Shown one piece after another: positions 1-64,000 of a stretch of DNA of 64,000 nucleotides. Under the pieces are notes generated by a model, which saw nothing but the letters and a program-made list of their open reading frames with translations, ran no database searches and had not been told where the DNA came from. The position numbers and the translations under genes were made by a program. Numbering within the stretch: position 1 is the first letter of the stretch; every line of letters starts with the position of its first letter. This DNA comes from Desulfomonilia bacterium. GTDB taxonomy: Bacteria; Desulfobacterota; Desulfomonilia; UBA1062. The stretch spans positions 117,143-181,142 of the forward strand of contig JBEKDT010000010.1 of NCBI GenBank assembly GCA_050014195.1. Reading direction: 5' to 3'.

Positions 1-452
1 AGCCAGAAAAACACGAGGGCAGAGGTGATGAATAAGGCAAGCGGCATATTGATATCCACCGCACTTGCAAGGAAGAAGTATTCAAGAGATGTAATGAGGC
101 TTAGGGCTGCAACCAGACCGGCCCTTCTTCCCCACAATTTCCAGGCCATGAGCCCGACAAGGGCAACCCCTCCGAGGGCCGAAACAAGGGGGATTACGTG
201 AGCCGAGCCTTCAGAAACACCGAATATCTTGAAGCTGAGGGCTTCGAGCCACATGAAAAGCATGGGTTTCTCAAAATACAGGAGGAAATTGAGATGGGGG
301 GTGACCCAGTCGTGGAGCGCCAATATCTCACGGGCCATCTCGGCATACCTGCCTTCATCAGGGTCCCACAGGGCCCGGCCGCTTAAGCTTAAGGAAAGGA
401 TGGCTGCAGAGGCTATCAGCATCCACGTAAGGTATCTCTCATGATGGTTCAT
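1..452 (-). CDS. Glycosyltransferase family 39 (ArnT/PMT-like), N-terminal part, cut by window edge
   Basis: Manual translation from ATG 452: MNHHERYLTWMLIASAAILSLSLSGRALWDPDEGRYAEMAREIL...PHLNFLLYFEKP; DExRY and YFEKP are ArnT-family motifs. Not in the ORF track. Confidence 0.85.
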   Translation of the reverse strand, partial: MNHHERYLTWMLIASAAILSLSLSGRALWDPDEGRYAEMAREILALHDWVTPHLNFLLYFEKPMLFMWLEALSFKIFGVSEGSAHVIPLVSALGGVALVGLMAWKLWGRRAGLVAALSLITSLEYFFLASAVDINMPLALFITSALVFFW

Positions 453-528
453 ATGCAGTTAATGATATAGTTTGGTGGGATTATAAAAGTCAAACCGGAT
501 CTTCACGTGCGGTTTGTCGGCAAGCCGA

Positions 529-2460
529 TTATTCCAAGGGAATGGAAAAATAGAAAACCGACCCTTGCCCGAGTTTGGATTTCAGCCAGATGTCCCCACC
601 CATCACGGCCAGCGCTTTTTTCACTATGGCAAGGCCGATGCCCGTTCCTTCCACATGGTCGTTCGATGCCCGGTAAAAGATTTCAAAAATATTACTCGTA
701 TGTTCATCTGATATCCCGGAGCCGTTGTCCTTTACGGAAAAGACATGCATCTTGGCCTGTGGCTGATATCCGATGAAGATTTGAAGCTTCCTGCCTGACT
801 GGGCATATTTGATGGCATTCGAGATGAGGTTGCTGAATACCTGAATCACCCTGATCTTGTCCGCCTTGATCTTGGGCATTTCATTCTCGATGACGATTGT
901 GCCTTTCTTCTCATCAAGCTGATCGGCTACTTCCATTATGATGTCGTCGATGATCTCCTGAATGAAAAACTCCTCTTTCTTGAGCTTCAGATTCTCGACG
1001 GCAGAGAGTGTGAGGAGATTCGTGACAAAAGACTCCATGTGCCTGCCGCTTTCATGTATTGCCTCGATGTACTGGTTCTCTTTGTCGGATAGTTTTTTGG
1101 CTGCCGATTTGATGAACCGCTCACAGAAACCGTTTATGGCGATAATCGGATTTTTAAGGTCGTGAGATACGGTGGAAACGAGCGTCCTGAGTTCCTCATT
1201 GCGCTGCCGTATGAGGTTAAGGGCATCCTGGAGCTCATTGGTGGTCTTTGATATCTCCTGAAACAAGAGGATGTTCTCAATGACCGTGCCCATGTGGACC
1301 CCAATGGTGATGAGCAGTCTCTCATCCTCGGGTGATATGATACGCTGGCCGAAGGAGCCGATGTTCATGGCGCCGATGAGGCGTGTCCTTGACTGGAGGG
1401 GGATTGATGCAAATGATCGTATACCTTGTTTCCTGAATGCAGTTGAGCTGATGCGCGGATCTAAAGATGCATTCTCAATAATTATGGGGGTACCGCTTTG
1501 GGCAACCCTGCCCGCAATACCTTCACCAATCTTGAGCTCTTTAACGGTCTGTATGACCTCATCTGCGATGCCGTGGGCATATGCACACCTTAAAACCTTT
1601 TTCTTCTCATCAAGAAGATAGATAAGCCCCGCCTCGATGTTCATGATCTGCAGGACCTGGTCAAGAGTGTTCTGAAGAACCTCATCGAGATCAATGGACG
1701 AGGAGAGCGTCGTGGATATGGTGTTGATGGCAGACAGATCCTGGTTCTGCCGGAGCAGCCTCTTCTGCAGGAGCATCTTTTCCGTTACATCCCGGAGCAT
1801 GGCAATAGAGGTGCCCGGTCTGTCCTCGATGAAGTGAAAGTTGCCCTCCAGTATCTTCTGACCCTTCGTGGTGTTTATTACTATTTGAGTAAAAAATTGC
1901 TTGGCATATTTTTTTCGTAAATTTGCCAGATCATTTCTGCCTTTATCATCCACAAGGTCGAAGATCGATTTGCCGAGGATATCATCCTGTCCCGTCTCAA
2001 TTATGTTTGTGAATGCAGGGTTGGCAAAGGTTATGAACCCATGGTTCATAATAATGATAGCGTCGGGTGCATCTTCGATGAGTTTGCCGTATCTCCCATC
2101 GCGTGCGAGGCTTCCGCTTACGAAATCACCCAGGAGCACAAAGAGTGAATTCAGCCTATACCCTGTTATGTTGATAAATCCCGATACCTTGACCCGAGGA
2201 GAACTAAGCGTTTCTACGATCAATGAGAAGGGTTTATTCGTCTCGATGAGCCCTTTAAGCCTATTTTCAAGCCTATCGTCTACAAGAAATTTATGGATGA
2301 GCTCATAGAGCGATTTACCTACAAAGGGAAGTTCGGACTGTTCAATATTAGTTTCAAGGAGCTTGTTGATGTATATGACCGTTCCGCTCGAGTCGAATGC
2401 GCACACGGTAAAAGGTGCAGCATCGAAAACGGCCTTAACCTGCTCGAAATGCTTATTCAT
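529..2460 (-). CDS. PAS-PAS-GAF sensor histidine kinase
   Basis: H-box VSHDLKNP, N-box NLISNAIKY, DNGSGI and GTGIGL; GAF segment GEGIAGRVA. Confidence 0.9.
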   Translation of the reverse strand: MNKHFEQVKAVFDAAPFTVCAFDSSGTVIYINKLLETNIEQSELPFVGKSLYELIHKFLVDDRLENRLKGLIETNKPFSLIVETLSSPRVKVSGFINITGYRLNSLFVLLGDFVSGSLARDGRYGKLIEDAPDAIIIMNHGFITFANPAFTNIIETGQDDILGKSIFDLVDDKGRNDLANLRKKYAKQFFTQIVINTTKGQKILEGNFHFIEDRPGTSIAMLRDVTEKMLLQKRLLRQNQDLSAINTISTTLSSSIDLDEVLQNTLDQVLQIMNIEAGLIYLLDEKKKVLRCAYAHGIADEVIQTVKELKIGEGIAGRVAQSGTPIIIENASLDPRISSTAFRKQGIRSFASIPLQSRTRLIGAMNIGSFGQRIISPEDERLLITIGVHMGTVIENILLFQEISKTTNELQDALNLIRQRNEELRTLVSTVSHDLKNPIIAINGFCERFIKSAAKKLSDKENQYIEAIHESGRHMESFVTNLLTLSAVENLKLKKEEFFIQEIIDDIIMEVADQLDEKKGTIVIENEMPKIKADKIRVIQVFSNLISNAIKYAQSGRKLQIFIGYQPQAKMHVFSVKDNGSGISDEHTSNIFEIFYRASNDHVEGTGIGLAIVKKALAVMGGDIWLKSKLGQGSVFYFSIPLE

Positions 2461-2466
2461 GCCTTT

Positions 2467-3087
2467 TTAGTCGATCTCGATATATTCTCTGGGGTTTAAG
2501 ACCCGGACGTCACACGAGCATAACTTCGCAAACTTCTCGGCATCTTTCCTTGTACCCGCCACCTCTCCATAATGAATCGGGATGGCATAGGTGGTTTTCA
2601 TGTCTTTCAAGGCTTCACTCGCCTCACGTGCGTCCATGGTAAAGGTTCCTCCCACTGAAATAAGAACGACATCCACGGCTATACCCTTCATCTCGGGTAT
2701 CCTGTCCGTATCACCTGAATGGTAAATTGTTTTGCCGTCGATGGTTACTATATAACCTACCCACCCTTTTGCCTTAGGGTGAAAGGCCTTTTCCAGATTA
2801 TAGGCAGGTATGGCCCGTATGGATACACCCTTGATGGAAAGTGATGTGCCGGGTGTAATTAAGTCCGTCACAACAGGTGCGGACATTGGGGCTACAACAT
2901 GTGTGTCGGCATCCGATATGATCTTCACATCTTCTTCAGAGTAATGGTCGTAATGATCATGCGTGAGCAGCACGATATCCGCGCGCCCAGGAGACTTCCC
3001 GATCTTCCAGGGATCAATGTAGACGGTGGCGGAAGCTCCTGTTATCTTGATACCGGCATGGCCTAGCCATGTAATGCGTACCGTCAT
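2467..3087 (-). CDS. MBL-fold metallo-hydrolase
   Basis: ITWLGHA, THDHYDH, YHSGDT, PIHY motifs; probable start MTVRIT at 3087. Confidence 0.9.
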   Translation of the reverse strand: MTVRITWLGHAGIKITGASATVYIDPWKIGKSPGRADIVLLTHDHYDHYSEEDVKIISDADTHVVAPMSAPVVTDLITPGTSLSIKGVSIRAIPAYNLEKAFHPKAKGWVGYIVTIDGKTIYHSGDTDRIPEMKGIAVDVVLISVGGTFTMDAREASEALKDMKTTYAIPIHYGEVAGTRKDAEKFAKLCSCDVRVLNPREYIEID

Positions 3088-3216
3088 GGAGCACCTCCTG
3101 AGAAGCATGGAACAATTAAAAATCGTTATGCACTATCCTTATTGTAATAATACAAAAGCCCGGTATCCGTTTCAATGGGTATTTCCGGGAAATATGCGGC
3201 AATTCATGCGTCACTC

Positions 3217-3612
3217 TCAAAACGCCCCTAGCTGGCATGGTGTGATCTTTATGTTCAGTGCATCGGCTGCATTGCCTGCCTCCGCACGGATAATTCCGGT
3301 TGTATCTGCAATTTCCCAGAGCCTTGCACAGGAGATCCTGCCCTCACCGGAATCTTTTTTGATAAGATCAAGCACGTCCTGGCTTACTTCCACTTTCCTG
3401 CCGGTTATCTTGTAGGCAGACTTCCCCTTCCTGCCGTAACCGAATAGGCCGAGCTGGCATTGGTACAACCGTACTCCCGTTTCAGTTGCAAACCTACCGA
3501 CTTCAAGGGGGTCAAGTTTGAGATAGGCAGCTATATAGTGCGCCACAGCGCAGGGAAGCTTGTCCCTTTCGGGATATATCTCCATCATTTCTTTGATTGT
3601 CCGGGACGTCAT
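3217..3612 (-). CDS. Hypothetical protein with duplicated Cys-containing module
   Basis: AGGAG RBS; halves LPCAVA...CQLGLF and ISCARL...CQLGAF. Confidence 0.75.
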   Translation of the reverse strand: MTSRTIKEMMEIYPERDKLPCAVAHYIAAYLKLDPLEVGRFATETGVRLYQCQLGLFGYGRKGKSAYKITGRKVEVSQDVLDLIKKDSGEGRISCARLWEIADTTGIIRAEAGNAADALNIKITPCQLGAF

Positions 3613-3629
3613 AGTTATCCTCCTTAGAT

Positions 3630-5756
3630 CTAAATTACCATAAGCGCATCCGCTACGAAAGGCTTGCCGTCTACTATGATAATAGGGTTCAGGTCGATCT
3701 CCTTGATCTGAGGAAATTGAGCGGCTACATGCCCCAAGGCAATAAGTATGTCTGCAACGGCTTCTTTATCAACAGGTTTCATGCCGCGATACGCACCTAA
3801 GGCCTTGTTGGCGGAGATACCATCAAGCATCTCAAATGCATCGCTCCTGGTCAAAGGCGCAAGGCGGAGAGATATGTCGTCAATGGCCTCTGCAAATACA
3901 CCGCCCAGGCCGAACAATACGCATGGTGGAAAACCCGCGTGACGGCTTATGCCTGCTATAAACTCGCGGTCGCCCTTGAGCATTTCTGCCACGAGGAGCA
4001 TCGAGTCATGGTCTTTTGCCCTGAGGGTATGATATGCCTCTATGAGTTCATGCTCATTTTTCAGATTGAGCCTAACCATTCCGAACTCGGTCTTGTGGGT
4101 GATCTTTGAAGAGCAGACCTTGAGCACTACCGGATAGCCGTTTTTTTCAGCATTTGCCTTCACCTCATCAAGGTTATAGGCAAGGGCCTCTTTGGCAGTG
4201 GGTACCCCATATGCACGAAGTATCCCCTTTGCCAAAAACTCATCGATTCCGGTCTCAACGGATTGTTGCATCAATCGTAAGGCCTCATCAGGGGCCGTGT
4301 CGTTTACGGGGGGCCTTTCAATGGGCCTGTTCCTGAATAGCAGATATGTATAAAAAGCGCTCATGGCCCTGGCAGCCTTTTCGGGTGCATCAAAGGTAGG
4401 GATGCCTTTTGTGTGGAAGGTTTGGATACAGTTGTCCTCCCTGCCGAAGAAGGAGGAGATAAGGAGAGGCTTGCCATAACGCTCGGGCATGGCTACAAGC
4501 TCATCCATGCTTAGTTTTCTCATGCCTATCACTTTTTCTTTTGACACGTTCACAAACCTGCTGACAGCAGGGTAAAGAAGCTCCATGAATGCCGTGTCCA
4601 CAATTCCGTGGATAATTATTCCATCCACCTCGTCAGACTCAAAGAGCAACCTTGGGATCTCTTCGGTAAGGGCCTTCATGTCCACATGAAATGTGAGATC
4701 GACCGGATTGTGGGCGCTTGCTTGCGAGGGCAGGAATTGTGAGACTTTTTCCTGTAGTATGGGGGAAAATTCTCTCACCTCAAGCCCCAGTCGATCGCAG
4801 GTGTTGGCAATCCCTGTTCCGGGGCCGCCGGAATTTGTCAGCACGGCAATGCGCCTGCCTTTAATCCTCGGCTGGGAGGCAAGAGCCCAGCCCACCTTGT
4901 ACACCTCCTCAATGCTCTCCACGCCGATTACGCCGGCCTGTTCAAACAATGCCGTATAGAGGTGATCGGGACCGGAGAGGGCACCGGTGTGACTCGATCC
5001 CGACCGTGCGCCCGCCTCTGTCCCTCCGACATACTGGGCCACTATCGGTTTAATCCGGCTCACACGGGTTGCGACCTCAAGGAAACGGGAGGCGTCTTTG
5101 ATCCCCTCGATGTACAATCCAATGGCCCTGGTGGTTTCATCCTGCCCCAGATATTCGATACAGTCGATGATGTCGATGTCCGCCTCGTTCCCCACGCTGA
5201 TGGCCTTGCTCATCACAATGCCGTTCTTATGCAGATAAGAGACCACTTGTGCGATATACGTACCGCTCTGGGATGCAAGGCCGAGCTTCCCATTATAGTC
5301 CTGGATGGGGCCTACCGTGATGTTCAAAGGCAGATGGGTGTTTACTATCCCGAGGCAGTTGGGGCCAAGAAAACGGATGCCGTAGTGTTTTGCTTTTTCT
5401 ATCAGGACCTTCTCAAGGGCCCCGCCCTCTTCTCCTGTCTCCTTGAAGCCTGCACTGACAATGATCATATGTCTCGTACCAAGCTTGCCGAAATCTTCAA
5501 CCATATCAGGGACGAGCCGGGTTGGGACTACGAGCACTGCAACATCAGGGGCATAAGGGAGATCCGCTATTGTCTGATAAGCCTTCTTGCCCAGCACGAC
5601 TTTTTCTTTTGGATGGATCGGCAGGACCTCACCTGGAAAACCATTCGTGATGAGATTCAGGCATTGAATCGTGCCCATGGTTGTAAAGTTGTTGCTTGCG
5701 CCGGCAATGGCTATGGATGCGGGGTTCATGAGGTTTTCAATGGGGTTGCCTGCCAT
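3630..5756 (-). CDS. Acyl/acetate-CoA ligase (ADP-forming), alpha-beta fusion
   Basis: GPNCLG, SQSG, SHTGAL, HKTE, DLNP motifs; AGGAGG RBS before MAGNP at 5756. Confidence 0.9.
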   Translation of the reverse strand: MAGNPIENLMNPASIAIAGASNNFTTMGTIQCLNLITNGFPGEVLPIHPKEKVVLGKKAYQTIADLPYAPDVAVLVVPTRLVPDMVEDFGKLGTRHMIIVSAGFKETGEEGGALEKVLIEKAKHYGIRFLGPNCLGIVNTHLPLNITVGPIQDYNGKLGLASQSGTYIAQVVSYLHKNGIVMSKAISVGNEADIDIIDCIEYLGQDETTRAIGLYIEGIKDASRFLEVATRVSRIKPIVAQYVGGTEAGARSGSSHTGALSGPDHLYTALFEQAGVIGVESIEEVYKVGWALASQPRIKGRRIAVLTNSGGPGTGIANTCDRLGLEVREFSPILQEKVSQFLPSQASAHNPVDLTFHVDMKALTEEIPRLLFESDEVDGIIIHGIVDTAFMELLYPAVSRFVNVSKEKVIGMRKLSMDELVAMPERYGKPLLISSFFGREDNCIQTFHTKGIPTFDAPEKAARAMSAFYTYLLFRNRPIERPPVNDTAPDEALRLMQQSVETGIDEFLAKGILRAYGVPTAKEALAYNLDEVKANAEKNGYPVVLKVCSSKITHKTEFGMVRLNLKNEHELIEAYHTLRAKDHDSMLLVAEMLKGDREFIAGISRHAGFPPCVLFGLGGVFAEAIDDISLRLAPLTRSDAFEMLDGISANKALGAYRGMKPVDKEAVADILIALGHVAAQFPQIKEIDLNPIIIVDGKPFVADALMVI

Positions 5757-5989
5757 GTATCCTCCTATTTTATTATGAGAGAATTCAGTAGGTGTCTCAG
5801 CGGTATTGTATATGTCATTCACTGAAATACCATAAAATTGCGGATAAAATCCAGCTAACATCTGCGCAATGTGCATGTTCACTTTTAAGAAAATATTCAA
5901 CAATATTCCCAAACGCCCCTTTAGCAATGGCCATTCATGCCGATGAGAGATTTGTCGGCAACAATGCTTGACGAATAAGAAGGGCACAC

Positions 5990-6709
5990 ATGGGCTTTGA
6001 ATCGAGCATGACAATAAATTCTCCCCAGATGCGTAAGTTTGTAAGCGTGTTTATCCTCTCTCTCATTGGATTTTTCTCCATCATGGGGATCTTCAGTTAT
6101 ATCGATCCCTACCCTCTTAAGGACTGGATTCATCTGAGAATTATGATCAAGAATATTGGGGTATCCGGAGCCCTGCTCTTCGTTTTCTGTGTGGCCATAA
6201 TGCCTCTGGCCGCCCCTTTAAGCCTGCTTATCATGGCAGGGTCATCGGCATATGGGGCACCTTTGGGCATGGCTCTTTCATATGTCGGATGCCTGATAAA
6301 TGCAAATCTTGCATTCTTTATCGTGAAGACACTCGGCGTGGAAGAAGGCTGGGGGCACGGCAAGAAGACACACCGGGTCAAGAGCGCTATCCAAAAAAAC
6401 GGTTATGTCCTTGTCCTCATGCTCCAAATGATGACTATTATCCCTTTTACCGCAATAAACTCGGCCGCTGCAGCCTCCGGTGTGTGCTGGCGTGATTTCA
6501 TGAAGGCCACCATCTTCGGTATTGTGCCGAGCATAACCCTATTTTCATTGATCGGGCACATGGTCCTTGCACACTTCTTTACTCCGCGGTTCTATTTTTC
6601 ATTCATCTGTGCGGTGGTATTCGTTATCATCTTTATCACGCTCATAAAGAAGAATGCCCAGATGAGAAACAAAACTCTCAATGAGGCTTTGGAAGAAGAG
6701 GCCCTCTGA
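5990..6709 (+). CDS. TVP38/TMEM64 (VTT/DedA superfamily) membrane protein
   Basis: Multi-TM protein with AGSSAYG and IIPFTAINSAAA...FMKATIFG segments; start uncertain. Confidence 0.75.
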   Translation: MGFESSMTINSPQMRKFVSVFILSLIGFFSIMGIFSYIDPYPLKDWIHLRIMIKNIGVSGALLFVFCVAIMPLAAPLSLLIMAGSSAYGAPLGMALSYVGCLINANLAFFIVKTLGVEEGWGHGKKTHRVKSAIQKNGYVLVLMLQMMTIIPFTAINSAAAASGVCWRDFMKATIFGIVPSITLFSLIGHMVLAHFFTPRFYFSFICAVVFVIIFITLIKKNAQMRNKTLNEALEEEAL

Positions 6710-7306
6710 AAAATCAGGAAAGTAGTCTAACACCCCTTTGGCGGAATTCTTAAAGGTGTCCCCAAAGACCCGCTCCGACAACTCCTGATCCACCCGCAAT
6801 GGGATTACGCCCTGCATGAGAAGAAAACCTTCTTTTTTGGCAAGTGCCAGGCCCATGATCTTGTTTTCTCCTATCACGAGCTCTGCGGGTGATGGCCTGG
6901 AAAAACATATCGGTGAGAATGCATGGCGGCCGCCTTTTACCTCTGTCTCGATACCGCAGCCTCGGAATGTGCTTTTCATTACATGCGAGATGTTTCTGGA
7001 ACACTCCAATATGCCCCCGGAAAGGGCCCCGATTTGAGGTGTGCTGATGCTGAAAGTAATGTCGTCAAAATGGAGCACGGCCCCCCCGCCGGTGGGCCGC
7101 CGAATGATAGGGATACCAAGGGATGGGTCGTTAACGGCAAAGGATTTCTGGTGAAAGCCGGTCGTCAGGGCAGGTTCAGTCCAGTTGTAAAAACGTAAAC
7201 TACCTGAAATAGATCCGAGTCTGACTGCATCGAAGAGATCGAGGTCTTTTTTCATGGTAAGACCGGGAGGGCACCTCCCATCGGAGCGGAGTTGCCATGT
7301 GATCAT
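6599..7306 (-). CDS. Lipoate-protein ligase/octanoyltransferase family (BPL/LPL fold, LipM-like)
   Basis: LRFYNW, RRPTGGGAVLH and KIMG motifs; GTG start overlaps accB stop. Confidence 0.8.
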   Translation of the reverse strand: MITWQLRSDGRCPPGLTMKKDLDLFDAVRLGSISGSLRFYNWTEPALTTGFHQKSFAVNDPSLGIPIIRRPTGGGAVLHFDDITFSISTPQIGALSGGILECSRNISHVMKSTFRGCGIETEVKGGRHAFSPICFSRPSPAELVIGENKIMGLALAKKEGFLLMQGVIPLRVDQELSERVFGDTFKNSAKGVLDYFPDFSEGLFFQSLIESFVSHLGILLYERDKDDNEYHRTDE

Positions 7307-7716
7307 AGCTCCTCAATGATGAAGAGCTGGTCTCCGTATCCCACCCGATCGCCGTCCTGCTTGAGGATAGCAGCCACGGTCCCGTCTACATGCGATTCGA
7401 TTTCGTTCATGAGCTTCATGGCCTCGATCACGCACAGGACCTGGTTCTTGGCCACCCGGTCACCTACCTGTACATACGAGGATGTTTCCGGGGACGGGGA
7501 TCTGTAGAACGTTCCCACCAGAGGCGAAGTCACAGTAACGGTGTGCTTTTCCTTCATGCTTATGCTGGTGCGGTCGTTATCATGAGGTCTTGAAGGGGCC
7601 GATTCATACTGGCTGGATCTCCGGATGATGTGAATACGCTCCGGTGTCCAGTCGAGTTCCACCACATCGGTGTCCTTGATGAGCTCAATAAGATCCTTGA
7701 CGGTTTTTAAATTCAT
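7303..7716 (-). CDS. accB: Biotin carboxyl carrier protein
   Basis: SPLVGTFYRSPSP and EAMKLMNEI biotinyl-lysine motif. Confidence 0.93.
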   Translation of the reverse strand: MNLKTVKDLIELIKDTDVVELDWTPERIHIIRRSSQYESAPSRPHDNDRTSISMKEKHTVTVTSPLVGTFYRSPSPETSSYVQVGDRVAKNQVLCVIEAMKLMNEIESHVDGTVAAILKQDGDRVGYGDQLFIIEEL

Positions 7717-8280
7717 TCAGCTCACTCTTTCGATATAGTACCCTGTCCTGGTGTCAACCTTGACCACCTCGCCCGTACTGACAAACAGGGGGACCTGAAT
7801 GGTGATGCCGGTTTCAAGCTTGGCAGGCTTTGAGCCGCCGGATGCAGTGTTGCCTTTCAGGCCGGGGTCGGTCTCGATAATCTTGAGATTGAGGAACATA
7901 GGCAGCTCAACACCTATTGCCTTACCATTGTGCAGGAGAACATCCACCTCCACGTTCTCTTTGATGTAGCCCAGTGCATCCCCTATCTGGTCTTTGGTGA
8001 GCGTCATCTGATCATAGGTCTGCGTGTCCATGAAACAATATCCTGTTTCGTCCTGGTACAGGAACGACATCTTCTTTTCTTCCAGATCCGGGACATCCAC
8101 CTTATCGCCCGACCGGAATGTTTTATCAAGGACATTACCGGTTATCAGGCTCTTCATCTTCGTCCGCACGAAGGCCCCGCCCTTGCCGGGCTTCACGTGC
8201 TGGAAATCGACGATGGTAAAGGGCTCTCCTTCTAACTCGATCTTCAAGTTCTTCCTGAACTGTGCTGTTGAATACTGCAT
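7717..8280 (-). CDS. efp: Elongation factor P
   Basis: QHVKPGKGGAFVRTK and KPAKLETG. Confidence 0.97.
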   Translation of the reverse strand: MQYSTAQFRKNLKIELEGEPFTIVDFQHVKPGKGGAFVRTKMKSLITGNVLDKTFRSGDKVDVPDLEEKKMSFLYQDETGYCFMDTQTYDQMTLTKDQIGDALGYIKENVEVDVLLHNGKAIGVELPMFLNLKIIETDPGLKGNTASGGSKPAKLETGITIQVPLFVSTGEVVKVDTRTGYYIERVS

Positions 8281-8292
8281 GCAACCTCACCT

Positions 8293-9354
8293 CTAGCTGA
8301 AAGTTCTGATGGTTTCCTTATCAAGATTTGTAAGGCGCTTGCAAGAATTATCTGTTACAAACACCATGTCTTCAAGCCTTATACCGAATTGATCGGGGAT
8401 ATATACTCCGGGTTCTATGGTAATGACCATGCCTTCCACCAGTATATCCTCAGACAGGGGCGAAACAGCGGGTGACTCATGAACCTCCATGCCCACCCCA
8501 TGTCCCAGCCCATGGCCGAAAAAGGCTCCAAGCCCGTGAGTTCCAAGATAGTCACGGGCTATCTTGTCGATATCCGAGGCCTTCACGCCGGAGGCTAAAG
8601 CCTTTATGGAGCGATCCTGTGCTTCTTTCACCCGTAAATACATATCTTGAAAGGAACCGCCCGGATTACCCGTTGTCACGGTGACGGTCTGGTCCGAGCA
8701 ATACCCCTTGTAGATGCATCCGAAATCGACAACCACTGCTTCATTCTTGCTTATTACCTTATCCGACGCGGCTCCATGAGGCATGGCAGAGCGTGGGCCT
8801 GATGCAACAATGAGCTCGAATGAGGCTGCACTTGCACCGCGGCTCCTCATTTCCCATTCAAGATCAAGTGCCACATCCTGCTCGCGCCGTCCTATAAGTC
8901 CCCTGGAAAGTACTGCCTTAAGCGACTCTTCAGATATATGTGCCGCCTCTTTTATCATATCGACTTCATCGATGTCTTTAATAGCGCGCAGTGTTTTGAG
9001 CTGACCTCCCAGGGGGGTCATTTCAATGCCCTTGAAGATGTCTTTCATTTTCATGAAGCTGTCGAGGTCCAGTATGTTCGATTCGATCCCTAAAGACTTG
9101 ACACCTTCATCCTGAAGCACGGCATATATGCCTTCATCGCGTTTGGTAATCTCATGGACCTCGGCATGAGTCTCCTGCCGGGCCTGGAGGGTGTTGCGGG
9201 AGTCTACAAAGAGAAAGTCCTTGTCTTCCGTAAAGACATATACGGCATCCGAGCCGGAATATCGGCTTAAATACGTAATGCTGGGCCGGGACAGCAACAA
9301 GATGGCTTCCAGGCCCTTGAGAAAGTGACGTGCTCTACTGAGCCTTCTTTCCAT
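8293..9354 (-). CDS. Xaa-Pro aminopeptidase (M24)
   Basis: HGLGHGVGMEVHE, TIEPGVY, GIRLED; probable start MERRL at 9354. Confidence 0.92.
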   Translation of the reverse strand: MERRLSRARHFLKGLEAILLLSRPSITYLSRYSGSDAVYVFTEDKDFLFVDSRNTLQARQETHAEVHEITKRDEGIYAVLQDEGVKSLGIESNILDLDSFMKMKDIFKGIEMTPLGGQLKTLRAIKDIDEVDMIKEAAHISEESLKAVLSRGLIGRREQDVALDLEWEMRSRGASAASFELIVASGPRSAMPHGAASDKVISKNEAVVVDFGCIYKGYCSDQTVTVTTGNPGGSFQDMYLRVKEAQDRSIKALASGVKASDIDKIARDYLGTHGLGAFFGHGLGHGVGMEVHESPAVSPLSEDILVEGMVITIEPGVYIPDQFGIRLEDMVFVTDNSCKRLTNLDKETIRTFS

Positions 9355-9781
9355 ACAGCTCCCATACGGCCTCAACAGCAAGCTCATAGCCCAGAGGACC
9401 GAACCCTGAAATGGTTCCAGCCGCAACGTCTGAGAAATAATTGACCTGACGGAAGGGCTCACGGGCAGACACCTTGCTCAGGTGCACCTCGATGAAAGGG
9501 AGGCCGACAGCAAGCAGGGCATCCCTTAAAGCTATTGATGTGTGGGTGTATCCGCCCGGGTTGATGATAAATGCAGTGATACCCAGGGATGGGGCTTTAT
9601 GGATTGTGTCGATGAGATCGCCTTCATGGTTCGTTTGGTAGAAATCCACTTCGGCACCAATGGTGAAGGCCTTACGTCTCACGATACCTTCGATATCATC
9701 AAGGCTCGTAGTGCCGTAGATGGATGTCTCTCTGGAACCAAGCAGGTTCAGATTGGGGCCGTTGATTACCATGATCTTCAT
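9335..9781 (-). CDS. aroQ: Type II 3-dehydroquinate dehydratase
   Basis: NGPNLNLLGSRE, INPGGYTHTS, EVHLS. Confidence 0.96.
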   Translation of the reverse strand: MKIMVINGPNLNLLGSRETSIYGTTSLDDIEGIVRRKAFTIGAEVDFYQTNHEGDLIDTIHKAPSLGITAFIINPGGYTHTSIALRDALLAVGLPFIEVHLSKVSAREPFRQVNYFSDVAAGTISGFGPLGYELAVEAVWELYGKKAQ

Positions 9782-10314
9782 TTTTTTAACCTCTCAAGCC
9801 AGCCTTGCAGGGTCTTCATAATAAAGAGGTCCTGGGTATCGCTGGCTTCCTGTCGAACCAGATCATCAAGTCCGTTCATTTCTTTAACCTGGCCGTAGAT
9901 ATCGAGGGCCTGCTCGTAATGACCTTGCTGTGCATATACCTTAGCGAGCTCAAGAGATGGCTCATTTACAAGCACTTCATGAGCCTCAGGTTTTTCCAGC
10001 AAATCGCGTGCCTCATCATCTTCGGGATAGAATGTAAGGTATTTCTGGAGGCAGGCCTTTGCCTGGGCATCATCATCACGCTGATGGTAGATGAGTCCCA
10101 GATAATAAAAAGACTTCATCAAGCCCTGGGCTAGACCTGCAATCTTTTCCAAGACATCAAGGGCCTCGCCATACCTGCCGATCTTGTACAGGGATATTCC
10201 GAGCAGAAGACGGTCTTCAGGGTTTTTGCGAGATTTGGTTGCCCGGACAACGTCCAGGAACCTTCCCTCATCAAAGGCCTTCTTCACATTCTCTGACGAA
10301 ACGGCCATAAGCAC
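9778..10314 (-). CDS. Tetratricopeptide repeat protein
   Basis: TPR-like helices YYLGLIY and LAKVYAQQGHYEQALDIY; lies within the aro operon. Confidence 0.75.
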   Translation of the reverse strand: MLMAVSSENVKKAFDEGRFLDVVRATKSRKNPEDRLLLGISLYKIGRYGEALDVLEKIAGLAQGLMKSFYYLGLIYHQRDDDAQAKACLQKYLTFYPEDDEARDLLEKPEAHEVLVNEPSLELAKVYAQQGHYEQALDIYGQVKEMNGLDDLVRQEASDTQDLFIMKTLQGWLERLKK

Positions 10315-11830
10315 CTAATATTTGAGAACTAGTAAGCTTTTTAACGGTAGCATCACCAATGGCAGGAGTCAACACAAAGTAGAGGCCATCCTTGACACCC
10401 TTTTTATCCGTGACGAGTGCACTGCTGATCTCATCTAGTTGAGGATACGGAAAATCATGAAGGGTATATGCCCATTTATTTATGAGCCGGAAGATTCGTT
10501 CCATATCCTTAGCGTTGATGAGTCCAAGCTCGCGTGACAGCCAGGATGCAAAAAACATCCCGGCGGCCACTGCCCTGCCATGGCTTACTTCAAAGTTGCG
10601 GGCAAGCTCGATTGCATGGCCCAGGGTATGGCCGAAGTTCAGAATCCTCCGCAGACCACCCTCCCGTTCATCCTTGCTCACAACAAAGGCCTTATCACGT
10701 GCACACAAATTCACAATTTTCTCATAATCAAGCTCATTCGCATTTTCTAGCTCGTCGAAGAGGTCCTTATCCATGATAATGCCGTACTTAATGACCTCGG
10801 CCATGGCTTCTTTTATGTGGAGCGGTTCAAGTGTACTAAGGAAGTCAATGTCGCTGAGCACAAACACAGGCTGATGAAAAGTGCCGACGAGATTTTTACC
10901 ATGCTTGATATCAATGCCTGTCTTTCCGCCTATGCTTGAATCCACCTGGGCGAGCAGCGTAGTGGGTATCTGCACCACGGGGATGCCCCGCATGAAGATG
11001 CTGGAAGCAAAGGCGGCAAGGTCCCCGATAACACCTCCGCCAATGGCAAGACAGATCCATTGCCTGTTCGCCTGTGCAAAGAACATCTCGTCGAGGACTT
11101 TCATCAGAAAAGGGAATGACTTTGAAGACTCACCGGAAGGTATGGTTATCGTGTGGTGCTTTAATCCGGTAAGCGAAGAGCGAATAAGCCTGTTATAGAG
11201 TTTGAGCACTTGTTCATCAACAAGAACCAGGGCACCTTCCGGCATGATATGCCGGGAGATGTATTCCCGTATTTCTTTGAAAATACCCTTTCCGATATAG
11301 ACGGGATACGGTGTATTGGTAACCAGGACGGCAATAGGCTTCAGGATATCCTTTGTGAGGTCGAAGATCTCCTGGGCCACTTCCTGGGGGGCTTTGTCAT
11401 CAGTGTCTATGATAAAATCGGCATCTTCATAGGCCGGCGTTCTTTTGAGGAGGAGGCTGTGCGCCTTTTCGTTCCACAGGGGCCTGCCGGAGTCTTCCGG
11501 GACCCGCGTTGCAAGGCTTTCAAAAGAGGCGCGCAAATAGATGATGTGGCCGCAGGCCTTCATTATTGCCCTGTTGGCCGGATTTACGGGAAGACCCCCG
11601 CCGGTTGCCACAACGGTATGCTTTTCCTTTCCGGCAATCTCAATCAAGGCTTCTCTCTCCAGGTTCCTGAATGCAGCCTCTCCCACACAGGCAAAGATCT
11701 CATTTATGGAGCTGCATAACTTTGTGCTGATATATTCATCAAGATCGATGAATGGATGGTTAAGGAGTTCCGCAAGTCTCCTGCCTGCAGTAGTCTTCCC
11801 TGACCCCATAAAGCCCGTGAGAAAGATCAT
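10271..11830 (-). CDS. aroB: Shikimate kinase / 3-dehydroquinate synthase fusion (AroK-AroB)
   Basis: N-terminal GFMGSGKT and ATGGG; C-terminal GGGVIGD, PTTLLAQVDSSIGGKTG, LNFGHTLGHAIE. Confidence 0.93.
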   Translation of the reverse strand: MIFLTGFMGSGKTTAGRRLAELLNHPFIDLDEYISTKLCSSINEIFACVGEAAFRNLEREALIEIAGKEKHTVVATGGGLPVNPANRAIMKACGHIIYLRASFESLATRVPEDSGRPLWNEKAHSLLLKRTPAYEDADFIIDTDDKAPQEVAQEIFDLTKDILKPIAVLVTNTPYPVYIGKGIFKEIREYISRHIMPEGALVLVDEQVLKLYNRLIRSSLTGLKHHTITIPSGESSKSFPFLMKVLDEMFFAQANRQWICLAIGGGVIGDLAAFASSIFMRGIPVVQIPTTLLAQVDSSIGGKTGIDIKHGKNLVGTFHQPVFVLSDIDFLSTLEPLHIKEAMAEVIKYGIIMDKDLFDELENANELDYEKIVNLCARDKAFVVSKDEREGGLRRILNFGHTLGHAIELARNFEVSHGRAVAAGMFFASWLSRELGLINAKDMERIFRLINKWAYTLHDFPYPQLDEISSALVTDKKGVKDGLYFVLTPAIGDATVKKLTSSQILGAYGRFVRECEEGL

Positions 11831-12960
11831 AGGCTCTCCCAGTACTTCCTGTGCTCATCAAATGTCTTTTTAAGGGCATCCATGCTCGGTTGGGTAAAGC
11901 CGGCCATGATGGCGGAAGATACAGCGATAATCGCCATGGCCTCCCCTACTACTGATGCCGCAGGGACAGCGCACACATCCGAGCGTTCATAGCTTGCCCG
12001 TACTGCAGCACCCGTGCGCATGTCAAAGGAGGGCAGCCCTTTCTTGAGGGTGGGAATCGGTTTCATTGTGCATCTGAGCACTACGGGTTCGCCGTTGGTC
12101 ACACCTCCCTCCAGGCCGCCGGCATTGTTGGAAGACCTGGTCTTAGGGTGAGTCGGCATTATCGGGTCATGGACCATAGATCCGGGAAGCGCACCGCACG
12201 CAACTCCGGCGCCGATCTGAATTGCCTTGATGGCCGGGATGGACATCAGATGCATGGATAAGAGCGCATCGAGGCGTTGTTCCCACTGAGTGTACGAGCC
12301 GATGCCTGCAGGAAGGCCTTCAATCACTATGGTGAATTCACCGCCGATGGAGTCGCCGGTACCGTCAATATCACGGATAATTTTTTCCATGTCGTGCGTT
12401 GAGGCTTTATCAGGACAAAAAACGCCGGATGCATCCCGTTTGTTCTGGTCAAACGGTCCTTCATAGGTTGAGGTGCCGATCCTGGTCACCCAGGAATAGG
12501 CCTTTATACTTAAGGTTGAAAGAAAAGACCGCAAGAGCCCACCCACAGCTACCCTTCCGGCGGTCTCCCGGGCGCTCGAACGCTCGAGCACATTTCTTAA
12601 GTCTGTGTGCCTGAATCTTGCCGCACCTGCAAGGTCGGCATGGCCGGGTCGTGGTGTATTGATTTCTCTTCCCGGGATGATCTCCCAGGGATCCATGTAT
12701 TCCTTCCAGTTCTCAAAATCCTTGTTCCATATCGCAAGGAGCACCGGGCTCCCCATGGTGATGCCTCCCCTGATCCCTGAGAGAACATCCACGGTGTCCT
12801 GCTCGATGGACATTCGGCCGCCCCTGCCATAGCCTTTCTGGCGCCTCTTAAGATCGGCATTGATGGAGTCCCTGTCTACCTTGAGACCTGCGGGCAGACC
12901 GTCAAGAAAGGCAAAGATACCCCTGCCGTGGGACTCACCTGCTGTATAAAAAAGGAGCAT
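11827..12960 (-). CDS. aroC: Chorismate synthase
   Basis: TAGESHG, PRPGHAD, RSSARET, RSDVC. Confidence 0.97.
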   Translation of the reverse strand: MLLFYTAGESHGRGIFAFLDGLPAGLKVDRDSINADLKRRQKGYGRGGRMSIEQDTVDVLSGIRGGITMGSPVLLAIWNKDFENWKEYMDPWEIIPGREINTPRPGHADLAGAARFRHTDLRNVLERSSARETAGRVAVGGLLRSFLSTLSIKAYSWVTRIGTSTYEGPFDQNKRDASGVFCPDKASTHDMEKIIRDIDGTGDSIGGEFTIVIEGLPAGIGSYTQWEQRLDALLSMHLMSIPAIKAIQIGAGVACGALPGSMVHDPIMPTHPKTRSSNNAGGLEGGVTNGEPVVLRCTMKPIPTLKKGLPSFDMRTGAAVRASYERSDVCAVPAASVVGEAMAIIAVSSAIMAGFTQPSMDALKKTFDEHRKYWESL

Positions 12961-13036
12961 GAAACCTCCGCACCAAGATCAATTGGGCGTGATTATGGTG
13001 GATGAAGGCCGGGTTTGTCAACAGAGCTTAAAAGAC

Positions 13037-13101
13037 AAGCTATCAGCCCTTAAGCTATCATACATCAGAGAAAAGCTTGAAAAGCTAACGGCTGATAGCT
13101 T
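13037..13101. repeat. Inverted repeat in AGCT-rich degenerate repeats at the receptor 3' end; possible terminator
   Basis: AAGCTATCAGCC (13037-13048) and GGCTGATAGCTT (13090-13101). Confidence 0.5.
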
Positions 13102-13106
13102 AAAGG

Positions 13107-15017
13107 CTAGAAGCTTATTTTTGTCGCAAACCGGTACGTTCTTCCAGGTACAGGGTACCAGGTGGTCCCAAATGACGACTTGTACACATATTCCGGTGAC
13201 CGGTCATTAAGGAGGTCGTCCACTTTAAAGGAGATCGTGGCATCTTTGCTCACATCAAGCAGGGCACCGGCATTCAGGATGTAACGGTTGTTGGTTTTTT
13301 CTGTGTTGGCATCATCCTCGTAAGCACCTTGCCTGATCTGATATGAGAGAGAAAGCGTTGCATTCCTGCCAACGATTTCCGGCAGATAGTCTGCCTGAAG
13401 ATTGAGCACTTGAGGGGGGGTCTGACCGAGCTTGTTTCCCTTATCAGGGCCGCTTTCAAAGGTAGTGTTGCTGAAGATGTAATTTGCCGAGAGTTTTATT
13501 ACGCTTATGGGTGCAACCCAAGAATTTGCCTCGATGCCTGATGACTTGGCCCTATTAACATTTATATAGGTAAACGTGTTGGCGCTCGGATAATCCGCCT
13601 TGATGAGGTCATGGTATGTACTGAGAAAATAGTCGATACTGAATCCATAGGTATTCATGGAGACAATCGGTCCGATGTCCCAGCTGAATGACTGCTCGGG
13701 CTTGAGGTTCGGATTCGGAATGAAGGTGCTGTATTGAGATGAGGGCGAATAGAGCTTGCCTATATCCGGTATAAGATATCCGGTACCGGCATTGGCCTTG
13801 ATCTGAATATGCTCGATCACCTTCCATGCTGCGCCGGCATGATAGGACCACTGATTTTGAAAATCCGAGTAGCTGTCATACCTGCCGTTAAGATCCAGCA
13901 AGACCGGCTGTAGATTGATACCTGCAGATAAGGAACCGGTCCCTGTACTGCGGGAGTGAATGCCGTAGTCATCGCTGCTCACATGTTCATCGAGATATTC
14001 CAATCCCGGGGTCAAGGTAACCAAGCCCATTTTTTTCGTATAGGATATCGAGAAGTCTTTGTTGTTCAGGTTTGTTATGTTATCTGCGCCCCACGACGGC
14101 CTCTGGTTGTGGGTTCTATTGGTCAAGATCCATGCACGGACATCGATTGCCTGATCCTGTGTAAGGTCCTTTCTGGTTTCGATGAGGAACGTATTTTGTG
14201 CAGTATTCGTCATGTCGTTTGGCGTGATGTAGCTTGGTGTTCCTTCGGCACCCGGTGAGCCCTCTGACTGGTCAATGAAATTTTCCATCAGGGAGGTCTG
14301 CCAACCTTGTGCATCAACGACGGCCTTGATGAGCCCGGTGGTATTTTCTACGGTATTGTTTTCCCGACGGGTCCATGTGCCGTCATCTCGTTTATATCTG
14401 AAGTCGTTGTCTGAAAATGCATGCGTGAGGTTTGCCAGGATTCCCACCTGTCCGACATGCGTGCTCAGATGTCCATGGTAAAGGCCGTAGCCATAGGTAC
14501 CTTGCGACGCAGATAGATCATATTCATCAATGGGCGATGGGTTGTCGGTAACGAGGTTGATGACACCCCCCATGGCTGAATTGCCGAAGGCTGCGCTGTT
14601 GCTGCCTTTAATGATCTCGATCTGATCGATGTCGGGCAGCATGTACTGCGAGAGGTCTACCATGTCGCCAGTCACCGGGTTGAGCGGGATGCCGTCAAGG
14701 GTGATGAGGGTCTGCCTGTAGCTGGAACCGCGAAGCGATACGGGAGAGGTTGTTGCTCCACCGTAGTCGGAGAGATCAACTGATGATGCCTTGCGTAATG
14801 CCTCCTGCGTATCTATGAGGCCTGAAATATCAGGCCCCGGACTAATAATATCGGAAAAGGAAGTAGGGGCCTGTTGCACGACCGAGCCCTGGGCATTCTT
14901 TTCCACTGTAGGGGTGACGACGATAAGGATGTCTGAAGCTGCCTGGATGGTGCTATTCATGAACAACAGCACGGCTATGAGTGAAACGGGTAACAGGTAT
15001 CTGGTTCGATGGTCCAT
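13107..15017 (-). CDS. TonB-dependent receptor, probably cobalamin (BtuB-like)
   Basis: Plug motifs SLRG, LDGIPLN, IEIIKGSNSAAFG..AMGGVINL; C-terminal Phe; GGAGG RBS; cobalamin riboswitch upstream. Confidence 0.88.
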   Translation of the reverse strand: MDHRTRYLLPVSLIAVLLFMNSTIQAASDILIVVTPTVEKNAQGSVVQQAPTSFSDIISPGPDISGLIDTQEALRKASSVDLSDYGGATTSPVSLRGSSYRQTLITLDGIPLNPVTGDMVDLSQYMLPDIDQIEIIKGSNSAAFGNSAMGGVINLVTDNPSPIDEYDLSASQGTYGYGLYHGHLSTHVGQVGILANLTHAFSDNDFRYKRDDGTWTRRENNTVENTTGLIKAVVDAQGWQTSLMENFIDQSEGSPGAEGTPSYITPNDMTNTAQNTFLIETRKDLTQDQAIDVRAWILTNRTHNQRPSWGADNITNLNNKDFSISYTKKMGLVTLTPGLEYLDEHVSSDDYGIHSRSTGTGSLSAGINLQPVLLDLNGRYDSYSDFQNQWSYHAGAAWKVIEHIQIKANAGTGYLIPDIGKLYSPSSQYSTFIPNPNLKPEQSFSWDIGPIVSMNTYGFSIDYFLSTYHDLIKADYPSANTFTYINVNRAKSSGIEANSWVAPISVIKLSANYIFSNTTFESGPDKGNKLGQTPPQVLNLQADYLPEIVGRNATLSLSYQIRQGAYEDDANTEKTNNRYILNAGALLDVSKDATISFKVDDLLNDRSPEYVYKSSFGTTWYPVPGRTYRFATKISF

Positions 15018-15079
15018 ATGGACACCTCCATGGAATATTCCCTTGGAGTCTCCACCCGGGCACGCGGATGTAGTCCGAA

Positions 15080-15219
15080 CTGCGGATAGGTCTTCTGGCT
15101 CACGGATCAGTTGGGCGGCCTTGCCTTCCCGCATATGCAGTGGCATGTAGCGGCCTGCCCTCCCCGTTCACAGCGGCGGCCCCACCCCGGAATTTCACCG
15201 GGTTCCCTTGAATCCGCAG
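15080..15219 (-). ncRNA. Cobalamin riboswitch
   Basis: Minus strand AAGGGAA-CCCGGTGAAATTCCGG...GCCGCTGTGA...GCCACTG...GGGAAGGC...AGCCAGAAGACCT, closed by CTGCGGAT/ATCCGCAG. Confidence 0.93.
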
Positions 15220-15290
15220 CAGGGTAATGATTTGATATCAGATGGGGGATTGGCTGTCAATGCACCTATGATATACTCTAAGAGAGCCTT

Positions 15291-15328
15291 TAGGCGCGAT
15301 ATATCTCGCGGCTGAAGCCGCTCCTACA
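15291..15328. repeat. GTAG-type REP doublet remnant (left copy internally deleted)
   Basis: TCGCGGCTGAAGCCGCTCCTACA (15306-15328) preceded by TAGG-CGCGA; same family as 18051 and 52239. Confidence 0.75.
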
Positions 15329-15371
15329 ATTTTCCCTTGCTCCGGCTAAAAGAATCTGGCATATGGTATGT

Positions 15372-15443
15372 ATGATTACAGCATCAGCACACATATTTTT
15401 TGGCTATTATTTCTGGTTTAGGAAGTGGCCGCCTGTGGGCTGA
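15372..15443 (+). CDS. aroF leader peptide MITASAHIFFGYYFWFRKWPPVG
   Basis: 23 codons with 8 aromatic residues in 11 consecutive codons, followed by an antiterminator/terminator pair; in-frame ATG also at 15363. Confidence 0.85.
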   Translation: MITASAHIFFGYYFWFRKWPPVG

Positions 15444-15462
15444 GCTGTTCGTAAACGAACAC

Positions 15463-15503
15463 AAAGGCCGTGGGTGGTCACATTCCCACGGCCTTTTCAT
15501 TTG
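15463..15503 (+). terminator. Attenuator terminator hairpin
   Basis: AAAGGCCGTGGG (15463-15474) / CCCACGGCCTTT (15485-15496), then TCATTT. Confidence 0.85.
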
Positions 15504-15553
15504 TGGCCTGGGGAAATGACACACACGGCACTCTATAGGTAAAGGAGGCTGGT

Positions 15554-16573
15554 GTGATAATTTCTATGAAAAAGAGTGCCACGCAAGAACAGATCGATCA
15601 TGTCAAAATGCTTATCGAGTCATTCGGGTACCGGGTTCACGAGAGTGTAGGATCTGAGAGGGTCGTGTTCGGAGCCATCGGCGACGAAAGGGGCAAAGAG
15701 AGGCTTACCTGTCTTGAGGCCCAGCCCGGTGTTGAAAAGGTGATCCGCATCTTGAGCCCGTATAAGCTCGCGTCACGGGAGACAAAAGCCGAACCTACCG
15801 TGGTAAATATCGGGATGGGCGTGAAAGTAGGCAACCGGAAGCTTGCTGTCTTTGCAGGTCCGTGTGCGGTCGAATCCAAGGAGCAGATCATGGAGGTGGC
15901 CAAGACCATCAAGGAAAGCGGCGGCCATGTGCTGAGGGGTGGCGCATTCAAACCCAGGACCTCGCCGTATGCCTTCCAGGGTTTGAAGAATGACGGCCTT
16001 TTGCTCCTCTCCATGGCAAGGGAAGAGTATGGGATCCCGGTGGTGACCGAGGTCATGGACATTGCAAGCATCGAAGTAATCCTGGAGAATGCCGACTGCC
16101 TGCAGATCGGTGCCAGAAACATACAGAACTTCCAGCTCCTCAAAGAGGTGGGGAAGACTAACAAGCCGGTCCTGCTGAAACGCGGTATGTCCACAACCAT
16201 TGAAGAGTTTCTCATGTCGGCTGAATACGTTCTTGCAGGCGGCAACAACCAGGTGATCCTCTGTGAGCGTGGAATCAGAACATTTGAGACGGCAACCCGT
16301 AATACGCTGGATCTCTCGGCCGTGCCGGTACTAAAGGAGAAAACCCACTTGCCGGTCATTGTGGATCCCTCGCACGGCACCGGACATGCCCGTTATGTAG
16401 AGGCCATGTCATATGCCGCCATAGCGGCAGGTGCAGACGGTCTTATGATAGAGGTGCATCCAAAGCCTGAAGAGGCTCTCTCGGATGGTCCCCAGTCGTT
16501 GAGACCCGAAGAGTTCAAGAAGGTCATGGAGGGCATCAGGCGCATTGCGCAGGCTGTGGGCAGGGACGTATGA
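15554..16573 (+). CDS. aroF: DAHP synthase type I-beta with N-terminal regulatory domain
   Basis: [38 protein letters not shown]; AAGGAGG RBS. Confidence 0.95.
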
Positions 16574-16616
16574 CATACTTGCAATCTGCCATGTGAATCA
16601 CTACAATAGTAGGGTA

Positions 16617-17144
16617 ATGGCTTACTTCATGCCCGAACACAGGAATGTCCTCAGGTGGGGATCAAACCTCGCCGAGGGTATCGTGTGCAAGGAAATGAGT
16701 TGGAGCGTCAAGGGGGTGTATGACATTAAGACCCTGTCTGAATTTAATACAGAAGACCCGAGAGACGGAATCTTTGCCCAACTCCTGATGGTTGAGCCGG
16801 GGGAAGCCCCCCTTCCCCACCATTTCCGCGTATGCCTGCAGGACACGGAGATCTTGAATTTCGTAAGGAAAAACCCTCCTGTGGACCTGCTCTCATTATT
16901 CACCTTCATTATGACACACGAACTCTTGCATATACACCGTTTTACCACAGGCAAGGCCGACTTTTACGGAGACCCCCGTGATGAAGAGGTGGTGGTGGAT
17001 ATCTTGACCCGCCTCTTTCTTGCAAAGAATCCTGTGACAGGACTGAAACAGGTGCTCACCATCCTTGACAAGGTTCAGGCGGCGCCACTATATAACGAAC
17101 ACATTGTAGACAACCAAGGGAGGTTTGTACGTGCCTATCTATGA
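16617..17144 (+). CDS. Hypothetical protein with HExxH motif
   Basis: [10 protein letters not shown] and downstream EE; 3' end overlaps the next gene. Confidence 0.7.
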
Positions 17145-17406
17145 ATATAAGTGTTTGAAGTGCCGGAATGAGTTTGAAGCCATGCAGAAGTTCAGCGATT
17201 CTCCGCTCAAAAAGTGCCCATCCTGCGGCGGGGGCGTCAAGAGGCTCATCTCCCGGTCGTCTTTCCAGCTCAAGGGATCGGGCTGGTACCTCACGGACTA
17301 TGCCAAAAAGGGTTCGCCCAGTGATACCCAGGAGAGCAAGGGCTCCACAGAATCATCCCCTGAACCAACCCCGTCTAAACCCCCATCAACTTCCGATGAT
17401 GACTAG
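17131..17406 (+). CDS. FmdB-family zinc-ribbon protein
   Basis: [13 protein letters not shown]...CPSCGG...[13 protein letters not shown]; GGGAGG RBS. Confidence 0.9.
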
Positions 17407-17415
17407 GTTTTGCCC

Positions 17416-17889
17416 ATGGCCCTGACCCACTTCGATAAAAAAGGCAGGGTGAAGATGGTGGATGTGGGTGAAAAAATCGTCACCCGTCGCGTCGCCAGGG
17501 CCAAAGGGTTAATACTCATGAGCGCTGAGGCCTTTACCGCCGTTATGACCGACTCGGTAAAGAAAGGAAATGTCCTGGCTACTGCAAAGGTTGCCGGTAT
17601 CATGGCGGCGAAAAATACTTGTACTATTATTCCGCTCTGTCATCCTCTGCCTATCGACTACATCGACATTGCCTTCCTCTTGGATGAAAATGCATCTTCC
17701 ATCGAGGCCGAGGCTACGGTCAAGGTATCAGGCAGAACAGGCGTTGAGATGGAAGCACTCCATGCAGTAAGCGTTGCACTGCTCACCATTTACGACATGG
17801 TGAAGGCCATAGATAAGACCATGGTCATTGGTGAAATAAGGCTTGAGGAGAAGTCAGGGGGCAGAAGAGGAAAGTATAAGAGAAAGTGA
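17416..17889 (+). CDS. moaC: Cyclic pyranopterin monophosphate synthase
   Basis: LTHFD..MVDV, IIPLCHPL, TGVEMEAL, YDMVKA. Confidence 0.97.
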   Translation: MALTHFDKKGRVKMVDVGEKIVTRRVARAKGLILMSAEAFTAVMTDSVKKGNVLATAKVAGIMAAKNTCTIIPLCHPLPIDYIDIAFLLDENASSIEAEATVKVSGRTGVEMEALHAVSVALLTIYDMVKAIDKTMVIGEIRLEEKSGGRRGKYKRK

Positions 17890-17914
17890 TCAGTGACTAG
17901 TGAATAGTGACTAG
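17885..17914. repeat. 7-bp tandem array (AGTGAnn)x4, left arm
   Basis: AGTGATC AGTGACT AGTGAAT AGTGACT AG; contains the moaC TGA. Confidence 0.8.
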
Positions 17915-18050
17915 ATTGATCAGATAAAAATTCTCATTATCACCATCAAGATCTCAATAAGGAATGTCTAGATCCGTGTATGAAAATCTAACGCGCTGCT
18001 AAACTCGGACTGTATCGGCGAAAAATCATCAAATGAGAAAAATCAAAACC

Positions 18051-18123
18051 TGTAGGAGCGGCTTTAGCCGCGACGGGAATAAGGGGTGCACGCAATTTTT
18101 TCGCGCCTGAAGGCGCTCCTACA
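18051..18123. repeat. GTAG-type REP doublet (REPIN-like)
   Basis: TGTAGGAGCGGCTTTAGCCGCGA ... TCGCGCCTGAAGGCGCTCCTACA as an inverted pair. Confidence 0.85.
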
Positions 18124-18183
18124 TAAAACAGAGCCGGTGCGGATGCCGCTGCAATGGGATACAAATGCAAAATCCGGGTTAAA

Positions 18184-18217
18184 CGAAGAGGGGCGGGGTT
18201 GAAACCCGCCCCCACGA
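18184..18217. repeat. Second REP-like palindrome
   Basis: GGGGCGGGGTTGAAACCCGCCCC hairpin; may double as a bidirectional terminator. Confidence 0.65.
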
Positions 18218-18222
18218 ATCTG

Positions 18223-18243
18223 ATCACTCATCACTCATCACTA
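18223..18243. repeat. 7-bp tandem array, right (inverted) arm
   Basis: ATCACTC ATCACTC ATCACTA. Confidence 0.75.
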
Positions 18244-18248
18244 AGTAA

Positions 18249-18908
18249 TTACTGCGTAAGCGGTGAAAGCTGGAGTTCTACACGACGGTTTTGAGAACGG
18301 CCCTCGGGCGTGTCATTACTCGCGACAGGGCGGCTCTTGCCGAACCCCTGAGTTGCTACCCTCCGTGCGTCGATCCCCTGGGAGATCAGATACTGTCCGA
18401 CATTCGCCGCCCTGCGCTCGGAGAGAGGCTGGTTTATGGCATCGCTGCCGGTGCTGTCGGTGTGGCCCATGACATCGATGAGGGTCTTGTTGTATTCTTT
18501 CAGCACGAGGACCACTGAGTTGAGGACATTGTAAAAGTTTGCATTGATGTCCGAACTACTGGTCTGGAAGGTTATGTTGCCGGGCATGTTGAGCATGATG
18601 TTCTCTCCCTGCCTGGTAACACTCACGCCTGATCCCTGAAGCTTCTGGCGAAGTTGTGCCTCCTGCTTATCCATGTAGTACCCGACGGCGCCTCCTGACA
18701 GGGCTCCGACTCCGGCGCCGATGAGCGCACCTTTGCGGTGATCCTTGGTGACAGCGGCTCCTACAGCCGCGCCTCCTGCAGCACCGATGATGCTGCCCCA
18801 TCCGGTCTTGCTCATCTTCTGTTCACCCGTAAACGGGTCGGTAGTGCAGCCTTCCATAAAAAAGGCTGCGGCCAGGATGATAACGATACAATAGGAAAGA
18901 TTACGCAT
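18249..18908 (-). CDS. OmpA-family lipoprotein (YiaD-like)
   Basis: Signal peptide ending EGC, glycine zipper, GHTDSTG...LSERRA...NRRVE. Confidence 0.93.
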   Translation of the reverse strand: MRNLSYCIVIILAAAFFMEGCTTDPFTGEQKMSKTGWGSIIGAAGGAAVGAAVTKDHRKGALIGAGVGALSGGAVGYYMDKQEAQLRQKLQGSGVSVTRQGENIMLNMPGNITFQTSSSDINANFYNVLNSVVLVLKEYNKTLIDVMGHTDSTGSDAINQPLSERRAANVGQYLISQGIDARRVATQGFGKSRPVASNDTPEGRSQNRRVELQLSPLTQ

Positions 18909-19045
18909 TGTCTTACCTCCTCTTGTCCCGAAGATACTTCGGTGATCATACTATTGAGTTTTATTATATTCTATCCGTTTCCTCTTCGGATATATCATAA
19001 CCGAGGTGTAGTGGTGGTTTCAAGATGTTTTGTGAGTCATGAGTA

Positions 19046-19645
19046 TCAAATACATACTTCGGCAAGAAGTGTGTCTACCTCCCGGATGATTTTATCTTGC
19101 ACGACTTCCCGCTTTAAACTCGTATCAATAATGCGGTGCCGCCCATCTGTTGCAATCTGAAGAAAGGCATCCCTGAGATTCTGATGGTAGCAAAGGCCTC
19201 GAAGCTCGAACCTGTCTCCCGGATTGATCCTGGAAAGGGCTAGGTCAGGACTCACATCCATTACAAAGGTCAGGTCGGGCTCAATCCATGTCCTTGTGTT
19301 CTCCATGATCTTCTTTACCAGATCATAACCAAGACCGCCGACGATGCCCTGATAGACCAGTGTGGAGTCCACGAACCGGTCGATGATGATGACCTTGCCG
19401 CTTGCAATACCAGGCTTGATGATCTCTATGATGTTCTGCCTGCGCGAAGAGAGCACAAGAAGGAGTTCGGCCATGACGTCGAGATCCTGGCTGAGAAAAA
19501 GGCCCCTCACCTCTTCGGAAAAAGAAGAGCCGCCGGGCTCTCTGAAAGAGAACCACGGCAGCCCTTTGCTGGTCAGATAGGAGCAGAGATGGGCGGCGTT
19601 CGTAGTCTTGCCTGTCCCCTCTCCGCCCTCGAAGGTGATGATCAC
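19046..19645 (-). CDS. tmk: Thymidylate kinase
   Basis: FEGGEGTGKTT, REPGG, IDRFVDSTLVYQG. Confidence 0.95.
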   Translation of the reverse strand: MIITFEGGEGTGKTTNAAHLCSYLTSKGLPWFSFREPGGSSFSEEVRGLFLSQDLDVMAELLLVLSSRRQNIIEIIKPGIASGKVIIIDRFVDSTLVYQGIVGGLGYDLVKKIMENTRTWIEPDLTFVMDVSPDLALSRINPGDRFELRGLCYHQNLRDAFLQIATDGRHRIIDTSLKREVVQDKIIREVDTLLAEVCI

Positions 19646-22314
19646 TTCTTTTTCTTCTCGTCCTTCATTGCGGCATGTGCTGCTGCAATCCGGGCAATAG
19701 GCACCCGGTAGGGTGAGCAGCTCACATAGTTCATGCCGACCTTATGGCAGAACTCGATGGATGAAGGCTCTCCACCATGTTCGCCGCAGATTCCGACCTT
19801 GAGTTTCTTGCGGGTCTTCCTTCCCTTTTCGATGCCTATACGTATCAGCTCACCAACACCGTCCTGGTCAAGGGCCTGGAATGGATCTTTGGGCAGGATC
19901 TTCTTTTCGACATATGTCGGCAGGAATTTGCCGGCATCATCACGGGACAGGCCGAAGGTCGTCTGGGTCAGGTCATTCGTGCCGAATGAGAAAAACTCCG
20001 CCTGTTCGGCGATCTTATCGGCAGTTATCGCTGCCCTGGGCAGCTCGATCATGGTACCGACCATGTAGGCAAGCTTAACGCCATACGATTTTATGATCTC
20101 ATCAGCCACTTCAACAGTCATATTCCTTAAGTTTTCCAGCTCATTCACGTGGCCGACAAGCGGAATCATGATCTCGGGTTCCACATCGATCTTTTCCTTC
20201 TTCACCTCACAGGCGGCTTCAACAATAGCCCGCACCTGCATCTCGTAGATCTCGGGAAAGGTTATGCCGAGCCTGCAGCCCCGGTGGCCCAGCATGGGGT
20301 TGGCCTCATGCAGTGTTTCCCTCTTTGTCTTCACCTCATTAACCGGTGTCTTGAGGGCCTTGGCCACTTCGGCGATCTCGGCTTCGGTATTGGGCAGGAA
20401 CTCATGCAGTGGCGGATCCAACAGTCTGATTGTGACCGGCAGGCCGTCCATAACCCGGAATATCTCCTTGAAGTCGCCTTTCTGCATGGGCTTGATCTTG
20501 TCCAGGGCCTTCCGGCGGCCTTTTTCGTCATTCGCCAGGATCATCTCGCGTACCGCCAGGATCCTGTCCGCCTCAAAGAACATATGCTCGGTACGGCACA
20601 GACCGATGCCCTCGGCACCGAATTCCCTTGCGACTTTGGCATCTTTCGGGGTGTCGGCATTGGTGCGCACGCCGAGCTTGCGGTACTCATCCGACCATTT
20701 CATGAGAGTGCCGAAGGCCCCCGAGAGGGAGGGCGGAGTTGTCTTGCACTCACCGAGGATAACCTCGCCCTTGGTCCCGTCAAGCGATATGAAGTCACCC
20801 TTTTTGACGGTCTCCCCGCCAAGGGAAAATTTCTGTTTGGCATAGTCGACGATGAGGTCAGGGACACCGGAGACGCAGCACTTGCCCATACCTCGAGCAA
20901 CGACTGCCGCGTGTGAGGTCATGCCGCCCCTTGCGGTCAGGATGCCTTGTGCCACGTTCATGCCGTGGATGTCTTCCGGTGAGGTCTCTACACGAACCAG
21001 AATCACCTTCTTGCCCTTTTTCACTTCCACTTCGGCATCTTCGGCAGAGAAGACTACCCGGCCCACCGCAGCGCCGGGAGAAGCGGGCAGTCCTTTTCCG
21101 ATGATCTTCTTCTTTGCCTTGGGATCGATCTGCGGGTGAAGGAGCTGGTCGATCTGCTCAGGGGTGACCCTTAGTACCGCTTCTTTTTTAGCAATGAGAC
21201 CCTCGTTCACCATATCAACTGCAATCTGTACGGCTGCGGCTGCAGTCCGTTTTCCCGTGCGGGTCTGGAGCATCCAGAGGTTTCCTTCCTGAACGGTGAA
21301 TTCGATGTCCTGCATGTCCCGGTAATGCTTTTCCAGATTCTCATAGATATCCACGAGCTGGTCGTATTGCTCAGACAGGGCCTCTTCCATGGACACGTCC
21401 GACTTGCTCCTTTTTCCCTTGATGTTAATGGGTTGGGGCGTACGGATACCTGCTACCACGTCCTCGCCCTGGGCGTTCTTTAAATACTCCCCGTAGAAGA
21501 CATGCTCACCGGTGGCTGGGTCACGCGTGAATGCCACACCCGTTGCAGACCCCTCACCCATGTTGCCGAAAACCATGGCCTGTACATTTACTGCGGTGCC
21601 CCATTCATCCGGAATGCTGTTGAGCTTCCGGTAGGTAATGGCGCGCGGCGTGTTCCACGACTTGAATACCGCTTCGATCCCGCCCCAAATCTGCTCCATG
21701 GGGTCGGATGGCAGGTCTATACCGGTAAGCTTCTTCACCTTTTCCTTCAGCGTTGCAACAAGCCTCTTCAGGTCTTTGTCATCGAGGTCGGTATCGAGTT
21801 TGACCCCCTTTTTCTTCTTCATCTTCTCAAGCTCTTCCTCGAGCTCGTCGGAATCAGCACCCATAACCACGTCTGCATACATCTGGATGAAGCGCCGGTA
21901 GCAATCCCATGCAAAGCGTTCATTGCCGCTCATCTTAATAAGGCCGTGCACGGTTTCCTCGTTGATCCCGAGGTTAAGCACCGTGTCCATCATGCCGGGC
22001 ATGGATGCCCGTGCGCCTGAGCGAACGGAAAAGAGCAGCGGTGCCTCAGGATCACCAAAGCCCAGCCCCATCGCCCTTTCCACTTTTTTGATAGCCTCTT
22101 TCACCTGAACTTTTAAGTCTTTCGGCAACCCGTGTGTGTCATAATACACGGTGCACATCTCGGTAGAGATGGTGAATCCCGGCGGCACCGGTATCCCCAG
22201 ATTGGTCATTTCAGCGAGATTGGCCCCTTTTCCTCCCAGGATGGCCTTCATGTCTGCATTGCCCTCAGCCTTGGTTCCCCTGCCTCCAAAGAGATACACA
22301 TACTTTTTTGCCAT
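19642..22314 (-). CDS. ppdK: Pyruvate, phosphate dikinase
   Basis: LGGKGANLAEM, RGGMTSHAAVVARG, GICGEHGG; start MAKKYVY at 22314. Confidence 0.97.
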   Translation of the reverse strand: MAKKYVYLFGGRGTKAEGNADMKAILGGKGANLAEMTNLGIPVPPGFTISTEMCTVYYDTHGLPKDLKVQVKEAIKKVERAMGLGFGDPEAPLLFSVRSGARASMPGMMDTVLNLGINEETVHGLIKMSGNERFAWDCYRRFIQMYADVVMGADSDELEEELEKMKKKKGVKLDTDLDDKDLKRLVATLKEKVKKLTGIDLPSDPMEQIWGGIEAVFKSWNTPRAITYRKLNSIPDEWGTAVNVQAMVFGNMGEGSATGVAFTRDPATGEHVFYGEYLKNAQGEDVVAGIRTPQPINIKGKRSKSDVSMEEALSEQYDQLVDIYENLEKHYRDMQDIEFTVQEGNLWMLQTRTGKRTAAAAVQIAVDMVNEGLIAKKEAVLRVTPEQIDQLLHPQIDPKAKKKIIGKGLPASPGAAVGRVVFSAEDAEVEVKKGKKVILVRVETSPEDIHGMNVAQGILTARGGMTSHAAVVARGMGKCCVSGVPDLIVDYAKQKFSLGGETVKKGDFISLDGTKGEVILGECKTTPPSLSGAFGTLMKWSDEYRKLGVRTNADTPKDAKVAREFGAEGIGLCRTEHMFFEADRILAVREMILANDEKGRRKALDKIKPMQKGDFKEIFRVMDGLPVTIRLLDPPLHEFLPNTEAEIAEVAKALKTPVNEVKTKRETLHEANPMLGHRGCRLGITFPEIYEMQVRAIVEAACEVKKEKIDVEPEIMIPLVGHVNELENLRNMTVEVADEIIKSYGVKLAYMVGTMIELPRAAITADKIAEQAEFFSFGTNDLTQTTFGLSRDDAGKFLPTYVEKKILPKDPFQALDQDGVGELIRIGIEKGRKTRKKLKVGICGEHGGEPSSIEFCHKVGMNYVSCSPYRVPIARIAAAHAAMKDEKKKK

Positions 22315-22502
22315 GAGAAGTCTCCCTCTTGTCAGATACTGATACTCGGTTGGAACGTGCAAACGATAGTATAAATGCGGAGTTCTGTTCAAGAGAAAAA
22401 TGGCATACAAGGCTTCTTTACAAGGCCTGGATTCATGTATGAAGAGGGAGGAGCAATGCTGGTGTTATTGGCGTACTAAGGCAGCAGATCCAATGGGAAA
22501 TT

Positions 22503-23843
22503 TCACTGATTTCTGCCCAGTATTGACCTCGCCGCAATGATGCCCGAACAGCTCGCCTGGATGAGGCCCCTGGTTATACCGGCACCGTCTCCTATAATAT
22601 AAAGTCCATTGATCCGGGACATGAGGCTTCTGTCAAGCCGGATCCTGTTGGAATAGAACTTGACCTCAATGCCGTAGAGCAAGGTATGGGCGGAGTTGAC
22701 ACCCGGAGCCATACGGTCCAGACTCGAGAGCATCTCAACGAGATCGGTTAATATCCGATAGGGAAGACAATAGCTCAGGTCGCCGGGGGTTGCCTGTTTC
22801 AGGGTCGGCCGTGTGGAGCATTTCTGAAGTCTGTCATGGGTGGTTCGCCTTCCGCTGAGGAGGTCCCCGAGCCTCTGTACAATAACGCCCTTGCCGAGCA
22901 TATTGGCGAGTTTGGCCACCGACTCACCATAGCCTATCGGGTCATCAAACGGTTCGGTAAAATCGGCGCTTACCAGCAAGGCAAAGTTGGTGTTTTCCGT
23001 GCGCTTTTTCGCCCAGGAGTGGCCGTTTACCGTTACAATGTCGCCCAGGGTTTCGATGACGACTTCACCATAGGGGTTCATGCAGAATGTCCTAACTTTA
23101 TCGTCAAAGGTGCGTGAGTAGTAGATGAATTTGGTTTCATAGGCCTTGCAGGTAAGATGCTCCATGATCACCGAAGGCAGTTCCACACGCACTCCCAGGT
23201 CAACAGGATTCGGATGTGTCTCGATGCCCATGGATTTTGCCTGATGCGACATCCAGGAAGATCCCACCCTGCCGGGGGCAGCAATAACATTGGGAGCATG
23301 AATGATCGTTCCATCAAAAAGCCGTACTCCCCTCACCTGGTCTCCCTCATAAAGTATCTCTTGGACATGCGTGTTGAATCTCATATCCATCTTGCCTTCA
23401 AAATCTTGCCTGAGTTTTTCGAGCGTGATCAGGAGGTTTTCAGTGCCGATGTGCCTGATTCTGGTAGGCACATATACCAGGCCTGCGAGCCTGGCCTTGG
23501 AAGATATGGTTTCGGCATCATCACTATCTACGATAAAAAGATCGCCTGAAGGTGCATATTTCGTATATAATGTATCCACATACTCAAGCAGCCTGAGTAG
23601 CTCATCATCGGTAATCAGGCTCGATAGCTGGCCCCCGACATCGGTAGAGATCGTGAGTTTCCCGTCGCTGTAGGCACCTGCCCCACCCCAGCCGATAAGC
23701 ATTTCTTTGCCGGTTCTCGACCGTATGTTGATATCGTTGCCCTGCTCAATAATGACAATCTTTAAACCGGGATCTTTACTGATGAGTTCGAGTGCTGCAA
23801 ATATTCCTGCAGGTCCGGCACCGACAATGACTACATCAACCAT
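22503..23843 (-). CDS. NAD(P)/FAD-dependent oxidoreductase
   Basis: GAGPAG, GGAGAYSDGKL, RTFCMNP, GDGAGITRG. Confidence 0.85.
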   Translation of the reverse strand: MVDVVIVGAGPAGIFAALELISKDPGLKIVIIEQGNDINIRSRTGKEMLIGWGGAGAYSDGKLTISTDVGGQLSSLITDDELLRLLEYVDTLYTKYAPSGDLFIVDSDDAETISSKARLAGLVYVPTRIRHIGTENLLITLEKLRQDFEGKMDMRFNTHVQEILYEGDQVRGVRLFDGTIIHAPNVIAAPGRVGSSWMSHQAKSMGIETHPNPVDLGVRVELPSVIMEHLTCKAYETKFIYYSRTFDDKVRTFCMNPYGEVVIETLGDIVTVNGHSWAKKRTENTNFALLVSADFTEPFDDPIGYGESVAKLANMLGKGVIVQRLGDLLSGRRTTHDRLQKCSTRPTLKQATPGDLSYCLPYRILTDLVEMLSSLDRMAPGVNSAHTLLYGIEVKFYSNRIRLDRSLMSRINGLYIIGDGAGITRGLIQASCSGIIAARSILGRNQ

Positions 23844-24918
23844 AGGTCTTTCTCCTCATTCCCATGAAAATAATACCCGCACACATCATGACTATATCGG
23901 TCGACCAGGCAGCTAATGCAGGGTTTATGTACCCGGCCATGCCGGCACCGGTCATGGCAGAGTGCATTGCCCAGTAAAAGAGCCCGAGGATGATACCGAT
24001 GGAAATACCGCGAGCGATTCCGCCCGCCCTCGGAAACCTCAATCCGAACGGCATCACGAGCATGGTCATGATGAACGGCGCCAGAGTGAAGCTGATACGG
24101 CTGTGGAACTGAGTTTCCAGGCTCACTGATTTGATTCCGTCTTTCCTCAAGTGCTTTCGATAATCGATCAATTCTCTGAGCGTCAGGACATCCGGCTTCG
24201 GCTCTGCCATTATGAGTGAGGTTGGTTCATGGGTGAGAGGCAAAGGCGATGCGGACTGTGCAAAGACAATCCCGGCGGTTGACATGCTTATGGTCTCCAA
24301 CCGGGAAGTCTTCCATTGCTTTCCATTCCAGATGGCCGCTTCTGATCTGAGGATGGCAAAGAGCTTGCCTGATTTGATTCGATAGCAGGTGACGTTATGC
24401 ATAATACCTTTTAATATATCCATGTGCTCCACATAATAAATATCATTCCCTACTTTAAACCTCCCGCCGCTTACGGAAAATGATCCGGTTATGTCATGCT
24501 TTTTAATGTAGATGTCCTCTATTTTGTCTGCATGTTGCTGGGATTCTGGATACAGGGTGAAGGAAAGGAAAGACATGACGAACATTGCCAACAGCCCTAC
24601 CGTGAGATATGGCAAAGATAGTCTTACGAATGAGACTGAGCACGCCTGCATGGCAATGGTCTCCACATGGCGGGAAAACTGCGCCTGGGCGGCGATGATG
24701 CCGACGCATACGGAAAATGGCAGGACCCAGTACACCATCTGGGGCAAAGAGAAGAAAAGAAATTGCGCGATTATGGATCCATTCGTACTGTGTTCGGTAA
24801 ATGAATTGAGATTCCCGAAAAGAATAGAGATAAAGACAAGCAGCGTCAGGCTCAAACATGCAGCAGCACACATGAATAACGCCTTTTTTAAGATATATTT
24901 ATAAAGTGTTTCCGTAAT
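23836..24918 (-). CDS. lptG: LPS export permease LptG
   Basis: LptF/G topology, ETIAMQACSVS; downstream of lptF; frame open to ATT at 24918, first ATG at 24873. Confidence 0.8.
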   Translation of the reverse strand: MTETLYKYILKKALFMCAAACLSLTLLVFISILFGNLNSFTEHSTNGSIIAQFLFFSLPQMVYWVLPFSVCVGIIAAQAQFSRHVETIAMQACSVSFVRLSLPYLTVGLLAMFVMSFLSFTLYPESQQHADKIEDIYIKKHDITGSFSVSGGRFKVGNDIYYVEHMDILKGIMHNVTCYRIKSGKLFAILRSEAAIWNGKQWKTSRLETISMSTAGIVFAQSASPLPLTHEPTSLIMAEPKPDVLTLRELIDYRKHLRKDGIKSVSLETQFHSRISFTLAPFIMTMLVMPFGLRFPRAGGIARGISIGIILGLFYWAMHSAMTGAGMAGYINPALAAWSTDIVMMCAGIIFMGMRRKTYG

Positions 24919-25973
24919 CAGGTGCCTCCCTCGCTGAATCGCAGTTTTTTTACAACAAATACTGCGCAGAGCATTATACTGAAAATCATATCAGGAAACC
25001 ACGCCCCGAGCATAGGGTCCATGATTCCGCCCTTGACCATCCGATCTGCCAGTGTAAACAGGAAATAATAACCGACAATCGTGCCCAGTCCGATTATGAA
25101 ACCTGTGAATCTGGGTGATCGAGGCCTGACAATCCCAAAACTGATTCCCACTAATCCCAAGATCAGGTTCAGTATGGGAAATGCAAAACGATTATAGTAC
25201 TCCTTTATATTCTTCGGTGATGGGTCTTCTTTGATGAGTTTCCTGAATTCATCCTGTGTGGTTGTTTCGAATGATTTAATTCGAAGTTCACCTGAAAAAT
25301 CGACTTCCAAAAAAAACCTGTATTCGTCAAAGGTGAGATAACGGTCAGAGAGCTTGGTGTTCGTGAAAAGACTCCCTTTTTTCAATTTCATGACGATTAA
25401 GTTCTTATTTACTTCGATGGTCCCATTCTCTGCGGCAATAACCGACCTCTCTTCACCGGATGTTTCTATAAAAATATTCTTGAGCTCTTTTTTTTGCGGG
25501 TTTACGGATTCCACATATACAATGAGGCCTTTGAAGGAATCGTCAAACTCGCGTTCTTTGAGAAAGGAAAATATTTTCTGGGAAGCACTTTGTATGAGAC
25601 GTGTCTGGACTGTCTTCATTGCAACCGGTCCGAGGTTGGTTGATATGATCAGGTGGGCCATCATCGCACAGATCGATAAAAGGATGACCGGTGCATATAT
25701 GGTGTATGAACGGACACCGCATGCCTTCATTGCTATGATCTCAGATTCTACGGATAACCTCTCAAAAACCAGCAAGATACTGAAAAGAAGCCCCATGGGA
25801 ATAACAAATGAAGACAGGGGGACCATTGCCAGCAGGAGTATGTCGATATCTCCTATCGTAAGGGCCATGCCGAAGCTGACCCACTGGACGATAAGCATTA
25901 CGCCGTACAAGACAGCCAGCGTGCCACCAAAGACCTCGATCAGGTATAGAAAGATGTAGCGCTCAATCCTCAT
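24918..25973 (-). CDS. lptF: LPS export permease LptF
   Basis: MRIERYI, RLSVESEIIAMKACG, TM-periplasmic-TM layout. Confidence 0.82.
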   Translation of the reverse strand: MRIERYIFLYLIEVFGGTLAVLYGVMLIVQWVSFGMALTIGDIDILLLAMVPLSSFVIPMGLLFSILLVFERLSVESEIIAMKACGVRSYTIYAPVILLSICAMMAHLIISTNLGPVAMKTVQTRLIQSASQKIFSFLKEREFDDSFKGLIVYVESVNPQKKELKNIFIETSGEERSVIAAENGTIEVNKNLIVMKLKKGSLFTNTKLSDRYLTFDEYRFFLEVDFSGELRIKSFETTTQDEFRKLIKEDPSPKNIKEYYNRFAFPILNLILGLVGISFGIVRPRSPRFTGFIIGLGTIVGYYFLFTLADRMVKGGIMDPMLGAWFPDMIFSIMLCAVFVVKKLRFSEGGT

Positions 25974-26079
25974 ATCGTATTGGAATTATAAGCATGGATG
26001 GTCTTGCTTGTCCACATAAGCGGCACAATAACACGCGCATAAGGGGCCCAGATGATTGACACTGTGAAGATAAACTTGT

Positions 26080-26892
26080 ATGCTATCTGCACAAATGAAG
26101 AGAATATTTAGCTTTTTTCTTCTTATCCCCCTGATTTATCTTATAGGCGGATGCGCACACCCCTCTATCCAGGAGGAAAATAAGGCCCTTCAATCCGAAC
26201 TGAATGCCTGCAAGACTCAGTATGAAACGTGCCAGACGGAGAAGACACGTCTGGGCAACGACCTTGACGAAACCCGTAAAAAACTTGAAAAGACATCATC
26301 TGATATCACTTCAGGCTATTCGGATAAACAGGATCTTCTCGATAAAAACATCGACTGCCTGGAGGAGAACAAAAACCTCCTCAAACAGATCTCGCGGTTT
26401 AAGGTCTTAATCCAGGAACGAAAGGATACCCAATGGAGGCTGAACAATGCAAATGATTATCTTATGAACTTTCTGGCAACCGAGCGCATGAACGACCAGC
26501 TCTATATAGTTAAGGGTGAGGATACCGTAAAGATTATCATACCACAGCGGGTACTCTTTCCTGCACCGTTCAGTGCCTGGTTGATACCCAAGGGAACGAC
26601 CCTTATTAAAAAGATTGCAAAAGGCTTGGATAAACTGAAACCCTTGTATGTAGAGGTCGCTGGGCATACCGATGATAGTTCCATACCAAAGCAGGTACAG
26701 AAGGTTTACCCCACACAATGGGATCTCTCCCATGCCCGGGCAGTATCAGTCCTGTTGATGTTTGAAGGCCTGGGAATTAAAAAAGACAAGCTTTCGGTTA
26801 TATCATACGGTGACACCAGGCCCATCGCCGATTCCACTTCAGAAGAAGGCAGGGCCATGAACAGGAGGGTGGAGATTGTTATAACACCGTGA
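26080..26892 (+). CDS. OmpA/MotB-family lipoprotein with coiled coil
   Basis: Lipobox IGGC; VAGHTDD, WDLSHARA, NRRVEI. Confidence 0.85.
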   Translation: MLSAQMKRIFSFFLLIPLIYLIGGCAHPSIQEENKALQSELNACKTQYETCQTEKTRLGNDLDETRKKLEKTSSDITSGYSDKQDLLDKNIDCLEENKNLLKQISRFKVLIQERKDTQWRLNNANDYLMNFLATERMNDQLYIVKGEDTVKIIIPQRVLFPAPFSAWLIPKGTTLIKKIAKGLDKLKPLYVEVAGHTDDSSIPKQVQKVYPTQWDLSHARAVSVLLMFEGLGIKKDKLSVISYGDTRPIADSTSEEGRAMNRRVEIVITP

Positions 26893-26945
26893 TCAATGAC
26901 CTATTCAGCCGCTTTTTCTCATCACTGGTCACTGATCACTGATCA
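26889..26945. repeat. Inverted 7-bp arrays between convergent stop codons
   Basis: Left CGTGATC AATGACC; right ATCACTG GTCACTG ATCACTG ATCA; both stops lie in the repeats. Confidence 0.7.
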
Positions 26946-28811
26946 TCTCCGTGGCAAGCCCTTTATCCTCTCGATTATCTCTTTCGTATGGGTCTGAATA
27001 TCGATCCTGTCTTCACGGAATCTCCAGGCAAGGTAGTGTTCCAGGTAGTCTCTGAATTCTCCCTCGAGTGAGGGCCATTTCTCTTTCACAAAGGTAACAT
27101 GGCATTCATGTGAGCTGTTTTCCGGTAGGTTCAATCCTTTGCGGCTCATTGCCTTGCGGACTTTGTCATATGGAGGAAGTGATCTGTCTTTATACAAGAG
27201 ATAAAAGAGCCAGAGGAGCAACCCTGATATGAACAGGTAGAGGGCATAAGATGAAATATTTTCTATCTGTTTGTTGATCCGTGGTGCGGCTACAAAGATC
27301 TTTAATACAAACCGGATCTGGTCGTTGAGGGAATATTGGATAACCCATCTGAGCCATCGAAACCGGAGCTCATCTAAAATATGCAACGGTAAGCCGGAGA
27401 TCTGACGTCCGTATGGAGTTGCATCGATTGAATGCCAGACACCGTCCCAGTACTCTACCCATGCATGGGCGTCTGATGCCCGGACGATAAAATAATTACC
27501 GCTGTCATTATATTCCGTCACTAAAAACCCTGTAACGACACGGGCGGGTATCCCACAACCTCGAATCATTGCAGCAAGGGCAGAGGCAAAATGTTCACAA
27601 CTTCCCTTCCTGCCGGTGAACACAAACCAAGCTATAGCTGATTTTCCTGGGGGTATGTGCTGACTTTCCAGAGAATATGAATAAGCTGACCGGAGGTAAC
27701 CAACAATGCGCTTCGTCTTTGTCGCGATATCACCTTGCTTTGCCACCTGTTTTCCAAGGTTACCTACCATCAGAAGTTCTTTGGGGAGATCGATCTTGCA
27801 CGGGATACCAGGGTCAGCTCGGCGGTTCACCCTCACATCGTAAACATAGGGCACTTCACCGGTCCAATAGATGTTTGAGCCCCGCACATCTCTGTTATTT
27901 GGAAAGACATCCTTGAACCAATAGGGGAAAAAGACATCTTTCGAATACAATGAGGCCGGATAGATCTTCAGGCTGTCGGTAAACCCATCCGAGGTGATCG
28001 GGGCTGAACCTTGGAATTCATCTTTAGAGAATCCGTCGGGAGATATCCCTTCAAGTCTGGATCCGGATAAATAAAAATGAGATGGGGGTTTGCCTGAAGT
28101 CCATATGATTCTCATCATGATATCATTGTCTGTTTTATCGTAAAGTATCTTTTTCAGATCTACATCTTCGCTATAATTGACTGTGTTGCGTTGGATGAAA
28201 CTATGTTGAATGATCGATGAAGTGGGCCTTGGCAGCACATAAAAGAGGAGGCAGGATGTGAGGATGATACCAACCGTGATCCGGATCCAGTGGAAGAGTC
28301 CATGATTATGGGATATCTCTGAAGAAGAGTATTCATTTGCATCGAGGGCATTGAGCGTCATAGGTACGAGGATAACCATAAATAAAAGTCCGACAAGAAA
28401 CAGGGGACTTATGGTGAAGATGGTGGCAAGCAAGCATTGTGCAAATGATATTCCTATGATCTGATAGATCTCGCGCGGCGTTTTTTTCATGACCAATCTG
28501 ACGAATGCGAGTGTAAGGATCATGTCCCTGACCAGAATGACGACTGCAGCACTCCCACGGTAAGATACACCGAGCACTTCAAAGAACATTATAGTAAGAA
28601 AAATGGCGATGGCCGTTTTCTGAGAGATGAGCTCTGAATCATAAAACCACTTCCCTATAACAGCGTGAACCGCAGCAAACAGAAGAAACGCACTCCAGGG
28701 CAGGAGATCTGAAAGGCTCATGCAGAGGATCCCTGCCAAAGAGGTGCCGAGCGTGAGAAGCTTGAGCATGTCAGATGTAGATAATCTGCGCATCGATCTC
28801 GGTGTCCTCAA
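26943..28811 (-). CDS. Membrane transglutaminase-like protein (TgpA/DUF3488 type)
   Basis: GSCEHFA, GIPARVVTGF, HAWVE, DAT; true start may be 28769. Confidence 0.88.
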   Translation of the reverse strand: MRTPRSMRRLSTSDMLKLLTLGTSLAGILCMSLSDLLPWSAFLLFAAVHAVIGKWFYDSELISQKTAIAIFLTIMFFEVLGVSYRGSAAVVILVRDMILTLAFVRLVMKKTPREIYQIIGISFAQCLLATIFTISPLFLVGLLFMVILVPMTLNALDANEYSSSEISHNHGLFHWIRITVGIILTSCLLFYVLPRPTSSIIQHSFIQRNTVNYSEDVDLKKILYDKTDNDIMMRIIWTSGKPPSHFYLSGSRLEGISPDGFSKDEFQGSAPITSDGFTDSLKIYPASLYSKDVFFPYWFKDVFPNNRDVRGSNIYWTGEVPYVYDVRVNRRADPGIPCKIDLPKELLMVGNLGKQVAKQGDIATKTKRIVGYLRSAYSYSLESQHIPPGKSAIAWFVFTGRKGSCEHFASALAAMIRGCGIPARVVTGFLVTEYNDSGNYFIVRASDAHAWVEYWDGVWHSIDATPYGRQISGLPLHILDELRFRWLRWVIQYSLNDQIRFVLKIFVAAPRINKQIENISSYALYLFISGLLLWLFYLLYKDRSLPPYDKVRKAMSRKGLNLPENSSHECHVTFVKEKWPSLEGEFRDYLEHYLAWRFREDRIDIQTHTKEIIERIKGLPRR

Positions 28812-29697
28812 GAATGGGCTTTAAGATGTTTTCAGCCAAAGCCAGCTGCTCTAGAATACTTATCTTATGTAACCGGGAAAAGGAGATTCCACTGTAATAC
28901 CCGTTCAATGCCAACCCGAAGGGCCGACCCATTCTGTGGAGTTCGGATATAATATAGGCAGCCCATGAGAATTTCTGTTCGACATCTAATCCCGGCATCA
29001 GAACTACTACGCCGCTCATACCGGAGCCTCCCTCGAAGACTCTGGATATGAGCCCTTGGTTCTGCTTCTTCCATACGACCGCGGATAGAGGATCTCCAGG
29101 CACGTATGGCCTGACGTGAGAGACGGAATCCCTCATCTTTCCTCCACCTGTATCATGAGTACCAAATGTGAGCGAAGGGTTAAAAGCCAGGGGTTCGGGA
29201 AAGACAAGAATATCATGAACCAGGGAAAAGGAGATGGATTTTTCGAAAAGGCCATAGGGGTATGTAGTCGCGATCACTATAGTCCCAAGATGGACTCTGC
29301 CCCTTTTCGGAAAGGTTTGGTCCGCGTGCAACAGCTCTGTTTGCTGACGCTGGAGCCGTGGAATCTTTATCTGTGATATGTCCTTGAGAATAAGACGCTC
29401 TGAACTGTTTCTCGTGTTTCTGAGGAGGTAACCTATTCTGGCGGACCTGCCGGCATAAATCTCGGCAGGAAGAACCCTGTCGAGTTCAAGATAGCGCAGG
29501 TTCAGTTCCGATTCTATGCCTGAAACAATCATAAATGCCAAGATGCCGGCGAGCATAAGGTAGAGGAGATTGTTCCCTGTTGCCATGGAAATGACGATGA
29601 TGCAGAAAAGAAAAACAAAGAAGATCTTCCCGGCCTTTGTCAGCTTGAAACCCCGAGGGGGCTTTAGATATTTATAGAGGGAGCTTAACCTCATCAA
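28771..29697 (-). CDS. DUF58 domain protein
   Basis: TGNNLLYL, YPYGLF, RPYVPGDPLSAVVWK; between MoxR and transglutaminase. Confidence 0.85.
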   Translation of the reverse strand: MMRLSSLYKYLKPPRGFKLTKAGKIFFVFLFCIIVISMATGNNLLYLMLAGILAFMIVSGIESELNLRYLELDRVLPAEIYAGRSARIGYLLRNTRNSSERLILKDISQIKIPRLQRQQTELLHADQTFPKRGRVHLGTIVIATTYPYGLFEKSISFSLVHDILVFPEPLAFNPSLTFGTHDTGGGKMRDSVSHVRPYVPGDPLSAVVWKKQNQGLISRVFEGGSGMSGVVVLMPGLDVEQKFSWAAYIISELHRMGRPFGLALNGYYSGISFSRLHKISILEQLALAENILKPILEDTEIDAQIIYI

Positions 29698-30586
29698 GAA
29701 CCGCCTCTACAATGCTGCCGGGAGCACCGTTTTTCGCTATGATCCGGTGCTCGAGAACATACGGTGCAATGCTCCTGACATCCCCGGGCGTAACAAAATC
29801 CCTGTTGCTTATGAAGGCCCATGCCTGCGAAGCCCTTTTCAAGGCCAGACCTCCCCTGGGCGAGACACCGAGTTCAACATGAGGATGTATCCTCGTGGCC
29901 CGCACGATATTCGTTATATAAGAGAGAATGTCATTATGGACCGTCACCTTTGAAGTGGCTTCAATCAATCCGAGTATGTCCTGACGGTCCATGATGGGGC
30001 TCAGTTTTAAGGCATCTGCGTGGTCGATGTCTTTCCTAAGGATTTCAGTCTCCTCTTCCAGTGGCGGATATCCGACATTTGCCTTGATTAGAAACCTGTC
30101 AAGCTGACTTTCCGGCAAAGGGAATGTTCCCGCTATTTCGGCTGGATTCTGGGTGGCTATCACCATAAACGGCTCAGGTAATTTATAGGTGATCCCGTCA
30201 ATAGTGACCTGGGACTCTTCCATTGCCTCCAACAATGCTGACTGTGTCTTGGGTGATGTCCTATTGATTTCATCCGCGAGTACAATACTCGCAAATATCG
30301 GGCCCTTTACCATATCGAAAGTAGCGGAACCGGTTCTGAAGGTATGGAAACCCGTAACATCGGACGGAAGCATGTCATTGGTGAACTGGATACGTTTGAA
30401 GTTCAGGTGGAGGAGCTGGGCAAGAGAGATCGCGATGAGAGTCTTCCCCACCCCCGGCACCCCCTCCAGGAGTACATGCCCTCCGGATAAGAGACCGCAA
30501 AGGACGCATTTAAGAACATTGTCCTGGCCCAGATAGACTTCATGCATTTTCAGGATGATCTCTCGGATATGTGAATGATTGTCCAT
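29672..30586 (-). CDS. MoxR-family AAA+ ATPase
   Basis: LLEGVPGVGKT, RIQFT, DEINR, IATQNP, LPESQLDRF. Confidence 0.93.
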   Translation of the reverse strand: MDNHSHIREIILKMHEVYLGQDNVLKCVLCGLLSGGHVLLEGVPGVGKTLIAISLAQLLHLNFKRIQFTNDMLPSDVTGFHTFRTGSATFDMVKGPIFASIVLADEINRTSPKTQSALLEAMEESQVTIDGITYKLPEPFMVIATQNPAEIAGTFPLPESQLDRFLIKANVGYPPLEEETEILRKDIDHADALKLSPIMDRQDILGLIEATSKVTVHNDILSYITNIVRATRIHPHVELGVSPRGGLALKRASQAWAFISNRDFVTPGDVRSIAPYVLEHRIIAKNGAPGSIVEAVLDEVKLPL

Positions 30587-30658
30587 ATGATGCCCAAAGA
30601 CCCCATGGGTCTTTATGGGCTTGTAACACAACTCATGATGAATCTAACAGGACATTAT

Positions 30659-30853
30659 CTAGTGTTCGTCTGGAAGGTGCTGCTTTATTCTTTCAAGAAG
30701 TTCTCCGATCTCTTTCTCTCGGGCTTTCAAGTAATCTCGATACTCGAATGACATCCGAGCGTGGTGGATCTCAATACGAGTAGATACTTCTTCCCGGTTC
30801 AGCAGCATCTTTAACAATGATAATTCTTCCTTTGTGACTTCCAGGGCTATCAT
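30659..30853 (-). CDS. Small helical hypothetical protein
   Basis: AAGGAGG RBS before ATG 30853; 64 aa. Confidence 0.65.
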   Translation of the reverse strand: MIALEVTKEELSLLKMLLNREEVSTRIEIHHARMSFEYRDYLKAREKEIGELLERIKQHLPDEH

Positions 30854-31052
30854 GGCAACCTCCTTCATTTATTTAAGGTAATGACCGTTCATGGAGGAGT
30901 CAAGTCCCTGAGTCGGGTAAATAAGCATTCCTGATGGAATTAAAGCTCATCATGACACTATTCATAAAGAGACAAATATAGTATAGCGTCAGCTTATCTG
31001 GCATATTAAGTTTAAGCCAGTAAATTCCGATATTCTGCACGAAGGTTGCACC

Positions 31053-33308
31053 ATGGCTGACATGCGCTACAGGCAAATTCTTGAGGACATGGAGGAGGGC
31101 TATTACGAGATCGACTTAGCCGGTACCTTCACGTTCGTTAATAAGATTGTCTGCAAAATCTCAGAACTATCTGAAGAAGAAATCATTGGGTTGAATTATG
31201 CGGAGTACACCACCAAGGCTACTGCAAAGCGTGTCTTTAAGACATTCAGCAAGGTTTACCAGACAGGGATACCTCAGAGAATAGAATATGAGATCATCCT
31301 GAAGGACAACACACGGAAGGTCATTGAAAATTCCATCAACCTTAACAGAGACAGCAATCATACTATCATCGGCTTCTGCGGACTGGTGACTGACATAACG
31401 AAACGAAAACGCTTGGAAGAACAGCTCAGAGAAAACAGAGAGAGGTTCGAGGCCCTCTTTGAGAACGCAAATGAACTCATTATTACCACTGACGCTCTCG
31501 GATACATCAAACGTCTGAATAAGAAGGTCGAAGATATCTCCGGTTATTCGAGAAACGAGCTCATAGGCAAGAGTATTCTGGTCATTGCACATCCCGATGA
31601 CAGGCAAATCTATATTAATTTCTGGCAACAACTCCTGGAAGGCCAAACCCCAAGGCTTGAACTCAGGTCGGTTTCCAAAGAAGGCAAATCGGCATACCTC
31701 TTCGCAAGTGGTAGCGTGCTGCGTAAAGGTGGAAAAATCGTCGAAGTGCAGTATAATGCCCAGGAGATCTCGTCACTGAAAAATGCACAACAGACCATCG
31801 AAGATCTGAAGAACCTCTTGAGCAGCATTTTTGAGTCGAGCCCGAACATGATCATCTGCCTGGACTGCTCAGGAAAGGTCCAGATGGCCAACCCGATAAC
31901 CGAGCGGATCTTCCATAAACCCGTATCTGCCATCATCGGCAAGGGAATTTCTTCCCTCAGTCCTCAAATGGCATCCTTTGAAAAGATCATTCAGGCGGTA
32001 CAGAAGGAACGCTCCCCACAATTTCTGCATGAGGAAATCCTTGCCCAGAATTCCAACACGGTATTCGATGTAAACATCTACCCGCTCATGAATCCGTCCC
32101 TAGGCGGGGTTGTGTTCACTGCTGTGGATATTTCGGATAAGAAGCATATGGAACTCCAGCTCATCCATGCACAAAAGATGGAGACTATCGGTGAGCTCGC
32201 AGGTGGTGTTGCTCATGACTTCAATAATATCCTTACCGGGATTACCGGCAATATATCCATGCTGAAATACACCAAGGATGAAAAGAAGAGGCTTCATTAC
32301 ATCGATACGTTGGAGAATATTGCCGATAGGGCACGGGACCTCATTCAGCAGATGCTCGCCTTCACGAAAAGGCATGACGGTAAACCCGAGCACATATCTT
32401 TGGGGCAGGTGATCCGTGAGGTCATTAATATGTCCATAAAGTCGATTCCAAAGAATATCAGGATCGACTATAGTGCAAAAGAAAAGGATTATGCTGTATT
32501 TATTGACCACACGCACCTTACACAGGTATTGCTCAATCTGATCGTAAATGCCAAAGATGCCATTGGAGATAATCAGGAAGGCCGTATCATGATCTCCATG
32601 AGTCCGATACATGTGGATAAAGATACAAAAAGGCAGTTCCTCCTCGGCTCGATCGGCAAGTATATACGGATAGACGTTGTCGACAACGGGTTCGGCATGA
32701 CTCATGAGATCCTTCCCAAGATATTCGACCCCTTTTTCAGCACCAAGCAGAAAGGACCGGACAAGGGCACAGGGCTCGGGTTGTCGATAGCATATAATAT
32801 TGTCAAGAATGCCGGTGGAAGCATTCAGGTCAGTTCCACTGAGGGAAAAGGATCGACTTTCAGCGTCTTGCTGCCTATATCCAAGCAGAAAGAAAAGGCA
32901 TTGCCTCTCGAGTACAAAGCGGCACAGGGCGTGTCCAAACACAAAGCAAGGATTCTCATTGTTGATGATGAAGACATGCTCAGGGATATCGGAAAAGAGA
33001 TGCTCAATCTGCTTGGCCATACGGTGGAGACGGCATCCAACGGGTATGAGTGTATGGAGATCCTCAAGAATGACGATCAAGGATTTGATCTTATCATCCT
33101 TGATATGATCATGCCCGGACTGGACGGTTATCATACACTCATAGAGATGGAGAAGCACAAAATAGATACAAGGGTCGTCATCTCATCAGGGTTCTCCTTT
33201 GAGCATGAAAAGCAAGACTTCCTCTCAAATCCGCTTATCGTAGCGAAGTTGAACAAGCCCTTCAATTTAGACGAACTATCACACATACTTGAGGAAGCGC
33301 TTGCATAG
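31053..33308 (+). CDS. Multi-PAS hybrid histidine kinase/receiver
   Basis: AHDFNN, NLIVNAKDA, GTGLGL; receiver LIVDD...LDMIMP. Confidence 0.93.
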   Translation: MADMRYRQILEDMEEGYYEIDLAGTFTFVNKIVCKISELSEEEIIGLNYAEYTTKATAKRVFKTFSKVYQTGIPQRIEYEIILKDNTRKVIENSINLNRDSNHTIIGFCGLVTDITKRKRLEEQLRENRERFEALFENANELIITTDALGYIKRLNKKVEDISGYSRNELIGKSILVIAHPDDRQIYINFWQQLLEGQTPRLELRSVSKEGKSAYLFASGSVLRKGGKIVEVQYNAQEISSLKNAQQTIEDLKNLLSSIFESSPNMIICLDCSGKVQMANPITERIFHKPVSAIIGKGISSLSPQMASFEKIIQAVQKERSPQFLHEEILAQNSNTVFDVNIYPLMNPSLGGVVFTAVDISDKKHMELQLIHAQKMETIGELAGGVAHDFNNILTGITGNISMLKYTKDEKKRLHYIDTLENIADRARDLIQQMLAFTKRHDGKPEHISLGQVIREVINMSIKSIPKNIRIDYSAKEKDYAVFIDHTHLTQVLLNLIVNAKDAIGDNQEGRIMISMSPIHVDKDTKRQFLLGSIGKYIRIDVVDNGFGMTHEILPKIFDPFFSTKQKGPDKGTGLGLSIAYNIVKNAGGSIQVSSTEGKGSTFSVLLPISKQKEKALPLEYKAAQGVSKHKARILIVDDEDMLRDIGKEMLNLLGHTVETASNGYECMEILKNDDQGFDLIILDMIMPGLDGYHTLIEMEKHKIDTRVVISSGFSFEHEKQDFLSNPLIVAKLNKPFNLDELSHILEEALA

Positions 33309-33430
33309 AGTGGACAGTGACCTGTGATCAGTGAACAGAATCATTCACTAATTACTGAAAATAACCCATGTATTGACCTAGTCAGAATCAGATGTTCTTT
33401 ACGATCACTGGTCACTTTTCACTGATCACT
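33309..33430. repeat. Inverted 7-bp arrays
   Basis: AGTGGAC AGTGACC TGTGATC AGTGAAC (33309-33336) and ATCACTG GTCACTT TTCACTG ATCACT (33403-33429). Confidence 0.75.
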
Positions 33431-33535
33431 TTTTTGACCGGCTCATCTTCCCTTCCGCCTATGCCGATATTATCATTAGGCTTAAGAAATATGAATCTGC
33501 CCGATTCTGCTTTTACAGGTTCGGGGGCACAAGTC

Positions 33536-35065
33536 ATGGCATATAATAAAGACTTCGACAATTTATTCTTTGAAGACCTGTTTGAAAACTCTACGGCCAT
33601 GTCTGTCGTAACAGACAAAAACGGCATGCTCATGAAGGTGAACAAGAGAGCACTGGATATCCTTATCGATCAGGATCACGACATTGGTAAGGTGATTGGA
33701 AGAAACATCCTTGAATTCATCCACAAGGACGACAGACCAAAGGTCATAGAGCTTTGGAAAAAGAGTGTAGCGGAACAGAAGGAAATCAATTACGAACTCC
33801 GCATGACCTCGATCGAAGGTCATGTCATGTATTTTCTCATCAGCGGAAGACCCATTATAAGGGATGGGAAGGTTGTCCTGTTTCATTACCAGGCCCTTGA
33901 CATAATCGACCGGAAGGTTCAGGAGCAGAACCTCCTGCAGTCCGCAAGTGCTGAAATCCTGGCCCAGATCGCAGGCGGATTTGCTCATGACTTTAACAAC
34001 CTGCTGACGGTGATCAATGGGTATTCCGAGATTATGAAGATGTCTATCGATGAAAGCAACCCTTTGCATCATAAGATCAGTCAGATCTGCCAGGCTGGGA
34101 AACAGGCTTCAGTTCTTACCAAAAGGATGCTGGATTTCAGCAGAAGAAACAAAACCGATGCGAAGCCGCTCGATGTCAACACCGAGATAAGCAATCAGGA
34201 AAACATCATCAAACATATCATCGGTGAAAATATCAATCTGATTTTCGCAGAGACCCCAGGACTCGCACCAGTTACCATTGAGCCTTCCCAATTTGCTACT
34301 CTGCTGATCAACCTCACGGTAAATGCAAAGGAGGCAATGCCCGGAGGTGGAGAAATAACTATTGGAACCGACAAATTAATTGTAAATGCTGCGAATGAAG
34401 AAATGTACCTCCAGGCACCCCATGGGGATTACCTGCTCTTCACGGTAAAAGACACGGGAGAAGGCATGACTCAAGGGGTCAAGCGGCAAATTTTCGATTC
34501 TTTCTTCTCTACCCGCGAAGGTGGTAAAGGCATCGGTTTGTGGACAGTTAAGAACATCGTAAGCGCGGCTCGGGGATTTATCTTCGTAGACTCCGAGCCG
34601 GGATTGGGAACAACATTCTCGATATTGCTTCCCTCCTCGTCTCCGGAAACAAAAACCGAGCAAGTTCAAACAAGACACGCTGAGCCTGTTGAGTTTCCTC
34701 CCACGTCTAAGACCATCCTTATTGTTGAAGATGATGACACCGTACGGGATCTTGTGAGTGAAGTGCTGAAGCAGCAAGGCCACATAATCTTGACCGCCCG
34801 CAACGGAGGTGACGCGCTCCAGCTTGCTAGGCAGTTCGAAGGCCATATCGATCTCCTCATAACAGACATGGTCATGCGCAGGATTGACGGGAAGATGCTG
34901 TCCAGAAAGATAAAGTCCATCTGGCCTCACATTAAGGTCATGTTCATGTCCGGTTACGGTGGGGATGTGATTAATAATGATGATCTTAAAGAGAATGTGT
35001 TTCTCCCGAAACCGTTCCTGCCACAGGACCTTATTGATAAGGTCAGGTCCGTATTTCAGGGATGA
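33536..35065 (+). CDS. PAS hybrid histidine kinase/receiver
   Basis: AHDFNNLL, NAKEAMP, GIGL; receiver VEDD...TDMVM; probable start MAYNK. Confidence 0.9.
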   Translation: MAYNKDFDNLFFEDLFENSTAMSVVTDKNGMLMKVNKRALDILIDQDHDIGKVIGRNILEFIHKDDRPKVIELWKKSVAEQKEINYELRMTSIEGHVMYFLISGRPIIRDGKVVLFHYQALDIIDRKVQEQNLLQSASAEILAQIAGGFAHDFNNLLTVINGYSEIMKMSIDESNPLHHKISQICQAGKQASVLTKRMLDFSRRNKTDAKPLDVNTEISNQENIIKHIIGENINLIFAETPGLAPVTIEPSQFATLLINLTVNAKEAMPGGGEITIGTDKLIVNAANEEMYLQAPHGDYLLFTVKDTGEGMTQGVKRQIFDSFFSTREGGKGIGLWTVKNIVSAARGFIFVDSEPGLGTTFSILLPSSSPETKTEQVQTRHAEPVEFPPTSKTILIVEDDDTVRDLVSEVLKQQGHIILTARNGGDALQLARQFEGHIDLLITDMVMRRIDGKMLSRKIKSIWPHIKVMFMSGYGGDVINNDDLKENVFLPKPFLPQDLIDKVRSVFQG

Positions 35066-35137
35066 GTTTTCGTGACGAGTAACTATTCATGCATACTGGC
35101 TTCTGCATTCTAAGCCGAAAGCTGATCAGGCAGGGTA

Positions 35138-35827
35138 TTATCTCGTAATGCACTTTCCTACGAATGAACCGACTTCGGTGGCAAGAGCTGCCATCTCATC
35201 ATTTGAAAATGAGGATTTCCTTGCGTATGCCCTGTCAAGATGTTTCGAAGAGACAAATTTCTGGAGCACATACCGCTTAGAGCCTTTAATCATCTTTGCA
35301 ATTTTTAAAACATCCCCCGAACCCAGCAATGAATTTACCAGGGTGGTACGGAACTCATAGGCAATGTCTGATTCTATGATCATTGCTATGCTTTTCTTTA
35401 TATGCGTTATGTTTACGAGTGATCCCGCAACGTGAGAATATTTATCCCAAGGCGCCTTGATGTCCATTGCTAAATAATCCAGGAGGTTTTTATCAAGTGC
35501 CTCCTGAATAACCTTGGGCCTGGAGCCGTTGGTGTCAAGCTTTACCAGGTATCCCATGGATTTTACCCTATGCATGAACCCTATGAGGCCTGATTGTAAT
35601 GTTGGTTCACCGCCGGTTATGACAACGGCATCGAGCTTTCCTCTTCGCTTTTCCAGATAAGAGTACACATCTTCCATGAGGATAATATTGCAATATCGAT
35701 CCGGATCAACGAGCTCAGGGTTGTGGCAGTAAGGACATCGGAAATTACACCCTTGCATGAAAACTACCGCACTGATCTTCCCTGGATAATCTATAAACGA
35801 TGTCTTCTGGACGTAACCGATCTTCAT
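35138..35827 (-). CDS. nrdG: Anaerobic RNR activating radical-SAM enzyme
   Basis: SFIDYPG, CNFRCPYCHN, GGEPT, DTNG; close to nrdD. Confidence 0.9.
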   Translation of the reverse strand: MKIGYVQKTSFIDYPGKISAVVFMQGCNFRCPYCHNPELVDPDRYCNIILMEDVYSYLEKRRGKLDAVVITGGEPTLQSGLIGFMHRVKSMGYLVKLDTNGSRPKVIQEALDKNLLDYLAMDIKAPWDKYSHVAGSLVNITHIKKSIAMIIESDIAYEFRTTLVNSLLGSGDVLKIAKMIKGSKRYVLQKFVSSKHLDRAYARKSSFSNDEMAALATEVGSFVGKCITR

Positions 35828-36071
35828 GGATATATCACCATCATGAAAAGGTGCCTCAGGATCGTGCCTATGTCAAATGGTTCCTTAAGTTATTCGGATA
35901 ATATTTGACTGAGGCCAAGAACCTCTTTTTGGGGGGCTTATAGTCTTAAAAAAAACATCTTCCTTGATTTATCCGTGCATCCGGTTAATTATATTATAGT
36001 AATATGAGTTGCATGTTCAAGATATCTATACGAAATGACGATTCTATTGTCATGGAGGAATAAGACCCATC

Positions 36072-36455
36072 ATGGCAAAGGCACGAATTCTCATCATGGA
36101 TGATGAGGAACTTATTCTTGATGTCGTGAGCAGTATGCTTGAATACCTGGGATATGAGGTCGAGGTTTCCAAAAACGGGCAAGAGGCGCTTGGAAAGTAT
36201 CATGCCGCCATGCAGACAGGAAATCCCTTTGGTGCGGTAATCATGGATCTCACCATACCCGGAAGCCAAGGGGGCAAAGAGGTGATTCAGGATCTGTTGA
36301 AACTTGACCCTTCAGTAAGTGCGATTGTTTCCAGCGGGTACTCCAATGATCCTATCATGTCAAACTGCACGGAGTATGGTTTCAAGGGTGTTGTTAAGAA
36401 GCCGTTCAAGATGGAAGAGCTCAAAGAGGTTATCGAACAAACCTTGAAAGCCTGA
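36072..36455 (+). CDS. Single-domain response regulator
   Basis: ILIMDDE, MDLTIP, SSGYS, KPF. Confidence 0.9.
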   Translation: MAKARILIMDDEELILDVVSSMLEYLGYEVEVSKNGQEALGKYHAAMQTGNPFGAVIMDLTIPGSQGGKEVIQDLLKLDPSVSAIVSSGYSNDPIMSNCTEYGFKGVVKKPFKMEELKEVIEQTLKA

Positions 36456-36562
36456 TAGACAAGAGTTACGATAAAAGGCACCAAGCTTGAGGGTTATAGC
36501 ACCAAATCAAGGGAATTTCTTCCCTAACCCGGCACTAGAACCCAATGCCCAGTGTCCATCTT

Positions 36563-38776
36563 TTATACCTGACGTAAGCTCTCCCCCTTGCTTCCTGTCG
36601 AAGGCGGTATAATGTCGGCAGTGCCCGGTGATTGAGCCGCCTTTACTTTATTGACCCGGCTCAAAACGAGCTCTTCGGGGTGAACAGCCTTCTCGACACG
36701 GAAGGACTTTCTCTGGATGAATTCCTCCTTCTTGCCGTTATTCCACTGGGCTACAGGTCTCAGGTAGCCCACAACGCGCGAATAAACCTCTGTGGTCTCA
36801 CCACAGTCAGGACATTGCGGATGGTTGCCTGTGAGGTATCCATGGCCGGGGCATACACTGAATGTGGGGCTGAATGTGAAGTAGGGGATTTTGTATCCGA
36901 GGCAGATCTTTTTGACGAGATGCTTGATCACCTCATGGTCATCCACACGCTCACCGGCATAGAGGTGCAAGACGGTTCCGCCGGTATACTTGGTCTGGAT
37001 CTCATCCTGGAGATCCAGTGCTTCGAATATGTCATCCGTATAGTTCACCGGGAGCTGGGAAGAGTTCGTATAGTAAGGCTCATGGCCTGCCCTGTATGCA
37101 TCTTCATTGGCACAGATGATGTCAGAGTAAGCCTTCTTGTCGATCCGCGCCATCCGGTATGACGTCCCTTCGGCAGGTGTGGCCTCGAAATTGTAATTAT
37201 TGCCGGTCTTTTCCTGGAGAAGAAGCAGTTTGTGCCTTATGAAATCCGAAACCCTCAACGCAAAGGTGCGCCCCTGATCGGTGCCGATGTCCTTACCGAA
37301 AAGGTTTATACAGGCCTCATTCATACCCAAAATGCCTATTGTTGAAAAATGATTCTTCCAGTACTCACCGAACTTTTTTTTCATCCCCGTTAAATAATAC
37401 TTTGTATATGGGTAGAGGTTGCTCTCCGTAAAGCTCTCCAGGACCTTGCGCTTGATCTCCAGGCTCGTGCTGCCAATGTCTATGAGCGCCTCAAGCCTGC
37501 TCATGAACTCAGTCTCGCTCGTGCTCAAGTAGCCGAGCCTGGGCAGGTTGATGGTCACCACGCCGATGGAGCCGGTGAGCGGGTTGGATCCGAATAAGCC
37601 GCCTCCCCTTTTCACCAGCTCCCTGTTGTCGATCCTAAGCCTGCAGCACATGCTCCTGGCATCGCCAGGGTCCATGTCCGAGTTGATAAAATTGGAGAAA
37701 TAGGGAACCCCGTATTTCGCAGTCATCTCCCACAGACCGGTCAGGTTTGTGTTGTCCCAGTCGAAATTGGATGTGATGTTATAGGTGGGTATGGGGAACG
37801 TGAACACCCTTCCCTTTGCATCACCTGCGGCCATAACCTCTACGAAGGCCCTGTTGAACATGTCCATCTCTTGTTGAAACTCACTGTAGGTAGCCTCCTG
37901 GGTCTTTCCTCCGATGACCACACCCTGGTCTTTATAGTGTGCCGGCACATCGAGATCCAGAGTAACATTGGTGAACGGTGTCTGGAAACCTACCCTGGTG
38001 GGCACATTGATATTGAATATGAATTCCTGCAGGGCCTGTTTCACCTGGAGATAATCGAGGCTGTCATAGCGTATGAAGGGAGCCAGCAGGGTGTCAAAGT
38101 TGGAGAAGGCCTGCGCGCCGGCTGCTTCACCCTGGAGGGTGTAGAAGAAATTCACGATCTGCCCGAGAGCGGTGCGAAAATGCTTGGCCGGCTTGCTCTC
38201 AACCTTGCCGGCTGCGCCTTTGAACCCCTGGAGAAGAAGATCGTAGAGGTCCCAGCCCACGCAATAGACCGAGATTATATTAAGGTCGTGTATGTGAAAG
38301 TCGCCGCCTGAATGTGCATTCCTCACCTCCGGCGGATAGATCTTATTGAGCCAGTAGAGCTTGCTGATCTCGGATGAGAGGTAGTTGTTGAGGCCCTGGA
38401 GAGAGAAGGCCATGTTGCTGTTTTCATTTACCTGCCAGTCGAGCTTATCCAGGTACTGGTCTATGAGATCGACCCCCATGCCCGCCTTTATCTCGCGTAT
38501 TTTGGCATGCTGATCCCGGTAGATGATATATGCCTTGGCCGTTTTCCTGTGCATAGACTGGAGGAGCACCTCCTCCACGATGTCCTGGATTGCCTCCACT
38601 GTGGGTATGTCTTTCACGGTCTGTTCAGAAATGGAGAGGACCTTGATCATCAGTTTATGGGCCATGCCCTCATCGAATTCTTCGGTGGCCCTGCCTGCCT
38701 TGGCAATGGCCGATGTTATCTTGGAAGCATCAAAAGAAACTATCCTGCCGTCTCTTTTCCTGATGGTGGTGAACAT
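36563..38776 (-). CDS. nrdD: Class III ribonucleotide reductase with ATP-cone
   Basis: IRKRDG ATP-cone, SMCCRL, TPAEG, Zn site, SRVVGYL glycyl-radical loop. Confidence 0.95.
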   Translation of the reverse strand: MFTTIRKRDGRIVSFDASKITSAIAKAGRATEEFDEGMAHKLMIKVLSISEQTVKDIPTVEAIQDIVEEVLLQSMHRKTAKAYIIYRDQHAKIREIKAGMGVDLIDQYLDKLDWQVNENSNMAFSLQGLNNYLSSEISKLYWLNKIYPPEVRNAHSGGDFHIHDLNIISVYCVGWDLYDLLLQGFKGAAGKVESKPAKHFRTALGQIVNFFYTLQGEAAGAQAFSNFDTLLAPFIRYDSLDYLQVKQALQEFIFNINVPTRVGFQTPFTNVTLDLDVPAHYKDQGVVIGGKTQEATYSEFQQEMDMFNRAFVEVMAAGDAKGRVFTFPIPTYNITSNFDWDNTNLTGLWEMTAKYGVPYFSNFINSDMDPGDARSMCCRLRIDNRELVKRGGGLFGSNPLTGSIGVVTINLPRLGYLSTSETEFMSRLEALIDIGSTSLEIKRKVLESFTESNLYPYTKYYLTGMKKKFGEYWKNHFSTIGILGMNEACINLFGKDIGTDQGRTFALRVSDFIRHKLLLLQEKTGNNYNFEATPAEGTSYRMARIDKKAYSDIICANEDAYRAGHEPYYTNSSQLPVNYTDDIFEALDLQDEIQTKYTGGTVLHLYAGERVDDHEVIKHLVKKICLGYKIPYFTFSPTFSVCPGHGYLTGNHPQCPDCGETTEVYSRVVGYLRPVAQWNNGKKEEFIQRKSFRVEKAVHPEELVLSRVNKVKAAQSPGTADIIPPSTGSKGESLRQV

Positions 38777-38922
38777 TCGACTCCTCCTCTTAGACGTAAG
38801 AACTCATAAAAGTGTTTTAGGTCAGTGACACCTGCCGTTTTAAACGATCATAAACCTGTAATACGGCCCCACCTGTACTGCTGTTGTCGATATGACTTTC
38901 ATTCATGGAACGCAAATAGTAA

Positions 38923-38969
38923 ATACTATATGTAGTGTACGATGATTATCGTCATACTATATATAGATA
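38923..38969. promoter_or_regulatory. Tandem NrdR boxes upstream of nrdD
   Basis: ATACTATATGTAGTGT (38923-38938) and ATACTATATATAGATA (38954-38969), starts 31 bp apart; consensus acaCwAtATaTwGtgt. Confidence 0.88.
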
Positions 38970-39002
38970 TTAAATGGTGATTGCAAGGAGAAAAATACAA
39001 AT

Positions 39003-40811
39003 TTATTCTTTGTCTTCTTTGTACATCCCTTCGATCTCTGCAGCAAAATTTTTGCTGACGACCTTGCGCTTAATCTTGAGGGTTGGTGTGAGTTCACCCG
39101 TTTCAATACTGAATTCCTTGGGCAGGAGCGTAAACCTGCGGATCTGTTCAACCCGGGCATAATCCTTCATGAGGACTTTCAGCTTGTCTTCATAGAATGC
39201 CATAATCTCAGGCTTCTTTACGAGATCTTCATGAGAATTGAAGGAAATGCCCTGTTTATTGGCATAATTACTCAGTTCCTTAAAGTTCGGAACAATCAGG
39301 GCGCTTAGATATTTCTTGCCCTCGCCGATTAGAACTGATTGTTCGATGAACAGGTCGGATACAAGGGTGTTCTCGATATTCTGAGGTGCGATGTTCTTGG
39401 CGCCTGCGGTTATGATGATGTCTTTCTTGCGGTCCGTGATATACAGGCACCCGCGGGCATCTATTCTTCCTATGTCGCCGGTCAGGAACCAGCCGTCTTC
39501 TGTAAAGACCGCCTTTGTGTCGTCAGGTTTGTTGTAATAGCCTTTCATGACCTGGGGTCCTTTGATGAGAATCTCGCCGTCCTGGGCGATCTTAACCTGG
39601 GTATCCGGCAGTGCGGGGCCTACAGAACCGAACTCAAACACATCAAATCGGTTAACATTGGTAACCGGGCTCGTCTCGGTAAGCCCGTAGCCGTTGTGCA
39701 CTGCTATTCCTATGCCGTTGAAGAACCGGTCGATCTCAGTTGCAAGCGGCCCTCCTCCGCTGATGAATATCCTGATGCGGTCGAGGCCCAGGACTGACCT
39801 CATTTTTTTGAATACCAACGCCTCGGCGGCATCGTACTGGATTTTTATGATAGGGGGCATGGGCTTGTGTTGCACAATGTAGTCCACAGCCCTATCGGAG
39901 ACGGATACTGCCCATTCGAAGAGCTTTTTTTTCAGAGGCGGAGCCTTGGCGGTCTGAGTCTTTATGCCTGAATGGAGCTTTTCAAATAGCCGCGGCACGC
40001 TCACCACCAGGGTGGGTCTGATCTCCTGCATGTTCTCGAGTACGTTTGCAAAACTCTCTGCCAGGTTTATCACCGACCCGATGTGGATCATGAGGTAGAG
40101 GGATATAGTCCTGCCAAGAGAATGACTCCAGGGAAGCAGCGCCAATGATTCATCTTGGTGACTTATTATGGGATGCGAGGCATAAGCCTGCAGGACATTG
40201 GCCACAAAATTGCTGTGGGTGAGCATGACCCCTTTGGGTTGACCGGTCGTTCCGGATGTGTAGATGAGGGTGGCAAGATCATCCGGCTTGATGGCGCTCA
40301 TGCGCTCTTCGAACACGGATTTATCCTTAGTGGCATCACCGCGGCGCATAAGTTCATCGAAGCTGATGATAGAATCGTCATCCATATCAATCGGATCGAA
40401 GGTCACAATGTATTCAAGCGGCATGATCCTATTTTTCATGGACAGGATCCTGTTCAGGTGATCTTTGTCTGAAACAAAGACTACCTTGGTGTTTGAATCA
40501 TTGATGATATAGGCGGTCTCGGCACCGGAGTTGGTGGCATAGATGGGGGCATCCGAGGCCCCGATGGACAGTACGGCAAGGTCCGAAACCATCCACTGCC
40601 AGCAGTTCTCGGAAAAGATGCCGACCATGTCATTGGAGTTCACCCCCAGAGAGATAAGGCCCAGGCCCACCTTGGTAACCATGTTCTGCATCTCTCTCCA
40701 GCTGATGGGTGCATATCTACCCTCTTTCTTGAATCTCACACACGGCTCATACTGGTACTGCTCAGCCCTGTTGTGGAAAATACCGGCGATGTTTTTTTCA
40801 GAAAACCTCAT
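39003..40811 (-). CDS. Long-chain fatty acid-CoA ligase (AMP-forming)
   Basis: IYTSGTTGQPKG, GYGLTE, TGDIG, DRKKD, LTPTLKIKR. Confidence 0.92.
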   Translation of the reverse strand: MRFSEKNIAGIFHNRAEQYQYEPCVRFKKEGRYAPISWREMQNMVTKVGLGLISLGVNSNDMVGIFSENCWQWMVSDLAVLSIGASDAPIYATNSGAETAYIINDSNTKVVFVSDKDHLNRILSMKNRIMPLEYIVTFDPIDMDDDSIISFDELMRRGDATKDKSVFEERMSAIKPDDLATLIYTSGTTGQPKGVMLTHSNFVANVLQAYASHPIISHQDESLALLPWSHSLGRTISLYLMIHIGSVINLAESFANVLENMQEIRPTLVVSVPRLFEKLHSGIKTQTAKAPPLKKKLFEWAVSVSDRAVDYIVQHKPMPPIIKIQYDAAEALVFKKMRSVLGLDRIRIFISGGGPLATEIDRFFNGIGIAVHNGYGLTETSPVTNVNRFDVFEFGSVGPALPDTQVKIAQDGEILIKGPQVMKGYYNKPDDTKAVFTEDGWFLTGDIGRIDARGCLYITDRKKDIIITAGAKNIAPQNIENTLVSDLFIEQSVLIGEGKKYLSALIVPNFKELSNYANKQGISFNSHEDLVKKPEIMAFYEDKLKVLMKDYARVEQIRRFTLLPKEFSIETGELTPTLKIKRKVVSKNFAAEIEGMYKEDKE

Positions 40812-41180
40812 AGTAATCCTCCTTGCGTTTTCTTATGATGCACATGATTTCTCTTGATGCCTGATCCGATGGCTTGTCTTGAAGAAAGCCCTGTTCCTCT
40901 TACTCATAAATACGAAGAATGCTTATGCAAAGGCTGTGTGTTTGTGAGGGTATGTTCGCTGAAGCACACATATCCCGCTGTTCGTAATTACCCTTTAGAT
41001 TGTTATCCATGCCCCTCGTGCATCCCATGATCAAAATACGGACTTTCTATATATCATTTTCCAGGGATCAACAATCACTTTCACCTTGTATAAAGACCTA
41101 ATCAAGCATATGCAAAACACCCGCACATCCAATGAGGGAGAATAGTTGCGATAGATTGAGAAATTCACTATACTGAAAAA

Positions 41181-42050
41181 GTGATGTTTAATGCACTGAG
41201 CATAGATCTTGAGGAGTATTTTCAAATTCATGTACTTACCGGTTTAATACACCCGGATACCTGGACCGACCAGCCTTCTTCCATAGAAGAGAACACGATA
41301 AGACTCCTTAATCTTCTTGACGAGCACAACATCAAGGCAACCTTTTTTTGCCTAGGATGGATTGCCGAGCACCATCAAGGGCTCATCAGGTGTATTCATG
41401 ACAAAGGCCATGAAATAGCCTGCCACGGGTATGCCCACCAGGTCATCTACCAGCAGGACCAAACCTGCTTCTCTCATGACGTATCAAAGGCCAAGGATAT
41501 ACTGGAGAATGCGATTGGGGAGAGAGTTATCGGGTACCGCGCTCCCACCTACTCTATCATTAACCAGACCATGTGGGCGCTTAATACCCTCGAAGAAATG
41601 GGTTTCCTTTATGATTCGAGCATCTTTCCCATATACCATGATAACTATGGAATCCCTGATGCCCCTCGTTTCCCTTATAAAATACCAGACAGCTCCCTTG
41701 TAGAGTTCCCCATCTCAACCTTAAAGATCGGCCCCTTCAATCTCCCTATCTCAGGGGGAGGGTATTTCAGGCTTTTGCCCTATCAACTTGTCAAGATAGG
41801 GCTCAAGTCCTTCATGTCGAGCAAGAGGCCTTTTGTATTTTATATCCATCCATGGGAATTGAACCCAAGTACTCCAAGGGTGCCGGGTATGAACGCACTG
41901 TCCCGCTTTCGGACATATACCGGTATTGGTAGCGCCTTTCATAAATTCTCAACTCTTCTTAGAGATTTTCCTTTCAAGCCGGTCCGCAGTGTCTTGATGG
42001 ATATGGGCCTGCTTCCAAAAAGACCGTCTTCAGTGACCAACGATCAGTGA
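41181..42050 (+). CDS. Polysaccharide deacetylase (DUF3473/PEP-CTERM-locus type)
   Basis: SIDLEEYF, ATFF, HEIACHG, GYRAP, GGGYFR, YIHPWE. Confidence 0.88.
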   Translation: MMFNALSIDLEEYFQIHVLTGLIHPDTWTDQPSSIEENTIRLLNLLDEHNIKATFFCLGWIAEHHQGLIRCIHDKGHEIACHGYAHQVIYQQDQTCFSHDVSKAKDILENAIGERVIGYRAPTYSIINQTMWALNTLEEMGFLYDSSIFPIYHDNYGIPDAPRFPYKIPDSSLVEFPISTLKIGPFNLPISGGGYFRLLPYQLVKIGLKSFMSSKRPFVFYIHPWELNPSTPRVPGMNALSRFRTYTGIGSAFHKFSTLLRDFPFKPVRSVLMDMGLLPKRPSSVTNDQ

Positions 42051-42097
42051 TCAGTCCACCCTTCAATCGCTTTCTGATCATTGTTCACTGATCACTC
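42032..42097. repeat. Inverted 7-bp arrays between convergent stop codons
   Basis: AGTGACC AACGATC AGTGATC, then ATCATTG TTCACTG ATCACT; both stops inside repeats. Confidence 0.7.
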
Positions 42098-44083
42098 GTC
42101 ACTCTCAAGTGCCTTTCTGGCTTCCTCTTTTGTCTCGTAGATATGAGGGGCCAGCTTGCGCTTTTTGAGGGCATCCCCTAGTTTCATCCGTAAGAAGGTG
42201 TTAGTGGTGTAACGTGTTACTCCCGAATAAAATTTCTTCACCACTTTGTTTACCATGGCGGTGTATTCGTCAACAAGGTCGGGAAGAATGTCGAAGTTGT
42301 CATAATTTACGATGGTGTATACCTTCTTATCAAGCGGTGAACATATTCTGGTGACCATATCTTCAATGGCCTTGATGTCCTTGCTGCTCTTGATCTTGTG
42401 TCCCTCAAAATTGACAAAGAAGAGGTTCTCCTCGGGGTCGTAGGTGAGTCTTTCCTCCAGGCTGAGCTCGGTAATATAATCCCTCAAGCCCATGGGTCCG
42501 GTTCGGAAGATCTTTTCATCCATCACTCGGGGCTTTTTCGATATGACAGGGACAAAACCCATGTGTTTGACGATGTCTTGTTCAATATCGATACCTGGTG
42601 CCACTTCAGTGAGCTCCATGCCTTTTTTAGTCAGTGTAAAAACACAACGCTCCGTAATATAGTAGACAGGTGTGCCTTTCATGATGGCGTAACGGCCGCT
42701 GAAGGTCACCTGCTCGACAGCATCCAGAAACTTTATCTCGGCTCCTTCCTGGTCGATGAAGAGTTTGCCGTCTTTGACGGATACCTTGAGGCCTCCTGCC
42801 GTAAAAGTTCCAACAAAGACAACTTTTCTTGCATTCTGGCTGATGTTGATGAACCCACCGCACCCGGCCAGCTTGGATCCGAACTTGCTCACATTCGTGT
42901 TTCCTTCTCTGTCCGCCTGGGCCAGTCCGAGGAAGCAACAATCCAGGCCGCCACCATCATAAAAGTCGAACTGATAGGGCTGATCGATAACGCATTCTGG
43001 GTTCGTTGAGGCCCCGAAGCTTAACCCCCCCGCAGGCATCCCCCCGATAGTACCGGGCTCGGCAGTGAGGGTGATATATTCCAGGATCTTCTCCTCATTG
43101 GCCACCTGGGACACACCTTCAGGCATACCGATGCCCAAGTTGATGATGCTGTTGCCTTTGAGCTCAAGGCCGGCCCTGCGGGCAATGATTTTTCTCTCAC
43201 CCATTTCCATTGGTTGCACAGACTGCATGGGGATCCTCAGCTCACCGGTATAGGCAGGGTTGTAGCGCTCTGCAAAGGTGGCCCAGTGGTTTTCAGGCTT
43301 TGACACCACGACGCAATCCACCAGGATACCCGGGATCTTCACCTGGCGTGCATTCAGGGTCCCCCGGTCCGCTATGCGTTCAACCTGAACGATAACAAAT
43401 CCCCCTGAGTTCTTCGCAGCCATGGCAATGGCCAGGGCCTCGATGGTCAGCGCCTCTTTCTCCATGGATACATTACCATCGGTATCCGCCGTGGTCCCCC
43501 GGAGGATGGCCACATTGATGGGAAAGGTCTTGTAGGCGAGGTATTCCTGGCCGTCAAACCTGATAAGCTCCACCAGATCGTCCGTGGTTTTCTTGTTTAT
43601 CTTTCCACCGCCCAAACGCGGGTCGATGTAGGTCCACATGCCCACGGTGGTGATAGTGCGGGGCTTATGGGCCGCAATGTCGCGAAACATGTGGGAGATC
43701 ACGCCCTGAGGGAGGTTGTATGCGTCTATCTTGTTTTCAATGGCAAGTTTGCCCAGCTTCGGTGCAAGACCCCAGTGACCGCCGATTACCCTCTTCACAA
43801 GGCCTTCGTGGGCAAGATGGTTGAGGCCGCGCTCTTTTCCATCCCCCTGTCCTGCGGCATATACCAGGGTGAGATCCCTGGGTTTGCCGGTTGTTATAAA
43901 GTATTCTTCGATCTTGAGGAGGATCTCCTCCGGAACTCCGATACTTACAAATCCGCCTGTAGCCACGGTATCACCGTCCTGGATGACCTGGATGGCCTCC
44001 TGTGCGGAGACGATCTTGCCTTTTCTCATCCGTGAAGGCGGTAACGCCCCGAGCATAGGGTGGATGCTGCCTCGCTTAGGCAT
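42092..44083 (-). CDS. Acyl-CoA:acetate CoA-transferase (YdiF/Pct type) with extra C-terminal domain
   Basis: AAGQGD, NLGIGMP, catalytic Glu in TAEPG, FDFYDGGG, GGFINISQ. Confidence 0.9.
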   Translation of the reverse strand: MPKRGSIHPMLGALPPSRMRKGKIVSAQEAIQVIQDGDTVATGGFVSIGVPEEILLKIEEYFITTGKPRDLTLVYAAGQGDGKERGLNHLAHEGLVKRVIGGHWGLAPKLGKLAIENKIDAYNLPQGVISHMFRDIAAHKPRTITTVGMWTYIDPRLGGGKINKKTTDDLVELIRFDGQEYLAYKTFPINVAILRGTTADTDGNVSMEKEALTIEALAIAMAAKNSGGFVIVQVERIADRGTLNARQVKIPGILVDCVVVSKPENHWATFAERYNPAYTGELRIPMQSVQPMEMGERKIIARRAGLELKGNSIINLGIGMPEGVSQVANEEKILEYITLTAEPGTIGGMPAGGLSFGASTNPECVIDQPYQFDFYDGGGLDCCFLGLAQADREGNTNVSKFGSKLAGCGGFINISQNARKVVFVGTFTAGGLKVSVKDGKLFIDQEGAEIKFLDAVEQVTFSGRYAIMKGTPVYYITERCVFTLTKKGMELTEVAPGIDIEQDIVKHMGFVPVISKKPRVMDEKIFRTGPMGLRDYITELSLEERLTYDPEENLFFVNFEGHKIKSSKDIKAIEDMVTRICSPLDKKVYTIVNYDNFDILPDLVDEYTAMVNKVVKKFYSGVTRYTTNTFLRMKLGDALKKRKLAPHIYETKEEARKALESDE

Positions 44084-44186
44084 TGAGTACCTCCAAATTT
44101 AAGGATTCAGCAGCGATGCACCCGGTCAGAAGGATATGGACATCTCTGACGATGGAGGGCCGAGCGCATAATGCCTAGAATTATAA

Positions 44187-45254
44187 TTAAGAATCGACAT
44201 TTTCGAGCGGTTCTTTTTTCTGCACAATCTTCCTGTCCGGGTCGATAAGAGGAAGCGGTTCGAGCCCTTTAAAGTTGACCTCCTTGAGAAATCTCTTCAC
44301 CAGGATGTCTTCAGGGTCCTTCACCTTCTTGAGGGCCTGAGTGATCTCGATCTTGCCGGCTGCAAAGGTCTCATGACCACCGCCCTTGCCGATTCCGATC
44401 GCTATCTTATGTGCCAGCACACCCGCCATGTCGTTCGTTTTCTTGGCGCGGATCGAGAAGAGGACCGACCCATTGTGCCTGCCATAGCACATGCTCCAGC
44501 GGATGCCTTCCATCTGGATCAGCTCATCCGCAAACTCACCGATCATCTCGGGCCAGGAGATCACGTCCAACCTGGCAATGATGGCATCACCGTATATCCT
44601 TGCGTTGTTCAGGACTGAATTGAGCTCCTCAAAATACTGCCTGGGTTTGTCCGGGTGTTCGATGCGTGACAACTTTTTCTGGAGTATGTGGGGAAAGAGG
44701 TGGATGGACGCACGGATGTCCGCATCGGTCGATTGCCTGCCAAGGTCGCGGGTGTCGGATTTGATCCCGTAGTAGAGTGCGGTGGCCACCTTCCGATCCA
44801 TCTCGATACCTAAAGTCCTGAGGTACTGGGTAATAATGGTGGATGTACTCCCCACGTCCTTGGGGATATCCAGGTAGTCCGCCTCCAGGGAAGACTTGCG
44901 CAGGGGATGGTGATCGACGATGATATTCGGGAATATACCTTTGGGCAGGTAAAGGTTGCCGGTATGGGGCTGGCAATCGACAACCGCTACAACTGAAAAA
45001 TTCCTCGGGGAGATGGTGTTTAAAGGGACGAGATCTATCCCTAGGATTTTAACCATGGCACGGTTTTCAGCCCTGCCGATGATTCCATTATAACCGATAA
45101 CGGATGTGACGCCTGCAACCTTACGGAATAAGTGCTTGAGTCCGAAGGCCGCGGCAATGCCGTCGGGATCGGGGTTCTCATGGGTGGCAATGAGGACCTT
45201 GCGCTTTCCCTTGAGCAACCCAAGCAGCTTGTCTTCCAACTCTTGTCTTGTCAT
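44187..45254 (-). CDS. DHH-family phosphoesterase
   Basis: HENPDPD, VDHH, SDT, GGGH. Confidence 0.9.
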   Translation of the reverse strand: MTRQELEDKLLGLLKGKRKVLIATHENPDPDGIAAAFGLKHLFRKVAGVTSVIGYNGIIGRAENRAMVKILGIDLVPLNTISPRNFSVVAVVDCQPHTGNLYLPKGIFPNIIVDHHPLRKSSLEADYLDIPKDVGSTSTIITQYLRTLGIEMDRKVATALYYGIKSDTRDLGRQSTDADIRASIHLFPHILQKKLSRIEHPDKPRQYFEELNSVLNNARIYGDAIIARLDVISWPEMIGEFADELIQMEGIRWSMCYGRHNGSVLFSIRAKKTNDMAGVLAHKIAIGIGKGGGHETFAAGKIEITQALKKVKDPEDILVKRFLKEVNFKGLEPLPLIDPDRKIVQKKEPLENVDS

Positions 45255-45257
45255 GTC

Positions 45258-45719
45258 TTAGTCCTTCAGGAGGGAATGAATCATATCATATATTCGCTTC
45301 GCATGTGTGCCCTTCCAGTAGATCCGTCTACAGGACGGACACCTGGCGAAGATCTCCTGTGTTGTGTACACATATTCCGGGATATGCGTCTTTACGTCCT
45401 CGCGGTTTGTATCCACCAGGACGGTATTGCAGAGGCTGCACCGGGTAAAAGGTCCCGCACCCTGGCGGAGGTCGAGCGCACCAAAGAGTTCCTGAAGCTG
45501 TTCACTCACATGGTCATGTGCAATGAACACCACTGACTTATGTGCGGCAATAGCGTGTTTTCTTGTCAGCACGATTCTCCCGTTCTCAACAGAGCGCCTT
45601 ACCAGGTCTTCATCCCAGTGGGACATATATTCTGCATCAAAGCCCAGGATCCTCAGCCATTTTGCTATCTTACCCAGGTTCTGATCACACAAAAAACGAA
45701 TCGGCAGGTCTGAACGCAT
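45258..45719 (-). CDS. Mut7-C RNase domain protein (PIN-like plus Zn ribbon)
   Basis: FLCDQNLGKIAKWLRILGFD, RCSLCN, CPSCRRIYWKGTH. Confidence 0.88.
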   Translation of the reverse strand: MRSDLPIRFLCDQNLGKIAKWLRILGFDAEYMSHWDEDLVRRSVENGRIVLTRKHAIAAHKSVVFIAHDHVSEQLQELFGALDLRQGAGPFTRCSLCNTVLVDTNREDVKTHIPEYVYTTQEIFARCPSCRRIYWKGTHAKRIYDMIHSLLKD

Positions 45720-46059
45720 CCCGCACATGGAACACCTTCTTATTCTGGTCTATGGTGATCACATCATAGCGCATCGGTGTGTCCATCATACCTTTTGCCT
45801 TCAGGTATGCAAGTGAGGCCTTAATAATACGCTGCTGCTTCCATGTCGGGATCCATTCAAGGGGATCCCCAAAAGTGTCCTTTAATGCAGACTTCACCTC
45901 GACAAAGACAATTGTTTTTACCTCTTTGGCAATGATATCGATTTCACCGGAACATGCATGGAAGTTGGCATCGAGGATTTTAAAACCCTCATGCTTGAGA
46001 AATTTTCTGGCTATCTCTTCACCGATAGCGCCTTTTTCACGGGACGATCTAGGACACAC
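45685..46059 (-). CDS. yraN: YraN-family endonuclease-like protein
   Basis: GEEIA, GEIDII, VFVEVK, RYDV. Confidence 0.9.
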   Translation of the reverse strand: MCPRSSREKGAIGEEIARKFLKHEGFKILDANFHACSGEIDIIAKEVKTIVFVEVKSALKDTFGDPLEWIPTWKQQRIIKASLAYLKAKGMMDTPMRYDVITIDQNKKVFHVRDAFRPADSFFV

Positions 46060-46639
46060 CCTTGAAAGACCTCCTGTGGATCCGGCAGGGGCCTAGACTC
46101 TCAATTGCCTCGATATGATCCTTGGTTCCGTACCCCTTGTGCCGTGAAAACCCATAGCCGGGGTAGAGTTCTTCCATGTTCCTCATATACCTGTCCCTGG
46201 TCACTTTGGCCACGATACTTGCAGCGGAAATGGACGGCTCCGTCTGGTCGCCCCTGATAACAGGTATGCACCTGCACGGCAGAGACGGAACGGCATTCCC
46301 ATCGACAAGCGCGCAATGAGGAGATACGGTGAGTTTGCGCACCGCTTCCCCCATTGCCTTCAAGGTTGCCTTCAGGATATTGATGGTGTCAATGGTCATC
46401 GCATCGACCATAGAAACGCCGATGCATACCTCAACCGAAGAGATAAGGAGTGTAAAGATCTTTTCTCTTTGCGCCTCAGAGAGACGTTTGGAGTCTCTGA
46501 CAACAGAGCGTAAAGAGCACTGCGGGTTCATGATCACCGCAGCGGCCACGACAGGGCCCGCTAAAGGGCCCCTGCCGGCCTCATCCACACCGCACAACGG
46601 CCATAAACCCTGTGCAATGAGATCTTCTTCCAGGGGCAT
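46049..46639 (-). CDS. rnhB: Ribonuclease HII
   Basis: GVDEAGRGPLAGPV, DSK, AASIVAK, HKGYGT. Confidence 0.96.
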   Translation of the reverse strand: MPLEEDLIAQGLWPLCGVDEAGRGPLAGPVVAAAVIMNPQCSLRSVVRDSKRLSEAQREKIFTLLISSVEVCIGVSMVDAMTIDTINILKATLKAMGEAVRKLTVSPHCALVDGNAVPSLPCRCIPVIRGDQTEPSISAASIVAKVTRDRYMRNMEELYPGYGFSRHKGYGTKDHIEAIESLGPCRIHRRSFKGVS

Positions 46640-46640
46640 G

Positions 46641-46985
46641 CTAGCTGCGGATCTCCTTCAGCCGTGCCGCCTTGCCTCGCAATTCTCTCATGTAGTAAAG
46701 CTTTGCCCGTCTAACCTTGGAACGCCCCACTATCTCGATCTTTTCCACACTTGGTGCATGCAGGGGGAAGACCCTTTCAACGCCGACAGAGTATGACTGC
46801 TTGCGCACAGTGATAGAAGAACGGTTGTTTCCCCTGTGCCGTGCAATGACCACTCCCTCGAATATCTGTAAACGCTGCCTGGCACCTTCCACGATCTTCA
46901 TGGAGACGCGGACCTTGTCACCGATGTGAATCTCGGGCAGTCCTTCTTTCATCTGTGACTTCTCGAATTCATCCAGGATGTTCAT
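46641..46985 (-). CDS. rplS: 50S ribosomal protein L19
   Basis: QIFEGVVI, GVERVFP, VRRAKLYY. Confidence 0.97.
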   Translation of the reverse strand: MNILDEFEKSQMKEGLPEIHIGDKVRVSMKIVEGARQRLQIFEGVVIARHRGNNRSSITVRKQSYSVGVERVFPLHAPSVEKIEIVGRSKVRRAKLYYMRELRGKAARLKEIRS

Positions 46986-46995
46986 TTACTACCTC

Positions 46996-47517
46996 CTACG
47001 CGATCCTATCTAAAGCTATTGATACGGCAGAGCGTACGGAAAGATGATTGAAGTCACCCTTTCCCGTAATAGGCTCTATCACTGCATCGAACGACCTAAC
47101 ATACCGCGGTGATATCCCCCACCCTGTGCCGAACAGCAGGCACATGTCTTGTGAGCGGGCACGTTCTCTTGCATCTTCCCAGGATATGCATCCTTCGATC
47201 CTACTCGCCGAAGTACCCACCATAAGAGCGCCTGTATGCCGCTTTATCTCTTCTATATCATGAACGAGCCGAATAATCTCCAATGCCCTTTTTCTGAAAG
47301 GATTGTACTGCCCGCCGAACCCCTTCAGCCAGTGTTCGATGATCCGCTTGGCAAAGTCAAGTTGGCTTGGGTTCGGGTGAACGATATAGAGCGTATTGAT
47401 GCCGTATGTCAAGCATACTCTTGCACAATCGTGCAGATCGAGGTTGGTTATCGCACTTGCTATTTCATTCCCGTTCTTGTCGAGACACGGCCAATGCAGC
47501 AGTGCAACACTGAGCAT
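46996..47517 (-). CDS. SPOUT RNA methyltransferase-like protein (DUF2168 type)
   Basis: TNLDLHD, FGTGWG, NHLSVRSA. Confidence 0.85.
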   Translation of the reverse strand: MLSVALLHWPCLDKNGNEIASAITNLDLHDCARVCLTYGINTLYIVHPNPSQLDFAKRIIEHWLKGFGGQYNPFRKRALEIIRLVHDIEEIKRHTGALMVGTSASRIEGCISWEDARERARSQDMCLLFGTGWGISPRYVRSFDAVIEPITGKGDFNHLSVRSAVSIALDRIA

Positions 47518-47530
47518 ACTGCAAGCCCCT

Positions 47531-48247
47531 TTAGGGCCGTCCCTTGGTCTTACCCGGAACCGGGGTTCGGTCTGAAGGTGTTTTTCTCATAAGGTCAGGC
47601 CTGACTTCATGAGTCTTTCTGTGCGACATCATCTCCCGCCAAACCTTTATTTGCTCATGGTTTCCGGACAAGAGCACCTCAGGCACCTCAAGACCTCTGA
47701 ATTCACGGGGCCTGGTATAATGCGGATGTTCAAGAAATCCTTCGTAATGGGAGTCTCCCGTATGCAGGGTATCCTGGCCGAGAACACCCGGGATGAGTCT
47801 CACGATGGCATCCGTCATGACCATCGCGGGTATCTCCCCTCCTGTGAGCACATAGTCGCCGATGGAGAGCTCTTCATCAACAAAGAGTTCCGATACCCGT
47901 TCATCCACGCCTTCATAGTGTCCGCAGATGATGGTAATAATTCCCTCACCGCTCAGCCGCAATGCATCTTCCTGAGAGAAGAGCCGTCCTCTCGGGGTGG
48001 TGAGGATAACCTCTCCCCGGTCCTCAAGGCTTTCCAGGGCTGCGGCGATGGGCTCGGGTTTGAATATCATGCCTCCTCCGCCGCCATAAGGTGTATCATC
48101 TACCGTGCGGTGAGCCCCGATACCGAAATCCCTCAACGCTACAAGCTTGATTGTTACAAGCCCCCTTGCTATGGCCCTTGAGATGATGCTCTCCTCATGG
48201 ACGCCTGAGAATAAGCTGGGGAAAAGGGTAATGATGTTGATGATCAC
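47531..48247 (-). CDS. trmD: tRNA (guanine-N1)-methyltransferase
   Basis: VDDTPYGGG, CGHYEGVDER, SIGDYVLTGGE. Confidence 0.97.
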   Translation of the reverse strand: MIINIITLFPSLFSGVHEESIISRAIARGLVTIKLVALRDFGIGAHRTVDDTPYGGGGGMIFKPEPIAAALESLEDRGEVILTTPRGRLFSQEDALRLSGEGIITIICGHYEGVDERVSELFVDEELSIGDYVLTGGEIPAMVMTDAIVRLIPGVLGQDTLHTGDSHYEGFLEHPHYTRPREFRGLEVPEVLLSGNHEQIKVWREMMSHRKTHEVRPDLMRKTPSDRTPVPGKTKGRP

Positions 48248-48259
48248 GACACGTGTTCT

Positions 48260-48763
48260 TTAGTCAAGAAGACCCTCTAAGAGCGAGGAATCGATTGTCA
48301 TGCAACCTTTCTCCGGTGATATCTCCCTGATTACGTCTTTGGTTGCCGGGATGAGATATTGTTTTGTCTTGTCTACCACGTAAACGTCGTTGCTCCCGGT
48401 CGAGAAGATATCCACCACTTCTCCGAGAACGGTCCCTTCACCATCAATGACCTTCAGGCCCAAGATGTCTTTCCAGTAAAATTCATCTTCTTTAAGCCCT
48501 TCAAGCTGATCGTTTTTTACGAAAAGCGCCTCGCCTTTAAGGTGCTCCACCTGGGAGATGTGGGTATAGCCCTCAAGTGAAATAATGTAAAAACCCCGCC
48601 GTTTCTCAGCCCCTAGTATCTTAACAGGTGGGCCGTTAAGCCCTATTATCAGGTGGGAATATCTTGAGAACCTCTCAAAAGAATCACCATAAGGGAATAT
48701 CCGCATCCGGCCTTTCAGGCCATGGGGAGAGCCGACCCGTGCGATCTCAATGAGATCAGTCAT
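48260..48763 (-). CDS. rimM: Ribosome maturation factor
   Basis: HGLKG, EFYWKDILG, TGSNDV; operon position. Confidence 0.93.
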   Translation of the reverse strand: MTDLIEIARVGSPHGLKGRMRIFPYGDSFERFSRYSHLIIGLNGPPVKILGAEKRRGFYIISLEGYTHISQVEHLKGEALFVKNDQLEGLKEDEFYWKDILGLKVIDGEGTVLGEVVDIFSTGSNDVYVVDKTKQYLIPATKDVIREISPEKGCMTIDSSLLEGLLD

Positions 48764-48768
48764 TGCGA

Positions 48769-48999
48769 TTATTCAATAATCTCCAGCACCGACCTCTTCT
48801 TCAGTTTTGTAGATGCCGCGGTAAGCAGCGTGCGCATGGCTCGGGCCGTACGTCCTTCCTTGCCTATTACTTTACCCAAATCCGATTTTGCAACCCTGAG
48901 CTCAATAACAGACGTCACTTCACCTTCAACCTCAGAAACCTTCACGTCATCCGGACTGTCAACCAACGCCTTCGCGATGTACTCTATAAGCTCTTTCAT
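48769..48999 (-). CDS. khpA: KH-domain RNA-binding protein
   Basis: [17 protein letters not shown]; between rpsP and rimM. Confidence 0.92.
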
Positions 49000-49032
49000 G
49001 GTACCCTCACATCAACGTTATTTAGTATCGGA

Positions 49033-49278
49033 TCAGAGCGAATATCCTTTATCCTTGATGAGCTTTTTCACAGCCGGTGAGAGTTGCCCGCCTTTATTGA
49101 CCCATTCCTTGATCCTGTCCATTTTCAGGTTGATGCTTTCCGGTCTGAACTTGGGATCGAAATGTCCGACTATTTCAATGAATCTCCCATCGCGCTTATT
49201 GCGTGAGTCGGTGACAACAACACGGTAGAACGGCTTCTTGGCGGCTCCCCCTCGGGTCAATCTGATGGTGACTGCCAT
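49033..49278 (-). CDS. rpsP: 30S ribosomal protein S16
   Basis: [28 protein letters not shown]. Confidence 0.97.
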
Positions 49279-49323
49279 GCGTATTTGTTCCCCCTTTATG
49301 GTATGCTTGTCTAGGTTGCCACA

Positions 49324-49351
49324 CTTATATTACTTGTCGAAACATTGTCAA
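49324..49351 (-). promoter_or_regulatory. Sigma70 promoter of the rpsP operon
   Basis: Minus strand TTGACA-16 nt-TATAAG. Confidence 0.6.
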
Positions 49352-49446
49352 GTCATTTATCCTTGGGCATTTGCGGGCTTTTATGCAGGCATGAAGCCGT
49401 TTGGAGCACATTCGGAATTCGCAAAAAAGAAAAACAGGCTTTGTAT

Positions 49447-52227
49447 TCATTTTACAAGATATTTTTTCAGATACTTACCGGTGTACGATCGCTCAACACG
49501 TGAGATTTCATCAGGGCTGCCCTTGGCCACAAGGTAGCCGCCTTCATCTCCACCCTCCGGGCCAAGATCGATGATATGGTCTGCAGACCTGATGATATCC
49601 ATGTTGTGCTCGATGACGATCACGGTGTTTCCTTCGTCAACCAGGCGGTGAAGCACGATGAGGAGCTTGTTGATATCGTCGAAGTGGAGACCTGTGGTGG
49701 GTTCGTCAAGGATGTAGACCGTTTTCCCGGTAGCTCGCTTAGACAGCTCCTTGGCCAGTTTTGTCCTCTGGGCCTCGCCTCCTGATAGTGTGGTGGCGCT
49801 CTGACCGAGTCTTATATAATCCATGCCCACATCGATGAGTGTCTTGAGCTTGCGCTTGATTTTGGGAACGGCATCGAAAAGTTCAAAGGCCTGACTCACC
49901 GTCATATCAAGGACATCCGCTATGGACTTGCCTTTATACTTGATCTCCAGGGTCTCATCGTTGAAACGTCTTGACTGGCACTGGTCACACATAACGTATA
50001 CATCGGGCAGGAAGTGCATCTCTATCTTGATAAGCCCGTCTCCCTGGCAGGCCTCGCATCTGCCGCCTTTCACATTGAAGCTGAAACGGCCGGGTTTGTA
50101 CCCGCGCACCTTGGCATCGGGCAGCATGGAAAAAAGCTCCCTGATGAGGGTAAAGACGCCCGTATAGGTGGCAGGATTCGACCTGGGGGTCCTGCCGATG
50201 GGACTCTGGTCTACATTAATGACGCGGTCGAGGTTCTCGAGACCGGTGATCCCCTTGACATGAGTAGGGGACTTCCTCGACCCCGAGAGAAAATTGTTTA
50301 AATACGGATAGAGCGTATCGATGACCAGGCTCGATTTGCCTGAGCCCGATACACCGGTGATGCAGGTGAACAGCCCGATGGGGATGTCTACATTGATGTC
50401 CTTGAGGTTGTTGGCATGGGCGCCCTTGATGCGTATATACGCCCCTTTGGGCCGCCTCGGGTGCTCGGGTGCATGGATCTTCAATTGCCCTGAGATATAT
50501 TTCCCGGTAAGAGATGAAGTGCTCTTGACAAGCTCGGAGGGAATCCCCTGAAACACTATGTTGCCGCCCTGCTCCCCGGCACCGGGTCCCATATCGATGA
50601 CATAGTCGGAAGAAAGGATGGTTTCCTCATCGTGTTCGACGACTATGAGGGTGTTGCCGAGGTCGCGCAGATGCTTGAGCGTGTTGATGAGACGTTCATT
50701 GTCCCTCTGATGCAACCCGATGGTGGGCTCATCCAGGATATACATTACGCCCATCAATGCCGAGCCGATCTGGGTGGCGAGCCTGATGCGCTGGGACTCG
50801 CCCGATGAGAGGCTGCCGGCGGACCTGCTCAGCGTGAGGTACCCGATCCCCACCGAGGTAAGGAAGCCGAGGCGTTCCCTGATCTCCTTTATGAGCCTGT
50901 CGGCTATTTCCTGGTTCTTGGGACTCAATTTCAGGTTATGGAAATATTCGAGCAGATCATCCACACTTATCGTGGTAAGTTCGTAGATGTTTTTATCGGC
51001 TATGGTGATGTGGAGGATTTCATTCTTCAGGCGTGCACCCTTGCAGTCGGGGCAGGTAATGTTGTTGAGAAAACGTGAGATGTCCTCGCTGATCTCGCCT
51101 GTCTCGGTTTCCTTCATCCGTCTGGTGAGATTGGGGATAACCCCTTCAAAAGGGGCAGAATAGGCGTCTTTCATAGGCCCGCCATAAAGGATTGTGCGCC
51201 TGGCCTCTTCGGGGAGCTTCTCAAAGGGGGCATCTGCATCAAACTTAAGATTCCTCGCCAGATAGCTGATCATGCGGCTTGCGAACCTACCCGGCGGCAC
51301 CCCCCAGGGGACAATGGCACCCTGGTTCAGAGATCGCCTCTTCTCAGGGACCACCAGGTCGGGGTCGATTTCTATGAGCACGCCCAGACCATGACAGGTC
51401 TCGCATGCGCCATGGGGGTTATTGAAGGAAAACATCCTCGGCGATATCTCGGGGAAGGAGGTGTTGCATACCGGGCAGCTGTAATGCTCGGAATAGATAT
51501 ATGACCCACCAAGGTCGTCCTCAACGGTGAGCGTCCCTCCTGAAAGCTTGCATGCCATCTCGATGGAGTCCAAGAGCCGGGTCATTACCCCGTCTTTCAT
51601 CACAATCCTGTCCACTACCACATCGATCGTATGCTTCTTGTTTTTGTCGAGTCGCGGGATCTCTTCAATGTCATAGAATTCGTTGTTTATGCGCACCCTC
51701 ACAAATCCTTCACGGGCCAAACGCTCAAAGAGTTTTGTATACTCCCCCTTGCGTCCGGTGATTATAGGGGCGAAGAGGATCACCTTTTTACCGGCTCCGA
51801 GGTCGAGGACCGCCTGGGCCATCTGTTGGATGGTCATGGATTCGATTGCACGGCCGCAGATCCAGCAACGAGGTGTGCCTATCCTCGCAAAGAGGACCCT
51901 TAGGTAATCATAGATCTCGGTAACGGTCCCCACCGTGGACCGGGGATTGTTGGATGTGGTCTTCTGTTCGATGGCTATGGCCGGTGATAGGCCTTCAATG
52001 GATTCCACCTGCGGCTTGGGCATCTGATCGAGGAACTGCCGGGCATAGGCGCTTAAGGATTCCACATATCTGCGCTGCCCTTCGGCAAAGAGCGTATCAA
52101 AGGCGAGTGTCGATTTGCCCGAGCCGGACACACCTGTGATTACCACGAATTTGTTCCGGGGTATCAGAACGTCGATGTCTTTGAGGTTGTGCTCGCTCGC
52201 ACCTTTTATTTCGATGTAATCTTTCAT
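49447..52227 (-). CDS. uvrA: Excinuclease ABC subunit A
   Basis: Two GVSGSGKS Walker A motifs, Zn fingers, [18 protein letters not shown]. Confidence 0.97.
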
Positions 52228-52238
52228 GGATGTTTTTT

Positions 52239-52295
52239 TGTAGGGGCGGCTTTAGCCGCGATCCCATGTTCCTGCCGCGGCTAAAGCCGCCTACA
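52239..52295. repeat. GTAG-type REP doublet (REPIN-like)
   Basis: TGTAGGGGCGGCTTTAGCCGCG ... CGCGGCTAAAGCCGCCTACA. Confidence 0.85.
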
Positions 52296-52305
52296 GTGTC
52301 TGGAT

Positions 52306-53217
52306 TTACATATAGATCCCGACAAAATGGTCCGCCATGATCATCTTAAGCCAATGATCGAACGCCTCTTTCTGATGCTTCGTCTGAAGCGTTTCCACGA
52401 TCTCGGAGCGCACCTCGTCAATGGGTTTACCACCGGAAACTCCGCGCTCCAGTACTTGGTATATGAGGATGTTTTCATCCAGGGAGACAGGGCCTACTAT
52501 ATCTCCGGGCTTTGCAGTCTCAAGGACCTTGCGGGCCTCACTTGCAAGCTCATCGATTCTTATCCAGCCGATATCCGGATTGCTTCCGGCTGTCTTTTCG
52601 GCATAATCCTTTGCCGCCTCGTCAAAAGGTCTGCCGCTGTGAATATCCGTTATGGCTTTATCGGCCTTCACCGGATCATTTTTTATGAGGATCTGCTTGA
52701 GGTGTAAGGATTCGGCCCCGGAATACTCTTTTGGATGGGAGTCATAGTAGTCCTGCACCATAGTTTCAGTCACCACAACCCGGGATCTGACCATCATATC
52801 CATGATGGTGGTCTTCTTTATCATGGACTGGGCGCTGGCCACGTCGATGTTCATGCTCTTGGCAGCATCTTCTGCACGACCCAATTCAACCTGGGGCAGG
52901 CCCAGGCTGTGGTAAACCTTGTCTACGATCGCATCTTCCACCATAAGCTGCAATACCTGCTCGGCCGTCGAAGCTTCATAATTTTTTGCACCGAGGTCAT
53001 GCATCTTCTTCACAAGATCCGAGTGCATGATGACCTTATCATCCACTACGGCCACAATCCCGTCGATCATCTCGGCATGTGCCGGGGTGCATAAAAGGGC
53101 TATGAGCACGGCAGATGCCAACGGCAGAATCCACATTATGCCCCTGAGTCCGGCTGGTATTTTTGTGAAGCTGAATATATTCATATTCTTTTCAGTTCTC
53201 CGCACGTATATTCTCAT
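52306..53217 (-). CDS. SurA-like parvulin PPIase/chaperone
   Basis: IDGIVAVVDD SurA N-terminus; HLKQILI..FDEAAKDY..DIGW; follows mfd. Confidence 0.8.
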   Translation of the reverse strand: MRIYVRRTEKNMNIFSFTKIPAGLRGIMWILPLASAVLIALLCTPAHAEMIDGIVAVVDDKVIMHSDLVKKMHDLGAKNYEASTAEQVLQLMVEDAIVDKVYHSLGLPQVELGRAEDAAKSMNIDVASAQSMIKKTTIMDMMVRSRVVVTETMVQDYYDSHPKEYSGAESLHLKQILIKNDPVKADKAITDIHSGRPFDEAAKDYAEKTAGSNPDIGWIRIDELASEARKVLETAKPGDIVGPVSLDENILIYQVLERGVSGGKPIDEVRSEIVETLQTKHQKEAFDHWLKMIMADHFVGIYM

Positions 53218-56200
53218 GTTACCACAGCAAGTATGTCACGTATTTCATTTGGTATATCGTGACCCTGTAACGGTATCTCCATAAAACCCTCAGGCCTGAG
53301 TCTCCCCTTCCTTTGCGTCACGAAGGTAATGAGCCTTTCCAGGTCCACAATGCTATCACGGCTCAGGTACAACCTCAACACTTCTTCATCCATATCGATT
53401 TTTTTAATTCTCTGCCGCTTCATAATATCACGCACCTCTGATATGAGAAGCAGCGACTTGACCGGTTCCGGCAGGGGACCATAGAGGTCTTTCAGTTCAT
53501 CGCCTATGGTCCTGAGCTCGTCGGTCGATGCGGAGAAGAGTCTTTTATAGAGACCGAGCCTCAGGTGCTGGTCCGGACAGTAGTTTTCAGGAATATAGGC
53601 ATCGAGACTGATCCTGATCTCAGGGTCTATTTCCGGTAATGCCTGTTTTCCCTGGAGGCTGTCGACCGCCTCTTTAAGCATCTCCTGGTAGAGCTCGTAG
53701 CCTATGGCCGTAACGTGTCCCCACTGGGCCTTGCCCAGTATATCGCCGACCCCCCTTATCTCCATGTCGCGCATGGCCATGTGGAAGCCTGCACCCAGAG
53801 ATTCGTATTCCTTGATGGCCGAGAGTCTCTTGTGGGCATCCTTGGTGATCCGCCCCATCTCGGGCAGGAGCAGCAGGGCATAGCCCTTTGTCTTGGATCT
53901 GCCAACCCTTCCCCTGAGCTGGTAGAGATCGGCCAGTCCGAACTTGTCGGCCCTGTTGATGATGATGGTGTTCGCATTCGAGATGTCAAGCCCGGAGCTT
54001 ATGATGGCAGAGGTGACCAGCACGGTGATACTCCGCTCCAGAAAGCTGCCCATGACACTGTTGAGTTTTACCCTCGGCATCTGTCCGTGTGCCACGCCGA
54101 CCCGGGCCTGGGGGCACAATGCCTGGATATGCCTTGCCATGGAGTCGATGGTGGAGACGGTATTGTGAACGAAGAATACCTGGCCCCCGCGGGCGAGCTC
54201 TTTGTTGATGGCGACCTGAACGGCCTCATCATCAAAGCGGGTGATGAGGGTGTCGATGGATTTGCGCTCTGCAGGCGGTGTCTCGATGATGGAGAGCTCT
54301 CTCAGGCCCGAAATGGCCATGTTCAAGGTCCGGGGTATGGGGGTGGCGGTCAGTGTCAATACATCCACCTCCGCCCTCAAGGACTTTATCTTTTCCTTGT
54401 GTTTTACGCCGAACCGGTGCTCTTCGTCCACCACAAGAAGACCCAGGTCTTTGAATCTTATCTTCCCCGAGAGCAGGGCGTGTGTCCCGATAACGATATC
54501 CACCTTGCCCGCCTCCAGGTCCAGAAGTACATCCTTGCTGTGGGCGGATGAGCTCATGCTGGAGAGGGCCTCCATACGGATGGGCCAAGAAGCCATCCTG
54601 TCTCTGAATGTGCCCAGGTGCTGCCTGGCGAGCAAGGTCGTGGGCACCAGGACGGCCACCTGCTTGCCGGACATCACGGCAACAAAAGCGGCACGCAGCG
54701 CTATTTCGGTCTTTCCGTATCCGACGTCGCCGCATATAAGCCTGTCCATGGGCCTTACGGATGCCATGTCGGCATAGGTCTCTTCAACGGCCTTGAGCTG
54801 GTCGTCTGTCTCATCGAAGGGGAATGAATCGACGAATTCCCGGATCGGCGGGCTTTCGGTATCATATGACACACCCTGTGCAGCCTGGCGCTTGGCATAC
54901 AATTGTAAAAGCTCTCCGGCGAGTATCGCCACGGACACGCTTGCCTTTGCCTTGGCATTGGCCCACCTGGTTCCGCCAAGCTTATCAATGGTGTAGTGGT
55001 CCGTATCACCTATATAACGCTGGAGCAGCGACAGCCGGTACACAGGGACATAGAGTCTGTCTCCGCCGAGATATTCGAGCAGCACGTAATCGCTCAAGGT
55101 TCCGCCGGCCTCCAGCCTGACCACACCTTTAAAGATCCCGATGCCGTTGTCGCGGTGCACGACGGCATCGCCTACATTGAGCTGGGTGAACGGGTCGTAG
55201 ATGGGTGGGCCTGAAGGCGTCTTTCTCCTCTTTCTATGGGCGCCGAGCATCTCTTCAGCCGATATGAGGGCAGCCCCAAGCTCAGGCAGGATGTAACTTG
55301 AAGAAAGGTTTCCCTCGATCATGCGCACCCGGGCGCCGAACCCGCCATAGTGCAGCAGGAACTCCGGGCTGGTGGTCTCCGTCTTAAGGCCCCGGATTGC
55401 AAAGGCATATTCAATGCGCTCCGTCATCATGTCCGCACTGGAAAAGATGAATACATCAAGGCCCTCATGCACCAGGGAGACAATCCGGTCGAAGACTGCA
55501 TCTGCAGAACCGCCTGTGAGCAGTTCCCATTTTACACGGGCCTGTGGGGAGCCACTGAGGTTGTCTGCGAGGGATGTCGATATCCGCCGATCGAAACCGG
55601 CCAGGTGCATTGCAAGATCCGTTTTGCTTATTATTGCCTCTTCAGGTGCGAGGAAGACTTTCTGCCTGGTAAGGGCACGCTCATATCCATGGACATAGGA
55701 GTTGAACGCCTCATCCCAGAGGGTGCCTGTTTCAACGGCGTCAGGGCACATGATGACGGTTTTCTTGGAGAGATAATCGAAGATGGTGGAAGGTTTTTCG
55801 TAGAAGAGCACAAGATAGGATTCTATGCCTGGAGTATGTATGCCCTGCTCCATATCCTCGATGATGAACCGGGTGCCGGGTTCCCCCATCCTTCGTAAGA
55901 TGGCCCGTGCGTTCTTCATATGGGGATAGTCCAGAAGGACCTCGCCGCCGGGGAGTATATCCGCCGAATCCAGGACTTTTCGGGTCCTCTGGGTCTGCAC
56001 ATCGAATCCTTTTATGGCAACGATCTCATCGCCGAACATATCGAGACGCACCGGTTCTTCCATGCCCGGGGAAAAGATGTCCATGACAGAGCCCCTGATG
56101 CTGAATTGTCCGACGTCGTCAATGAGCGCCTCCCTGGTGTAGCCCATACGGACGAGCCTGAGGGAAAAATCCTCCCTTTCTATCTCCGTGCCCGCCTTGA

Positions 56201-56579
56201 GGCTTATGATACTCGAGATAAGATCTCCCTTTCCCATGGTGAAGCCGAGAACGGCCTGCAGCGGGGTGATCACCACTGATGCAGGGCCGGTCAACAGGGC
56301 GTATAGGGCCGTAATCCTCTTGGCCATGATCTCTTTTGAAGGGCTGTCATCCTGATACGGCCTTACGTCATACGGCGGGAAGATCCTGATGTGCTCGGGC
56401 TTGAGGAAGCACAGGACATCTTCTTGGGCCTTGTACATATCATCCGCACTTTTCACGATCCATAGAACGGGTTTTTTCTCACGCCTGAAAATGGATGCTG
56501 TGATGAGCGCCTGAAGCGAAGCCGGGTAAAAACCTGCTGAATCGACTGAGACAAGGGCCTGCAGTATCTTATTCTCCAT
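53214..56579 (-). CDS. mfd: Transcription-repair coupling factor
   Basis: GDVGYGKTE, DEEHRFGV, TATPIPRTL, QLRGRVGRS. Confidence 0.96.
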   Translation of the reverse strand: MENKILQALVSVDSAGFYPASLQALITASIFRREKKPVLWIVKSADDMYKAQEDVLCFLKPEHIRIFPPYDVRPYQDDSPSKEIMAKRITALYALLTGPASVVITPLQAVLGFTMGKGDLISSIISLKAGTEIEREDFSLRLVRMGYTREALIDDVGQFSIRGSVMDIFSPGMEEPVRLDMFGDEIVAIKGFDVQTQRTRKVLDSADILPGGEVLLDYPHMKNARAILRRMGEPGTRFIIEDMEQGIHTPGIESYLVLFYEKPSTIFDYLSKKTVIMCPDAVETGTLWDEAFNSYVHGYERALTRQKVFLAPEEAIISKTDLAMHLAGFDRRISTSLADNLSGSPQARVKWELLTGGSADAVFDRIVSLVHEGLDVFIFSSADMMTERIEYAFAIRGLKTETTSPEFLLHYGGFGARVRMIEGNLSSSYILPELGAALISAEEMLGAHRKRRKTPSGPPIYDPFTQLNVGDAVVHRDNGIGIFKGVVRLEAGGTLSDYVLLEYLGGDRLYVPVYRLSLLQRYIGDTDHYTIDKLGGTRWANAKAKASVSVAILAGELLQLYAKRQAAQGVSYDTESPPIREFVDSFPFDETDDQLKAVEETYADMASVRPMDRLICGDVGYGKTEIALRAAFVAVMSGKQVAVLVPTTLLARQHLGTFRDRMASWPIRMEALSSMSSSAHSKDVLLDLEAGKVDIVIGTHALLSGKIRFKDLGLLVVDEEHRFGVKHKEKIKSLRAEVDVLTLTATPIPRTLNMAISGLRELSIIETPPAERKSIDTLITRFDDEAVQVAINKELARGGQVFFVHNTVSTIDSMARHIQALCPQARVGVAHGQMPRVKLNSVMGSFLERSITVLVTSAIISSGLDISNANTIIINRADKFGLADLYQLRGRVGRSKTKGYALLLLPEMGRITKDAHKRLSAIKEYESLGAGFHMAMRDMEIRGVGDILGKAQWGHVTAIGYELYQEMLKEAVDSLQGKQALPEIDPEIRISLDAYIPENYCPDQHLRLGLYKRLFSASTDELRTIGDELKDLYGPLPEPVKSLLLISEVRDIMKRQRIKKIDMDEEVLRLYLSRDSIVDLERLITFVTQRKGRLRPEGFMEIPLQGHDIPNEIRDILAVVT

Positions 56580-57864
56580 GACCCTCTTCCAGTATCATCT
56601 GGACCCCGCCTTGCCCCTTTTCTTTTGCAGCAACGGCGATTGTAGCTTCATGTAATGTCAGAACGGGCCAGAAGGGACGTAATGTGCGAGGTATCTTCAT
56701 CTTAGCGAGGATTTGTGATACCTTTTTATCCGACATCCTGTCCCCTTTCAGATATGACCTGATCCGGAAGTTCCCGGTCGTGCACTCGGGCACAATGATA
56801 TTCACGGTCTTGTTGATCTCGGGAATGAAAAAAGGTCCCCCTTCTTTGATTTCGAGGGAATAATGCGGGCCCGGGGAAACGCGGTGTATGACAAGCAGAC
56901 GGCCATCCAGGAGCACCTTCACCCTTCTCTTGATGGTATGCGCCCGAATAGCCGCACCCAGCACCTCAAAGGCGGTATCCACCTGAATCGCGTCGATCCC
57001 CCTCGGCTCATGGGCCATGCGTGAGATGACATTGATGAGAAGCCTCCTGGTAACGGCATCGGGTGCACTTCTTAAGTCATCGGCCCTGAAGGCCTTGATC
57101 ATGACATAGTCGAAGACAGCCGCACTTTTCTCAAGATCGAGTGCCATGTTCTCCAGGGCTGCACCCTCTTCCCGGGCGATATGGGCAAGAGATGCTATGG
57201 ACCGCGCAGCCTGGGGGTTTATCCGTTCCATCACCGGGATCACGGCGCTGCGGATGAGGTTGCGGGCGAGCCTCATATCATTGTTTGAACTGTCGATCAC
57301 ATAGGCAAGGCCTTCATCGGTTGCATATTCATTTACCTGGGTTCTTAAGATCCCGAGCATGGGTCTGATGAGATCATCCGGTCTTTTGTATCCCATTCCT
57401 GCAAGACCCCTGATGCCGGTCCCCCTGATGATGCGATACAAAACGGTCTCCGCCTGGTCGTCAAGGGTGTGGCCTGTTGCGGCATAGGCATATCCATGGC
57501 GGTTTTTGAAGTCGCGGATGGCAATATAGCGCATCTTCCGTGCTTCTTCCTCGAGATTTGCCATGCCGGGGGTCATCATAAGCTTTGCAAGGTGAAATTC
57601 CAGGGAAAGCTTCCGGCACCATTCCTGCACGAAACAGGCATCCTGCCCGGATTCTCCTTTGCGGAGGCCGTGATCCACATGGATGACACCGAGCCTGAGA
57701 TCCAGACTTTGGGAGGCACACCGCATGAGGTCAAGAAGGACCATGGAGTCGATGCCTCCGGAGACGCAGACAAGCACGGAATCGTTGTTTTTCACGGCAC
57801 ACGGGCCTGTAAGGGCGCTCATGAAGGTGTCCAGCAGGGATTCTTGTACGCCTCGGGATTTCAT
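56569..57864 (-). CDS. tilS: tRNA(Ile)-lysidine synthase
   Basis: SGGIDSM, HVDHGLR, ARKMRY, HTLDDQAET, RNLIR. Confidence 0.94.
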   Translation of the reverse strand: MKSRGVQESLLDTFMSALTGPCAVKNNDSVLVCVSGGIDSMVLLDLMRCASQSLDLRLGVIHVDHGLRKGESGQDACFVQEWCRKLSLEFHLAKLMMTPGMANLEEEARKMRYIAIRDFKNRHGYAYAATGHTLDDQAETVLYRIIRGTGIRGLAGMGYKRPDDLIRPMLGILRTQVNEYATDEGLAYVIDSSNNDMRLARNLIRSAVIPVMERINPQAARSIASLAHIAREEGAALENMALDLEKSAAVFDYVMIKAFRADDLRSAPDAVTRRLLINVISRMAHEPRGIDAIQVDTAFEVLGAAIRAHTIKRRVKVLLDGRLLVIHRVSPGPHYSLEIKEGGPFFIPEINKTVNIIVPECTTGNFRIRSYLKGDRMSDKKVSQILAKMKIPRTLRPFWPVLTLHEATIAVAAKEKGQGGVQMILEEGHGE

Positions 57865-58005
57865 TAAATTTCCCTTTAGTACCGAAGGGAGCTTCGGTCA
57901 AGGTTTACCTGGGAGAGGATTTACGCGATTGTATGCAAGACTCCTGGTGACGCAAGACCCATGGCACCAGCGGCCGGCGCAGCGGCAAGCGGCCTGCAGT
58001 TATTA

Positions 58006-59952
58006 CTAGAATAATCTCTTGATGTCCGGAACTAGATCAAGATCGTCAGGGATAATGAGCCCATCATCCTCGTGATTTCCTCCCGGGTGGGTTCGAGGTT
58101 CTTTACGGGGTGCTGCCAAAGGGTCAAGATCATATTCAAGCTTCACCACATTATATCCTGTCGTTGCATACCTATGCAGTCCCAGCTTATCAAAGGCGTG
58201 AAGCATCTTGATATTTTGTTCCCAGACATATGCACGGAAGACCTCAAAACCAAGCTCAGGGGCGATCTGGGTCATGGTCTTGAGCAAATAGAAGCCGAGT
58301 CCGATGTTCTGCCACTCCGGATGCACCATGACAGCGAACTCACAGGTTCTTCGCTCGGCTTCTTCATTGTCCATGACGATATGGGTTATGCCGATGATAC
58401 GGGCCTTCCCTGCATCAGAGGCTTCCACGACCAGGGCCAGCGAATTTTTATAATCGCAATTCACCATCTGCTGGGCCTGCCGGTGGTGCAAAGAGGTGAC
58501 GTGACTATGAAACCGGTGAAATTTTTCATCGCTGCTCAAGGAATAGAACAGGTTCTGTATGCCCCGCTCGTCCGTTATCTTGACAGGTCTGATAAAGACC
58601 TCTTTTCCGCCGAAGGTTTGTTTATGCTCGAAATGTGCCGGGTAGAGGGAATCTTCAGGAGGAAGGATCTGGTCGGGGTATATGTAGTTCATCCTCTTGG
58701 CCTCATCCAGCAGCCAATTACGGAACTTCGGGTGTGCTATGGTGATGAGCTCAAGCACCCGTTCGCGGATGGATTTGCCGAATAGGTTCACACAGCCGTA
58801 TTCCGTGACCACATAACTTACATCGGTCTGGGTGGTGAAGATGCCCATCTTGGATTCGGTGAACCTGGGTACGATCCGTGAGATGCTCCCGTCACGGGAT
58901 GTCGACCGCAGGGCGATGATCGCTTTCCCGTCCTTTGTGATCTGGGCGATCCTGTTGAAATGAGGTTGCCCCAGTGCACCGAAATGGGCGCCTTGCTCTC
59001 CGAGGGCAACACATGACTGTCCGGTGATGTCGATCTCCACGGCCCCGTTGATGGCGACAAAAGGGGTCCTTGTAAGGATGACCTGGGGATTGCTCACATG
59101 GGTGAGCGGTCTCATCTGGACTTGCTCGTTTTGTCTGACGAAATAGAACAAGGCTTCAGTCCCGATGCAGAACGAACCGGTGATCATATTGCCTTTTGGT
59201 ATGGCGCCTGTCCGGACAAGATCGATGACGGTATCGGTGATGATTTCGGAATGGATCGACAGGTCTTTCTTGGTTTTCATTGCCTTGAGTGCGGCATCCG
59301 GAATCCTGCCGAATCCTATCTGGATGGTGGAGCCGTCTTTTACAAGATTCGCTACATGCTCCCCGATCTGCCTAGTTTCAAAGTCGAATTCTTCAACCGG
59401 ACAGCTCACGAGTGGCTCATCATACTCGACGATATGGTCGACCTCGGATATGTGCACGAGGCTCTCGCCGCAGGTAAACGGCATAAAAGAGTTGACCTGG
59501 GCCACCACGATGTCTGCATGGTCGATCATGGACCTGACGATATCCACGGTTACGCCGAGGCTCATGTAACCCTTATCGTCCGGGGGGCTGAGCTGAATGA
59601 CGGCCGTGTTGATCTTGATGGAACCCTCCTGGATCAACCTGTCAAGCATATCGGAAGACAGCGGGATATGGTCGGTCTTGCCCGTGGAGAACGGACCCGA
59701 CATGCCCGGCGATACAAAGAACGAGTGTATGCGGAACCGGGAGCCTGCATCGCCCCCGAAGTCGGAATAGGTGCGGAGTGGAATCGTGGTATATACCTGT
59801 ACGTCGCTCAGGTCGATATTATCGACGATGAGCTTTCTCACAAGGTGCTGCGGCTCGGCGCAGCCGGATTCCACGAACATGCTTGATCCCGGATGAATGA
59901 CACCGAGAATATCCTCTGCCGTAACCTTCTTTTTCAAATACTCTTCCATCAC
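58006..59952 (-). CDS. Acetyl-CoA hydrolase/CoA-transferase-like domain fused to GNAT acetyltransferase
   Basis: GCAEPQ, DGSTIQIGFG, HSE, VVTEYG, IAHP; C-terminal GNAT EFAVMVHPEWQNIGLG. Confidence 0.88.
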   Translation of the reverse strand: MMEEYLKKKVTAEDILGVIHPGSSMFVESGCAEPQHLVRKLIVDNIDLSDVQVYTTIPLRTYSDFGGDAGSRFRIHSFFVSPGMSGPFSTGKTDHIPLSSDMLDRLIQEGSIKINTAVIQLSPPDDKGYMSLGVTVDIVRSMIDHADIVVAQVNSFMPFTCGESLVHISEVDHIVEYDEPLVSCPVEEFDFETRQIGEHVANLVKDGSTIQIGFGRIPDAALKAMKTKKDLSIHSEIITDTVIDLVRTGAIPKGNMITGSFCIGTEALFYFVRQNEQVQMRPLTHVSNPQVILTRTPFVAINGAVEIDITGQSCVALGEQGAHFGALGQPHFNRIAQITKDGKAIIALRSTSRDGSISRIVPRFTESKMGIFTTQTDVSYVVTEYGCVNLFGKSIRERVLELITIAHPKFRNWLLDEAKRMNYIYPDQILPPEDSLYPAHFEHKQTFGGKEVFIRPVKITDERGIQNLFYSLSSDEKFHRFHSHVTSLHHRQAQQMVNCDYKNSLALVVEASDAGKARIIGITHIVMDNEEAERRTCEFAVMVHPEWQNIGLGFYLLKTMTQIAPELGFEVFRAYVWEQNIKMLHAFDKLGLHRYATTGYNVVKLEYDLDPLAAPRKEPRTHPGGNHEDDGLIIPDDLDLVPDIKRLF

Positions 59953-60120
59953 AGCTTCGACCCCCCTTTAAATCTGAGTCAATAGATTCCAAGTGTTACC
60001 CCCAATAGAATTACGAAAATGCAAATGTAGTGATCGTATCGGCAGATTAATTATATTTTATTATAAGTTGCCTTTAAGAATTTAAGTTCTCGAAAAAGAA
60101 TGGGCGATCTCACCCTTAAT

Positions 60121-60148
60121 GTCATTCCCGCGGAAGCTTCGAATCCAG
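60121..60148. repeat. Degenerate GTCATTCCCGCG..GGAATCCAG-type palindromic repeat
   Basis: GTCATTCCCGCGGAAGCTTCGAATCCAG; single copy with an eroded right arm. Confidence 0.5.
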
Positions 60149-60152
60149 TCAT

Positions 60153-60611
60153 CTATTCATCGGAAAAGTCTGTTTCCTTGAGAAGCTCCATGGCCTCGAT
60201 CATCTTGTCCCTGTCCTTCAGCCGGGCCAGGCTCTGGGGCGACTCCTGAAACTTTTCCAATGCATGGAAGAACCTATCGAGAACATCGTCCTTGAAGGTG
60301 GGTATGAGAAAGATATGGGTATGGGGGATCCTTCGTCCCCGTGCGTACATAAAGATAAAGTCCGGGAAAAGCGCCTTCATCATCTTGTTGGCGCAGACCC
60401 TGGCGACACGGAACAGGCTGTCCGTCTCATCGGCTCTCAGTTCATGCCACCAGGTGACGTGCCTCTTGGGAATGACCAGGCAGTGCCCCTGGGTGTAGGG
60501 ATGGATGTCGAGTATGCACAACGACATGTCGTCCTCATAGACCTTATACGCCTCGGCATTGCCTGCAATGATGTCGCAGAATATGCAATGACCCTTGCCC
60601 TCATCAGACAT
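60153..60611 (-). CDS. HIT-family nucleotide hydrolase
   Basis: CIFCDI, GHCLVIPKRH, HTHIF (third His of HxHxH replaced). Confidence 0.85.
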   Translation of the reverse strand: MSDEGKGHCIFCDIIAGNAEAYKVYEDDMSLCILDIHPYTQGHCLVIPKRHVTWWHELRADETDSLFRVARVCANKMMKALFPDFIFMYARGRRIPHTHIFLIPTFKDDVLDRFFHALEKFQESPQSLARLKDRDKMIEAMELLKETDFSDE

Positions 60612-60793
60612 ACACACCCCTTTCATCACGGCCCGGCTGCGGCTGACCCTGCCGCCTTTCGTCCCTCAAGACGGCCGGCACGGATTCCATGGTTGCCTTA
60701 CCCCATCCATTAACCATATAACTTATCTTCATGGTAGACTTTTCCCTCGTCCATACGCATTTTTATTATCTTGAAAGGACGGCGTGACGCCAC

Positions 60794-61750
60794 ATGAAAG
60801 TGCTCTTCACCGGTGACCTTCACGGCAGGCGGGTCCTGTATGAAGGGATGATGGAGCTCGCGGTCAAAGAAGAGGTGCAGTGCATCATCCTCGGCGGCGA
60901 CATCCTCCCCACCCTGATCCCCAGCCCCATCGCCCTCATCAACGGCCGCGCCGGCTTCCAGGATGACCTCAAGGGCCAGCTCCGCTTCGTGGACGGCTAT
61001 CTTTCCACGGTCTTCGCCTCGTTCCTCGCATCGAACCCGGGCATGAAGACCCTCTACATCCCCGGCAACCACGACTGGATTCCCGTGCTGGAGCGTCTTG
61101 CAGCCGCCCTTCCCCAGGCCGTCAACATCCATGGGAAGACCGTGCATCTGGGTGGCCTCACCTTTTTCGGCTATGCCTGTGTTCCGGATTCGACGTTCTG
61201 GGTGAAGGATTATGCGCGCAGGGACCTGAAGCGTGACTCCTACGTGCCGAGCAAGTTCGCCATCGTGAGCGATACGGACAGGCTGCGGCCAAGCCCGGAC
61301 GGAGAATATGCCGTGAAGAACCCCAGCATCGAGGAAGATCTCATGACCGTCTCCTTCGACGACCCCGGCCACACCGTCTGCGTGTTCCACTGCCCCCCGT
61401 ATGAGAGCGGTCTCGACACCCTGCACACCGGAAAGCCCATCGGCTCGAAGGCCATAAGAGGTTTCCTCGAGAGGACCCGGCCCATGGTGAGCCTGCACGG
61501 GCACATCCACGAATCCCCCTACATGTCAGGGGTGTACCGGACCCACATCAACGGCTGCCTGGCAGTGAACCCAGGCCAGGGCCCCAACCTGTTTCATGCC
61601 GTGACCTTTGATACCGACGACCCGGAAGCGACCATGACCCACAACCTGTTCGGCAGGGCCATGCCGCACGAAGACATGCACAAGCTCATGCCCGAGCGCC
61701 GCATGCGCAAGATCAAGGCCTTTTTCATGGACACCGTGCTCAAGGGTTGA
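60794..61750 (+). CDS. Calcineurin-like metallophosphoesterase
   Basis: DLHG, GGD, PGNHD, HCPP, HGHIHE. Confidence 0.9.
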   Translation: MKVLFTGDLHGRRVLYEGMMELAVKEEVQCIILGGDILPTLIPSPIALINGRAGFQDDLKGQLRFVDGYLSTVFASFLASNPGMKTLYIPGNHDWIPVLERLAAALPQAVNIHGKTVHLGGLTFFGYACVPDSTFWVKDYARRDLKRDSYVPSKFAIVSDTDRLRPSPDGEYAVKNPSIEEDLMTVSFDDPGHTVCVFHCPPYESGLDTLHTGKPIGSKAIRGFLERTRPMVSLHGHIHESPYMSGVYRTHINGCLAVNPGQGPNLFHAVTFDTDDPEATMTHNLFGRAMPHEDMHKLMPERRMRKIKAFFMDTVLKG

Positions 61751-61771
61751 TGGAGATGGGCACGAGGTACA

Positions 61772-61847
61772 GCCGGCTTGTATTATAGCCAGAGTCCCCT
61801 CTTCCCTTGCGGAAGACAGATAGGGTGAAGCTGGCTTGTATTATAGC
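61772..61847. repeat. 18-bp direct repeats around a degenerate CCCCTC..GGGTGAGG palindrome
   Basis: GCYGGCTTGTATTATAGC at 61772-61789 and 61830-61847. Confidence 0.65.
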
Positions 61848-61904
61848 GCGTGCAGAGCTTTTACTTAACACACCGGATTTCCATACAAGATCATTGCTTA
61901 AGTT

Positions 61905-62018
61905 CCCCTCGCCCCCTTGCGGGAGTGATTCGGGACATCCATGTCCCTCACCCTACGGGCGAACGTAAAGTTCGTCAATTTCTGCTTTCCATGCAGAAAT
62001 TTGGGACAGGGTGAGGGG
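61905..62018. repeat. Palindromic repeat interrupted by a ~77-bp multi-hairpin element
   Basis: CCCCTCGCCCCCTTGCGGGAG | insert 61926-62002 | GGGACAGGGTGAGGGG. Confidence 0.65.
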
Positions 62019-62264
62019 TAGTAGTGTAATATTGAAGGGTGTGTGCAGCAAAACGAAACCCACCAAAAGAAATGACCCCGAAGTTCAACCCGCCGGAAAC
62101 CTGGATTCCTTCAGCACCTTGTGCTATAGTTCAAATAATTAAAAGCCCGTACAACTATGAAACGGTTCGCACCCGAAGCCTGCACGATGGATCATGCCAT
62201 GCCGAGGTCAGGACCTTCTCCCCATAAATCTATGCTCACCTGCCGGGACGGAGTTTGCGCGCTT

Positions 62265-62333
62265 TCAGCCCATGCGGTCGAGCGGGCTCTTCACCGCACC
62301 GGAGCCCCGCTGCATGACGTGGGTGTAGACCAT
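62265..62333 (-). pseudogene. intI: Integron integrase C-terminal remnant
   Basis: Translates MVYTHVMQRGSGAVKSPLDRMG*, matching the IntI end TxIYTHV..G..V.SPLD; points away from the adjacent attC array. Confidence 0.82.
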
Positions 62334-62335
62334 GG

Positions 62336-62405
62336 GATGGGAAATACTGTCCAGGAAAGACTACATCTAATTGATCGAGATGTGGCCGAGTACGTTCTGA
62401 AATAA
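62336..62405 (+). pseudogene. 3' fragment of a gene cassette ORF
   Basis: ...GNTVQERLHLIDRDVAEYVLK* ends 8 nt before attC1; AT-richer than the intI fragment it abuts. Confidence 0.5.
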
Positions 62406-62413
62406 GGGTATAT

Positions 62414-62470
62414 GCCCAACAATGGCATGCAGCGGACGGCTTTCATCCGCCGCTGATCTGCATGTTGGCC
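62414..62470 (+). mobile_element. Integron attC site 1
   Basis: GCCCAAC ... AT(G)CAGC GG(A)CGG ... CCGCC GCTGAT ... GTTGGCC; R and L boxes with extrahelical bases. Confidence 0.88.
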
Positions 62471-62496
62471 TCCATTCTCAGCTCCATCAAACTTCA

Positions 62497-62525
62497 TTGA
62501 CAAATAGTAGCCATATGGCTACATT
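62497..62525 (+). promoter_or_regulatory. TA cassette promoter with palindromic operator
   Basis: TTGACA-17 nt-TACATT; perfect palindrome GTAGCCATATGGCTAC at 62507-62522. Confidence 0.8.
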
Positions 62526-62531
62526 ATGTTT

Positions 62532-62822
62532 ATGAAAGAACTCCGCAAAACTGAAGCCTTTGCAAAATGGATTGATGAAATACAAGATATCCGTGCGCGT
62601 GCTCGTATCCTGGTTCGGATTGAGAGGCTATCGGCAGGAAATCCTGGAGATGTTAAGCCAGTTGGTGAAGGTGTTTCAGAGTTGCGTATTGATTATGGAC
62701 CCGGCTATCGAGTTTATTACAAAGAACAAGGACGGAAGCTGATAATTCTCTTAGCAGGTGGTGATAAGCATTCCCAGGCAAGGGATATAAAAACTGCCTT
62801 ACGTTTGGCAAGAAACTTATAG
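62532..62822 (+). CDS. RelE/ParE-superfamily (HigB-like) addiction module toxin
   Basis: GNPGDVKPVGEGVSELRIDYGPGYRVYY, LLAGGDK; alternative ATG at 62526. Confidence 0.92.
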   Translation: MKELRKTEAFAKWIDEIQDIRARARILVRIERLSAGNPGDVKPVGEGVSELRIDYGPGYRVYYKEQGRKLIILLAGGDKHSQARDIKTALRLARNL

Positions 62823-62831
62823 GAGTTCATC

Positions 62832-63125
62832 ATGGCTAAAACAACTACAACTAAATACGATGTCGCTGAACATCTTCGTACACCAGAAGAAATGGCTGCC
62901 TATCTTGAAGCTTGTCTTGAGGAGGCAAATGGCGATGCGGCCTTTATTGCTAAGGCTCTCGGTGATATTGCACGCGCCAAGGGCATGACACAAGTAGCGC
63001 GTGATGCTGGCTTGTCCCGTGAAAGCCTTTACAAAGCACTCTCTGGCGAGAGAAGCCCAGGGTTCGACACAATCCTTAAAGTTTTACAAGCACTCGGCTT
63101 GAAATTGCATGCTGAAGCAGCTTAA
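62832..63125 (+). CDS. HTH addiction module antitoxin
   Basis: ALGDIARAKGMTQVARDAGLSRESLYKALS; AGGAG RBS. Confidence 0.92.
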   Translation: MAKTTTTKYDVAEHLRTPEEMAAYLEACLEEANGDAAFIAKALGDIARAKGMTQVARDAGLSRESLYKALSGERSPGFDTILKVLQALGLKLHAEAA

Positions 63126-63140
63126 GCAAATTGTTAAATC

Positions 63141-63196
63141 GCCCAACCAGCAAATCCACCGGACGGCTTAAGCCGCCGGTGATCTGCATGTTAGCC
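63141..63196 (+). mobile_element. Integron attC site 2
   Basis: GCCCAAC ... ATC(C)ACC GG(A)CGGC TTAA GCCGCC GGTGAT ... GTTAGCC. Confidence 0.9.
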
Positions 63197-63229
63197 TTAA
63201 TATTTGGAGATGATCTGAGAGGAGGGATA

Positions 63230-63856
63230 ATGAGAAACCTTATAATTGGACTCATTTGTTGTATATTGGGTGGTTGTTCAGTAGCACCGCTAAACAAAAG
63301 CGTAGTCCGTCAAGAGCCATATAAGAATATCTCTGGTAAGTCGTTGACAATATCTGCAAACAGAATAGTTGATGCAATCGAATTGGAAAACACTATCGGC
63401 AGGTTTTACAATGGTTTTATATGTATGGACCAAGGGGCTCTTCACTGGAAAGGTACTGAAAATTTTATTCGTGAGAGTACTAATCATGTTAGAAAAAAGT
63501 TGGAGGAGTATGGTTATTTGGTCTTGGGCAAAGCATATTCCCCATTTAATGATGAATATAGCAACCAATCTGACTTATTATTAGGAGGCAAGCTTATTGA
63601 TGTTCAAGCAAACGCCTGCTATTCCACAAAAGGGGTTAAAGGAGAGGCTTATGTTAAGGTAGAGTGGGAGGTTTATGATAATAGAACAAAAAGAATTATC
63701 TTAACTTTGTCAACCGAAGGGTATGGCTCACTACAAGAATTTGATAAGTTTGGAGATACAGTGTTGTTCATTCAGGCATTCGACATGGCAATTGATAATT
63801 TGTTAGCAACAAAGTCATTTTATAATTTGCTGATAAAAGAAAATAAGAATGGCTAA
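63230..63856 (+). CDS. Cassette-borne hypothetical lipoprotein
   Basis: GGAGG RBS, MRNLIIGLICCILGGC lipobox, AT-rich, TAA lies in attC3 R'' (GGCTAAC). Confidence 0.8.
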   Translation: MRNLIIGLICCILGGCSVAPLNKSVVRQEPYKNISGKSLTISANRIVDAIELENTIGRFYNGFICMDQGALHWKGTENFIRESTNHVRKKLEEYGYLVLGKAYSPFNDEYSNQSDLLLGGKLIDVQANACYSTKGVKGEAYVKVEWEVYDNRTKRIILTLSTEGYGSLQEFDKFGDTVLFIQAFDMAIDNLLATKSFYNLLIKENKNG

Positions 63857-63876
63857 CCAAGGCATCCACCGGACGG
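63851..63876 (+). mobile_element. Left half of attC site 3, interrupted
   Basis: GGCTAAC-CAAGGC-ATCCACCGGACGG follows attC2, then similarity ends; R'' is the exact complement of GTTAGCC at the cassette start. Confidence 0.8.
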
Positions 63877-64000
63877 GGGACTTCCCCAGAAAAAGTGGAC
63901 ACTAAGACCTAACTAAGGAGGAGGTGTCCAAGTGGGAAAGATGAAGGGTCCGAGGAAGGCACATCGGTATTCAGACGAGTTTAAGGTGAAAGCGGTATGT
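63877..64000 (+). mobile_element. Left end of an IS3-family-like insertion sequence with start of OrfA
   Basis: IR-like GGACTTCCCCAGAAAAAGTGGACA, AAGGAGG RBS, ORF from 63932 VGKMKGPRKAHRYSDEFKVKAV; cut by window edge, exact end uncertain. Confidence 0.7.

What the first reader, a model, noticed from the sequence alone, without database searches (positions are those of the whole stretch)
62265..64000. Integron that has lost its integrase: 22-codon intI stump joined to an attC cassette array
Seen: the minus-strand peptide MVYTHVMQRGSGAVKSPLDRMG* abuts a cassette 3' fragment and three attC sites (62414, 63141, 63851) in the usual divergent arrangement. Known: YTHV...SPLD is the IntI C-terminus with the catalytic Tyr, and integrase-less arrays are called CALINs. 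Inferred: one deletion near 62335 (CC-ATGGG-ATGGG-AA, possible microhomology) removed most of intI, Pc, attI and the start of the first cassette. That would show how a CALIN forms from a sedentary integron in an anaerobe lineage. The ORF track misses it, showing only a chimeric 82-aa ORF.
Basis: partly seen in the sequence, partly recalled or inferred. Interest (0 to 1): 0.75.

Follow-up and report, generated by a model that had tools for sequence, protein, structure and literature searches.

The report
Integron fossil with 22-codon integrase stump
The last 22 codons of an integron integrase gene are joined directly to a gene-cassette array, likely because a deletion removed the rest of the gene and its docking site; this is a known kind of decayed integron, and two sister species carry differently broken integrase genes at the same site.

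Summary
Real, and a known kind. The 22-codon peptide (62265-62333, minus strand) hits only the integron-integrase model among 18,950 NCBIfam models. A sister genome carries about 300 intI codons at the same site, and homology stops exactly at 62335. Unbranched contigs span the junction in 7 of 8 runs laid. Two attC sites are intact. The third is a half-site cut by an IS3 element at the contig end. No intact intI is assembled in this genome. This is a CALIN formed by integrase loss, as already described for Xanthomonas.

Not shown: microhomology (donor cassette not found), a single deletion step, or that the tail is the first cassette.

Added here: a second sister keeps only about 10 and 7 codons at this site. 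In the genus, 13 of 20 platform ends marked by a conserved post-intI motif lack a full intI. Such stumps are below the published pseudogene screen's threshold, so loss-derived CALINs may be undercounted.

Side lead: 4 of 9 left ends of the IS3 element sit at attC apices. The scan noted integrase-less arrays earlier on other pieces of this genome.

The parts
60794..61750 (+). Metallophosphoesterase gene; chromosomal anchor of the site, convergent with intI
   Evidence: PF00149; orthologues in 20 of 41 genomes
62003..62264 (-). 3' flank of intI, with a conserved post-intI motif just after the stop codon (about 62237-62257)
   Evidence: 92% to G004 and 85% to G003 over 201 aligned bases; motif follows intI at unrelated loci
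62265..62335 (-). intI stump: last 22 codons plus stop, carrying the YTH motif (Tyr as the catalytic residue is recalled knowledge)
   Evidence: TIGR02249 295-315/315, E 4.1e-5; 63 of 69 nt identical to G004 intI
62335..62336 (.). Deletion junction
   Evidence: Alignment to G004 breaks here; spanned in 7 of 8 runs
62336..62413 (+). 78-bp tail, likely the 3' end of a cassette gene (stop at 62403-62405, 8 nt before attC1); donor unknown
   Evidence: GC 0.41 against 0.68 for the stump; no homologue found
62414..62470 (+). attC1, intact
   Evidence: 50.9 bits; fold z -3.6
62471..63140 (+). Toxin-antitoxin cassette (HI1419/HI1420 type; toxin 62526-62822, antitoxin 62832-63125) with its own promoter-like site 62497-62525 and a palindrome 62507-62522
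   Evidence: TIGR02683 and TIGR02684 above cut-off; promoter scan; 82-90% identical cassette in the G007 array
63141..63196 (+). attC2, intact
   Evidence: 61.8 bits; fold z -4.9
63197..63856 (+). Cassette with a 208-aa ORF (63230-63856) of no known family, possibly a lipoprotein
   Evidence: No Pfam or NCBIfam hit; its R'' is a 7 of 7 complement of the R' of attC2
63851..63876 (+). attC3, left half only
   Evidence: Left-half profile 27.6 bits, 0 of 20,000 random positions as high; no full-model hit
63877..64000 (+). Left end of an IS3-family element inserted at the apex of attC3; contig ends inside it
   Evidence: Full element in L064: HTH_Tnp_1 OrfA and rve OrfB; same end at four other places in G000

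Best explanation
This is a chromosomal integron whose integrase gene survives only as its last 22 codons, joined to an attC cassette array, and a deletion of about 1 kb or more likely removed the rest of intI, the cassette promoter, attI and an unknown amount of the array's head. Shown: the stump, the junction at 62335|62336, two intact attC sites, a third cut by IS3, and no intact intI in the assembly. Inferred: the break was an illegitimate (non-integrase, non-IS) recombination in this lineage after its split from the sisters, and it was kept because an active integrase is costly or dispensable. The array is now likely frozen: it has no attI to load cassettes and depends on an integrase in trans to excise any. 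Only the toxin-antitoxin cassette is predicted to be expressed, from its own promoter, and it may have stopped the deletion from running further. The stump itself is predicted to have no function.
For: Stump hits only TIGR02249. G004 has about 300 stop-free intI codons at the same site with a 92% identical 3' flank. G013 and G024 have full intI there. G003 has about 10- and 7-codon stumps with different junctions and 10 attC matches behind them. G000, G004, G003 and G013 form one clade on the anchor gene. No intI over cut-off in G000; the stump is the only IntI-specific segment in six frames. The junction has no attC-derived start and no IS end. It is spanned in 7 of 8 runs. The stump has one private amino-acid change and no stop or frameshift, so the loss is young. 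Integrase cost: PMC3510236 (abstract). TA cassettes as deletion barriers: PMC13108822 (passages).
Against: The donor cassette was not found, so the junction chemistry is unknown. G004's allele lacks its first ~25 codons at a contig edge, so no intact parent allele of this exact lineage was seen and an earlier shared deletion is possible. A 297-codon frame stays stop-free by chance in 9-13% of neutral simulations at half the G000-G004 dS, so independence of the losses is only modestly supported. The TA-barrier idea rests on two cases against a base rate of 16 TA in 65 cassettes (about 0.06 by chance). An intI could be unassembled in this 29-contig genome. Several runs may be the source of this DNA.
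Confidence: 0.85

Rival explanations
1. Stepwise erosion. intI was first inactivated by a 5' deletion in the ancestor of G000 and G004 (perhaps also G003), and later deletions shortened it further in each lineage. The present junction is then only the last of several.
For: All three closest genomes have a broken intI here: G004 lacks ~25 N-terminal codons, G000 keeps 22, G003 keeps ~10 and ~7. This is compatible with the best explanation in everything but the number and timing of steps.
Against: G004's 297 remaining codons have no stop or frameshift despite dS 0.18 to G000 (chance 0.09-0.13 from substitutions alone). Its 5' replacement is 76 bases at a contig edge of a 71%-complete genome and may be an assembly artefact.
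Confidence: 0.3
2. Microhomology-mediated deletion through a shared ATGG or CATGG between intI and the cassette gene.
For: ATGG lies on both sides of the junction (62332-62335 and 62337-62340).
Against: Such a deletion leaves one copy, not two. The parent reads CCATGG then T, the window CCATGG then G. The donor cassette was not found in six searches.
Confidence: 0.3
3. The cassettes were inserted by an integrase acting in trans at a secondary (attG) site beside an older intI remnant.
For: attG insertion is a proven route to small CALINs (10.1101/2022.09.11.507474, passages). G000 has many dispersed attC clusters.
Against: Integrase insertion gives a whole cassette beginning at an att crossover; here a gene tail abuts the stump. 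Orientation and site match the relatives' complete integrons.
Confidence: 0.04
4. Assembly chimera, or a chance XerC/D-like peptide.
For: The genome is a metagenome assembly; the peptide is short.
Against: Junction spanned in 7 of 8 runs and in 4 of 4 metagenome contigs. DNA identity to G004 is 89% over 333 bases. Own tyrosine recombinases score 14-26.
Confidence: 0.02

Closest known systems
CALIN (Cury et al. 2016, PMC4889954; passages read), origin (iii): loss of intI
   Same: Cluster of attC sites with no integrase; an intI remnant lies beside it, as for 15 of 279 CALINs in that paper.
   Different: The remnant covers 21 of 315 positions of TIGR02249. [quoted passage not shown] Here sister genomes show the earlier state at the same site.
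Xanthomonas ilvD integron with inactivated intI (Gillings et al., as summarised in 10.1101/2025.06.18.660453; passages read)
   Same: Fixed chromosomal site; intI inactivated by large deletions or absent in most strains; arrays frozen afterwards.
   Different: There the platform is ancestral to the genus at one locus. Here it occupies this site in one four-genome clade plus one distant genome, with different IntI clades at the site and intI at many other loci.
intI pseudogenes across bacteria (Nemergut et al. 2008, PMC2426708; passages read)
   Same: Nearly a third of intI genes are broken; decay is common and recent.
   Different: That survey required the intI patch, which a 22-codon stump lacks. 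In this genus 13 of 20 marked platform ends lack a full gene.
IS3-family elements in integron arrays (PMC11023631, section 8 read) and REP-targeting IS1397/ISKpn1 (PMC1525189, passages)
   Same: IS3 copies sit inside arrays and can recombine with each other; some IS3 members select palindromic targets.
   Different: This element sits at the attC hairpin apex in 4 of 9 left ends seen. In the V. cholerae case one copy is in a cassette's coding sequence and the other in the last cassette. attC-specific elements named in the listings are IS1111-attC and group IIC-attC introns.

Membership tests
CALIN | At least two attC sites close together | tested here: met
   Two full sites 670 bases apart, 50.9 and 61.8 bits, model built from relatives' sites
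CALIN | No integron integrase nearby | tested here: met
   0 matches over the TIGR02249 cut-off in G000; only the 22-codon stump
CALIN | Called by IntegronFinder's own attC model | not testable with these tools
   Program and model not available; Rfam gave no relevant family
attC site | AAC/GTT cores, inner boxes, bottom-strand hairpin | tested here: met
   Met for attC1 and attC2; attC3 is a left half only
attC site | R'' of a cassette complements the R' of the preceding attC | tested here: met
   7 of 7 for the third cassette, 6 of 7 for the TA cassette
Integron integrase (IntI) remnant | C-terminus closer to IntI than to other tyrosine recombinases | tested here: met
Integron integrase (IntI) remnant | IntI-specific insertion patch | not testable with these tools
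   That part is deleted; the sister allele scores 451 bits against a cut-off of 265
Complete integron | Full intI, attI and Pc | tested here: not met
   No homology to relatives' intI-upstream regions on C10; 78 bases separate stump and attC1
Sedentary chromosomal integron | Same chromosomal locus across relatives | tested here: inconclusive
   Platform at this site in 4 of 35 orthologous loci, 5 of which are too short to judge; intI at other loci in other relatives
Sedentary chromosomal integron | Large array (11 or more attC in PMC11023631) | tested here: inconclusive
   2.5 sites before the contig end; one other assembly continues into C7, which has 7 more, but the join is unverified
attG-derived CALIN/SALIN | Whole cassette inserted at a GWT site, beginning at an att crossover | tested here: not met
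   A gene tail abuts the stump
IS3 family (element at 63877) | OrfA HTH plus OrfB DDE domain, terminal inverted repeats, short target duplication | tested here: met
   PF01527 and PF00665 in L064; related ends and matching 3-bp flanks

The most novel reading that the evidence does not exclude
In this Desulfomonilia genus, integron platforms are planted at many chromosomal sites and lose their integrase again and again by deletions from the attI side. At this one site three sister species show a nested series (about 300, 22 and 10/7 codons left). The stumps are too short for standard pseudogene screens, so the published figure that 95% of CALINs lack an intI remnant undercounts integrase loss. 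A conserved non-coding element behind the intI stop codon serves as a tracer of lost integrases, and toxin-antitoxin cassettes set where the deletions stop. Separately, the IS3 element that cuts attC3 prefers attC hairpin apices and would be a further kind of attC-targeting mobile element.
Probability: 0.4. Interest if true: 0.55.

Novelty: new member of a known kind. Interest (0 to 1): 0.35.

Why it matters
How CALINs arise is open: loss of intI, rearrangement, or insertion at secondary sites. This locus is a clear case of the first route, with sister genomes showing earlier and later states. It shows that remnants can be far below the coverage threshold used to estimate how often that route is taken. 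It does not reveal a new mechanism. The re-screen it suggests (short intI C-termini and lineage-specific 3' flanks beside CALINs) is cheap and would test the 95% figure.

Tried and rejected
Donor of the 78-bp tail not found: DNA search of 52 family genomes matched only the attC part; exact pattern in metagenome contigs gave 4 loci, all 100% identical to this locus; protein search of 122 class genomes found only G000; 0 hits in 1.84 billion representatives; only the window's own ORF in the 5.8-billion set; no plasmid match; no Pfam or PHROGs family. Short queries make these blanks weak.

82-aa ORF as a new fusion gene: rejected. The same ATG frame is open in G004 (80 aa) and G003 (102 aa) as an antisense shadow, and it has no homologue.

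IS-mediated deletion at the junction: no IS end there in G000; G003's junctions do abut a repeat-like element.

Rfam: nothing relevant. No RNA holder listed.

Continuation of the array: L064 joins the IS to the end of C7, where the flank is mid-gene and the 3-bp duplication does not match. The only matching flank (C27) does not rebuild attC3. Unresolved.

G003:C4 was dropped from the platform-end count (motif at the contig start; its row repeats the previous row's table).

One paper id typed from recall was not held; Gillings 2005 is cited only through 10.1101/2025.06.18.660453. Supplements were not read; the tables of Cury et al. and of the Xanthomonas preprint may list comparable short remnants.

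Full report
Setting. The window is G000:C10:117143-181142 and ends at the contig end. Close relatives of the anchor gene are titled Desulfomonilia or Deltaproteobacteria. The 24 listed runs that hold the stretch are peat or wetland metagenomes, 15 of them possible sources of this DNA.

The stump. The minus strand at 62333..62265 reads MVYTHVMQRGSGAVKSPLDRMG* with a stop ten codons upstream. Among 18,950 NCBIfam models it hits only TIGR02249, positions 295-315 of 315, E 4.1e-5. PHROGs gives no integrase. It scores 61-110 against 14 of 15 relatives' IntI ends (38 for one divergent gene) and 14-26 against nine tyrosine recombinases of G000. G000 has no match over the TIGR02249 cut-off, whereas 11 of 41 genomes searched do. 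A profile of the relatives' IntI, run over all six frames of G000, finds this segment (E 1.7e-6) beside generic recombinases.

The array. I built a covariance model from 16 attC sites of relatives' intI-bearing arrays, none from G000. In the 64-kb window it finds two strong sites, 62414-62470 (50.9 bits) and 63141-63196 (61.8 bits); the best unrelated site has 10 bits. Both bottom strands fold well (z -3.6 and -4.9). Between them lies an HI1419/HI1420-type toxin-antitoxin pair above curated cut-offs, with TTGACA-17-TACATT and a palindrome over it (5 promoter-like sites against 2.3 expected, so the match alone is weak). An 82-90% identical cassette sits in G007's complete integron. The next cassette's R'' complements the preceding R' at 7 of 7 bases. 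The third site is a 26-base left half, followed at 63877 by an IS3-family element. G000 has 39 model matches at E 0.1 or better, from 150 of 923 candidates scored.

The junction. G004 (95% identical anchor protein) has intI convergent with the same metallophosphoesterase. It aligns to the window at 89% over 62003-62335 and then diverges. The parent continues CCATGG-T, the window CCATGG-G. Contigs with no differing letter span the junction in X9, X12, X17, X5, X6, X14 and X21; X24 (depth about 2.5) has a gap there. No loose end at the junction was listed, though hid 49 loose-end rows. Four of four metagenome contigs with the pattern are 100% identical to the locus. The 78 bases after the junction have GC 0.41 and a stop 8 nt before attC1, which fits a cassette gene tail. 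Six searches found no donor, so microhomology cannot be tested, and the tandem ATGGG is not the trace such a deletion leaves.

The sisters. On the anchor gene G000 and G004 are sisters (92/85), then G003 (98/98), then G013 (99/98). G013 has a full intI of another IntI clade here. G024, in another genus, has a full intI and six attC matches. G004 keeps 297 stop-free codons, but its first 76 contig bases are not intI (by eye a methyltransferase-like frame) and match nothing else in four genomes: a real 5' loss or an edge artefact. G003 keeps about 10 codons joined to a repeat-like element, a half attC and a HicBA cassette, then a second copy with about 7 codons; 10 attC matches follow. dS between G000 and G004 is 0.18. 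At 0.08-0.10 neutral substitutions per site, 297 codons stay stop-free in 13-9% of 2,000 simulations, which modestly favours losses after the split. The G000 stump differs from G004 at six codons, three silent; only one amino-acid change is private to G000.

How sedentary. Of 35 orthologous loci, 4 have the platform directly downstream (L110, L111, L112, L129); 5 have under 350 bases downstream and cannot be judged. Relatives' intI genes lie beside at least six other genes, judged from the downstream frames without a family scan, and share a non-coding element after the stop codon. Its core motif occurs 21 times in 9 of 15 genus genomes, 0 times for the reversed control. Of 20 assessable copies, 7 follow a full-length intI and 13 do not: four partial or broken genes (G004:C340, G003:C43, G008:C10, G011:C170; the first and last lie at contig starts), four stumps (G000:C10, G003:C27 twice, G002:C7; the last three by eye) and five with nothing. 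Kin and duplicates are not independent: G000:C5 and G004:C157 look orthologous.

Mechanism. Shown: stump, junction, array, absence of intI and attI. Inferred: an illegitimate deletion of about 1 kb or more, young, and apparently fixed in the sampled population. Active integrases can be costly and are quickly inactivated (PMC3510236, abstract). TA cassettes carry their own promoter and likely prevent large deletions (PMC13108822, passages). In both G000 and G003 the first whole cassette after the break is a TA pair. The base rate is 16 TA pairs in 65 attC-delimited cassettes of seven arrays (107 of 120 ORFs of 55-175 aa were scanned), so two of two has a chance of about 0.06: a hint only.

The IS. 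Its left end occurs five times in G000. Three follow an attC left half at 26-27 nt from R'' (profile scores 27.6, 15.2 and 13.3; at most 3 of 20,000 random positions as high) and two do not. Of four exact matches in relatives, one (G002:C12) follows an attC half at the same position and three do not. That is 4 of 9, two of the nine being one shared remnant. Some IS3 members select palindromes (PMC1525189, passages). My searches (listings only) showed no report of IS3 preferring attC, which is a weak blank.

Comparison with what is known. Cury et al. name loss of intI as a CALIN origin and found remnants beside 15 of 279, keeping only alignments over 50% of the profiles (PMC4889954, passages). 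Large deletions of intI at a fixed locus are described for Xanthomonas (10.1101/2025.06.18.660453, passages), and about a third of intI genes are pseudogenes (PMC2426708, passages). The attG route is the main alternative (10.1101/2022.09.11.507474, passages) and does not fit a gene-tail junction. Searches for very short remnants or for this lineage listed no paper on them. Earlier notes of this scan describe integrase-less arrays and orphan attI sites on other pieces of this genome; I checked them only in part.

Verdict. A real and well-documented CALIN formed by integrase loss: a new member of a known kind. Its value lies in the sister series at one site and in showing that remnants fall below the usual screen. 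Interest 0.35.

Noticed in passing
window 63877-64000; G000:C3:270080, C12:159, C22:127, C8:67264; G002:C12:12181: The IS3-family element sits at the apex of an attC hairpin in 4 of 9 left ends seen (3 of 5 in G000, 1 of 4 in relatives), 26-27 nt from R''. Possible partial attC targeting.
   Followed up: partly
window about 62160-62264; G000:C1:149313, C5:177310, C13:73941, C22:9031: A conserved non-coding element of about 100 bases follows the intI stop in IntI clades at unrelated loci. At C1 and C22 it abuts sequence like relatives' intI-upstream region with no intI between. Its function is unknown.
   Followed up: partly
L035:3020-5640 (G003:C27): The intI 3' flank, stump and a repeat-like element occur twice, enclosing a HicBA cassette and a 303-aa gene on the opposite strand: a tandem duplication or a second platform.
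   Followed up: partly
L064:1585-2860 and G000:C7 end: One other assembly joins this IS copy to C7, whose end carries 7 attC matches in the same orientation. The 3-bp flanks do not match, which fits recombination between two IS copies or a misjoin.
   Followed up: partly
L044:4300-7500 (G001:C142): A decayed cassette array (three weak attC matches, broken TA pair) runs towards the same metallophosphoesterase from the other direction, so the site may be a recurrent landing place.
   Followed up: no
L067:5774-12048 (G007:C12): Seven toxin-antitoxin pairs among ten attC matches in one array, including CcdAB, BrnT and ParDE types.
   Followed up: no
L035:7727-10504 (G003:C27): Cassettes with a ThsB TIR-like gene (Pfam hit at 10061-10501), a similar gene and a 479-aa ORF between them: a possible Thoeris-like defence system in the array.
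   Followed up: no
window 61904-62020: A palindromic repeat of about 80-120 bases with matches on at least 11 other G000 contigs lies between the anchor gene and the intI flank and is absent from G004 at this spot.
   Followed up: no
L011 (G008:C11:152671-153612): Full-length intI with Pro at two positions where relatives have Leu, near the C-terminal LLGH motif; it may be inactive although intact.
   Followed up: no
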